A stretch of 64,000 nt of DNA from Cycas panzhihuaensis (taxonomy: Eukaryota; Plantae; Cycadophyta), in NCBI GenBank assembly GCA_023213395.1, contig CM041465.1:126983741-127047740 (forward strand), read 5' to 3'. A program made the translations under genes and the position numbers. Numbering within the stretch: position 1 is the first letter of the stretch; every line of letters starts with the position of its first letter. This document shows, piece by piece, positions 1-64,000 of the stretch. The notes under the pieces are model-generated. The model saw only the letters and a list, made by a program, of their open reading frames with translations. It did not search any database and had not been told where the DNA came from.

Positions 1-365
1 CTTCATTTGAGCCTCTTACAAAGCAAACTAGTATGATACTTTTGTGGGAAACCCTCATGGGAAAAAAACCCACAAATTTTCTAATCTACTAACCTGGCTC
101 AGGCAGCTCTTTAAATGTAGCCAGATAGCCAATCAGTATAATAAATTTTGTAGCTAAAATCTACTGAGTCTCCATATACCATTTGGTCATCCCCCATGCC
201 CTTTCGGGTTTTCACAGGTTCCGATTTTCCAAAATGATACAACCCTTATCCTTTCGCGCCCACATGGGGTTTTCACGAATGGGATAGAGCAGAGACTTAC
301 TCTTGTCCTTCCGCGCCCACAAGGGGTTTTCACGAATGAGACAGAGTATGATGGCCCTATTATCA
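1..365 (-). repeat. 3' LTR (cut by window edge) of Copia element A
   Basis: On the - strand the RNase H stop (376-378) is followed by the purine tract GAAGGAGA (366-373) and then TGATAATA at 365, the canonical PPT-TG LTR start. Contains the GTGGGAAACCC...AAAAACCCAC motif (44-73). Confidence 0.8.
245..350. repeat. 57-bp tandem repeat (2 copies) inside the LTR
   Basis: cttatcctttcgcgcccacatggggttttcacgaatgggatagag (245) vs cttgtccttccgcgcccacaaggggttttcacgaatgagacagag (302). Confidence 0.85.
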
Positions 366-375
366 TCTCCTTCAA

Positions 376-3300
376 TCAGTCAGAGATGGAGGCCCTAAGG
401 CCGAGTTGCTTTCGGAACTGTTCAAACTTCACCCTCTTCAGTGGTTTGGTGAAGATATCGGCCACTTGATCTGCTGTGGGCAAGACTAATTGAATTGTGC
501 CATCATGAACTAGTTCTCTAACTCGTGGACTTTTGTACTTATATGTTTGGTACGATCATGAAATACGGGATTTTTAGCCATCCGTCCTGTAGATTGATTA
601 TCTACATGTAAGCTAGTAGAACTTGTTTGGGTGGCATTTAATGTATTCAACAATTTTCTGAGCCATATCACCTCCTTGCTTGTCTCGTAAAGAATGTACT
701 CACCTTCAGCTTGAGTCCGCAACTATCTTCGCCTTACGGATCTCCATGATATTGGTGCTGTTCCAAGAAATGTTACGCACCTGCACGTAGATCTTCCCGT
801 GTCTTTATCTCCGTGAAAGTCCGAGTCTGTATGCATAAAGTTTAAATTCGCATTGGGTTCATACAATGCACCATATTTGCTAGTCGTCTTTAGGTACCTC
901 AACACTCGTACAGCCTTGCCAATGATTACGCTTAGGATTTGTCATGAATCTTGCAAGAATCCCGAAGAGTGTGCAATATCGGCCTTGTGTTGGTAGTGTA
1001 GATGAGACTACCTACAAGTTGCACAGTAGAGTGTTGCGTCTGCCTCCCTATTGTCACCATCAAGAGAGCTTAATATTAGGCTCCATAGGTGTATCCAGTC
1101 GAGCACCTTCCAACTGAAACTTTGTCAGAAGATCGTTGATATATTTTTCTTGGGAGAGAAAGATTTTTCCATCCTTTTGAGTTACTTCAATTCCCAAGTA
1201 ATATTTCATCAACCCGAGGTCAGACAATTCAAAAGTTTTAGCAAGGTCCTTCTTCAGCTGGCTGATTACCTGTTCACTATTCCCTGTTATGAGCATGTCA
1301 TCCACAAAGATTAAGAGGTAAGTGACTTTATCATTTTGGCGCTTGATGAATAATGTTGCATCAATATCTTGATAGTCACAAACCTCATATCCAAGTTGCC
1401 TCATTCTTTCAGACAACTTGGTAAACCAAGCACGAGGGGCTTGCTTTAGGCCGTACGAGGACTTTTTGAGCCTACAAACTTTATGCTTCTGACCGTCAAT
1501 CTCGTATCCTTCTGGCTGAGCCATGTAAATTTCTTCTTTAAGGTCCCCATTGAGAAATGCGGTCTTAACATCGAGTTGGTGGATTTTCCAACCCTGTTGA
1601 GCAGCCAAGGCTATTAGAGTTCTGATTGTAGGCCACTTGGTTGTAGGAGCAAAGATTTCAATGTAGTCAATGCCTTCCCTTGCGTGAATCCTTTTGCTAC
1701 CAACCTCGCCTTGTGTTTTTCTAGGGTGCCATCTGATCTATACTTGTTTTTGAACACCCATTTATTTTGAACTACCTTTCTTCCAAGTGGTAGATCAACA
1801 AGCTCCCATGTCCCGTTCTTAATAAGAGATTGATACTCTTCGTTCATGGCATTTCTCCCAGCTGCATGCTTCTGACTTCTTGGTACGTTAGGGGCTCTTC
1901 ATTAAGAGCAAGATGCGATTCTGGTTCAAGCTCAACGGAAAGTGATTCATGCATCCTTGCTCTATGGGCACTTCTAGTGCCAGTTTTGCCTACCTCATCT
2001 GGTCGCATGTCCTTGTGTAGCTGGTAGGCTTCACGATAACCTCGAGTTGGGAATGATGTTTTCATTTCCACAACCTCTTGATCTTCGTTTTGATCCTGAA
2101 AAGGATCATGTGAAATATTTGGCACGGAGGAAGTTGACGATCTTTGGAGAAGATGGGCGACCACGGATGTTGGAGAAGATGATCCTTCGCTATGGCTTTG
2201 CCTTTGTCAACTTGGTCGCTTGCAAATGATGGTCTGGATGTGTACACATTGGATTGGAGTCACTGACTTGTATCCTCCGAGGCTCTATTGTCGATTCCAA
2301 GATTTTAAGCAACTGCTCAAAGATCTCCCCTAAATTTTGGAACTGGACATCAAATTCAAGAGCATCATTAAATCGGTATGAAGGCGTCTTGGAGTCAAGT
2401 CCGAGTAATTGATCTTCGCCTCGCAAAGATAACATCTCTAGTGATGATGATTTTGTGCTCAAGGTATAAAACCTTATATCCCTTTTTGTCCATAGGGTAT
2501 CCGACAAAGATGCCTTTGATGGCTCTATCTTGGAGCTTATTTCTATGTTCCCGCAAAATATGAGCATAACAAGTAGAGCCAAAAATTCAAGGCGAGATAG
2601 AGGGGTTTGTCCATACCACATTTCATGTGGAGAGGGCCGAGCTTGGAGGGACTAACGGTGTTGATGCAATACAGCAGATCCGGATAGCCTCAAAGATAGA
2701 TAGGGACATTCTTATATACCAAAGATAGCACGAGCCATATTCATGATGGTCCTGTTCATACGCCTAAGAACTCCATTTCTTTGGGGTGTACCGCAATAGT
2801 GGTCCGATGTTTGATTCCACGTTGACGTAGGTACGATTCAAACTCATTGGATGTGTACCGCCACCATTGTCGGTCCCGAGTATTTTGATCTTGAATCCGA
2901 TTCATTTTCCACGCGGGCCTTGAAAGCTTGAAACATAGAAAAGCTTCATCTTTCTTTGCAAGAAAAGCTACCCATACTTTCTTGGTAAAATCATCAATGA
3001 AAGTAATATAGTACCACTGCTTTGATAGAAGGGATGGGCATAGGACCGCATATATCTGAGTGTACAAGCTGCAAAGGTTGGGTAGATTTCCACTGACTAC
3101 GAGGAAAGGGTTGTCTTTGAGATTTAGCAATAATACATGCTTCACATTTAAAGGGCTTGAGGGGAACTTAGGCAAACCAGAAGAGTGTCTTGTAGTTCTC
3201 TTAAACGATCAATTTTGATATGGCCCATACGAGCATGCCATAGAGTCGCTTGGGACAACTTTGAGGAGTCGGGGTTGTGGTAAAAACAAATTCATCATCA

Positions 3301-4847
3301 ACATAGTTGACTTCAGAGGATGGTAAGCCAGTTAGGCGAAAAAGTTTACCATCAAGAATTCTGGTCATAACCACAAAGATTTGAAGGAGGGTGAATGACA
3401 CGTAGAGTTTGATTGTTTGCGCTACACTCGATCAAATCCACGAGAGACAAGGGTGGACAGGGAGAGCAGATTCTCGCCAGTGAGGTGAATATATAAAACA
3501 TCAACAAGTGTAAAACTGGAAGGCCCGGGAGTTTCGTGCAAACTGCTCCAAGTCCTTCGACTAGCTGAGATGATTTGTCAGCCATGTATATAACACCACG
3601 AACTTCAGAGTCAAAATCTTGAAAGAATCGATGACAAGTCATGTGTTGTGTTGCTCCAAAGATCCATGATCCACGATGAAGTATTTGAGGTAGCACTATT
3701 TGCAACTCCAAGTGGTGAAGGCAAAAGTGAATAAGCATAGCCACAATGAGCCTCAATATACTTAGTGGATCTATCAACAACATTTGATGAAGTGGTCCCA
3801 ATTCTTTGAAGGTGTGCATGAGCAAATTATGCTCCACCAAAAGCATCTTCAAAAGAAGTATTATCAACATTATGTGCACCATGGCGTTGATAACTTGGTA
3901 GTTTGTTGGTGGAAGTTCGCAATTTTGGCATAATGTCCTCTTCTATTACACCTTTGGCACACGATTGTTTGATTTCCACCAAGTATTAGGCCGGATTGTC
4001 TCTCGACATCGGATCTAGGTCCGTGTTGATTATTTTGCCCTTGGCCTTGAGACTGCTTTTTGTTGGAATTGAGGAGCTCGTTGACTAACAGACGTTGTCC
4101 TTGTTGTCTACCTCTTCCTCTTCCTGAATTACCACCTACGAGAGTATTGACCTTGATTTTGGTGTAACAAAGATCTTCTTCCACTTCAAAAGCAAAGATC
4201 AATTGGATCCGATGTAGTGGCAAAGTTGGTATCAAAGGTCTTATCAAATTCAATGAACTTATCGTGAAGATCCTCAAAGTTTAGGGTCTTTAAAGTTCCA
4301 ATCGATTGAAGACTCCCCAAATGATTTTTATAACTGGGATATGGAGACATGATGAATCAAGAAAGCCCATGTAATGCATAGAGTTTTAAAATCTTTATCA
4401 ATGGCTTGCTTGATTGGACGAAGGAGATTGATTGTTTCACTTGCATGTCCTTTTCGCATTTTCAATTTGTTCATCTTCAAAGACTAAGTGAACAAATTCT
4501 AAGTCCGATTTAGTGTCAAAGTTCTTCTTAAGAACTTCAAGAACTTTCCATGTCAGTATCATGTACACTTCATCAATGAGATTATGTAGGAATAATCATG
4601 ACAAGCAAGATCCCCGCACGGATTTTATCATCATCAAGTTCCCATTGGCTTAGCTACGCCTTGATGGGAGCTTGGAGCACCTCCTCAAGCGATTGTGGTA
4701 GTCAGAATGCAATGGTGGTGTAGGTTGTAAGTGATCTCTCCATAGACCTTCATACTTTGCAAAGATTTCGACACGATGAACCACATGTCCCAATTTTCTT
4801 TCCCTTTTAGAATGCGTTCACATTTTGCTTGAACTGCGTGAAGACAT
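376..4847 (-). mobile_element. Ty1/Copia gag-pol (element A), frameshifted
   Basis: Copia domain order. Gag start ATG at 4847; zinc knuckle CQRCNRRGH; protease WIFGATQHM; integrase YYITFIDDFTKKVWV; RT HQLDVKTAFLNG, YGLKQAPRAW, FVDDML; RNase H HDRTKHI, ADIFTKPL. Confidence 0.95.
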
Positions 4848-5007
4848 TGTGTCTTTTAGAAGGGAAGAAATGAACAAGGACTATAAAAGTGATGGCAATA
4901 AATGACCGATCACTATTTACAAATGGGAAATGTAATGAAGTAGTGTAGAAGAAGGAAGAAGAAGTGAGAATGGTTGCTCAAAGATGAAGGGAGCAACTTA
5001 GAGAAAA

Positions 5008-5133
5008 GTCACCAACACTTGTGACAAATATTAACCTGACGTAGCAGGAATATGAGAAGCACTATAATAAAAATTGGCCACTAACACTTGTGGCAAATAT
5101 TAACCAGCGCAACAGGAATATGAGAAGCACTAT
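5008..5133. repeat. 69-bp tandem repeat in the leader of element A
   Basis: gtcaccaacacttgtgacaaatattaacc...aggaatatgagaagcactat (5008) vs gccactaacacttgtggcaaatattaacc...aggaatatgagaagcactat (5077). Confidence 0.9.
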
Positions 5134-6026
5134 GATTGTGATTACACTATGGATCACTTTTTACAAATAAGTAAGTGATCAATATACAAGATTGTAGGCC
5201 AATGTAGAAGTTGACATCATTGGGTTTACACAACTTGAAACTCGAATGTAGGATGCGTAATCAACCCAATAACCTCTAACTTGTGTCCAACGTGTAGTTG
5301 AGGTTGTCGAAGGGATGCCTAGGCTTCTAGTAGAATTAATTTGGCCTTCACCCGCGATACCCGCAATCGTGCTTGGTGATGAAATCCAAGTCACAACGGA
5401 GCCTGTGTACTCCCAATCCTCACCTGATTCACCAATGAGCACTATATACCTCCTCTAAAGAGTGGTACGTGCATACCCATGGCTATGACGGATATTGGAT
5501 CGGGTATATTTTAATCTTGTATTAAAGTTTCAGTTTTCCCGGTTGGTTATCAGGATGATCCCCGATTGAGGCACGATGGTATGGCTAACCAAACCTCACC
5601 AATATTCCGGTTTAGTCCAGTCCCAACTTGAAACCCACACCTCCTTTATGGCACTAAGATTACGCCAACCAAGGTATCTCAACCTTGGCGAGTGTGTGAA
5701 CAGGTACAAGATGGCGGAAAAATAGCGACGTGATGCTTCGTTTAGGAAGAGTGAAAAGATTATCGAATTGCATCAAACGTACATTTAACTGAAAATAATG
5801 CTTGCTTGGAGTGCTTTTGGAGTGCTTGCTTGAAGTGTCTTTGGTGTGTTTGCTTTGAGTGATTTTAGAGTGCTGAAATGCAATGCTAATAAGTGAGTGA
5901 GGACACCAGATATTGATCTGATCCAGATGTTTTTTCTCACTTTTACAATGGGCTTTTAAGCCTTATAAAAAGGAAGAAATTTTCTTCATTTTTTTTTTGT
6001 TTTTGTTAATACAAAAAAAAGTACTC

Positions 6027-6380
6027 TTCACTAAATCTGCAATAACTTTCTCCCACGATGTCGAAATGGAGTGCCGGTTTTTGTGCTGAAAACTAGACTC
6101 AGAGCTTCATCTTCAGGAAGTGGAATCAGGTCCAAATGAGTTCTGGAAAGTTTTTGACAGCCCCGCAAAGTTAGGAATTGTCAGAATTCTTACTAAAAAT
6201 AACTGCTGTTCACTAAAACAGCAATAACTTCCTCATACGACATCCAAATTAGGTGCCGATTTTTGCACTGGAAAGTAGACTCATAGCCCCATCTTTGACA
6301 GTTGGAATCACTTCAATTGGATCTCTGTAGACGATTTTGTAGACCTGTGAAGTTCAGTAATCAAATTGCATTTCTGCAGA
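6027..6380. repeat. ~182-bp tandem repeat (2 copies) in the leader of element A
   Basis: ttcactaaa..gcaataactt..acga....gtgccg.tttt..g...aaa.tagactca.agc..catctt starts at 6027 and again at 6209. Confidence 0.85.
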
Positions 6381-6859
6381 AATTTCAGTTTGCTAATATC
6401 TCATTAACACATGATACCATATGAAATTTCCATCATTTTTTGATCACCAGGATCCCAATATGGGCAAGGTGAGAGCATACAATGATAGATATTTTCAATG
6501 GCTCAAAATTCTTTAAAAAAATGGGTAAAAAACTCCCTTACAATCATTCTTCTAAATCTCGGAAAATTTTCAACAAAGATTTCCCTTGTTAAATGGACAA
6601 AAAAGGGAAAAGAAAGAGAAGAATGAGATAGCATGCATGGCCAGCAAAGGATTGGAATCCTTGGGCCTTACAACTCCTTGTATTTTGCTTCCAAACCTGC
6701 AAAAGAGAAAGGAAAAGCAAACAATACAAAATATACTATCATAATAACTTGAAAATGTTTCTAAATTCACTTTCACAATCTCCTTCACCACATGGATTGT
6801 GGGGGAGAAGGAAGTGATGGCTCCATTGCAAGTGCAAGTGGGGAATATGAAGGAAGCAA

Positions 6860-6871
6860 GCTCTGATACCA
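6860..6871 (-). promoter_or_regulatory. Primer-binding site (tRNA-iMet)
   Basis: gctctgatacca reads TGGTATCAGAGC on the - strand, 2 nt from the LTR end at 6874. Confidence 0.9.
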
Positions 6872-6873
6872 CA

Positions 6874-7164
6874 TGAAAAGAGTGGATCTATCCTTCATCT
6901 CCATGCACTAAACACAAAGGCAAACATGGGAGCAAGAGAGACTTGAGAGAAAGAAAGTAGCTCTCACAAAATGGGGCGGTAAAGAATGAATCTCCTCCAT
7001 TGAGCTTTACTTTTATATTGAGAGAGGGAGCATTTGAGGTAGGTGAAATGAAATTACACATAATGCACATGAAAGTGCATTTCACTTAAGTGATCTAATT
7101 TAAAGTTCACTTAAGACCCTTTTTCGAAATAATCAACTAATGTAATGACCTTATGTCATTAACC
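6874..7164 (-). repeat. 5' LTR (~290 bp) adjoining the PBS and abutting Copia B1
   Basis: Begins TGAAAAG next to the PBS and ends taatgaccttatgtcattaac, like the related LTR at 53555-53850 (taatgaccttaatgcattaaca). Confidence 0.7.
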
Positions 7165-10100
7165 CTTTTCATCCCATAGTTTGTAGGTTTTATTCTTAGT
7201 GCAATTCCCCATGAATATGCACTTCAGATTCCTATAATCCATCTTCTTATAGGTATCATATAGGATGGGGGCATATGTAATACACCCAAAAGTTCTCAAA
7301 TGGATAATGATAGGTTTTTCACTGGTCCATTTTTCTTCAAGGATCATATTACAGACTACTTAAGTGGGTACTCAATTCAAAATATAAATAGCAATTACCA
7401 TATCTTCTACCCAAAACTTTAGTGGCAGGTTTTTAGCATGCACCATACACCTCACCACCTCCATCATGGTATGATTTTTCCTTTTAGCAACTTCATTTTA
7501 TTATGGGATGTATGAGACCATAAATTCTTACTTTATACCATGATCATAGTAAAATTGATTAAACACATGGTTATCGTATTCCTTACTATTATCACTTCTT
7601 AAAGACTTTATCTTCTTATCACATTTATTTTCCACCATCGCTTTACAATCACAAAAGAAATCAAATACATATGGCTTATTGTTGAGAAAGTAGACCTAGG
7701 CCTTCCTAGTGTAATAATATACAAACATAAAGGTATACCAGGCTCTTGATATTAAAGGGTTAGAGAGTAATCCTATTATATCTGAGTGTACAAGCTTTAA
7801 CTTCTCCTTAGCTCTCTAGGCATTATGCTAAGCAAAAGGGTAGCAGTGATGCTTGCCATATATGCACCCTTCACAAACACCATTTGAGCAAGAAACTGAC
7901 AATAATTCTTCTATCATCTTCAACCTCTTTAACAGTGCAATACTCCTATAATTAAGATGTCTAAGGCGATTGTGCCACATTTTACTCACTTCATCCATAC
8001 TAGAAATAAAGACATAGGACTTCTTCTAAGATTAAAATTTTTCAAATACCCAGAAGTTATCCCTAACTTTCCTAGTAGCAATGACAATAAAGTTCTACTT
8101 TAGATCCTTAATCAGGCATTTATCATCATAGAGCTCCACCTTCATGCCTTGTTTGTAGATCTCCCATACTGACAAAAGGTTCAACTACATCTTGGGTACA
8201 TAGTATACCCCAATAAAATTACCTCCTGTAATGGATACTTTGTCGATACCTTCCACAAGTAAGATACAAGTATCTCTAAGGATAATTTTAGCACCACTCT
8301 AATTTTCAGTCATCTTATCAAAGTTTTGCCTCTGTTAAGAGATATACTTCTACACTCTAGATTCAAGCACTCAATAATCTTGCTAATCAAATTCATCTAA
8401 TAAGGTTTGTGCTCTAATATAATGAGCAACAATGCTCTTTCCTTTATCATCTTGGTTAACTTTACACTTATTATGGTGCTTGAACTAATAGTTCTTCTTG
8501 TGATGACCATCATTCTTATAGTAGTTACATTATCTGTTGAACTTCTTATCTTGTGAACTTTCTCTTAGCCTTTGTGTGATCTTCCCCTCCTTAGCAGCCT
8601 CCTTCCTTTGAGTTTTCATGGCTAGGGCCTAACTTGAATCAGAACCTCCAAGTATTTAGTGATGTTTAAGCTTGGCATCCTCCACTAGAATTAGGTTTTT
8701 AATCCCATTAAATGTTTCTGCTTCCATCACTTCGTCTCTACCATAAATGGTCTGAAAAGTGGAGAACACGACTGACAACTTCGACATGATTATTGCGAAT
8801 AGCAATGCATCATCGATTGAGTTTTGTTTCAGTTCTTCTAGCTTGTCTTTCAAGTCTGCTATTTTATTAAGGTAAGAGCTGATATTGTTCTCATCTTCCA
8901 CATGCGAATTGAGCAACTCCAACATTAGGGTAAGATGTCTATTCATCTTTTTCTTCTCAAACGTATCACATAATTTTATCCATATTTCATTTGGTTCGTC
9001 TAGATTGTGAATCAAAGCTCTCTAGTATGATGCTAGTGATAGTTTCAACAGTCCTATGGCCATAAATTTCATCTCTTCAAGATGAACACACTCTTTATAG
9101 TCTAGTGGAATCATGCCCACCTTCGCCTTAGTGATACCCCATAACTGATTCACCATCAGAATGAGCTCCATATTAGCCTTCCACTTGCTGAAATTATTAT
9201 TGTTGAAGATGACCTTAGGTATAATACGCTCCATCTCAAGAAATGGGCTTCGATATGAATTAGATGACAGTAAAAATAAACGTATTTAGGACAAAAATGC
9301 ACCCCTATGTCCTCCCCTAGCTTAAGGGCACACTCCAGAGGACACTAAACATCGACTATTCATGCGTTAACCAAGTCATTGACTATTATCCCTCATAAAT
9401 GATGCATAAAACACCCTTAAACAAGTTAAAAAATGACCCTTAAGGCACTTAAAATAGTGCTCCAAGTACAAAGGATGGCTTTATAAGGTAGTAATGCATG
9501 GTCTCCAAGTCAAAACCTCATAAATTCTCCTCAATCAATGCTTAAAACATCTCAAGGATGCTCCAAATACAATATACTATGTAATATTTTTATAGATCAA
9601 TGGTATAATGATCATTTTTATAATCTTTCATTGAGGGGAATATGCCAAAAGGTATATTCCTAAAAAGTATGACTTTTAATAAACCCTATGCCTTTTAATC
9701 TTAGACCCATATGCTTCAAATTAAATGAAAATAAGATTTAATCTTTCCAAAGTCTAAACTTTGGATAAAAGATAAATCAACATGATATATTAGATGTCAA
9801 TAGGATTTGCAGTAGCGAGACATGAAGTGAGATAGCCAGGAATAAGTGCCTCGTAGATGGACGAGTGGGCATTAGATGCAGGTCTCCTTATACTCGAATA
9901 GCTTGTAAGTAGCCTGAATAGGGATAAACATGATCTAAAGTGCCTTATCTACTGCAAACAAATGCCCAACCAACATAAACCAATGCTCAACTAGTGAGAA
10001 ACGAACCCAACCATAATATAGAGTACTCGCCCAACTTTCATACAGTTATATCAATCTTAACTTATGTACACACCTCTCTAAAATAGTGCATAATCAGCCC

Positions 10101-11041
10101 AACTATCTCTCAACTTACAGATATGGGCTTTACAAGTGCATATAGAGGAGATATAAGGCCACACTTCCTAATTACAAAGCACTACAACTAAAAGAATATA
10201 GCAAATAATACTTTATACTGTTATATATACGATAGAATCCTAATATAGAGGGCTAAAAACATTCAAAATTAACTTGAATCTCTCCCTTATATGGACTAGA
10301 TATAGGTACATCTAGAAAAAACCTCCTCTTTTTTAAAATTTTATAGTGCTTTGGATTGGTAAATAACTAACTTACTTGTATACATAGATGGCTATCTTTA
10401 TAATCACTAAATCACCATCAGTGCATGCTTTATTGGCTTGAATCTCCATAATAGATCATCAACCAACTTTAGATGGCCCCCAATGAGCCAACTCCAACCA
10501 TAAATATGGCCTTCACACTTGAATATTGACTCCAATAAACCCTTATGCTCCATTGAATAATGATTTTTATTGCTTCAACTAGCACTGATGTACTGTGCAT
10601 GCTTCTATACATTGTTAGAGTTGATGGACCCTTAAGACAAGTCTTGGGTTTGATGGCTTCACCTAGCAACCAATGATCTCATCACTCTATTCGAGAATAT
10701 GAAATTATATACAAACATTCTTATCCATATAATCTTTACCCATACACAACAAGCAAACAAAAGTACACAGAAAATAGATGCATAGTACATAGGATTTACA
10801 TGGGAAAACCCTTTTAAGAAAACACCCACCATAAAAGGATCCTTGATGGATCACATTGATTATTACATAATGGTTTGATACATCGAATACACAAGGGCTT
10901 AAGGGTTTTATACTATTCCAAGAGGTGTCACTTGATTATGGTTGTGACCCTTTGAATAAGTCACACATTTTCACTTAATCATCTTAGTTAAACTACATTA
11001 ACATTAATATAGTGGATTAACAATTAACTGCCATATTAACA
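7165..11041 (-). mobile_element. Ty1/Copia element B copy 1 (5' LTR, leader, gag, protease, partial integrase), decayed and interrupted
   Basis: Gag MERIIPKVIFNNNNFSKWKANM (9234); integrase HLRTFGCITY. LTR ~10690-11041 followed by CTATT. Colinear with 57955-61895. Confidence 0.9.
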
Positions 11042-12324
11042 CTATTAATATGCTATATGGATTTAATATTATAATGCAACTTTACACTAGTCATGCTACA
11101 AAAAATATCTATACAGACTTTATAATTTTTTGTGCCCTTTATTTTTCTTTTTGTTGAAGATTATTACATTCATAGATTTATGTAAAATCTTTCATAAAAT
11201 ATTTATGTTTTTTATCCTTTTAACCTTTGTATCTCAACAAGGGGTTATATCAAAATCATACTTATGCAATACAAATATGCGTAGATGCTTATATAGGTCT
11301 TACATAGCCATTTGCTATAGTATCATTCTTCACAATCAATTTCTCTACTGCAACATTACCCTTCCCAATAGATTTTATGGTTTTCATAGGTCTTCCAACA
11401 TTTAGGACTATGTTGTTTATCAAAGTTGCAAAGAAACCCACCATCATTTAGTTTGTGTAAGAAATTGAGAACCATATCTATCTATTTATATTAGATGAAA
11501 CTCTAATTTGATTATGTGTGATTAGAGGTCTAATTATTTCTGTCTATGCTTTATGGGCCTCATATCTAAGTTGATACAAATAGGCACTTGGTCATCATCC
11601 TAAGAAAATCCATTACAGGTCATATTAAAAAGAAAAATAACCAGGGGTCCCTTTTTAAAGAGGCAAATTTATTTTTCAAAGAGATTGTTTCAAAATAAAT
11701 GTATGTTTTTGTTTCAATAGTGATATCAATCACTAGCGAGACATATTTTCAATTCTTCCAACTCTAAATTATTCCATACTTCCACCTGCATGAAATAAGT
11801 GGTCATACAACTATGTTTGGTCTTTATTTGACACATTTTTAAGGACTAAAATTTGATGAAAAGTTTATTTATGGTTCATATACTAAAAGGCTCTTTATCC
11901 ATTTTGACCTCCTTACACTTTTTAATGCATAACTTGGTCATTTGAAGTCAAAATTAAGTGTTGTTTAAGGTGTTGCATTCATATTACAATCCTCTATTGA
12001 GTGGATAATATTTTAAATTTTTTTGAAGCCATTTACTATAATATTTTTATGATCAAAATTAATGCTAGTTTTAGGCTTCCTACGAGATGACTCTTGAATA
12101 AATCTAGCAAAGTTTCATCTTATAACCTTTATTAATATAAAAACCTTATTTTGGAGGAGCTTGACTCCCAATTGAGACACTTGTGCTTGTATAAAAGTTA
12201 AAGTGAGACAAGTCTTGCTTGTGTTTTTAGTGCTTTTATTACCTTGTTTAAGTGCTTCTTAATATTTCTTTTCAAGTACTTTATTTCTATCAAGTAGTTT
12301 ATTTTGAAGGTAAATTTTCTCATT

Positions 12325-15300
12325 ATGGCCTCAAATATTAGTAATGTAATAGTTTTAAAGTTTGATGGTGCTAACTTTTTAAATCAGAGTAGAAGAATGA
12401 AATATATTTTTATGTCAAAGGATATATAGGACTTAATTAAAACATATTATGAAGCACTTGAAAGCAATGCCACTAAAGACTAAAATAAGACATACAAGGA
12501 GAACAAAAATCAAGACAACAAATCTTTACACTTTAGAGGATTACATTTTTTTAAGAGTGAGTGAAGCATTTATATTAAAGGAAATATGGAACATATTGAA
12601 GATCACTTATGAAGGAGTTGTTGTATTCAAAACTCTAAATATTGAGGAGTAAGTTTGAGAACTCCAGGATGAATAATAATGAAGGAGTCAATGACTTCAT
12701 CATAAAAATATAAGGCTAGTCAATCAAATAAGGGCCTTAGGAGAAGTCATAAGTGAACAAAGAGTAGTAAAAAATATCTTAAGATGTGTAAATAACATTT
12801 AACGATTTGAAATAGTTACCATAACTATTAAGGTCTCTAAGGACCTTACTACCCTTAAGATAGATTAAGTGCAATGTTGTTAGTTATTGAGGAGAAAGAG
12901 TATGGAATTAAATTTCTAGAGCATGTATTTATTAATAAGGCAAAGATAAGGCCTCTATTTAAGGGCAAAATTCTAGAAGAAGAGGATAATATTCTAGAGG
13001 AAGAGGTCAATGACCTAAAAATCAAAATCAGTTTTAAAGACAAGGTCAAAGTCATCATCAAGTACAAGTTCCCTTTTATCAAGAACAAAATTAATTTTAA
13101 AGACAAAGATGTTTTTAAGGCCAATTTAATTAAGTCTGGGGATAAAATGTTAAATCTCAAAGAAGCGATAAAGTATAAATTCTAAGAGGTAAAAACTAAG
13201 GACAAAGAGGAAGAAGTCCTAGGGGTAGAGGAATAATCTAATATTAATATTGCCATAGAGGTTGGCATTTAGAAGAAAATTATTTTACAAAAGGATCTAA
13301 TTTACAAAGGGGGACTACTAATACATCCGTTGAAGAAAGATAAAATAAAAAATTATTTCTATCAAGTTTAATAGTAAATAAGAAAGAAGATAGTTGGTAC
13401 ATAGACTTGAGATGTTCTACTCACATGACAGATAAAGAAGAGTGGTTTAAAGAATTGGACAACACTAAAAGGAGTAAGATTATATTTGGTGACAATACTA
13501 CTTAAGTTATAATTGACAACGGAAATATTTCCAGATAAATAGATTTTGGAGGAATAAGGTGTATTAATAATGTACTTCATATCCTAATACTTAAGAAAAA
13601 TTTACTATTAGTGGGAGAAACAATGCAACAAAAATATAAGGTAATCTTTAATAATAGGGAGTGTACTATCAAAAATAAGTTAAGGAATAAAGCAATAGTA
13701 GTTAATGAATAAATGAGTAGTGATAGTTTATTCAAACTAGTTATTCCCTTGACTAATTATTATGCCTTAAAGGTTTCCACCAATGTAGATAGTGAAATAT
13801 GGCATAAAAGACTTGTCCATATGAACTATAACATTTTGTCTTTAATGAAGAAGATGGGAATAGTGACAGGACTACCTAATATTGAACATAGTAAAGAAGT
13901 GTATGAAGAGTGTATACTTAGTAAACAAGAAAGGAAAGAATTCTCTAATAAAAGCTATATGGCTAATGGGCCTCTTCAATTAGTATACATAGACTTATGT
14001 GGTTTAACAGATGTGGATTTACTTAGAGGAGCTAAGTATTTTATGATATTCATTGATGATTTCATAATGATAACTTGGATTTACTTTCTCAAATTCAAGT
14101 CAAATACACTTAAATACTTCATTGACTTCAAAAGCATGGTTGAAAAATAAAGTAGACTTAAAATTTTAATCCTAAGATTAGATAATAGGAGAGAATTTAT
14201 TTTTAAACGAATTTAAAGATTATTGCCAATATTTTAGAATAAAGAAATATCTCATAAATCCTTATACCCCTTAGCAAAATGTGGTTGTAGAAAGAGAGAA
14301 TAGGATAATTACTAGAATGGTAAGAAGTATGCTTAAGGACATGCATATGGGAAATAAATATTGAGTAGAAGCTACATACACAATTGTTTATTTGTCAAAC
14401 AAGTATACCACCAAAGTAGTTAGATGGATTATACCTAAAAATCTTGGATGGGTTATAAGCCAAGTATTAAACACCTAAGAGTTTTTGGGTGTATAGATTA
14501 TACATATATCCCAAAATAAAGGAGGATAAAATTAAATGACAAAAGCACTAAATATATATTTATAGGATATGGTGACTTATCTAGATCTTATAAACTTTAT
14601 AATATAAAAGGAAAAATGATTATTATAAGTAGGGATGTTATCTTCAAGGAAGATAAGTTTTATTAACAGGAAATTATTGAAAAAGATGAGAACAAAACTA
14701 TTATGGTGAAAGTAGACTCTAACTCAAGTGGCATAAATGTACCTAATACAAATGAAATAGGACCTTTTACTTCAAGTCAAAGGGTCCTAAAATAGGTATA
14801 AACGGCGTATAATCCTCAAAATATATTAGATACTAACTTTGAAAAAAAGATAATAACATCTCAAAGTGTGAATTTTGCACAAATGACTTAAGTTATAAAG
14901 TTTAATAAGCCTCACAACTTTAAAGAGGTAAAAAATGAAGATAAATAAAAGGATATAATAAAGGAGAAGTATAATGCCTTAGTGAAAAATAACACATGGG
15001 AGTTAATAAATTTTCCACCTAACAAGAATGTTATTGGGATAAAATAAGTTTATAAGACGAAATATAAATTAGATGGGTCTGTTGATAAATATAAGGCAAG
15101 ATTAGTTATAAAGGGCTATGCTCAAATTGAGGGCATAGATTATAATGAGACATTTACACCTATTATAAGGTTAGAAAGAGTTAAGTTAATTATGGCATTA
15201 GTTATATAACAAGTTTGGATAATACATCAAATGGATGTGAAAAGTGTCTTCTTGAATGGCTATATAGATAAAGAAATCTATATCCAACAATCTTAGGGAT

Positions 15301-16580
15301 TTGAAGTGAAAGAAAAAGAAGATAAGGTCTATAAACTCAAAATGGCCTTATATGGACTCAAGCAAACTCTTAGAGCATGGTACTTTAGGATTGATAAATA
15401 TTTTAAGGATAAAGGATTCTAAAGAAGCTAATCATAACCCAATTTATATATAAAATTAGAAGAAAGCTTAATACTAATTGTAGACTTATATATAGATGAC
15501 CTAATATATATTAGAAATTATGATTACTTATCATAAAAGTTTAAGAAAGATATATGCAAAGAATTTGAAATAACAAAATTGGGACTTGTGCATTACTTCT
15601 TAGGCATTAAAATATGGTAAGATGAAAAAGGAATATTTATCTCCTAAAGGAAATACACATTAGATATGTTACACAAGTTCAACATGAGTAGTTATATACT
15701 ACTTTCAATACTATTAGAGGTTGGGTTGAAATTATCTAAGTTTGAGGAATTAGAATTAGTTGATTCTACACTTTGTAAGTAATTGATTGGAAGACTAATT
15801 TACTTAACTTTAATTTAACCAAATATCATATATGTAGTCAGTGTGGTTTTTAGATTTATACATGAGCTTAAAATAAAATATTGGTAAGCAACTGAAAGTA
15901 TTTTCAGGTATCTTAGAGGTACTATTAGATATGGATTATATTATAGTTTATTAGGAGATTGTAGGTTGATTGGTTATATAAACTCAGACTAGGTAGGTTG
16001 TATAAATAATAAAAAATCTACTTTACATTATACATTCAATTTGGGTTTAACTATAGTAATATGAATTTCAAAGAAGCAGGAGATAATATCTCTTTCTACT
16101 GTAGAAGTAGAGTACAAAGAAACTATAATAAGAGTATGTAAAATAATATGGATTAGAAGATTGCTTCAAGATTTACAAGAAGAATATATTAGTCCCACTC
16201 AGTTACTTTGTGATAACCAAAGCATAATTTAGATGATAAAAAGAATCTAGTATTTTATGGAAATGTAAAGTATATTAAAACATACCATTACTTCATTAGA
16301 GAATTGGTATAACAAGGTGAGTTAGAATTGGTTTATATATGGAAGATGTAGGTGGAAGATATCTTCCTAAAGTTACTTAGTAAAATAAAGTTAATTAAAT
16401 TCAGAGATAAACTTTAAGTCTCCTCAAATGAGCATTATAAGGCAGAAATATTAGAATAATGCCTATATTGAGGTTGATATCTACCTTACGGAGATTATAC
16501 ATATTGGGGTAATAACCCAAATTAATGGAGATATCTTGATGGTACTATATGAATAAATCATATCTTCCTTGTATCTTGAT
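12325..16580 (+). mobile_element. Ty1/Copia element C copy 1 (gag-pol, PPT, start of 3' LTR), heavily deaminated
   Basis: Gag MASNISNVIVLKFDGANF at 12325; integrase IWHKRLVHMNY, LQLVYIDLCG, YFMIFIDDF; RT HQMDVKSVFLNG, YGLKQ; PPT-like taaggcagaaa, then LTR start tattagaataatgcc at ~16449. Confidence 0.9.
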
Positions 16581-17850
16581 CGAGTACCATACCACCCCCT
16601 TAGGAGGTCACTCATGTTTTGATAAGACTTATTGTCACATTTGCTCAGACTTTTATTGGCCTCAAATGAAATCTTCTATACTGACCTTCATAATAGAATG
16701 TGACATATGCTAATGTAATAAGGCAGAAACAAGGTTCAACCTGGGCTCCTCCAACCCCTTCAAATCTCATAGGGAAAATGGTAAGATATCGCAATGGACT
16801 TCATCACAAGTCTTCTACCATTAGTCGAAAATGACTCTATCTGGGTAATCATTGATCTACTAATAAAATATGCCTACTTTCTACTAGTCCACATATCCTA
16901 CCAAGCCCCCTGCTTAGCTAACCTCTATATCCAATTTATTTTTTGTCTTTATAATTTTCCATCCACCATAGTCTCTGACCGAGATCCCAAATTTATATCT
17001 TCCTTTTGGCAAGAAATTTTTTATGATGTTGGCACCTATTTCAACATGTGTTCCTTGTACTACCCTTACATAAATTGTCAATTAAAGGTCCTTAATTAAA
17101 CCTTAGAGACATATCTTCATTATTTTGCATCTGAACATAAAAAACGATGGACCTCCTAGCCAGCTTTAGCTAAATATTGGTATAACTCTTCCCATCACTT
17201 TTAATTAGCATGTCCGCATTCATGGCCCTTTATGGTTGTCCCCTACCATTCCACTATACATTGGCCACTAACTTGTATACAACCTTAATGCAACAAAAAT
17301 TGCAAGACATGGACCAAATCCTAAATACACTTAAGCAAAATCTGGCTATAGCTTAGAATCACATTAAGTAACTTGTTGACTGCCACCACTCTAATCAAAC
17401 CTTTTCCATTGGCGATATGGTCTTCGTTCACCTCCAACCTTATAAGCAGTAGTCACTTCATCATAATACAAATCATAAACTTAGCCCTCGATACTATGGT
17501 CCTTATAAGGTTAGCCAATGTGTTGGAGAAGTTTCATATGCCCCTGAACTCCCTTCTGACACCAAGATCCATAATGTCTTTCATGTCTCATGCTTTAAAA
17601 AGCTCATTGGCAAGTCCATTATCCCACAAACCACTCTCCTGATTCTTGCTAAAGAACAACTCCTAATAGTTCCTCTAGATTGTATCTTGGAAATTAGACA
17701 TTGTTGTCTTCGAAATATAACCATTTTTAAGCACTTGGTGTAATGGACTGGTAGCAGACTAGAGGAAGCAACATAGGAACCCAATAAATTCATCAAGTAA
17801 TATCCACATCTCTTACGCTATGGGGATTTAGCATCTTAGGGGACGAGACC
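16581..17850 (+). mobile_element. Ty3/gypsy chromovirus integrase-chromodomain fragment
   Basis: HHCC zinc finger (EYHTTPLGGH...ECDIC), core IAMDFITSL...IVSDRDPKF, GPY motif RYYGPYKV, chromodomain-like LVxWTG..EEATxEP, purine-rich tract at ~17837-17850. Confidence 0.85.
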
Positions 17851-18162
17851 TATTATATAACCACCAGTGGTTGGTAGAACCCTAGTGAAGGTACTTTTGC
17901 TAGTAAAAGACCGATGTTAATGTTAACTATTAAAAGGCGTGCATAGGACACTTGGGGCCACCAATAAAAGTAAATTCCAAATGCCTCTCCAATTAGATTC
18001 ATGGACTAAATAACTATTTTACTTATTTAAGGCCTTATGGATGTAAAGGAAATTAGTTTTGAATGAGAAATTGTTATCGCCTATGTTGTGTGGACTTTTT
18101 GTATCTATTTTTGTATTCATTTATGCTTTATTTGTGTTATGTATTTCAATTTTCTAATCAGG

Positions 18163-19873
18163 TGTAAAGGAATCCCCTTCCCTCCTAAGTTGTACTTAAG
18201 AAGGAAGAGTAAGGAATATTAGCAAGATAAATCACTTTAATTAAAGCAAATAAGGTATGTATATATTTATTCAATAAATAATGCTTATGCCTTATAGTGG
18301 GATAGTAGTCTTACATAATTATTGGGAGTGATTTACATATAAGAAAGCACCAAACTTATTCAAGGAGATGAAATAGTAAAAGAGGAGTCTTGCATCTATG
18401 TTGAAGTGATGTTTGCAAAGAGGAAAAGTAAGAAACTAACCATAGTTTAAGCTCATTAGATGGTGTACCCTTTAAAGTTATGGTTTAAACCTCATTAAGA
18501 AGGGATGTTATGTGTTTTATTTGTTTCTTTAAAAGGATAGAGAAAAACTTGAGAGAAAGAGGCATAAGGAAGATGCGAGCTTGGTGTTTTTATGTTTGAT
18601 AAAGAGAAACTATGAAAGATTGTATAAGTACCATCTCTAATAGGCTAAAGTTAGTTGGTTTGTCTAGTAACTGGAGCTATTTAAAAGAAGTAATAAATAT
18701 TAATCCATTACAAATAGAAACTAGAAATATCTTACCTTCTATTAAGAGAAGTAGGATAAAGCTCAATGGGACACACCTAAAAGGGATCATAGGAATACTT
18801 ATCAATATTGGGAGATGCCCAACTAACTAATATTCAGATAACACCTCTCACAAAAATACTATCTATTTACAAAATATATCCAGAAACCTATTTGACAAGT
18901 GAAGAATCCTCAAGATATGCCAAATTCTCCCTTAGTTGGTTCCAAGTAGTGATTCACATGAAACTAATTATTAAGTCACTATTATCAAGTGGTTGTCCCA
19001 TAACACTTAACTAGTTCTTGGTTAATATGGTTTGAGTAAGGTGAGCTACAATTGATCCTATATATGGCATGGAGTAGAGTTGTGCTTTAAGCATGACAAT
19101 TCTGACATTGTCCTTCCTTCCACACAATGCATAGATTATTTCTCAAGCTCTAGCAGAAGTGGTAGTAAGCTTAATATTTTAGTTAATATTATCTTCATAA
19201 GAAAGGTATAAAAAGGAGAGTACACTTTAACTATTTTCATTACAAGTAGTAAGGGCAATAGGATCAAATGGTATAAAACTGGTAGGATCATTAGGATCTT
19301 TAGTAGGTTTAGGTTTAGGAGTGGCACAAAAAATGTAAGTCCAAAGTTGACTTGTTTCTTTTAAACTAAGAAATTATTACTACATGATAATTTAATAGTA
19401 TTAGAAATAGCCATTTGAAGGTTTATTATATTTCTAATAAGTGTCTTGTCTACCTAAAAGGATTGTTAATTTAGTATTCGAAGTCTCGGTGTCTCCTTGC
19501 CTAATATCCCCTAGTAATTAAGATGATTTTTTTTAATGGCATACCTACCAGTAAGTGGCAACTCAGGGACTTGATATACCTAAAGGTGTATTTGCACTAC
19601 TGAAGGCTCTACCCTACCTCAACACTATTGATCCAACTACACTAAATTTATGACCTGAATATCAGATCTTCATCTAACAACACACTTTTAACCAAGGTAC
19701 TTACCATCTTCTAGTGTAGCCTGATCTCTAAGCTCTAAATCTGTGGGTTTACAACCATGTTTGTTACATAATACACTTGATAGTGATTTGTCCTCTAGCC
19801 TATTTTTCTAAGTGTATATGACTCATATGTGTGGGAGTGGTTAACTTTAGGGGTCCTAACCATTCCCCTTACA
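18163..19873 (+). repeat. Probable long LTR (or LTR with nested insertion)
   Basis: TG...CA ends with imperfect inverted termini tgtaaaggaat / attccccttaca, followed by PBS-like tggtatcaaa (~19883). Part of it (18270-18500) is related to 23010-23260. Confidence 0.4.
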
Positions 19874-20118
19874 AAAGTGGTATGGTATCAAATTGAATTT
19901 AGGAGTTATCTTATTAATGTTTTAAGTTTAAAAACTTTGTTATATTGATAAGGTTTTAAAAACATTTTAAAATGTCATCATTGTTTTAATATTTTAATTT
20001 AAAAGATATAAATTTTTAGTTTTAAAAAAAGGCTTAAAATAATCAAAATAGATTTAAAAGATTTTAAGAAAAGTTAGAATGAAAAACTTTAGAAGAGGGA
20101 CAAACATTAAAGGGGAAA

Positions 20119-22945
<2,827 letters not shown>

Positions 22946-23749
22946 TTATACTCATAAACCAAATAAGATCATTTTGATTATGTCAATTAAGACCCATGCA
23001 TATATACTTAATAATCAATGCCTATGCCATATGCTATGGTAGTAGTCTTACACGATTGTTGAGAGTCATATCAAGGCATGGGGAGACATGAGTCTCAATA
23101 AGAAATAAAGAAGTCAACTATAGTTTATGCTCATTAGAATGTGGGGCCTTGACAACCATAGCTTATAATTGTTGTAAAAGTATATCCATATTATGGGATG
23201 ATAGAGGCTATCATAGTTTAGGCTCTTTAGTAGATTAATTTCTTAAAGCTATAGTTTCTTATCATTATGAAGAGATATTTGTATGTTGCCCTTTCAAGTA
23301 TAAAACTTTAATAAGAACTATGAATTAATAAGCTTTTAGAGCTCAAGGTCATCAAAGGTAGAAATATAAATGTACCATTTTTAAGATATTTAATGACAAG
23401 ATAAGGTCTTACCTACTTAGGGATAACTTTATATTGCTTATCATGAAGATACTCAAGCTTAAGCACCTTGTTACAACATAAAACTTATGAGGTCTCAATT
23501 ACTAATCATGAGTTGCTTGAGCTAGGAATTCCCAATATAATTATATGTTCTTATAGAAGTTGGTCTCATCACTAGGGGAGGGGTGTTTCAAGAGGAGATA
23601 CATAAATAAGAGAAGGAACAACATCCTACTAAACAACCAACTTGGTTGGGAAAGAGGTAATAATGATCATGTTGATTTCTCTAATTTCTCTCCTTTAGTT
23701 TGGACTAAATCTAGGAGGGCTATCTAAGGGGGATGTCTCATCTTCTTAA

Positions 23750-26700
23750 GGTAAGAGGTTTGAACACATATGGATCAGAAGTTTCTTGCTATGTTGATTA
23801 AATTAAGTGGTCTAAAGGGTAGACTCATAATAAGATACCTCGTTACATGAGGAAGTAGTGGCCTAAGAGGAACATACCTATGAGAAAGGACTAGAAACTA
23901 ATATGATAGAGATTAGGGCATCATTTACATAATGCAAGTAAAGGACATGCCTAAAGTTTGGCTCATTAAAGGATGAGCCTAATAAAGTGGTTTCTTGAGA
24001 TAAAAGAGGTTATCTTAAAGTATGCCATCATCATTATTTGCTTATTATGAAGAAGAAGAGGCTGATGAATCAAATTTTATATTATTTGAGCAAGATTAAT
24101 TGGATATCTTCTAGAGTGAAGGGATAAAATCTCTTCCATTAAAATAGAAGTGTATATGGGAATGGTTCCAAAGCACTTTGAAACATTTCCATATGTGATT
24201 AACTTGGTGATAAACTTTCTCCTAAGGGAATAATGTTAATCACATTAACACTCTTAACTTTCTCCATGGGTGTTGAAAGAGACTTAGTAGTAAAATACTA
24301 TTTAAAAACCAAACATTAGAAGAAGTGTTTAGAAGAGATAGAAGGCTCTCATATTTTTATGACAGTTTTTATAAATGGAACAAATTGCTTAATAGGACTA
24401 TTATTTTATTTAATGAACTTCATCTTTCTTTCATGAATGAATTTAAGCTCACCAAATAACAAGGAATAAACAACAAGCATCTTATTGATATAATGTGTCC
24501 TTGAGATAATGTTATATTCTAAGTTGAGATCTATGATGGTGAGGTCAACCATAATTATTTTCCTTCTAAGTTGAGAGGGAGAGTGACTTACCCTAATGGT
24601 ATTATTTGGTTCTTATCATATCCTTAGTAAATCCACTGACAAGCTTTAGAGGCAAGAATCTCTAGATCTTCTACGAGACAAGGACAGATTTTATTCATTG
24701 ATGAGCCTTTATTAATAATAACGTGGTGGATGATACTTTTGTCTTTATAGATTTCAATGTAGAATGGAGGGATATTATTAAAGTTCTTTTTCTTCTCATT
24801 AAGTAAGATAAAAGGATCAAAATAGAGGGTGAGACTTATTGGGGAGCTGGGAGTAGGAACCCTAAGGCATTAAGTAATAGTTGACATTGCTCTAGGTAAC
24901 TCCTTAATAAGTCCATTAATTAAATCCTAGTAGGAATGGTATTCAACTCATTAACTAAAGAGAAAGACCCGTCCTTTGTAGTTAAGGGGATGGATCTAAA
25001 ACAGATAAGTCTAAGTGGGAAAACATGTAAGGAGTTAAGGATTTTGATCAGCAAATCTTTAGGGGATTTAGACCTAATAGAGTTCCTTATTACCTCAACT
25101 ATATTTATTGTTATCTTAGTCTTACCACCTTTGGGAGGTGTGTGTGTTTTTGGCTGTTAAACTATTTTCCATCTCTATTAGGTGTGGTGGTATGTTTTTT
25201 GTTAGGTTTAAAGCTTGAGATCTTGTCATCACTCATGTCATCCTTCTTGGCCTTCGTTTTACTTTTGTCCTTAGTGTGCTTTAGATCATGGTTAGGTGAA
25301 GCATCCTTATGGATTGATTTATCTTGATTTATCTTGGAAGTGGCATTATTAGTACTTTAGGTCTTGTGACCCATGGCCTAAACCACATAATACCCATCTC
25401 AATTGTGAGTATCAGTTTGGTAATAAGAACACCATGGAGATTTCTTTATTTGAGGATCAAGAGGGTCTGATGTTTCTTTCCTTTAACATAATAAATGACT
25501 TTAGTTTCTTAATTCTAATTAGAAGTAGAAGGTTTTTTAACATAAAGACTGGTGTTGATGGTATATTCAAGGGCCATGATAGAGGATGTAAGATGATCAT
25601 ATGTATGGTCACTTTGACTAGGTTTGGGCTTTTGAATAGAGTCCTTTATTGGGGAAATCTTACCAATCTTCTTGATTCCTATTTGAATATTGAAAGCTTT
25701 ATGAGATAAACACTTGTTAGTGCCTTTATCATAGGTTTGAGGACTAAGTTTAAGGACCTATAACTAAACATGTTAAATAGGAGGCTTAAATCAGGGTGGG
25801 CATGACAAGCATGGACTAAGTCTTAGAATGACCTTATGAAATTATAAGATAATTTATTATTATTTGTTTAAGTTATAATAGAGATTTGATATAGGTTTCA
25901 AATGACTCAATAACATTAAAGTAGTTTATGAATGTATTGACCAACTATTGGAATATAAAGATGGAAGTAGATAGGAGGTAATAAAACCACTTCAAGGCAT
26001 CACCTTACAACAATTTGGGAAACAACCTTATCATGACATAGTCATAAGGAAGGAAGCCAACACATGCAAGTATAACAACTCACAAATGTCCAACAAGGTC
26101 CTAAGTGGGTTCCTCTAAGAACCTAGATAACTTTAGAATAAATAGAGGGACTAATAAAAAGAGGATCTCTTATGAAAAATAGGTCTTGATGTAGTCAATA
26201 AATGACCTCTTAGGCCTTAACATAGAGAAGGGTTGAGAAGGAGGATGTTGATAAGAAATAGAGGTTCTTTATAAGGGTTGCTCATAATATGGTGGATGAG
26301 AAGGTGGAGGATATGAGAAAGTGAATCATATAATAGGATTAAGGTGTACTCCTATTTAAGGGATAGGTTTTTATTGGGATAGAGGAATGTATTTTAAAGA
26401 GGAAACCATATGTTATGGGTATGGCTATTGAGGGTAAATAGGTCTAAGACTATAAGATGGTGTTGGACCTCTAATGAATCTAGGTATCCTCTACGTGTGA
26501 ATATAATGGCCAACAAGAGAAATGTGAATGTGAGAGGCCTATAATAAGCCTTGGTATCTAGCATATGTATCATGAATAGGTTATGGTTGAGTGGATGGTG
26601 TAGGTTCTTTATAAGATTACAAGGGGGTAGTCTCACATTATGTCTTATGATTGATGAGGTAAAGGGAGAGTATTCCCTTGGCTAAATTGGGAAACACCAT

Positions 26701-27000
26701 GAGAAGGGATAAGACTTATGGGTATAACCTCTAAAGTGGTATTAAGAAACCTATACTTTTATATAAGAGGTGATCATTTGATAGGTCCCAAATGAGGGAA
26801 CTTATATAAAGTGGATGTTTGGTATGTATACCTTGAGGCAATTTCTTAGTCCTAAGTAGAACTCTTACGTGGGATATCATATGAAATAGAGGGCATGAGA
26901 GGAACTTGGGCTCCTCCTTGCATGGTTTGAGCTTATCCCTAGACTTGGGAGTGAATCAACTCAATATCTCCTATCTCATTAATAAGAATAAGAGGTGCCT
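23750..27000 (-). mobile_element. Highly decayed L1-like LINE relic(s) (ORF1 and endonuclease remnants)
   Basis: Degenerate ORF1-like motifs (..VED..IRGP.., IWFPL, ~26390-26500) and an APE-like start VSFNTHG (~24265-24285). Many stops. Confidence 0.4.
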
Positions 27001-27651
27001 CTAGGTTAAAGGGATGAAAGGAATGAGGGGAAGGTGGAATATTAGATGGGTGAGGGCACATGTAAGGGTGGATACTCTTAAGGAGAAGGATTTCATTTCT
27101 CCTAATGTTAATAAAAAAGAATATTAATGGGAAATGCGATGGTGTGTGTGTCCTGATAAAAGGGGTCTTACTACCTTAGGATGGGGATAAGAAAGCAGAC
27201 TGTAATGAGCAAGGGTTCTAGAAACATATGAGCAATGTGAACTACATGAGCCTCATCATGAATAGAATTAGAGGTTAGTAAGGAAGAATTCCCAAGTGTT
27301 GTTTAAGGTACTTATAATAGCCTTATTTTATAGGGACTTTGTACAAATCAATAGACCCCTTAAGAGGGTATACATATGGCCCATAGCCCTCATAACCAAG
27401 ATAGCCTTCATGAGGTGCATAGACCTATTAGGCCTTATAATCTTCATAATAATAATACTCAAAGTCCTAAGAAAGAAGGCCTTATTACCTCCTTAATCTC
27501 CTTGACTAAGTATGATGAGAAGGAATCTCCATTGAAAAGGGGCTACAAAGCTAGTAACGAAAGCTTAAGGAAAGGATAAAAACCCTAAATAAGAATAAAG
27601 GATTTTATCCAATCCAATAACTAAAGAGGGAGGTGTAAAACCAACTAAACA

Positions 27652-29315
27652 AGAATGTCTTATGAAAGATCTCAAGTAGATATGAAAGATAAAGGTCTGA
27701 AACATATAACTAGGAAGCTTTGGCAACACCTTAGTATGGTCACTAAAGATTGTTCCACATCATGGAGCCAACCATCTATTAGATCTATATAAAAGAAAAA
27801 CTAATTATGAGATTCTTAAGGTTGGACCTTTCAACTAATGTCTATGAAGAGGTATATTTACTTATGTGCTTAAACAATAATAAGTAATTAAACTAACTGA
27901 CAAAATCAACTACTTCACACATATATAATAAAATCAAACTAAAAGTCTAATTAAATATAAAAACTCAAATCAATCAAATAAGTTAAAAAAAAAGTCTCAT
28001 TAACTATAGGGAGGTCATAAGCAACTTTCTAATAGGTGGAAGGATCATTGGAGGTCCTTACCCTAAAGTAAATGCCTAAGGATTCCCCTATTTCTACCCC
28101 AAAACCCTTCCTATGGATAAAACTCTACCCTAGACCTCTATTCCCACCTAAAAAAGGAGTAATCTATATTGCACTAGCTATAGATCAATATGATTTATCA
28201 GTGCATGGACTTAAGAGACCTCAAAACCTAGATTAATAACACTATCATAGGTCAACCATTAAGGACTACTTCACCTAGTAATAATCCATTTATGAGGATG
28301 AATGTCTTAGGGATACCTATTTTTGACTCTAATGAGTTTTGATACTTATAAATATAAGGAGGATGTGCCTCCCAACCTAAAGGATAATGGAAAGAAACTT
28401 CCTTTAGTATTCAATACATGACTAGAAAAAATATTATGCCAAGGAAAGAATAGTTTGTACACAAGGTAGGTCAAGTCTCGATTAATTAAAAGACTCCTAA
28501 TGATGATAAATATTTATCCATAGGAGAGGAAAAGCTTGTACACCAAGGATGCCAAGTCCTAACTGATCAAACAAGTCCTAGACAAAGGCATAAAATCTAT
28601 CCTAAGGGGACTAAATAAAAATAATCCATACCTATGTGTAAATCTAGAATGTAATTTAAGATTAAATATAAATAGTAATCATGCATGTAACATAACAATC
28701 AAATCATGCATAAATAGATGATAATTTATAGACAAATTTATAGAATGTCTTATGAAAGATCTCAAGTAGATACAAAAGATATAGGTCCCAAATATATAAC
28801 TAGGAAGCTTTAGCAACACCTTGGTATGGTCACTAGTAATTGTTCCACATCATGGGGCCAACCATCTATTAGATCCATATAAAAGGAAAACTAATTGTGA
28901 GATTCTTAAGGCTGGACCTTTTAACTAACCTCTATGAAGAGGTATATTTACTTATGTGCTTAAACAAAAATAAGTAATTAAACTAACTTACAAAATCAAT
29001 TACTTCACACATATATAATAAAATCAAACTAAAGTCTAATTAAGTATAAGAACTCAAACCAATCAAATAAGTGAAACAAAAGTCTCATTAACTATAGGGA
29101 GGTCATAAGCAAGGATTCCCCTATATGGAAGGATCATTGGAGGTCCTTACCCTAAAGTAAATGCCCAAGGATTCCCCTATTTCTACCCAAAAACCCTTCC
29201 TATGGATAAAACTCTACCCTAGACCTCTATTCCCACCTAAAAAAGGAGTAATCTATATTGAATTAGCTATAGATCAATATGATTTATGAGTGCATGGACT
29301 TAAGATACCTCAAAA
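27652..29315. repeat. ~575-bp direct duplication (27652-28226 and 28742-29315)
   Basis: Both copies run from agaatgtcttatgaaagatctcaagtagata to cttaaga.acctcaaaa; roughly 90-95% identical. Confidence 0.95.
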
Positions 29316-30065
29316 AGCTAATCAAGGAGAAATTTACAATTAGAATCTTATCTTTGCTAGCCCATCCAAGATTTAGATATTCATATTTAAGAATACTTTA
29401 GACCTCTCATTCATTTTTCTTCTAGTCTCAATTTATAATCACCTCAAGAACTTTGCAATACCTCTAAAATAAGGCTAAACAAATAATAGTATGACAACCT
29501 AAGTTGGCTTGATTGGGAAATGCTCCTTCAAAGTCTAATTGTGAAGATCCCCCTTCACATGTTATAGAGTTAGAAGAAGAAGAAAAAAAGAATTAAACTT
29601 TATTGTTTTATTTTAAATTAACTTCGTGAGGATATTTATTCTTCAAGGATTTAATTCTATTTACATGTTTTTTTTCCTAAACTAATCAATTCAATTCTTT
29701 ATCTAACTTGGATGTATATGTGTTGGCTCAGTAGTAGATGTTGGGATAATTTCACAAGTGGTTACCTTAATTTTGAGCATAAGACCAAACTAGGTTTACA
29801 TAAGTCAATCCCAATCCCCATATCCTTTAATCAAACACTAAATATTTTTTTGACTTTTCCTTTTTAAATTCTCCATGTAGTCCTTTCAAGTCTAATTTAC
29901 AGAGATGTCCTTAAGATTTTTGTGTGCCTATTGTTGATTCCTTAATTTGTGACACTATAGACTTACCTTAATTACATCATGAGGAAGATTCCTATTCCTT
30001 GGCGGTAGATCCTATCAGAGTTGCCAAAGTTCTTTAAAGTTTTGATAAAACACTTATTTGATCCC
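29316..30065 (+). repeat. Dispersed repeat module F copy 1 (also 43220-43830 +, 46000-46720 -)
   Basis: aagctaatcaaggagaaa...gaagatcccccttcacatgttata...ctttaatcaaacact shared by the three copies. Confidence 0.9.
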
Positions 30066-30569
30066 TACTATTTATTGTCTTTATAGCTGAAGATGTCTTA
30101 TTCCCATCAAGTCTACTCTATTGCCCTTTAAGGTATGGAATCAAATACTATTAGGGGGAATATTTCTTGTTAGTTTGAAGCTACTTAGATAGCCTAAGAT
30201 TTTATTAATCACATCCCCTAACAAAGGTAGTTATTTAAAGGGGCTCTCCAGTTCACCTAGTATTACAATGGCTTAGGGCAAATAAATCTTAAGGAGGTTC
30301 GTCAAAGAATATTAACCATTATAACAAAAATGCCTCAAGATTTTTTTCATTTATATAATCAAATTTGGGTTATTTCCCCTTGTCGATAATTTTCTTAGAT
30401 GCAACTAAGCTCTTATTTATTATAATGACCTTGTTTAGTGATTAAAATCATCATTGCTTTGCAATAAGCCTAAACTAGAACATACTAGTCTATGAGTATA
30501 AACTAGAATAATATTTCATAATGAGACTTTGCTCTGCAACGAGGTTAAACTATAATTATCCAATTTTTT

Positions 30570-31393
30570 CTTAGCAAAAATTATGTGGGGCTTAACTCTA
30601 TAATGAGCTTAAACTAATTAAGTCTTCCAAAGAAGATAAGAAATAAAAGTTAATATAGAATGACATATTTTGAGAAAAGATAAGACCACCTAAGAAGACA
30701 AGCTCATAGCTAAGTTATAAAATCCAAAAATCTTTTCATAAATAAAAGGGGCCAGGTCAATCTATCATGCTCAAGAGGATTTTTTCTCATTAGATGGGAT
30801 TTATCACTTATCTAAGGAGCGATAGATTTGTATGTAGAAATGTTATATGAATCTTAGTTAGTTGGGTGTATCAAGTATTGATAAAAATTTACACAATAGT
30901 TTGTGAGCACAACACTCAAATTCTATTCAACTATTGCAAAGATCATTAGAGAGATTGGAGGACTATTCATATAAGTTTAGTATTAGCTACTTTATGCAGT
31001 ATTATTGATTGCCAATTAAACAAACTAATGGTAGATTTATATAAATGCTTATGATATTTCCTAATAGGTTTCTTTAACCTTAAACAAAACCACCTATGGT
31101 GCCCACTAATTTTGCCTCATAGTTACCTTAGGACTCTTATTTTAATGACGTTAAGAACGTACGTAGTGATACAATTAAACGTAGAGAATGGAAAGAAAAC
31201 CATTAAAGAATATCATAAGGAGAAGTCTTTTTAAAGCCCTTGCTTTGGTCACTACTATAAGAGGGAGTTTTGTGGGATTAGAGCTTTGAGAAAGAAACAA
31301 AGTCCAGCTTTGTATAAATTGTTGCGCAATGTATGACCCTTAAAAAAGTTCTGTCCTATAGAAAGGTTTAAACTCAAAGAGTTTTCTTAGAAA
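30570..31393 (-). mobile_element. Retroelement-derived repeat (probably gag/protease region of a Tat-like gypsy) directly downstream of, and overlapping, the kinase ORF
   Basis: Colinear with 35500-35886 plus 36464-36864 (e.g. gagattggaggactat.cata, actaatggtaga.tt.tat.aatgctt, ccatt.aagaatat.ataaggag.agtc.ttt). Confidence 0.75.
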
Positions 31394-32545
31394 TGAACGG
31401 CACTTTCCTGTGAAGAAATGGTGCTTTAAAGCTTCCTTAGCAGATAGACGCTGGTTGGGATCAAACCTCAACAAACCGTGAAGCAACTCAATGAGGGCTC
31501 CCGATGAGTGGTCCTCAGTTTGATTGACAAGTTTCCGTAGGGGGGCTAATCTCTGGACTGCTCGAACACACTCTCTGGATGCAGCCCCCTCTGGCCAGTT
31601 GAGTTCCGTGCCGTTTCTGATGTACACTCTTCCACATTGTGCTGCCCATTTCATCATATATTGCGGAATTGGTCCCAATACCCGCTCCATCATTGCGAGG
31701 TGCTCCAAATCTTCATGGGTCCGGAAAAGAGCATTTCCCGTGCATAATTCCACCAAAACGCACCCAACACTCCACAAATCACATGGGTAACTCCATCCAA
31801 TACCCATAATCACCTCAGGTGCTCGGTATCCTCTGGTGGTAACTACCGAGCTATGATGCCGGTCCTCAAATGTAGCGCTACCAAAATCTATGAGTTTAAT
31901 TGCATTTGGCATGTGAATGCAGTTATAATGCTTCTCAGGCACCTTTGCATATTCAGAAGAGACGAGAAGTATGTTCTTAGGCTTTAGGTCCGTATGTGCC
32001 AGTGTCAGGTCATGAATAAATGCAACGGCCTCCAAGAGCTGACGTGCGTATTCTCGAACCAGACAGATAGGCAAGGGCCGGTCATCGTTTTTACGTAATA
32101 CATCATATAAACTTGGTCCAAGCTTTTCACAAACAATGCACACATGGTTACGATAACTGAACCAATCCTTGAACTGTAAGCAGCCCCGGAATTCATTCCC
32201 ATCATACTCTGCCAACGTGCGGAGAACATCAATTTCAATCATAGCTGCAACACCATATTTCGGTACACTGCGTATAACCTTGATGGCTACATACTCTCCC
32301 TTTTCACGATCCCAACAATCTAAAACTCTTCCGTAAGTTCCTTCTCCCAGTTTGCCAATAATCTTGTATCGAGGTGTTAAATTTTCTCCAACCTCAAACA
32401 CGTAGTGCCCATCTTTATCATCTGGTCGCCATGGAGGGGATGCAAAGCCAATAGAAGATGAAGAACAACAACAAAGAGCACGGCCATGAATCGACCCCTT
32501 CTCCTTTTCGTCATCCTCCCTTCTCTTCCCCTGTGCGCTCCCCAT
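31340..32545 (-). CDS. AFC: LAMMER-family (AFC/CLK) protein kinase, intronless retrocopy, 401 aa
   Basis: SPPWRPDDKDGHYVF, GEGTYG, VAIK, AAMIEIDVL, HTDLKPKN, IDFGSA, YRAPE, EHLAMMERVLG signature. One uninterrupted ORF; ATG in gatATGG context with an in-frame TGA 4 codons upstream; CpG-containing and GC-richer than the flanks. Confidence 0.95.
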   Translation of the reverse strand: MGSAQGKRREDDEKEKGSIHGRALCCCSSSSIGFASPPWRPDDKDGHYVFEVGENLTPRYKIIGKLGEGTYGRVLDCWDREKGEYVAIKVIRSVPKYGVAAMIEIDVLRTLAEYDGNEFRGCLQFKDWFSYRNHVCIVCEKLGPSLYDVLRKNDDRPLPICLVREYARQLLEAVAFIHDLTLAHTDLKPKNILLVSSEYAKVPEKHYNCIHMPNAIKLIDFGSATFEDRHHSSVVTTRGYRAPEVIMGIGWSYPCDLWSVGCVLVELCTGNALFRTHEDLEHLAMMERVLGPIPQYMMKWAAQCGRVYIRNGTELNWPEGAASRECVRAVQRLAPLRKLVNQTEDHSSGALIELLHGLLRFDPNQRLSAKEALKHHFFTGKCRSFLRKLFEFKPFYRTELF

Positions 32546-32699
32546 ATCAAATCCTCAGCCAAGAGACCAACCAACCAACTTTTCCAGCGTGTGTATCGAA
32601 TTTCAGAATTTATTACACTGAAGGTCAGGACACTGTCCAGATAACAGTATCCACGAATTAGCGCGCTTAATGGCAGAAACCATAGAATCCTGATATTTT

Positions 32700-32800
32700 T
32701 CCTATGCGGCCTACCATTATATACATACATTTATGCCTGTGGCCGACTTAGAGGTGAGGCGGGCCACAACGCATACACCTCAGGCATATCCTTATTCCAT
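32700..32800 (-). promoter_or_regulatory. Candidate promoter of the kinase retrogene
   Basis: TATATAA on the - strand at ~32718-32724, about 175 bp upstream of the ATG. GTGGCC/GGCCAC motifs (TCP-site-like) at 32738-32768. CpGs retained. Confidence 0.35.
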
Positions 32801-33002
32801 ACCTCTCTCTTCTTCTAACTCTTCGTTCTCTTTCCCTTGTGGAAGGATAGAGTAGAGTAATTTCATCGGACGGCTATGGCCTTGCTAATATTTATCATCA
32901 TCCCTAAAACAAAAATCACCTCGGAGTGAACCACATTATGGACGCAACAAAGGAAAGCATGATACACTAAGTGAAATAGAATTATAATTCCCTTGGTGAT
33001 AC

Positions 33003-33075
33003 ATGCTTGATACATTAACGCTCCAATTTATTTAAAAGCATATGCTTGATACATTGATGCTCTCATTTATTTAAA
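33003..33075. repeat. 39-bp tandem duplication
   Basis: atgcttgatacattaacgctccaatttatttaaa / atgcttgatacattgatgctctcatttatttaaa. Confidence 0.85.
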
Positions 33076-33419
33076 TATAGTCTAACTTCCTCTATAACCT
33101 TCTCTTAAAACCCTACAACCATGTCTCTTTTATGCAATTGTTCAGGTACTTATTTATAAAGGACATGGTTCCCAATAGTTTGGGCCTCTATTGATGGAAA
33201 TGCAAGATTGAAAGGAAACACGAGGGAATAACATGGTATTGAATGACAACTTGCATGCTAAAAAATAAGACCCTCTCAAACATAATTAATGAAAATTAAA
33301 ACAAACTTAGATAGTGTCTCAATGATAAGACAATATAAATAAAAGTAAAAGAGTACAAATAAACCATAATAAATACAAATAATGGAAGATAGAAAGAACT
33401 TGATTTGTTAGTTCTTTGA

Positions 33420-36400
33420 AATGTGATTTATGGATAAAAGATTCAAGATAAATGTTATCGAAAGAAATGCTTAGGTTTTTGTCATCGATGATGGAAAGAA
33501 GATATGAACTATTATAAATAACCTTGATTACTATAAAAATGCCATGCCAACAAGAATGAAATTTATTAAGGTAAGTTCATTATTAGGTTAACCCAAAAGA
33601 AGAATGAAGTAAATAAGTTGAAAAGAAGAAAGATGAGCGATTTGATCATATGTTAAATTGACTCACATTTTAATATCTTCTAAACTATTAGAGTCATGGA
33701 AGCAATCTTCATCAAGGTTTTTTAGTTTAATGAGGCAAGTCTCAAAGGCTATGGTATTCAAAAGCTGGTTGCAGATATCTAGATGAAGTGTAGGAATTTT
33801 AGTTTCAATGGGAATTATAGATTCTTGACCATAAATAAGAGGAAATATGACAAATCCATTAGTGGTCATGACAATGACTCAATTAAGATATAAGGATATA
33901 TAAATTTGACAATGTCAATCGATTTCATATTTGTCAATAATAGTTTGCAAAAGTGATAATTAAGAGAATAGGCAAGATAGGACGATGTGAAAGGCAAGGT
34001 AGATACAAGCGGTATTTTTGGCAATGGAGCTATAAATGTTGAATGTTCTATGATATAAAGATGAGACACAAGAGTAATCAAGAGTGAAAGGATGTGGGCA
34101 TGACAAGGAATCCAATGGTATAAATGAACACAATGAATGTGGCCGTTTTAGGAAAAAATTACTGGCAAGACATATTATACAAGGGAAGGGCAATAAATAT
34201 TAAAAGAAGCTAACTTCAACTCCTTTTGCATAGGCAATTCCTTAACAAAAAAATACTATGGATCCATTTAACAGAGGAAGGAAGGTTGATAACAATGATG
34301 ACACATATAGATTGTGAACCATCATTATTAGTCTAAGGTTAAGACCCATCACAGAGGCAATATCAGTTTTAATTTTCTCAAATAGAAGGGAATCTCTATA
34401 AATATTAAGGGAGGCTGCATATTCATAAGAGGAGTTAGAAGCATCGTCTCCTAAATAAGAAGAATCCCCTAAGAGTATCAAAATAGTAGCAAAAATTAAA
34501 GTGAAAGAAGAGGTAGAAATCCTCACAAAAACTCAAGAAGAGAAGGTTAAAGAGTTATTAATTCAATAACAACATCGTCATCATTATCAAGAATATGAAT
34601 AGGATGAATAGAGGTAGAGTACAAATTTATTGCTAAAGGAAGATAACAAAACACCTTCAGAATCAAGCAAAGAAATGATAGTCAGCCTAGAGTTTAACCC
34701 TTGGATTGTTGAGTGAATGAAGGACAAGAAATAAACATTAACTCCTATGCAATTTTTAGTGCTTGATAAGGTCATTGAAGAAAATTTTTATTAGTGGGGT
34801 AAGTACGACATAAGTATAAAGAAATCCATTATGAAGGGAAAAAGGAAATTCAAAATAGCTATATGGTCAATTAAGGATGACACGATAATATAATCTATAG
34901 ACTTGTACTAAGTACTAGGAAATTAGTAAAGAATAAAGTATCTACTCTACAAGTTTAATTATAATAAACAATCCAAGAATATGAAGCCTAGAGAGTAGAG
35001 AACTTGACTCTAAGCCTTAAGTTAGAGCAGTTTAGGGACACTTGGCGAGGAGTTATGGGACAAGTTCTTAAAGGAGAGATTAAGTTGGAAATGAATGTGA
35101 TACTCAAGACCTCAGTAATTGCTACAGAGTTTTATAATCATCCAAAATCTGTTTAGATAAGATCTTTAAGAAGGAGAAAATCTTGAGGCCTCATTTATTG
35201 AAAATTTTAAGCTAAATTTTCTTTTTATATGAGAAAATCCAAGGAATAGAACAGATGGTTATTAAAACAAAATTAAATTAATCAGGAATATTCTTGTAAC
35301 TTAAAATTAGATTTATTAAGGAAGGGACCAATAGCAACATAATTCATAAGCCATCCATTCAAAAATAACAACATATTTTGGAAGTATGGATACATAAAGG
35401 TATAATAGTGATAGGAAATGCCATGGATCTAAATGTTGCTATAAATAATTATGTGGTTGAAATATTTTATATCATCCCATATCTAAATTCAATTATATAA
35501 CATGAGGAAAAAATCATGGATAACTAAGCTAACTAGGTCTTTGAAAGAAGATATGAAATGGACATTAATATAAAATAACCACTTAGAAAGATAAACTTAT
35601 GACTAGCTTATAGAATTTAAAAACTTTTTATAACCTAAGGGGCTAGGTTAATATGTCATACTCAAGAGAATTTTTTCTCAAAAGATGGGCTTTATCACTT
35701 ATCTGACAAGTGGTAGTCCTCCTTGGAGAAATGTTGCATGAATCTTTGTTAGTTATGTATACTTAGTATTAATAGAAATTTATGCAATATTTCTTGAGCA
35801 TGATGCTCAAGTTCTGTTTAACTATTACAAAGGTAGTTCGTGAGATTGGAGGACTATGCATACATAAGTCTAACATTAGTTACTTTTGTTGCGTATGTGA
35901 CAACAATATATAAGGATGCTAAAATTTTGACTTGCTTTTGGTGCAAATTTTCCCACCAACTTCTCTCTTGGGGTGTGGGGAGGCTAGCCCCTATCCACTA
36001 TTGTTGTTAGGGGTCCAAGGCAGGCATCACCCTCAAAATAAAATTTTAAGGTTCAAAACCTATCAAATATTAAAGAGAATCAATGTTGTTTATCACAAGA
36101 CCCTAGATTTGACAACTAAAATTTTGTACTTTCTTATGATACTCTTCATGCAACCTACATTCAGTAATTTGGTTATTATTGTTATTACTTTGAGAGCTTT
36201 GTGGGAGCTATAGTACATATTTCTATTCTTGATCAATAAAGCTTCATACCTTTCCTGTGTAGATGTTTCCCTACCACTCTATTAGGATTTTACCATGTTA
36301 AATTTGGTGTACATAGTAATTCTTATGCTTTTCATGTGTATACGTTGATTTATCTCTCGTTTACGTACTTGCATTTGATTATAGTTTTAAATCTTGTTCT

Positions 36401-37200
36401 TATTACAAAATAGAAATGTTCCTGGTGATAGATTCGGTTAGTTAAAACTAGGTTTTCTCAATAACTTTATATGGTAATCTTGATGGTTAAGTAAATTAAC
36501 TAATGGTAGAATTGTATGAATGCTTTGAGTCTTTCATAGTAATTTTCTTCAACCTCAAATGAAATCACATATGGTACGTGTTAGTTTTAACTTACAGTTA
36601 CCTTGGGTGTTTTACTTTGATGACCTTAGGAATGTATGTAGTAATAAAATTATACATAGATGATGGAAGGAAGACCATTGAAGAATATTATAAGGAGGAG
36701 TCCTTTTAAATCCCTTGGTTTAGTACCTAGCGTGGGAGGAAGTGTTGTGATATTAGAGATTTACAAAAGAAAGAACAAATTTGTATAAAATTCCCCATAC
36801 CTCAAACTCCCCATAGAAGTTATCTCCCATAGAAAGGTTTGAGTTTAAAGTGTTATATAAGAAACATAATCATTTATAAGAGGAGGCTATATGAGATGAA
36901 GTTATGCAAGAGACTTATTTTGTGCAGAAGGTATTTATATAAATAGTATAAAAGAAAAACTAATGAAAGGATGTACCGTATAAGACACAACCACATAAAA
37001 GGTGTCCGTTTAAAAAATAAACATAAATAGAAGTTTTATGAGAAGAAGCATTGGAAGAGATATGAATATGAGAGTGCATTCTATAATTTGGACACTTGTA
37101 AAATGAAGGATTATAAAATATAGTTCTCATGCTTATGGTTAAGAGGGGTTTCATTAAAACATTAGAATTAATTTTTTATTTACATATGGACCATACATTT
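33420..37200 (-). mobile_element. Decayed Tat/Ogre-like Ty3/gypsy (gag?-protease-RT-RNase H-integrase)
   Basis: Integrase tail LIYGQESIIPIETKIPTL...LKNLDE and KFHSCWHGIFIV (degenerate KF..W.GPY); RNase H-like SYEYAA...IYRDSLL; protease-tail-like EFRYGDDIK near 35480. Confidence 0.7.
35887..36463 (+). mobile_element. Solo LTR (577 bp) with 5-bp TSD
   Basis: TGTTG...TCAATA (CA>TA) flanked by ACTTT at 35882-35886 and 36464-36468; absent from the paralogous sequence at ~30990. Confidence 0.9.
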
Positions 37201-38061
37201 AAGTGGCATAATAAGATCCAATTGATTTTGATATACATAAGTTTATAATAAATATATTAGATAGTAGCAGAACACATGCAATATGATGGAAACTAAATTG
37301 AATAATTATGCCAACCTCTTACATTTGTTGCATCATTGTTTCAACAGTGAATAGAGTGGAGGATTTCAAATAAACCAAGAGTATAAATAGAGTGATAATT
37401 AGATTACATATAAAAGAAGGATGGTAAATGAAGAGGAGGTTAGCTCAACCAAAATAGGTTAGAGGATAGCGATAAAATTAGACCCATGGGTAGCAACTAG
37501 ACTCTAAGATAGGGAGTTAGTGTTGATGCTTAATCCAACATTGATATTTGATATGAAAGTTAAGGATAGATTGTATTAATGGGACAAGCAGTAAAAGAGC
37601 CTAAAGAAAATACTAGTGAGGAAAAAGAAAATGGTAAAATCGTCTACTTAGCCTACTAAAGAAGATAATATAATTGAAACTATGGATTTACATTTAGATA
37701 TTTAAGCATAAAAGATGAGGTCTTAAATTTTCAAGCTCGACTATAATAACTGATGAGAGAAAATGCCACCATAAAGGAAGAGAATGTAGTTCTAAATAAA
37801 AAGCTAAGCTAGCTATAAAATACTTGGTAGGAACTCATTAATGATATATTAAGTAAAGAAATTAGACTTGAAATAACATAGTTAAATAATGCTTTAATAG
37901 CTTTGATTAAAATTGTAAAGTCCACTAAAAGGTTTGTAGAAAAAATCCTTAATGAGGATCAATTTTTAAAGCCTCATATGTGGATATTCTTTTATTAAGT
38001 TTGTTCCTTATATAATAAAATTTAGATGAAAACTACAGAAAGCATATTCAATGCAGTGACT

Positions 38062-41000
38062 ATTTGAATATGTGATTTATCATGTATGTAATGTTTAATA
38101 TTAATAATGTGGACACATACATAAACCCACACACCAAATGAATTGAGGGATGTGAAACATGTATTTATCAATGTAAAGATCCTATTGAATGATGGAAAGG
38201 CTTAAGAGAAATTATAGGCCACTTATGTGATGATCATTAATAATAAACATATATACACACCACTTGAGAACTTGAGAAAGTAGATGTACTTATTTTAATA
38301 TCTAAAATGAGATTTTGTGAAGACAGGTCCCAAGCCTATTAGAGCTTAGATAGTAACCATGTTATAAAAGATGTTATGGAAGCAAGAAGGAATTTTATTG
38401 AAGCCAATTTGATGAGATAATATGCTAGTGATAAAGTCAATAACAAAGGTAGTATATGAGCTAGTTATGAGGTGAATCTAATGAGGCAAAAACCTGAATA
38501 TACCAATTATGTCAGTGATATATGACCATGATTCTAAGGCCAGATGAAGTTAATGATAAGATTTACTTACAAGGGTGAAGATCCACATATAGATGACAAA
38601 TAAAGTCATATGATAAAAGCAATAAATCGATGGTATGTTGATATATTAATTTTATATGGGCAATTATAGTTTAGCATATTATATATACATTCTAGAATAT
38701 ATAGGTGTTAAGCAAATCCACCAGATATTATTATCAGTTATTTCACCTATTTATGTCATTCACTTGCAAAATTGACCAAGATTTTATGAGCTAGATATCT
38801 CACAAAACCTCATAATTAGCAACAACCCAAATATATTAAGGTATGATAACAAGTAATATTTTATTAGTAAAGATATTTCAGTTCATAGTGAAGGCATTTG
38901 TAAGTTTCTTGCTCTTGAATTTGGATACATTATCACTAATGAAACATTCTAAAGGCCTTTTTTATTGTCTCATAATAAATATTTGTTGGTAGAATGAAGC
39001 TAATATCCCATCAATAAAATAAGAACATGGAACATGTTGATTTATTAGAGTGATTTAACTGACATATGAAATAAAAATATAAGGGCATTATTATATTAAA
39101 GGGCATGTTACATTATTAACACGTGTGATGAGAATATGAGGGTAAGAGCAAATAAAAAATTGATAGTTATGACTAGGGTTTAAAGATTAATGTTGTTGCA
39201 GAGTATTGTATTATGTTGTAACACAAGCAAGTTTGTTGAATTCCCTTATGTTTTTAGGGAATGTCTCTTAAACTCTACTATTGCATAAATAAGCTTTTAA
39301 GGAGCAAAGTCCCTAGCCATTTGAAATAGTTTAGAAACATACTTCTCATTTTCACCCATATATTTGGAAAGAAGGTTTGAGGAAGAAATGTTATAAAACA
39401 TTAAATCTACTTTAGTCATAATGACTTTACTAAGTATAACTTTCCTGTCCTAAGAAATCCATATAGAAGAAAAATTATTTAGGGATTTTGCTTCTCTATA
39501 AAAAATTGAGAAACCTTCATGGGAAGAATGATAACCTCTTTGGCACTCTCAAACCTTGCCAAATTACTGCACTTACAATTAGTGGGGAATAATCTATGTA
39601 ACAAATAACACTCTAAATAGCATTATTTAAATAACACTGAGTTCCCTAGGACCACCTGACATCTGTATTAACTTCAAATTTAGAAACCTCAAATCTAATA
39701 GAAATGAGAATGGAACAAAGATCGAGATGAATCTCTCAATGCTATAACTCTTCCTATAAATAACCAAACATAAAGGAAGTGATTATAGAATCCATCATGT
39801 AAAGATTATGCTTTACCCATACTACACCTGTGAAAAACAAGAGCTACCTATGAAGAAGATCTAAACCAAATGGAGAAATCAATAAAGTCTTGACATATAA
39901 AGTTTCTTTATTATCACACAAACATGGAATAAATGCCATGTAATATCACACTAGTAAAGACATAGATATTAAGTATAGAGTCATCCATCATACAAAGAGA
40001 GATAAGACATAACCATAGGTCATATATAAATCAAACACATGTTCTTAGCAGATATACATGTAAACCTAAAGTTGACCAGACACAAATAACAATCATAAGG
40101 TAATATGTAGAAGCATTAACTACCTTTATAAAAGATTTGATAATTTATAGATAATTTTTTGATATTATAAGATAAATTCAAAGCCATTATAAAAAATTAA
40201 ATTGCATAGAATTTTTAAATCCATTACCCCCTCTAATTTATAAGTAAATGGTTAGATGGAGGGATAATGTAATTGGGGACTTATTAGAAAATGAAGTGAA
40301 CTTCAAATGTTAATAGGTAAGATTGAATAATTTTTTAAAAACTAAAAAATGATAAATTAAAATTTATTTTAGAATTTACAACTCTTTTTTAAAGGATCAC
40401 ACACATTTTTAATACATACTATCACTCTTTTGAGTATAACCTTTCACTAAAGTATCAAAATTGGGTGTCATCAATTGCATTAGAAAGAGAATTTTAGAAT
40501 GGTTCAAACCAATGGTCTTAAGACATATTTCAAAGATTCGATGGCAAGGATATTAACAAGAAAAGTTGATAAAAATGCTCTTAACCTCATAAAAGATGTA
40601 TTTTATAATATATTTCTAAAAAACTTCTAGATATTTTGATGTTTTCAAAGGCTCTCAATATGATAATAATATTATTACTGATTAATGAAGAATAAAAAAG
40701 GAAGTTTCATTTAAAAATATATATATAAATGTTTATTTATAATATTTAAAGGCTCAAAATATATAAAAAACATATGATGTAGGACATATTTATTGAAATA
40801 TTAATGTGAAAATATTCTTAATATACTAAAAGTGAAAAATCCCATTGGAATTTTAACATTTGGTTTAGTGAAGTACATGTCACTAATCAAATGATAAGAT
40901 TACCTAATTTATTTAGACACTTATTTTTGAATAAAAGATTAATAAAACCTATTTGATAATGATGATACTACCTCATTTTAATAAAGGGCCTATTTTGACT

Positions 41001-42670
41001 ATTTATTGGAGAGATAAGTAGTTGATTGAGAGAATTCCACTTATTTATGATATAAGAAGAAGTCTCAAATATTTGTTACTTGGCATACCAAATTAGTTGT
41101 TAAGTTTGTTTAACTAATATTCAATTATTGAGGTTGTCTAACTAAAAGATAATAAGTATTTATAAATGAGAAATCTCACTATTCATGTATAACAAGAGGT
41201 ATAAAAACACATATTTATATTACTTTGTTATATCTAACTTGTTTTGACTAAGTAATTTAGCTTATTCCTAGAGTTAGTATGTTTTGAGTGATTATGATAT
41301 TGTGATAAATGGTTGCTAAAAGAAAGTTGATAAACTGTGCAAGTGAGGAAGTACACAAAGGTGTTTATCAATGAGAAATTTAACTAACCACATATGACAA
41401 GAGATATGAAAACACATCTTTATGTTACCTTATTACATCTAACTTATCTTAGCCAAGAAGTTTGGATTATTCTTGGAGTTAGTATGTTTTAGATGATTAT
41501 TTATTGATGATGTTATGATAAATAATTGCCAAAAGAAAGTTGCTAAAGTATATAAGTAAAGAAGCACACAAAGAAATATTATTTGTAAGAGGCAAGTCAA
41601 GGTTTTACAAACTACTCTTATACAACATACTAGATTGTGTCATTCTAACTCATACACAAGAGGTATCATTATGCTACTCTTATAACAAATATTTTAAAAG
41701 TTGATGAACCATATATAAAATAATTACCTGAAATACTAGTAATTATAGAGGTTGGTTACTCATGTATTTCAAAATATGGTTGTTACTTTATATAGACCCA
41801 ATAATTTATTTATTTATTAAGATTTTTTATGATTAATTGATAAATTTTTTATAGCATCTTTATAGGAAAAGATATAAAGATATTTAGGAAAATACTTCAT
41901 ATATTAGTTGATGGTTGATGTTGATATTAATGAATGGTGATTGATAGTTTATATTTATAATTTGGTTATTCATAGTTGGTCATTAATATACATAGATGAT
42001 TACATATATGTTTATTATAGATATTTTACATATTAATGCTTATAAGAAATAAGCATAATATCATAATAGATTTACAAGTTATAAGTGATAATATTTAGTA
42101 CAAATATTATTATGTAGGTTATAGGATCTAGGAGATATGAAGATATGAAGACATTGAAAACTAAGAAAATGAAGACCTAAATATGAAGAGAGATTAAAAG
42201 ATATTAAACGTTAAGAGGAAATATTAAAATATATGATTTACTACTTATGTAATGTTTAATATTAATAATGTATATACATATACAAATCTAATCACAAAAT
42301 ATATTGAGATATGTAAAATACATATTTATTCATGTAAACATCCTATTGGATGATGTAAATGCTAAAGAGAAATTATAGGCTACTCATGAGGTAAACCTTA
42401 TTGTAAATATATGCACATAATAATTTAGAACTTGAGAAAGGATATTTACTTACTTTGATACCTAAAAGGAGCTCCAAACTCCACCTTCCTCTATGATTTC
42501 TCCCACATTGAGTTTTTCATGTATAAATATGTCATGTATCTTGTAGTGTATGCATTATTTATATTTACTTTATGATTCATATTTATTCCTTTATATGTGT
42601 TCATTCCTCATGATATTCCATTATATTTAATACATCACAATATGATAATTCTAAATTCTAATTTGATATA
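38062..42670 (+). mobile_element. Non-coding LTR family E, copy 2 (with internal insertions)
   Basis: Partial LTR 38062-38315 matches LTR 42222-42670, which is preceded by PPT aacgttaagaggaaa. Interior segments (38625-38720, 41670-41800) align with 20815-20910 and 22240-22395. Confidence 0.65.
41155..41575. repeat. ~207-bp tandem repeat (2 copies; also at 45098-45525)
   Basis: aatgagaaat...caagag.tat.aaaacacat.tttat.ttac...gagttagtatgtttt...aaagaaagttg.taaa...aag.acacaaag occurs twice. Confidence 0.85.
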
Positions 42671-43844
42671 AGAGTAAATATACGTTTTTAATAGTTATAA
42701 CTTATTGAATGTTTTTTAAAATGTAATAATAAAATGGCAATAACTAAGGATAAGAGCAAAGAAGATCATGGATATTTTATCTAGAAATAGCAACATATCT
42801 TAGAAATAGGATTAGACATGAGCAAGGATGTAATGAATAAAATAAGAGAGATCAAACACACTTTTTCCACTATTTTAAGACAAATGCTTTAATCTATCTT
42901 GTTTCTTATCTCCTTTATGTTGGGTCAAATCCCTATCTTGTTAAAACAAGAATTACAAAGAATCACAATTGAAGAATTAACAAAGACAAAATAATGATTT
43001 GATTTCACTATAGCAGCTAAGGTTGAGGAATGGTCCATAGGTGTTTGGAATTAGAGAACATAATAGGTTGCCCTTAAAAGCTTACTCAAGTCTTAAGATG
43101 AAAGGATTAATAATATTGAAGATCAAATACACAAGTTCCAATGGGATTTATAATTGATAAGGCCATTGATTATATAAATTAAGAAAAGGTAAAAACAAAA
43201 GTGGTGAAACTTCTTCCGAAGCTAATCAAGGAGAAACTTACTACTAGAATCTTATCTTTGCTAGTCCATCCAAGATACTTATTCCTATGACAATGATTTA
43301 GATATGCATACTTAAGAAGATTTTAGACCTCTCACTGGTTTTCCTTCTAGTCTCAATTTATGGTCACCTTAAGAACTTTGTCATACCTCTAAAATAAGGC
43401 TAAACTAACATTACTTTGAAAACCTAAATTCGCTTAATTGGGAAATACTTCCTTCAAATTCTAATTGGGAAGATCCCCCTTCACATGTTATAAAGTTAAA
43501 AGAAGAAAAAAATAAAAAAAGGAATTAGACTTGAATGTAACATTCTTTTATATTTTAAATTAACTCGGTGAGGACATTTATTGTTTAAGGATTTAATTCA
43601 ATTTACGTACTTTTTTCCCTAAACTAGTTAAATTTAATTCTTTATCTAACTTAGAGGCATCTGTGCTTGGTTGATAATAGATGTTGGGATAATTTCACAA
43701 GTGATTACCTTAATTTTGAGCATAATTCCAAGCTAGGTTTATATAAGTCAACCCCATTCCCCATATCCTTTAATCAAACACTCAATAATTTTTTGACTTT
43801 TCCTTTTTAATTTCTCCATGGAGTCCTTTTTAGACTAATTCCTA

Positions 43845-45955
43845 GATCTCTCAATGCTATTTCACTTTCTCTAAATAGCCAAACATAAAGGAAGTGATTA
43901 TGCAATCAACCCTTTAAAGATTGTGCTTTACCCATGCTACACTCATGAAAAAGAAGAGGTACCTATGAAGAAGATCTAAACCAAATGGAGAAATCAACAA
44001 AACCTTAACATACAAAGTTTCTCTATCATCACATGAATATGGAACAAATGCCAAGTAATATCACACTGATGAAGACATAGATATTAAGTATAGAGTCATC
44101 CATCGTACAAAGAGAGACAAGCCATAGCTATAAATCATATACACATCAAACACATGTTGGTAAGCAAATATGCATGTAAACCTAAAGCCGACCAAACACA
44201 AATAACAATCACAAAGTAATATGTAGAAGTATTAATCGCCTCTGCAAAATATTTGATAATTTATAGATAAATTTTTTATATTATAAAAAATATTCAAAGC
44301 CATAATAAAAAATTAAATTGGATAAAATTTTCAAATCTATAACCCTCTTCAATTTATAAATAAGTGGTGAGATGGAGGGCTAATATAATTGGGGACTTAT
44401 TGGTAACAGGAGGGAATTTCAAATTTTAATAAGTTGGATTGGATAATTTTTTAAAAAATAAAAAAATATAAGTTAAATAAAAAATTATTTTAGAATTTAC
44501 AACACTTTTTTAAAGTTGATAAAAATGCTCTTAACCTCATAAAAGATGCATTTTATGATATGTTTTTAAAAAGCTTTTAGATATTTTAATATTTTCAAAG
44601 GATCTCAATATGATAATAATATTATTACTTGTTGATAAAGAATTAAAAAAGAAGTTTTATTTTAAAATACATATAAAAAGGCTCATTTATAATATTTAAA
44701 GGCTCAAAATATATATAAAATATATAAGACATATTTATAAAAATATTAATGTGAAAATCTTCTTGATATGCTGAATTAAAAAATCACGTTGGAATTTTAA
44801 CATTTAGTTTAGTGAAGTACATGTTACAAATCAAATGATAAGATCACCCAATTTATTTAGATACTTATTTTCAAATAGAAGATTAATAAAATCTATATGA
44901 TAATGATGATACTACCTCATTTTAATAAAGGGACTAGTTTAATTGTTTGTTGGAGAGATAAGTAGTTGATTGAGAGAATTCCACTTGTTTATGATATAAT
45001 AAGAAGTCTCATATATTTGTTACTTAGCATACCAAATTAGTTGTTAAGTTTGTCTAACTAATATTCAATTATTGAGGTTGTCTATCTAAAAGATAATAGG
45101 TATTTGTAAATGAGGAATCTGACTAACCATATATAACAAGAGGTATGAAAACATATTTTTATATTACCTTATTATATCTAACTTCTTTTGGCCAAATAAT
45201 TTAGATTGTTTCAAGAGTTAGCATGTTTTGAATGATTACTTATTAATGATATTGTGATAAATAGTTGCCAAAAGAAAGTTGTTAAAGTGTGCAAGTGAGG
45301 AAGTACACAAAGATGTTTATCAGTGATAAATTTAAGTAACCACATATGATGAGAGAGATGAAAACACATCTTTATGTTACCTTGTTACATCTAACTTATC
45401 TTGGCCAAGAAGTTTGGATTATTCTTGGAGTTAGTATGTTTTACATGATTGTTTATTGATGATGTTATGATAAATAGTTGCCAAAAGAAAGTTTCTAAAG
45501 TGTATAAGTAAAGAAATACATAAAGAAATCTTATTTGTAAGAGGCAAGTCAAGGTTTTACAAGCTACTCTTGGATAATAATATGATAGATTTATAAGTTA
45601 TAGGTGATAATATTTAGTACAAAAATAAGTATAATAACATGATAGATTTACAAGTTATGGGTGATAATATTTTGTATAGAAATAAGCATACTAACATGAT
45701 AGATTTACAAGTTATAGGTGATAATATTTAGTACAGATATTATTATATAGGTTATAGGATCTAGGAGATATGAAGATATGAAGACATTGAAAACTAAGGA
45801 AATGAAGACCTAAATATGAAGAGAGATTCATAGAGTTTAAATGTTAAGAGGAAATATTGAAATATGTGATTTTTTACATATGTAACATTTAATGTTAATA
45901 ATGTACACACATACACAAACCCAATCACTAAATATATTAAGAGATGTGAAATGTT
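43845..45955 (+). repeat. Direct duplication of 39730-42320 (3' part of family E, with deletions); includes a ~56-bp x3 tandem at 45580-45745
   Basis: atctctcaatgctat...ccaaacataaaggaagtgattat through the PPT and LTR start are colinear. Confidence 0.9.
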
Positions 45956-45999
45956 TATGAGTTAGTAGTGGATTACATGAAATTAGCCCATAACAACAA

Positions 46000-47090
46000 T
46001 TTAAAGGGATCAAATAAGTGTTTTGTGGAAACTTTAAAGAACTTTTCCATCTCTAATAGGATCTACCACTAAGGAGTCTTCCTCGTGATGTAATTAAGGT
46101 AGGTCTATAGTGACTCCATGGAGAATTTAAAAAGGAAAAGTACAAAAAATATTAAGTGTTTGATTAAAGGACATGGGGATTAGGGTTGACTTATATAAAC
46201 CTAGCTTGGTCTTAAGTTGAAAAGTAAGGTAATCACTTCTAAAATTGTCCTAACATCTACTATCGAGCAAGCATATATACCTCTAAGTTAGATAAAGAAT
46301 CAAATTTGACTAGTTTAGGGAAAAAAACATGTAAATCGAATTAAATCCCTAAAGAACAAATATCCTCGCCAAGTTAATTTAAAATAGAAAAGAATGTTAC
46401 AATCAAGTCTATTTCTTTTTTATTTTTTTCTTCTTCAAACTCTATAACATGTGAAGGGGGATCTTCCTAATTAGACTTTAAAGGAAGCATTTCCCAATCA
46501 AGCCAGCTCAGGTTATTATAATAATATTAGTTTAGCCTTATTTTAGAGGTATCATAAAGTTGTTAAGGTGATTATAAATTGAGACTAGAAGAAAAACCAA
46601 TGAGAGGTCTAAAATCTTCTTAAATATGCATATCTAAATCATTGTCAAAGGAATAAGTATCTTGGATGGACTAGCAAAGATAAGATTCTAATTCTAAATT
46701 TCTCCTTAATTAGCTTTTGAAGAAGTTTCACTACTTTTATTTTTACCTTTACCTAATTTATATAATCAATGACCTTATCAATTCTAAATCCCCTTTGAAC
46801 TTGTATATTTGATATTTAATATTATCAATTCATTATTTTTTCTTTATTGGTTCTTCAATTGTGATCCTATGCAATTCTTGTTTTAGCAAGATAGGGCTTT
46901 GACCCAACACAAAGGAGATAAGAAATGAGATAGATAAAAGCATTTGTCTTGAAATAGTGATAAAAGTATGTTTCATCTCTCTTATTTTATTCATTACCTC
47001 CCTGCTAATGTCTATTCATGTTTCTAAGATATGTTGTTATTTCTAGATAAAATATACATGCTCTTCTTTATTATTATCCTTAGTTGTTTA
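46000..47090 (-). repeat. Inverted copy of 42740-43830 (module F and upstream); continues at 50089-50300 beyond the LINE
   Basis: Reverse-complement match, e.g. 46445 taacatgtgaagggggatcttcc vs 43468 ggaagatcccccttcacatgtta. 50089-50300 is the reverse complement of 42580-42745. Confidence 0.9.
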
Positions 47091-50088
47091 TTTTTATTAG
47101 GTAAAAAAATGAATTAAATATAAGTTTGTAAAATATGATCCCACAACCTAGTATATCAAAGGTCTAGCGACAACCAGGTCATAATAACTGTGATAACCCC
47201 ATGGTCTAGGCAAAGAAATACAAGGCCAAGACAAGCCCCATGGCTAGCTATCTCGGATCCTATCCTTCTCAACTAGAATTATAAGTTCCTCAGGAAAGTT
47301 CTCCCTCCAGATAGTAAATTTTTTGTGCCTAACCCCCCAATTAGCCAAAAAATTAGACACTTTATTTCCCTCCGTAAATGTGTGGCAAAATTAAACATCT
47401 TCCATGTCCTTTGAAAACTCCTTAACATCTTTGATCATGGATTAATATCTCCAATCTAGAGAGGTCGTGCCTAATAAAAAATTTATGACCATCATAGAGT
47501 CCCCCCTTCCAAAACCAACCTCCTGGGGCCCCTATCTAGGGCAAGATCGATGGCCTTAAGCATCATAGATATTTCTACAAAATGGTTTGTCTGATGTTTA
47601 TAGTAATCAATAAAGACCCATATAGGATTCCCCTGAGTATCTTTGCAAATGCCTCCACCCCCAGCTTCCCAAGGGTTACCTTTTGAAGCACCATCAAAGT
47701 TAATTTTTAGCCAAAGCTCCTGAGGAGGAGTCTAAGACACCTTAGCTGCCTTAATAACTGGGTTTATCCCCCAATTTTGTAAAATCTTACCTTCCGTTAG
47801 AATAATTTATTTATCCTTATTATTGTTAACATTTTCCATGATCTCTGTATAGATTTTATTAAAGATAGTATTTGGATCCACCTGTCTCTCCTGGAAGATC
47901 CCTCTGTTCCTTTCCTTCCAAATGTTCCACGCCAGCACTATGAAAGCATTTTTCCATAGACTACTTAGAACTCTGCTCCTAAAGGGACTATGCCAATAAG
48001 ACCATTGGTCCATAATGCTCTAAGAGAAGGTCCACTTCACCCCCAAGTTGCCTAACAGTAGCCCCAAAACCTCTCTTAAGTAAGGACACCAGAGGAAAAT
48101 ATGATCTACAGATTCCTCTACTCTACAACACAAGATATACCTATTAGTGATGTGAAAGCCTCTCTTCTTGATATTGTCCATAGTTAGAATTTTCTTTCTG
48201 AGGCAGACCCACCAAAAAACTGCTATCTTAGGGATGAGATCCATTTTCCACACCCCTTCCAGAATCTCATTCCTATGGTCGCCCCTCTAAGTGTAGATAA
48301 AGAGATCCCTACTTTGCAGAATACTCCCCAAACTAGTTTGAAGGTCATACGACAGTATCCATTGTAGTCATCTTAGGGATATAGCATTTGTCGAGAATCC
48401 TTTTAAGTGTAGTAAGGCCATCTTGGAGTAAGGAGTCCCTCTAGAGTTCATCCAAGTTCTTCCAATTCTTTGCTCTCCCCGTCCTAGTCCAATAGTCCTT
48501 TACGTATGGTCCAAATGTTCTTTCACATAGGGCCTAGAGGTGGGCTAAATTAGGATAGTGCTTCAGGCTTTTGTCTCTACACCAGGAGTCCTCCCAAAAT
48601 CTTATAGTATTTCCATTACCCAATTTCCACTTCAATACGGCTCTCAGCATGTTCTATACTTTAAATATGCTCCTCCAAATCGTTGAGCTAGAGGGGGTAA
48701 CCAGGTTCTCTAGGAGTGAGCCACCTTGAAGATACTTATGAATAAGAATCTTCTCCCATAGTCTCTCACCACCTTTAATTAAGTGCCACCCCAATTTTGC
48801 CACCAGGGTATAATTGAAGGTTGATATTCTTCTCAGATTGAGGCCCCCAGCCCATTTCAGTGTGCATACCTTACTCTAACTCACCAGGTGGATTTTATCC
48901 TTCTCCTCAGCCCCTGACCAAAGTAATCTCTTCTGGATGGACTCTAATATATTCAAGATACCCGCTGGCATTCTAAAGATGGACATCTAGAATACTTGAA
49001 TGTTTTGAAGATAAGTAGTCACCAATTGAAACTTCCCTACTAGGCTAAGAAGAGCTCCTTTATAACATGCCAGCTTCCTTTGTATTTGATCTATAAGAGG
49101 GTTCCACATGTCCTTAGTCATCTTGCCAACAAATAGAGGCATACCAAGGAAAGTTGTAGGAAGCTTCTTGATTCCCATCCTGAGGATACCGCTCATCCTA
49201 CTTTGGGTAGTCCTCGAGGTGTTTATGAAATAAATGCTATGTTTATTCAAATTAACCTTCCGGTTCATGGCCAATTTGAAGTTCCTCAATCCTTCTTTAA
49301 TCTTAGAGGCCTCTTTAATAGCAACCTGCCCCAAGAATATGTTATCATCCATAAATTAGTGGTGGACAATGTTATCTACCCCAAATGTTGGCCTCAAGCC
49401 TCTAATGAGCCCTTGTCTCTTAGTAACCTCCATAGCTCTACCCATCATTTCAACCATGGATATATGAAGGAAGGGAGATAAGGGATCACCTTATCTGAAT
49501 CCTCTATGGCCTAAAAAAAATTTAGATGATGTACCATTAATTAGAACCAAGTATTGGGGACTGGATATGCAAAGCTTAATCTAAGCCCTCTATTTCTCAC
49601 CAAATCCAAATATCTCCAAGCACCCCAAAAGGCAATCCCATGAGACTCTATTGAAATCCTTTGAGAGATCTATCTTGATAATCATCGTAGGCTCCTTCCT
49701 CTCCTTAGTTGAGTGGATAGTTTCATGAACCATAATAATACCATCTGTAATATGTCTGCCTTAAATAAAATTGTCCTAATTCTGAGAAATTATGTTGGGC
49801 ATGGCCTTTTCTAATCTATTAACCATAACCTTGGTTAAAATCTTATATTTGATGCTGCAGAGGCTGATAAGGCAGAACTCCTCCATCCTATTAGCCCCCT
49901 CCTTCTTCGGTATAAGAACAAGAAATGTGGCTTGCCATTCTTGAAGGGCCTTATGGTTTGAATGAAACTCTTGCAGTGCCTCCATAAAATCATCCTTAAT
50001 TATATCCCAAAATTCTTAGAAAAACCCTAAAGAAAAGCCATCTAGACCCAGAGCTTTATCCCTCTTCATTCTAAAAATCATCTATTCA
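47091..50088 (-). mobile_element. 5'-truncated plant L1 LINE (RT, zf-RVT, RNase H)
   Basis: RT: TFLVLIPKKEGA...ISLCSIKYKILTKV, MDDNIF, FLGMPL. Zinc finger CCRVEESVDHIFLWC. RNase H WLKINFDGASKGNP...HTFTEGNKVSNFLA. 3' end ttacctaataaaaa; degenerate TSD tagttgttta / tagttattgtca. Confidence 0.9.
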
Positions 50089-50309
50089 TAGTTATTGTCA
50101 TTTCATTCTTACATTAAAAAAAGCTCCATTAGGCTATAATTATTAAAAATGTATATTTACTGTTATATCATATTAGAATTTAGAATTATCATGTTGTGAT
50201 GTATTAAATATAATGTAATAAAAATATAACAAGCATATATAATCATAGAAATATAAAAGAACCTCATGAGGAATGCACACACATAAAGGAATAAACAAGA
50301 ATAGTAGTT

Positions 50310-51753
50310 AAGTTAAGTTAAAGAATAAAGCAATAGTAGTTAAGGGACAAATGAATAGTGATATATTATTCAAACTAGTTATTCCTCTGACTAATTATTA
50401 TACCTTAAATATTTCCACCAATGTAGATAGTGAAATATGGCATAAAAGACTTGGCCATATGAACTATAACAATTTGTCTTTAATGAAGAAGATGGAAATA
50501 GTGATAGGACTACCTAATATTGAACATCGTAAAGAAGTGTATAAAGGGTGTATACTTGGTAAATAAGAAAGGAAATAATTCCTTAATAAAAGCTATATGG
50601 CCAATGGGCCTCTTCAATTAATATACAGAGACTTATATGGTCTAATAAATATGGCTTTACTTAGAGAAGCTAAGTATTTCATGATATTCATTGATGAATT
50701 CATAAGCATAACTTAGATCTACTTTCTTAAATTTAAGTCAAATATACTTAAATACTTCATTGACTTCAAAAGCATGATTGAAAAATAAAGTAGACTTAAA
50801 ATTTTAATCCTAAGATTAGATAATAGGAGAGAATTTATTTTCAAATGAATTTAAAGATTATTGCCAATATTTTAGAATAAGGAAATAGCTCACAAATCCT
50901 TATACCCCTTAGCAAAATGGGGTTATAAAAAGAGAGAATAGGATAATTACTAAAATGGTAAGAAGTATGCTTAAGGACAAGCATATAGGAAATGAATATT
51001 GGGTAGAAGCTACATATACAATTGTTTATTTGTCGAACAAGCATATCACCAAAGTAGTTAGATGGATTATACCTAAAAAAGCTTATAGATGGGTTATAAG
51101 CCAAGCATTAAAGACTTAATAGTTTTTTAATGTATGGCTTATACATATATCCTAGAATAAAGTTGGATAAAATTAAATGACAAAAGTACTAAATATATAT
51201 TTATAGAATATGGTGACTTATCTAGATCCTATAAACTTTATAATCTAAAAGGGAAAAAGATTATTATAAGCAGGGATGTCAGCTTCAAGGAAGATAAATT
51301 TTATTAATAAGAAATTATTGAAAAATATGAGGACAAAAATATTATGGTTAAAGTAGACTCCAAGTCAAGTGGTCTAAATGTACTGAATACAAATGAAATA
51401 AGACCTTTTACTTCAAGTTAAAGGGTTCTAAAATAAGTACAAAGGGCCTATAATCCTCAAAACATATTAGATACTAACTTTGAAAGAAAAATAATAACAT
51501 CTCAAAGGGTGAATTTTAAATAAATAACTTGAGTTATAGAATTTAATGAGCCTCACAACTTTGATGAGGCAAAAAATAAAGATAAATAAAAGGATATAAT
51601 AAAGGAGAAGTATAATGCCTTAGTGAAAAATAACACATGGGAGTTAGTAAAATTTTCACCTAGCAAGAATGTTATTAGGACAAAATAGGTTTATAAGACC
51701 AAATATAAAGTAGATAGGTCTATTGATAAATATAAGGCAAGATTAGTTATAAA
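50310..51753 (+). mobile_element. Copia element C copy 2 (integrase to RT start, internal fragment)
   Basis: Colinear with 13675-15113; IWHKRLGHMNY. Confidence 0.9.
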
Positions 51754-51756
51754 GAA

Positions 51757-53850
51757 GCTAGCATATGTGTGCACACAACTAAAAAACTAAGTCTAATATA
51801 AGTTGTGCGATCAAACCTAAATCTCTATCTCATGTCTAAAGTAGTTGAGGTGTTGATGCCTAAGAAGGATTCTAGTTTATGTATTAGGGCCTTCACTTGC
51901 AATACCCACACCTGTACTTGGTGATAAAATCCAAGTCACATTGGAGCCCAAGTACTTCTAGTCATCACCCAGTTCACCAGTGAGTAACTATATACCTCAT
52001 ATGAAGAGTCAAATGGCATATGCGTATCCCATAGCTATGACAAATATTAGACCAAGTATATTTTAGTATTAATTAAAGTTTTTAGTTTTACTGGGTGGTT
52101 ATCATGATTATCTTTAATTGGAGGCCATAGGTATGGCTAACCTGTCCCCCTACCACTATTCTGGTTAAGACCATACTCAATATAACCTTACACCTCCCTT
52201 AGGGCCTAGACTTTGGCTAACCATGGTCTGTTTCAACCAAGGTGAGTATGCACATAAGTTAAGAACTGGCAATATAAGTCGTACAGATGAGATTCCTTTG
52301 AGGAAATAATGCAAGTTATTTTCAAATAACTTAAACTGAAAACTAAAATAGAAAGATGCCAAATATGTTTGCTTACCTTTCATGCTTACTTTGTTATTAT
52401 TACTACTTTATGTGTTGCTTGATACTATGTGTGGAAATAGAAAGAACATGCTAGATTTAGTATAAGAACTGGATGTTGCTTTCGATCTAAGGTTTTTCTT
52501 GCTTTAGTATAATATTTCTAAATATATTTTTAGAAATTTCAATACAAAATCCATAGAGGGTCAAAAAATACATCAACTTATCACTAAAATATTAATTTTT
52601 CTAAATCTAGATACATACTATTTTTTCCTATTTTGTAATTTTTTTTCCATAAAATTTATAAATAATAATAATAATAAATGGACAAGATTTTCTAAAAATT
52701 ATAAATATGGAGGCCTAAATGATGGAATTTAAATTTATGATAGAATAAAAAAGTATTTAGAATGTCATTTCTGATAAGATAGTGAAGTTAGATTTCTAAA
52801 AAGGCATAATTTTTTTTTACCCAAGAAAAACACAAAAAATAGAATCTTGTTAGATTCATTATCTTAGAATCCAAATTTTAATATGTAAAAAGCTTCATTG
52901 TGACACGTCCATCAACTTTTCCTTATGTTTCATCTCTAAAAATAACCAAAAACCTACCCAAAATACCCTCACAATATTTTTTATGGGGTTGAGTAGGCAA
53001 ATTTAGTATCCGTTAGAAAACTATAAAGATCTCATTAAGTAGTAGATAAAATTTGATGAGATTTATCTCAAAATGCTCTTGAGACATAAATCTACTAAAT
53101 CCCTTAAAAAACATTTAAGTTTTTAGCTCATATTTGAAGAATTTCATTGAAAAAAATGTCATAGGTCACTCATCTATAAATTTTAACCTTTTATTTTAGC
53201 CAAAACTAGTTGTTGTAGGCTAAATATAAAGATTTTCTAGAAGATAAAAATGATCCTCTTGTTATGATGCCCCTACACATCAAATTTCATCAAAATATAA
53301 TATGGTAAATTTTTTTATAAAATTTTAGACCTTAAATACTTCTCGGACTATTTCTACAACCAAATGGTTTTAAAAATTTATCTTTTTTACCTCTTAAATT
53401 TTGCACACATAAAAAGTAAAGTAATTTTAAACTCTCTAATATAAAATAAAGTTCTCAAATAAGCTCTCAACCTCATATGAATTGTGAGTGGGGTATTCAT
53501 AGCTCTGTGGAAGCCTAATGGGGAAATGTGGTCAACAATGGCTTTGATACCAATTATTGGGTGAAGAATCTAGTTGCCACACTCCACTACACTAAAGCAA
53601 TGGTACATAAGAGCAAAATAAGGAGAATAAGATTGAGGGAAAAAAAGAGAGGTAAGAATTATAACTCTCCCTTTCACATTCAACCTTATATATAAGAGGA
53701 TGTGCATTAGGGTTTCTAAAGGAGTTTCCCACCTAATGCTATGATCCTGAAATTATAATTAAATATAAATGAAATTATATTTAACTATATGACTTAGCTA
53801 ACCTAAAGTCACCTTCATATAATTAATCTAATGACCTTAATGCATTAACA
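51757..53850 (-). mobile_element. 5' LTR, PBS and leader of an element related to Copia A, truncated before gag
   Basis: LTR 53555-53850; PBS gctttgatacca 53541-53552; leader block 51773-52270 homologous to 5228-5715. Confidence 0.8.
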
Positions 53851-54178
53851 TCCATCATAAATATGGGTCATGTTGAACCAAGTATTATTGAACCCACCTT
53901 CTAGAGAATAGGCAATCATCACTTTGACTATAGTAGTCATACAACTTTTATTAAGATATGATAAAGGGAAGAAGTTAATGAATATAAACTCAGATGCTTA
54001 ATAATTGACCTAGCTATGAAACATTAATATCTACTAAACTATAATATAGATGATCTTTTTAGCAAAACTAAGGAAATGAAAAAACATGAATCAAATCCTC
54101 AAAGGTTGAATTGTGGGAGTTAGAAGGAGTTCTAGACCAAAGTATCTTTGAGTGTCAAGGGAGGGTGGTAGGATGAAC

Positions 54179-54268
54179 TATTGGAATAATGCCTATATTG
54201 GCGCTCATATCCACCTTGAGGAGATTAGGGTAATAACCCAAATCAATGGAGATATATTTATAGTACTA
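54179..54268 (+). repeat. Start of a Copia C LTR, interrupted by another LTR element
   Basis: tattggaataatgcctatattg...ggtaataacccaaat.aatggagatat matches 16449-16547. Confidence 0.8.
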
Positions 54269-55470
54269 TGTTAGATCTTGGCAGCTCCATGTCAGCTGTT
54301 TATTAACACTAATCAGTAGTAGACTTTGAGAGGTGTGTCAAATCTCTCTTAGTCTCATGTATTTATTCAAGGGGTCTAATGACCTTAGTATTCATCAATA
54401 CTAGCATTCTCATGGAATGTTGTTATTTCTCTCTCTTATATTTCATTTTGCTCCCTTTGTCCCCCGCTTCCATCATTTGGTATCAGAGCTATCATTCAAT
54501 TATTCAAAGCCAAGATGGATGAGTTATTGAGGATTCTCAGTCAGAGCTATGAAGGAGTTTGTGAGAAGTCTATTGCATTCACTATTGGTGTATTTATTTT
54601 TATCATTCAATCTTTTGATCTTTCTCGTAAGTCTATTTATGATATTTATGAAAGTGCATTACACAACATCTCTGGTTAAGTCACAGATCTGGGTTCTCTT
54701 TATGGAAGTATCCACCTACATATTCAATCCTCTCAGCCTACATTCTTATATCTATATTGGAATCTATTGTCTCCTTAATACCTTATCTATCTGCTCTATG
54801 TGTTTATATTCAACTCCATAAATGGTTGATCATTGTGTTGGGATCTTTGCATCGCTTTAAATATTTATATTCTTTTTTATTATTTATGCATATCATCAAT
54901 CATTATTCTTAGGCTAAACTATGCTTCTCATTTTCCTCAGTCTCTACATCAATCTGTTTGTCTAAGCTATCTCCTATGTTTTCACTTTATTCAATTACAA
55001 AATAACCAACTATTCCTCTTTTCTTCAGACTTCCTTAAGGCTTCATCTCTTGGCATCCAAGTACACCTTATTCTATTCCTATTTAGATGGCTACTAAAAC
55101 TAGTGTAAATGCCTACCAAAGTTAAAGGCCTATAATAACTGAAGGTTACATTTAATGCAAAATAATGTTAAAGAAAACCTTGAGTCCTAGCTAAATCTAA
55201 CACAATTTCTACTTTTTTGATCTTCTTTCTAAAATCCTTACATCCAAGAGTCATTAATTTCTCCTTTACAAAGACTATCTTTGGTACCTAACCGTGACTT
55301 AGGGTTGCATCCTCTTTACACTATTACATCAGTCTTGTGCCTTGTATTTTCACTTGATCTATGCCTCTGTTGTCTCTATTGCATCACTTTATAAGCATCT
55401 GTTCAAGGATTTGAATCTAATTGGACCTACATCTATGTCTACATCTCCCCTTTGACTGGTGGCTACACAC
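54269..55470 (+). mobile_element. Short-LTR retrotransposon 5' part (207-bp LTR, PBS, decayed gag/protease; probably Ty3/gypsy)
   Basis: TGTTAG...CATCA 54269-54475; PBS tggtatcagagc 54478-54489; downstream coding sequence too decayed to classify firmly. Confidence 0.65.
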
Positions 55471-55643
55471 AAAATAATATATAATAAGATGTAGACCTAT
55501 TTATATGGATTTTATTTTTATAAATTTTATAAAATACTTATGTTACATTGAAATATTTACATGTGTCTATTGTTATATCATTTTGGCTGAATATTTAAGG
55601 ATTTCTTTTATGTCATGATTAGTATTTATTCACTCATCCTATT

Positions 55644-58600
55644 TGATCAGGAATATGAAATCATACATAAATGTTCCCATCTGCATAATCTTTAACCATA
55701 TACAATAAACAAATAATAGTACACATGATATACGTGGGAAAACCTTTTTAAGAAAAAACCCACCACAAAAGGATCCTTGAGAGATCACATTGATTATTAT
55801 ATAATGGCTTAATACATCGAACACACAAGGGCTTAAGGCTTTTATACTCTTCCAAGAGATGTCACATGATTAGGGTTGTGACTCTCTAAATAAGTCAGAC
55901 TTTTTCTCTTAATCACCTTAGTTAAACCACATTAACATTAACATAGTGACTTAACAATTAACTGCCACATTAACATCCCCCCTTAATGTTAATATGGGGA
56001 GCCTACTAATTATAACAATTATGTTATCATGAAGGCTAGGACTATCCTGTAGCTTCTTTATCACTATTAATACATCCTCCCTCAAGGATAACATTGGTGA
56101 GTTTTAATTTGGTACAGATCTTTATGAATTGATCTTCAATGAGTGGCTTGGTGGACATGTCTGCAAGCTGAAGTTCACTTAGATAATAGACAACTTGCAG
56201 CTTCCTTGACTTGATCTATTCATGAATATAGTGGTGCTAAATCTCAAAATGCTTCATATGTGCATGAAACTCTAGATTCTTCGATAAATAAATGGAACTC
56301 TAATTATCAACAAAGATAGTCAGATATCCATTCAAAACTATAAGAAACTCCAACAAACCTTGCAACCATATTGCATCCTTCGTACCAGCACTGAGTCCTT
56401 AATATTTAACTTCTATAGAAGATAGTGCTATTATCTACTGCTTCTTTGACTACCATAAAATAAATCCATTATCAACACCAAATAAATATCTAGTAGTGGA
56501 CTTTCAATCATTAGAATCTCCTTCCTAATCAACATCCATATAGCCATGCAATACCTCGATGATATTTAAGACTAAGATTGATTGTCCCCTTCAAATACTT
56601 TAGAATTCGCTTCATTATAACTAAATGAGACTCTTAAGGATTATGTATGTAGAGGGAAACTAATCCAACAGTATATGCAATATTTGGTCTACTATGAGTC
56701 AAATAGATCAAACTCCTTACCAACTCATGATATTTTATGCCATCTATAGAGGTTTTAGCCATATCCTTTTATAACTTTGTGCCTTTTACATATGGTGTTG
56801 CAATAGGTTTACAATTCTACATTCCAATTTTCTCCAACAAGTTATTCACATACTGTGACTGTAACAACACAATCTTATCATTCATTTGCCTAATTTGAAT
56901 GCCCAAGAAGTAGTGATGTCTCCTGAGGTCTATCATGTCAAATGAAGCTCCTAGATTTGATTTGACTTTAGCAATAGCCTTACTACAATTACTATTGATG
57001 ATCAAATCATCTACATACACCATGCAAGAAACTATTGAAGTCCCTCTTCTCTTCACATAGAGGTTTGGTTCAAGTTTTGAAATCTCAAAACCTTTAACTT
57101 TTAACTTAGCATCCATCTTTTCATATTAAGCACAGGATGATTATTTTAGGCCATATATTGACTTCTTCAAATGGTAAACAAGATGCTCCTGGCCATCCTT
57201 AACAAATCCCAGAGGTTGTGATATAAATATCTCCTCCTTTAGATCTTTACTAAGGAATGCAGACTTGACATCCATCTAGTATAACTCCCAACTATAAGTA
57301 GTTGCTAAGGAAATAATCAATTGGACCATTATCATTTTAGAGACTAGTTCAAATATCTCCTTATAGTTAATTCATTCTTTTTGCTTAAATCCCTACATAA
57401 CAAGTTTAGCCTTGTACTTGTCAACCTCTCCATCAGAGTGGAACTTTGTCTTATGGACCCACTTGCATCTAACAAGGTTCTTTATTAGAGGGAGTGGAAC
57501 CAAATCCCACATATCATTCTTTAGTAGAGAATTATACTCCTCCTCTATCATAGCTACTCATCATGAATCTCCTTTTACTTCATTAAACGAATATAGATCA
57601 CTAGAGTTGTTGGTATCTACTAATAGAGTTCAACTAGCATGTTGACTTCTTATTCTTCTATCATCAGTCAAGGTATGAATCACCATGCTAGACTCTTTGA
57701 GAGTCTTCCTTGCCCATAAAGTTATTGAAAGACCCATTATTGGAGGTACTTCATCTTGTAGTAGCTCCTACTATTATTCATCTCACTTGGTCCTACTTCC
57801 TTAGGTGTTCCTATGACTAAATCATCATCCTCTTCATTTGATGAATCTAGGAATGGGAGAAGGGAGGAGGTTAAAAGGCTCCTTTGATGATCTGTCAGCA
57901 TGATACATCGATGAATAATCAAATTTTACATCCTAACTAATCACAATCTTCTTCCCCTATGGATCCCATGGTTTGTAGGCTTTATTCTTAGTGCAATTCC
58001 CCATGAATATGCACTTTATACTTCTTTAATCCAGCTTCTAGTAGGTATCATCTAGGATGTAGCCATATGTAATACACCCAAAAGTTCTCAAATGGCTAAT
58101 GATAGGTTTTTTATTGGTCCATTTTCCTTCGAGGATCATGCTATAAACTGCTTAAGTGGGTAGTCAATTCAAAATATAAATAGCAGTTGCCATAGCTTCT
58201 GCCTAAAACTTCAGTGCCAAGTTTTTAGCATGCACCATACACCTCACCATATCCATCATGGTACAATTTTTCCTTTTAGAAACTCCATTTTGTTATGGGG
58301 TATAGGAGACCATAAATTCCTGCTTTATACCATGATCATAGAAGAATTGATTGAATACATGGTTATTGTATTCCTTGCTATTAGCAGTTCTTAAAGGCTT
58401 TATCTTCTTATCACATTCATTTTCCTCCATTGCTTTCTAGTCACAGAAGCGATCAAATATATTTGACTTATTCTTGAGAAAGTAGACCCAAGCCTTCCTA
58501 GTGTAATCATCTACAAACATAAGGGTATACCAAGATCCTAATATCAAAGGGTTAGAGAGTGATCCCATTATATCTCAGTGTACAAACTCCAACTTCTCCT

Positions 58601-61600
58601 TGTCTCTCTAGGTATTATCCCAAGCAAAAGGGTAGTAGTAATTCTTGCCATATATACACCCTTCATAAACATCATTTAAGTAGGAAACTGATGATAATTC
58701 TTCTACCATCTTCAACCTCTTTAGTAGTTCAATGCTCTTATAATTAAGATGTTTGAGGAAATTGTGCCACAGTTTACTCACTTCATTAATGCTGGTAATA
58801 AAGGCATAGGACTTCTATTAAGATTAAAAATTTTCAAACACCTAGAAGTTGTCCCTGACGTTCCTAGTAGTAATAACAGTAAAGTTCTACTTTGGATCCT
58901 TAATGAGGCATTTATCATTATAGAGCTCCACCTTCATGCCTTATTTGTAGATTTCCCATGCTGACAGAATGTTCAACTACATCTTGGGTACATAGTATAC
59001 CCCAATAAACTTACCTCCTACAATGGATACTCCGTTGATACCTTCCACCAATAAGATGTGAGTATCTCTAAGGATAATTTTAGCACCACTATAATTTTCA
59101 GTCATCGTATCAACGTTTTGCCTCTGGTAAGAGATATACTTATACACTCCATAGTCAAGCACCCAATAATCTCTTCGATCAAATTCATCTGATAAGGTCT
59201 TTGCTCTAATGTAATGAGCAATAATGCTCTTCCTTTTATCATCTTGGTTAACTTTACACTTATCATGGTGATTGAACTAATAGTTCTTCTCACAATGACC
59301 ATCCTTCTTATAGTAGTTACATTTTCTATTGAACTTCTTCCTATCCTGTGAACTTTCTCTTGACCTTTGTGTGATCTTCTCTTCCTTAACAATCTCCTTC
59401 CTCTAAGTTTTCATGGCTAGGGCCTAACTTGAATTAGAACCTCCAAGCATTCAGTGATATTTAAGCTTGCCATCCTCTACTAAAATCAAGTTTTTAAGCC
59501 TATCAAATATTTATGCTTCCATCACTTCATCTGTACTATAAATGGTTTGAAAAATGGAGAATACATCTAATAGCTTCGATATGATTATTACAAATAGCAA
59601 TGTATCATCGATTGAATTTTGTTTCAGTTCTTCTAGATTATTTTTCAAGTCTATTATTTTATTAAGGTGGGAGTTGATGTTGTTCTCATCTTCCACACAT
59701 GAATTGAGCAACTCCAACATTAGGGTAAGATGTCTATTTGTCTTCTTCTTCTCAAATGTATTACATAGTTTTATCCATATTTTATCTAGTTCATATAGAT
59801 TATAAATCAAAGCTCTCTAGTAAGGTGCTAGTGATAGTTTCAATAGTCTTATGGCTATAAATTTCTTCTCTTCAAGATGAACACACTCTTTATGGTCTAG
59901 TGGAATCACATCCACCTTTACCTTAATGACACCTCATAATTGATTCACCATTAGAATGAGCTCCATATTAGTCTTCCACTCGCTAAAATTATTACTGTTG
60001 AAGATAACCTTAGGCATAATATACTCCATCTCAAGAAATAGGCTTCAATATGAATTATATGATAGTAAAAATGAATGTCTTTAGGATTAAAATGCACTCA
60101 TGTGTCCTCCTCTAGCTCAAAGGCACACTCCAAAGGGCACCAAACACCACCTATTCATGTGTTAAGCAAGTCACCAACTATTTTCCCTCATAAATGACAA
60201 AGAAAACACCCTTAAATAACCCTAAACAAGTCAAAAAAATGACCCTTAAGGCACTTAAACTAGTGCTCCAAGTATAAAGGATGGCTCCATACGATAGTAA
60301 TGCACGGTCTCCAAGTTAAAATCTCATAAATTCTCCTCAATCAGTGCTTAAAACATCTCAAGGATGCTCTAAATACAATATACTATGTAATGTTTTTATA
60401 GATCAATGGTATAATAGTCACTTTTTATAATCTTTCATTAAGGGGAATATGCCAAAAGGCATATTCCTAAAAAAGTGTGACTTTTAATAAACCCCATACC
60501 TTTTAATCTTAGACCCATGTGCTTCAAATCAAATGAAAATAAGATTTAATCTTTCCAAAGTCTAAATTTTCGATAAAATATAAATCAACATGATATATTA
60601 TATCTCCATAAGATTTGCGGTAGCTAGACGTGGAACGAGATAGCAAGGAATAAGCACCTCGTAGATGGATGAGTGGCCATTGGATGTGGGTCTCCACATA
60701 CTCAAATAGCTAAGTAGCCCAAACAGAGATAAACATGCTCCAAATAGGCTTAGCTATTATAAACAAATGTCCAACCAACATAAACTAATGCTCAACTCGT
60801 AAGAAAAGCACCCAACCATAATATAGAGTACTCGCCCAGCCCTCATACAACTATATCAAGCTTAACTCATATAGAGACCTCTCCAAAATAACATATAATC
60901 AGCCCAATTATCTCTCAACTTACAGATATGGGCTTAACAAGTGCATATAGAGGAGATATAAGATCACACTTCCCAATCACAAATCACTACAATTGAAAAA
61001 ATATAGTGAATAATACTTTATACTGCTATATATATAGTCTAATCTCAATATAGAGGGCTAAAAACATTCTAAATTGGTTCTAATCTCTCCCTTATATGGT
61101 CTAGATATAGGTACATTTAAAAAAAAAATCCTCTTTTTTCAAATTTTATAGTGTTTTAGATTGGTAAATAATTGAATTGCTTGTATACATAGATGGCTAT
61201 CCTTATAGTCACCAAATCACAATTAGTATGTGCTTTATTAGCTTGAATCTCCATAATAGATCATCAACCAACTTTGGATGGCCCCTAATGAGCTAACTCT
61301 AACCATAACTGTGGCTTTCACACTTGAATATTGACTCCAATAAACCCTTATGCTTTATTGAATAATGATTTTTACTGCTTCAACTAACACTGATTTACTA
61401 TGCCTACTTTTGTGCATTGCTAGAGTTGATGGACCCTCAAGATAAGTCTTAGGTTTGACAGCTTCACCTGGTAATCAATGATCTCATCACTCCACTCAAT
61501 GTCAGACTTTATCTATGTAGGACCCTATGACTTTAATACCACATTCAGGAATATGAAATCATATACAAATGTTCTCATCTATAGAATCTTTACCCATACA

Positions 61601-61895
61601 TAGCAAGCAAACAAGAGTACATAGAAAACATATGCACATTATATAGGATTTATGTAGGAAAACTCGTTTAGGAAAACACCTATCACAAAAAGATCCTTGA
61701 TGGATCACCTTGATTATTGCATAATGGCTTGATACATTGAATACATAAGGGCTTAAGGGTTTTATACTCTTCTAAGAGGTATTACTAGATTAGGGTTATG
61801 ACTCTTCAAATAAGTCACACACTTTCACTTAATCATCTTAGTTAAATCGCATTAACATTAACATAGTGGCTTAACAATTAACTGTAATGTTAACA
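55644..61895 (-). mobile_element. Full-length decayed Ty1/Copia element B copy 2
   Basis: LTRs 55644-55975 and ~61542-61895; PPT ttaagggggga (55976-55986); degenerate PBS 61530-61541; TSD CTATT (55639-43) / CCATT (61896-900); RT MVYVDDLII, integrase and gag remnants. Confidence 0.93.
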
Positions 61896-63189
61896 CCATT
61901 AATACTCTATATGAATTTAATATTATAATGCAACTTTACACTAGTCATGCTATAAAAAATATCTATACAAACTTTATAATTTTTTGTGCCCTTTATTTTT
62001 CTTTTGGTTGAAGCTTATTATATTCATAGATCTATGTAAAATCTTTCATAAAATATTTATGTTTTTTGTCCTTTTGACCTTTGTATCTTAATAGGGGGTA
62101 TATAAAAAACATACTTATGCAATACAAATTTGCGTAGATGCTTGTATAGGTCTTATATAGCCATTTGCTATAGTGTCATTCTTCACAATCAATTTCTCTA
62201 CTCTAACGTTGGCCTTCCCAATAGATTTTATAGTTTTCATAGGTCTTCAATCATTTAGGACTATGTTGTTTGTCAAAGTTGTAAAGAAACCCACCATCAT
62301 TTAGTTTGTATAATAAATTAAGAACCATATCTATCTATTTTTATTAGATAAACCTCTAATCTGATTATGTATGATTAGAGGTCTAATTATTTCTCTTTAT
62401 GATTTATGGGCCCCATATTTAAGTTGTTATCAACTTTATACAAATAAGCACTTGGTCATCATCCTAAGAAAATCCGTTGTAGGTCATATTGTAAAGAAAA
62501 GTAACTAGGGGTCTCTTTCTAAAGAGGCTAATTTATTTTTCAAAGAGATTGGTTTAAAACAAGTACATGTTTTTGTTTCAATAGTGATATCGATCACTAA
62601 CGAGACATATTTTTAGTTCTTCTAGCTCTAAATTATTCCACACTTCCACCTTAATGAAATAAGTGGTCATACAACTATGTTTGGTCTTTATTTGACACAT
62701 TTTTTAAGGACTAAAAGTTGATGAAAAGTTTATTTATGGTTTATATACTAAAAGGCTCTTTATCCATTTTAACCTCCTTATACTTTTTAATGCATAACTT
62801 GGTCATTTGAAGTCATAATTAAGTGTCATTTGAGGTGTTGAGTTCATATTTAAATCCTCCATTGGGTGGATAATATTTAAAAAAAAATTGAAGCCATTTA
62901 ATGTAATATTTTTATGATCAAAATTAATGCTAATTTTAGGCTTCCTACGAGATGACTCTTGAATAAATCTAGCAAAGTTTCATCTTATAACCTTTATTAA
63001 TATAAAAATCTTACTTTGGAGGAGGTTAACTCCCAATTGAGACACTTGTGCTTATCTAAAAGTTAAGGTGAGACAAGTCTTGCTTGTGTTTTGAGTGCCT
63101 TTATTACCTTGTTTAAGTGCTCTTTAATATTTCTTTTTAAGCACTTTACTTCTTTTAATTAGTTTACTTTAAAGGTAAATTTTCTTATT

Positions 63190-64000
63190 ATGGCTTCAAT
63201 TATTACAAATGTAATAATTTCAAAGTTTGATAGTACTAACTTTTTAAATTAGAGTAGAACAATGAAACACATTTTTATGTCAAAGGATTCATAAGACTTG
63301 ATTAAAACATATTATGAAGAACTTGAAACCAATACCACTAAAGACTAAAAGAAGACATACAAGGAGAACAAAAAGTAAGACAACAAAGCTTTACACTTTA
63401 GAGGATTACATTTTTTTAAGAGTGAGTGAAGCATCTATATCAAAGGAAATGTAGAACATATTGAAGATCACTTATGAAGAAGCAGTTGTATTCAAAACTC
63501 TAAATATTAACGAGTAAGTTTGAGAACTCTAGGATGAATAATAATGAAGGAGTTAATGAGTTCATCACAAAAATATAAGGCATAATTAATCAAATAAGGG
63601 CCTTAGGAGAAGTCATAAGTGAACAAAGAGTAGTAAAAAAGATCTTAAGATGTGTAAGTAACATTTAAAGATTTCAAATAGTTACCACTAGTATTAAGGT
63701 CTATAAGGACCTTACTACCCTTAAGATAGATTAATTGAGTGCAATGTTGTTAATTGTTGAGGAGAAAGAGCAGGGAATTAAATTTCTAAAGCATGTATTT
63801 ATTACTAAGGCAAAGATAAGGCCTCTATTTAACAGCAAAATTCTAGAAGAAGAGAATAATATTCTAGAGAAAGAGGTTAATGACCTAAAAATCAAAATCA
63901 ATTTTAAAGACAAGGTTAAAGTTATCATCAAGTACAAGGTCCCTTTTATCAAGAACAAAATCAATTTTAAAGATAAAGATATTTTTAAGGCCAAGGATAA
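63190..64000 (+). mobile_element. Copia element C copy 3 (gag, runs off the window)
   Basis: Colinear with 12325-13125. Confidence 0.9.

Follow-up and report, generated by a model that had tools for sequence, protein, structure and literature searches.

SR proteins are phosphorylated in plants by LAMMER/CLK kinases, which in Arabidopsis are AFC1, AFC2, and AFC3. Proteins of the CDPK, CBL, and RLCK types carry an acylated Cys at positions 3–6 beside the myristoyl-Gly, in a motif that is conserved among orthologs. Exon 1 of AFC2 encodes the non-catalytic N terminus with a putative nuclear localization signal (NLS), and alternative splicing yields isoforms without the NLS (PMC3371709). A membrane-localized class of LAMMER kinases has not been described in the literature we searched, which also yielded no paper joining a LAMMER kinase with myristoylation. 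A first-pass annotation of the 64,000-nucleotide stretch of Cycas panzhihuaensis DNA analyzed here (the window) had proposed a LAMMER kinase with a new candidate dual-acylation N terminus, i.e., a splicing kinase retargeted to membranes.

The kinase open reading frame (ORF; Table 1) is the only one of at least 200 amino acids in the window and hence not a chance ORF. Its residues 60–378 match Pfam Pkinase (PF00069) with an E value of 2.3e-49, and the catalytic Lys89, Asp186, Asn191, DFG (220–222), and APE (242–244) are all intact and fall in invariant alignment columns. The LAMMER signature EHLAMMERxLGP is present as EHLAMMERVLGP at residues 281–292. With the Arabidopsis AFC proteins, the copy shares the kinase fold, EHLAMMER, the SPPWRxDDKDGH junction, and the overall length; unlike the AFC genes, which have many introns and encode a basic N-terminal motif, it is intronless and the motif is absent. 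Judged by its domain, the predicted protein is still a LAMMER kinase, and the loss of the basic motif leaves this assignment unaffected, because the motif belongs to the N termini of plant AFC proteins rather than to the kinase fold. Two changes lie on the substrate side: the Glu of HTDLKPEN is replaced by Lys (E190K) and the His of TRHYRAPE by Gly (H239G), each of these residues being kept in 120 of 121 sequences.

In a phylogenetic tree, the copy groups with AFC-like proteins from Ginkgo, Welwitschia, and Pinaceae (support 100), in a separate gymnosperm clade outside the AFC3 and AFC1/2 clades. The kinase domain is 70–73% identical to those of Ginkgo biloba Gb_36852, Welwitschia mirabilis EP00252_P023418, and a Pinaceae cluster with Picea sitchensis ADE75896.1. 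Common to the copy and this clade are MGS(A), GK(K/R)(K/R), KGS...SSSS...(F/L)A-SPPxRPDD, and HHFF near the C terminus. Unlike its relatives, the copy lacks RPxKRxR (about 18–26 residues deleted) and seven residues of the kinase insert (KNSSDPG); it also carries two additional Cys residues and ends in a tail derived from a repeat.

Table 1. Features of the kinase locus, in window coordinates.
Feature	Position	Strand	Basis
G+C and CpG island (G+C 0.42–0.51; CpG observed/expected 0.56–0.90); ORF and ~450 nt upstream	31000..33000	.	Composition
Intronless AFC/LAMMER kinase ORF, 401 codons including stop	31340..32545	-	ORF list; Pfam Pkinase; 71% identity to Ginkgo Gb_36852
Protein kinase domain, residues 60–378	31412..32368	-	Pfam; conserved-column departures
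N-terminal non-catalytic region, residues 1–35	32441..32545	-	Homologous to P0001 and P0002 N termini, with internal in-frame deletion
In-frame TGA, four codons upstream of ATG	32555..32557	-	Direct reading of sequence
Gly2-Ser-Ala-Gln-Gly-Lys7, permissive N-myristoylation pattern	32525..32542	-	Pattern test
Putative deletion junction, after Ala4	~32531-32534	-	Alignments and Pinaceae N termini
Lys7-Arg8-Arg9, probably left over from the second basic cluster of the clade (GKKK in Ginkgo, Pinaceae)	32519..32527	-	BLASTP against P0001; clade alignment
(TGT)3, Cys25–27, one Cys common to Ginkgo only	32465..32473	-	Sequence and alignments
Ser28–31 run; SSSS in Ginkgo, partly in Pinaceae (SSAS)	32453..32464	-	Alignments
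Last 17 codons and stop, inside dispersed repeat	31340..31393	-	Self-BLAST; kinase homology stops at ~residue 381
Dispersed repeat adjoining and entering the ORF 3' end	30685..31393	.	Copies at 35578-35886 (76%) and 36464-36864 (73%)
Former exon-exon junction just before (A)SPPW	32442..32443	-	Loose contig ends at 32443 (X1) and 32445 (X2)

Direct reading bears out the layout that had been claimed for the N terminus. The ORF starts MGSAQGKRREDDEKEKGSIHGRALCCCSSSS / MGSAQGKRREDDEKEKGSIHGRALCCCSSSSIGFA and joins the conserved SPPWRPDDKDGH at residue 36, an in-frame stop precedes the ATG by four codons, the start context is good (G at both −3 and +4), and the CCC is encoded by a (TGT)3 simple sequence. 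The basic motif is indeed missing from the ORF, while RPxK[RK]x[RK] or a close variant occurs in 108/108 homologs with a complete N terminus. The N terminus had also been called shorter than that of a usual AFC kinase; shortness as such is not unusual, as monocot AFC3 proteins have just 26–36 residues before SPPxR.

The N terminus does not, however, turn out to be new. When residues 1–48 were scored alone within full-length candidates, the sole significant match was Ginkgo P0001 (Gb_36852; E = 1.3e-7, 70% identity); residues 5–48 align with it at 70% identity, and the MGS(A) start is the same as in Ginkgo and Pinaceae. A search with the first 90 residues found no close ortholog; its matches were confined to the conserved SPPWR...kinase portion of AFC proteins that are unrelated. 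Fourteen Pinaceae variants begin MGSA[DE]RDRRPQKRPRI; together with Ginkgo, they share MGS(A) and keep the basic motif, and most fail the myristoylation pattern. Conservation of the Cys cluster, which had been suggested as a check, failed as well: Ginkgo has one Cys here, Pinaceae and Welwitschia have none, and a close paralog in three related species is missing the entire RALCCCSSSSIG Cys segment, reading ...REDDDKGGSH-GFASPPW. The placement of Lys7-Arg8-Arg9 in a 121-sequence MAFFT alignment as a remnant of RPxKRxR was rejected in favor of the clade's second basic cluster, since the entire GK(K/R)(K/R)E-DD-K-GS block is matched both by BLASTP and in the alignment of the clade.

These comparisons suggest, with a probability of about 0.6, that the N terminus is the first-exon region of a diverged member of a multi-copy, intron-free LAMMER/AFC family, with the basic motif deleted, the myristoylation match a by-product, and constraint on the copy relaxed. 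The ancestral state would be the normal first-exon region of the family, from which ~18–26 residues were then deleted in frame, taking with them the conserved RPxKRxR motif, a putative NLS. Met-Gly-Ser-Ala, the GK(K/R)(K/R)E...KGS block, one Cys, and the Ser run would have been inherited, and two further Cys codons would have arisen within a simple TGT/TCT run. The deletion would happen to put Gly6-Lys7 behind Gly2, producing the match to a loose myristoylation pattern. Constraint on the copy would have been relaxed though not absent, and its native 3' end would have been replaced by a repeat.

One alternative is that the protein is expressed, myristoylated at Gly2, and held at a membrane by a second signal, either Lys7-Arg9 or S-acylated Cys25–27, which would make it a LAMMER-derived signaling kinase from an amplified, intronless, fast-diverging gymnosperm family; we consider this very improbable. 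The start does agree with the permissive pattern, as had been noted: MGSAQGK matches MG[^EDRKHPFYW]..[STAGCN][^P], i.e., G-{EDRKHPFYW}-x(2)-[STAGCN]-{P}, with Gly as residue 6. About one in five Met-Gly starts (~19%, estimated from general amino-acid frequencies) fit this pattern by chance, so that a fit argues only weakly for modification. As in CDPKs, CBL1/CBL9, and RLCKs, Gly2 of the copy is accompanied by a permissive residue at position 3, a small one at position 6, and a basic one at position 7. The same Gly6-Lys7 occurs in the myristoylated c-Abl 1b (MGQQPGK), and the palmitoyl Cys residues of eNOS are residues 15 and 26. Myristoylation is paired with palmitoylation in eNOS, which speaks for the idea; the preferred residue 6 is Ser or Thr (consensus cited in PMC5492501, as is the eNOS pairing). 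Lys7 is favorable for N-myristoyltransferase, with which it forms a specific salt bridge, and MGSAQGK resembles genuine substrates of the enzyme with Gly6-Lys7 (PMC7048800). A hydrophilic linker follows the motif, and the loss of the nuclear-type motif likewise counts in favor of this reading.

The comparison with the clade points the other way. Gly2 is an inherited residue, and the relatives that share it have kept the nuclear motif; the Pinaceae proteins fail the pattern (Arg6), and Ginkgo passes only with acidic neighbors. A Cys near Gly2, as in CDPK/CBL dual acylation, had been part of the claim, but residues 3–6 are S, A, Q, and G, and the first Cys is residue 25, so that the unconserved cluster lies 23–25 residues from Gly2, unlike that of CDPKs, CBLs, or RLCKs. 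The three basic residues are followed by the acidic run EDDEKEK. The relaxed constraint on the copy and the RNA results described below weigh against an anchored kinase as well. The start region is covered without indels by a contig in the close relative X1, with low depth there in X2 and X4. Lipid anchoring is possible, with no comparative evidence indicating it; the proposal of a new membrane kinase derives from the motif, and membrane retargeting has a low probability. The change that the alignments do document is the loss of the nuclear-type motif; going by this loss, the protein, if made, would more probably be cytosolic or diffuse than nuclear.

In being intron-free and colinear with mRNA, with the position of a paralog's acceptor site fused and retroelements around it, the copy resembles processed retrocopies. 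Contigs from an intron-bearing paralog (DNA, related species) stop at the junction in ...ttttag. Unlike processed retrocopies, it has no detectable poly(A) tail or target-site duplication, and its 3' boundary is lost to the repeat; no A-run was found 3' of the stop codon. Because the family has been amplified to many copies, this copy may be a DNA duplicate of an older retrogene and not the product of its own retroposition.

Evidence for amplification comes from related species, in which cDNA-like contigs ~90% identical to the ORF have depths of 150–980 and contigs nearly identical to the window have depths of 2–12, although copy numbers are not firm, as the kind of run (DNA or RNA) was guessed. 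An RNA origin of the high-depth contigs was considered, but multi-copy DNA was judged likelier, since the contig sets are huge and fragmentary and include intron-like loose ends and flanking DNA; from run X1, about 47 million contig records (roughly half of the run) were read, with a mean of about 64 nt. At least three related species hold near-identical contigs of the locus (98–100% identity), and there are paralogous contigs, at single-copy depth, that carry frameshifting insertions. No RNA run is recorded among the runs that hold the locus, and the one run from a related species that may be RNA contains next to none of the locus's words. Run X8, whose kind is uncertain, covers the ORF bins only and leaves the flanks uncovered, which does not suffice for a call of transcription. 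In other gymnosperms, expression of clade members is seen from a Picea cDNA, a Welwitschia transcriptome, and transcript-sized Pinaceae contigs.

The copy has diverged strongly. It departs from the consensus at 21/178 near-invariant (>=95% conserved) columns, where the median for other homologs is 1 and the highest count 10; its end branch in the tree is 0.79, four times that of Ginkgo (0.19; median 0.14), and 12.9% of conserved columns changed on its lineage versus 3–4.5% in relatives. The ORF is nevertheless intact, with all length differences from relatives in frame, and its substitutions still avoid conserved columns about threefold. Over the ORF, CpG observed/expected is 0.68 versus 0.25 for the whole window, and the surroundings of the island are CpG-depleted (0–0.3). 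By these measures, constraint appears to be relaxed but not absent. The intact frame, the avoidance of conserved columns, the retained CpG, and the near-identical contigs in relatives would agree with a gene that still codes for protein and may be expressed; the altered N terminus could then matter.

Whether the copy works at all can be read in two ways, neither of which we favor. It could have been silent since its origin, the frame staying open by chance among many copies; this we regard as somewhat unlikely. Such a history would suit a family of many copies, some of them frameshifted in related species, the long branch, the altered catalytic-loop and P+1-loop residues, the surrounding decayed Copia fragments, and a 3' end taken by a repeat without poly(A). 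Under strict neutrality, however, the chance of no stop codon after 45–54 amino-acid changes is just 4–7.5% (0.04–0.075), before frameshifts are counted, and both the avoidance of conserved sites by the extra substitutions and the CpG retained in the ORF count against a dead copy. Alternatively, the copy could be a functional, fast-evolving paralog that is transcribed and translated, leaves the nucleus without the basic motif, and has its substrates shifted by E190K and H239G, lipidation being absent or irrelevant. The intact frame and catalytic core, the threefold avoidance, the CpG kept over the ORF and 5' flank, the presence of the locus in related species, and the expression of clade members in Picea, Welwitschia, and Pinaceae would all suit such a paralog, yet we hold it to be unlikely too: the RNA results lend it no support, 21 near-invariant sites have changed, a repeat stands in place of the native C-terminal end and 3' UTR, and a family of at least tens of copies should retain a few open frames by chance.

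Under the preferred reading, in which the N terminus is a first-exon region with an internal deletion, the lipid-anchor idea would amount to a permissive motif made by that deletion, and this finding is probably of modest interest. Should the protein be made, nature would have provided a LAMMER/AFC kinase that lacks the nuclear-type motif, and thus a test both of the role of the N-terminal basic motif and of the possible redeployment of a splicing kinase outside the nucleus. A wider point probably holds more interest than the N terminus: this genome and its relatives hold many intron-free LAMMER copies with varied divergence and decay, an unusual fate for a dosage-sensitive splicing regulator.

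At the 3' end, the copy is missing its native C-terminal end as well as its 3' UTR and poly(A), and the dispersed repeat occupies their place. Self-BLAST aligns 30989-31393 with 36464-36864 at 73% identity. The segments 30685-31393 and 35578-36864 were considered as possible LTRs of an element carrying the kinase; this is unsupported, as their identity is only 73–76% and the second copy is interrupted. The ORF itself sits among decayed Copia fragments.

The kinase ORF, 401 codons without interruption, is the only ORF of at least 200 amino acids in the 64-kb window. Its product contains a protein kinase domain at residues 60-378 (Pfam PF00069, E = 2.3e-49), the LAMMER signature EHLAMMERVLGP and the plant AFC junction SPPWRPDDKDGH, and begins with MGSAQGKRREDDEKEKGSIHGRALCCCSSSSIGFA. 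The ATG has G at both -3 and +4. The first-pass annotation had described the start, the upstream TGA, the ATG context and the simple-sequence coding of CCC, and all four descriptions proved correct. A TATATAA-like element, gtatgtatataatgg, lies about 170-180 nt 5' of the ATG; several other ATGs fall between the two, and its relevance hinges on the position of the transcription start.

Positions in the window of the kinase ORF, its associated sites and neighbouring repeats
Feature	Position	Strand	Basis or remark
Kinase ORF	31340-32545	minus	
In-frame TGA	32555-32557	minus	four codons 5' of the ATG; read from the sequence
(TGT)3 coding for CCC (Cys25-27)	32465-32473	minus	read from the sequence
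Codon for Lys190	31976-31978		Lys in place of the catalytic-loop Glu of HTDLKPEN
Codon for Gly239	31829-31831		Gly in place of the P+1-loop His
TATATAA-like element	32706-32726	minus	
Dispersed repeat, three pieces	30685-31393; 35578-35886; 36464-36864		same orientation, 73-76% identity; first piece provides the stop codon of the kinase ORF
Direct repeat pair near the kinase gene	27652-28226; 28742-29315		92.5% identity, about 1.1 kb apart
Repeat family	29313-29897; 46112-46718; 43219-43840		first copy 82-83% identical to the other two, of which one is inverted and one direct, 14-17 kb off
Broken Copia pieces: RVT_2 (E = 7e-53), rve, Pol beta-barrel	1060-4277 (within 1-4.3 kb)		domain matches
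Gag-pre-integrase domain in a broken Copia-type ORF	13713-14150 (13.7 kb)		domain match

The top protein match to the ORF is Gb_36852 of Ginkgo biloba (71% identity over 94% of the ORF), followed by two transcript-sized Logan contigs, P0002 and P0076, and then by bryophyte and fern AFC proteins. Cluster look-up identified a further homologue, P0011, as Welwitschia mirabilis and linked the cluster of P0076 to a cDNA from Picea sitchensis, for which reason we treat P0002 and P0076 as Pinaceae. In a maximum-likelihood tree, the window ORF, Gb_36852, P0011 and the Pinaceae pair form one clade (support 100), distinct from the AFC3-type and AFC1/2-type clades of seed plants. When residues 1-48 were scored alone, Gb_36852 was the sole significant match (E = 1.3e-7, 70% identity).

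In the alignment, the window N-terminus reads MGSA-Q-GKRREDDEKEKGSIHGRALCCCSSSSIGFA-SPPW, that of Ginkgo MGS-EDCDKRPEKRRRVAEAQPNN-GKKKEHDDKGSSLGRALCSSSSTRFA-SPPW, and the 14 Pinaceae variants MGSA[DE]RDRRPQKRPRI...NNLGKKK...KGSNV.VAVYSSASTR(L/F)A-SPPR. These alignments mark MGS(A), the GK(K/R)(K/R) block, KGS, the Ser run and (F/L)A as inherited. Relative to Ginkgo and Pinaceae, the window copy lacks 18-26 residues holding the basic RPxKRxR motif, and it has two additional residues, EK, as well as two extra Cys codons within a TGT/TCT simple run. Rather than being new, as had been proposed, the N-terminus aligns with those of its relatives apart from this gap, and it reads as a deletion derivative of the ordinary family N-terminus. 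Nor is it a captured exon. The absence of the basic motif, which the earlier reading had pointed out, was borne out: RPxK[RK]x[RK] is present in 108 of 108 homologues with a complete N-terminus, the window ORF being the only exception. In Arabidopsis AFC2, the exon-1 region is regarded as a putative nuclear localisation signal, which some alternative transcripts are known to omit (PMC3371709). In DNA contigs of related species, an intron-like ...ttttag stands immediately 5' of (A)SPPW, at 32443 and 32445, which indicates that the N-terminal 34-35 residues match what one or more upstream coding exons encode in an intron-bearing relative; judged from the sequence, they are joined to SPPW in the window as in a cDNA.

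The reported combination of Gly2, a small residue 6 and Lys7 is real, as MGSAQGK fits the permissive N-myristoylation pattern G-{EDRKHPFYW}-x(2)-[STAGCN]-{P}. The fit arises because the deletion places Q-G-K after MGSA. With general amino-acid frequencies, an estimated 19% or so of Met-Gly starts fit this pattern by chance. Residue 6 is Gly, not the Ser or Thr that the consensus prefers (cited in PMC5492501), and Lys7 is favourable: in human NMT1, position 7 of the substrate has a single specific contact, and Lys provides it (PMC7048800). From the alignment, Gly2 is evidently older than the pattern match. The Pinaceae proteins start with MGSA and fail the pattern through Arg at position 6; the Ginkgo protein passes, but only with acidic residues at positions 4, 5 and 7; both retain the nuclear-type motif.

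Dual acylation of the CDPK, CBL and RLCK type had been suggested, but the analogy fails, because the acylated Cys of those proteins are at positions 3-6, whereas those of the window ORF are at 25-27. The palmitoylated Cys of eNOS, at 15 and 26, are likewise distant from Gly2. Since eNOS combines myristoylation with palmitoylation in one protein (PMC5492501), a distant palmitoyl-Cys in the window protein would, by analogy, not be impossible. The Cys cluster is not conserved: the aligned N-termini contain one Cys in Ginkgo and none in Pinaceae or Welwitschia, and a close paralogue in three related species, ...REDDDKGGSH-GFASPPW, lacks the entire RALCCCSSSSIG segment (read from loose contig ends at 32450 in sequencing runs X1, X2 and X8, translated against the window).

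Of the first-pass interpretation, two points thus stand, the missing nuclear-type motif and the fit to the pattern; the novelty of the N-terminus and the CDPK/CBL analogy do not, and the Cys cluster is not conserved. We favour, with a probability of roughly 0.6, a motif that is the by-product of a deletion in a diverging family member and not a selected feature. That explanation covers both a still-coding and a decaying copy, so that the odds of the several readings overlap, and between these two the balance is about even. A truly myristoylated, membrane-associated kinase seems very improbable. If shown, it would be new, as no paper in the literature collection searched links 'LAMMER kinase' with 'myristoylation'. 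None of the locus-holding sequencing runs returned by the run search is on record as RNA.

In our reading, constraint on the copy is relaxed, though some remains, and both a still-coding paralogue and a copy in early decay would fit. Among 121 AFC proteins, 178 columns are conserved to 95% or more, and the window ORF departs from consensus in 21 of them, including E190K (HTDLKPEN), H239G (TRHYRAPE), R98G, N279D and Q275R; for the other 120 proteins, the median is 1 such departure and the highest count 10. Its terminal branch in the maximum-likelihood tree is 0.79, against a Ginkgo value of 0.19 and a median of 0.14, and in 373 columns it has 52 private residues (Ginkgo 7, Pinaceae 6, Welwitschia 39). 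Many non-synonymous differences from approximately 90%-identical contigs of related species restore the consensus (D279N, R275Q, V263I, R360K and C326S), and these substitutions therefore arose on the window side. One high-depth paralogue has Gln at codon 190 (31978 T>G), so that this residue may vary across the amplified LAMMER family. The 3' end of the ORF, 17 codons plus the stop, lies within a dispersed repeat (30989-31393, similar to 36464-36864), and the copy is without its native C-terminal end, 3' UTR and poly(A).

As for the remaining constraint, window-lineage substitutions affect 12.9% of conserved, 32.6% of intermediate and 39.4% of variable columns (p = 1e-6 versus uniformity); in relatives, the values are 3-4.5%, 13-21% and 14-36%. 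Conserved columns have thus changed 3-4 times as often as in relatives, yet an approximately threefold avoidance persists. Every length difference from the relatives is in frame, and in simulations on the window ORF just 4-7.5% of sets of 45-54 random amino-acid changes were stop-free. An island of retained CpG covers the ORF and about 450 nt upstream (observed/expected 0.56-0.90; surrounding DNA 0-0.3), and the upstream part may be a 5' UTR that has been kept or a promoter that is unmethylated. The G+C content of 31000-33000 is 0.42-0.51, and the CpG observed/expected ratio of the whole window is 0.25.

We compared contigs of runs X1, X2, X4 and X8, each from a different related organism, over 31100-32900. 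Low-depth contigs (2-12x) are 98-100% identical to the window, both flanks included, and one of them (organism A, record 7, 32387-32900) spans the start-codon region without indels and differs from the window at 9 of 514 nt; the group thus has the locus in common. Window-type residues 1-31 were seen in these runs at single-copy depth only, which argues that the deletion is specific to this locus. High-depth contigs (150-980x) are cDNA-like, approximately 90% identical and colinear with the ORF over hundreds of bases (one of 343 nt covers residues 255-378), and they keep the natural C-terminus, ...FYKLK followed by a stop. Some paralogues at single-copy depth carry frameshifting insertions, at 31436 (+TTAG) and at 31588-31590 (+T plus +GAC, together four bases). 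The kinds of run were only guessed by the tool; we took them as DNA, given contig sets that are both very large and fragmented and that include intron-like ends and flanks, and on that reading the family comprises at least some tens of copies. Were they RNA instead, the high-depth contigs would represent a highly expressed paralogue. Depths and frameshifted paralogues point to strong amplification of an intronless LAMMER kinase family that turns over by birth and death, and this family is a more promising subject than the window N-terminus. In such a many-copy family, the open frame of the window copy says less about function than it appears to. The neighbours of the kinase ORF with recognisable domains are broken Copia pieces.
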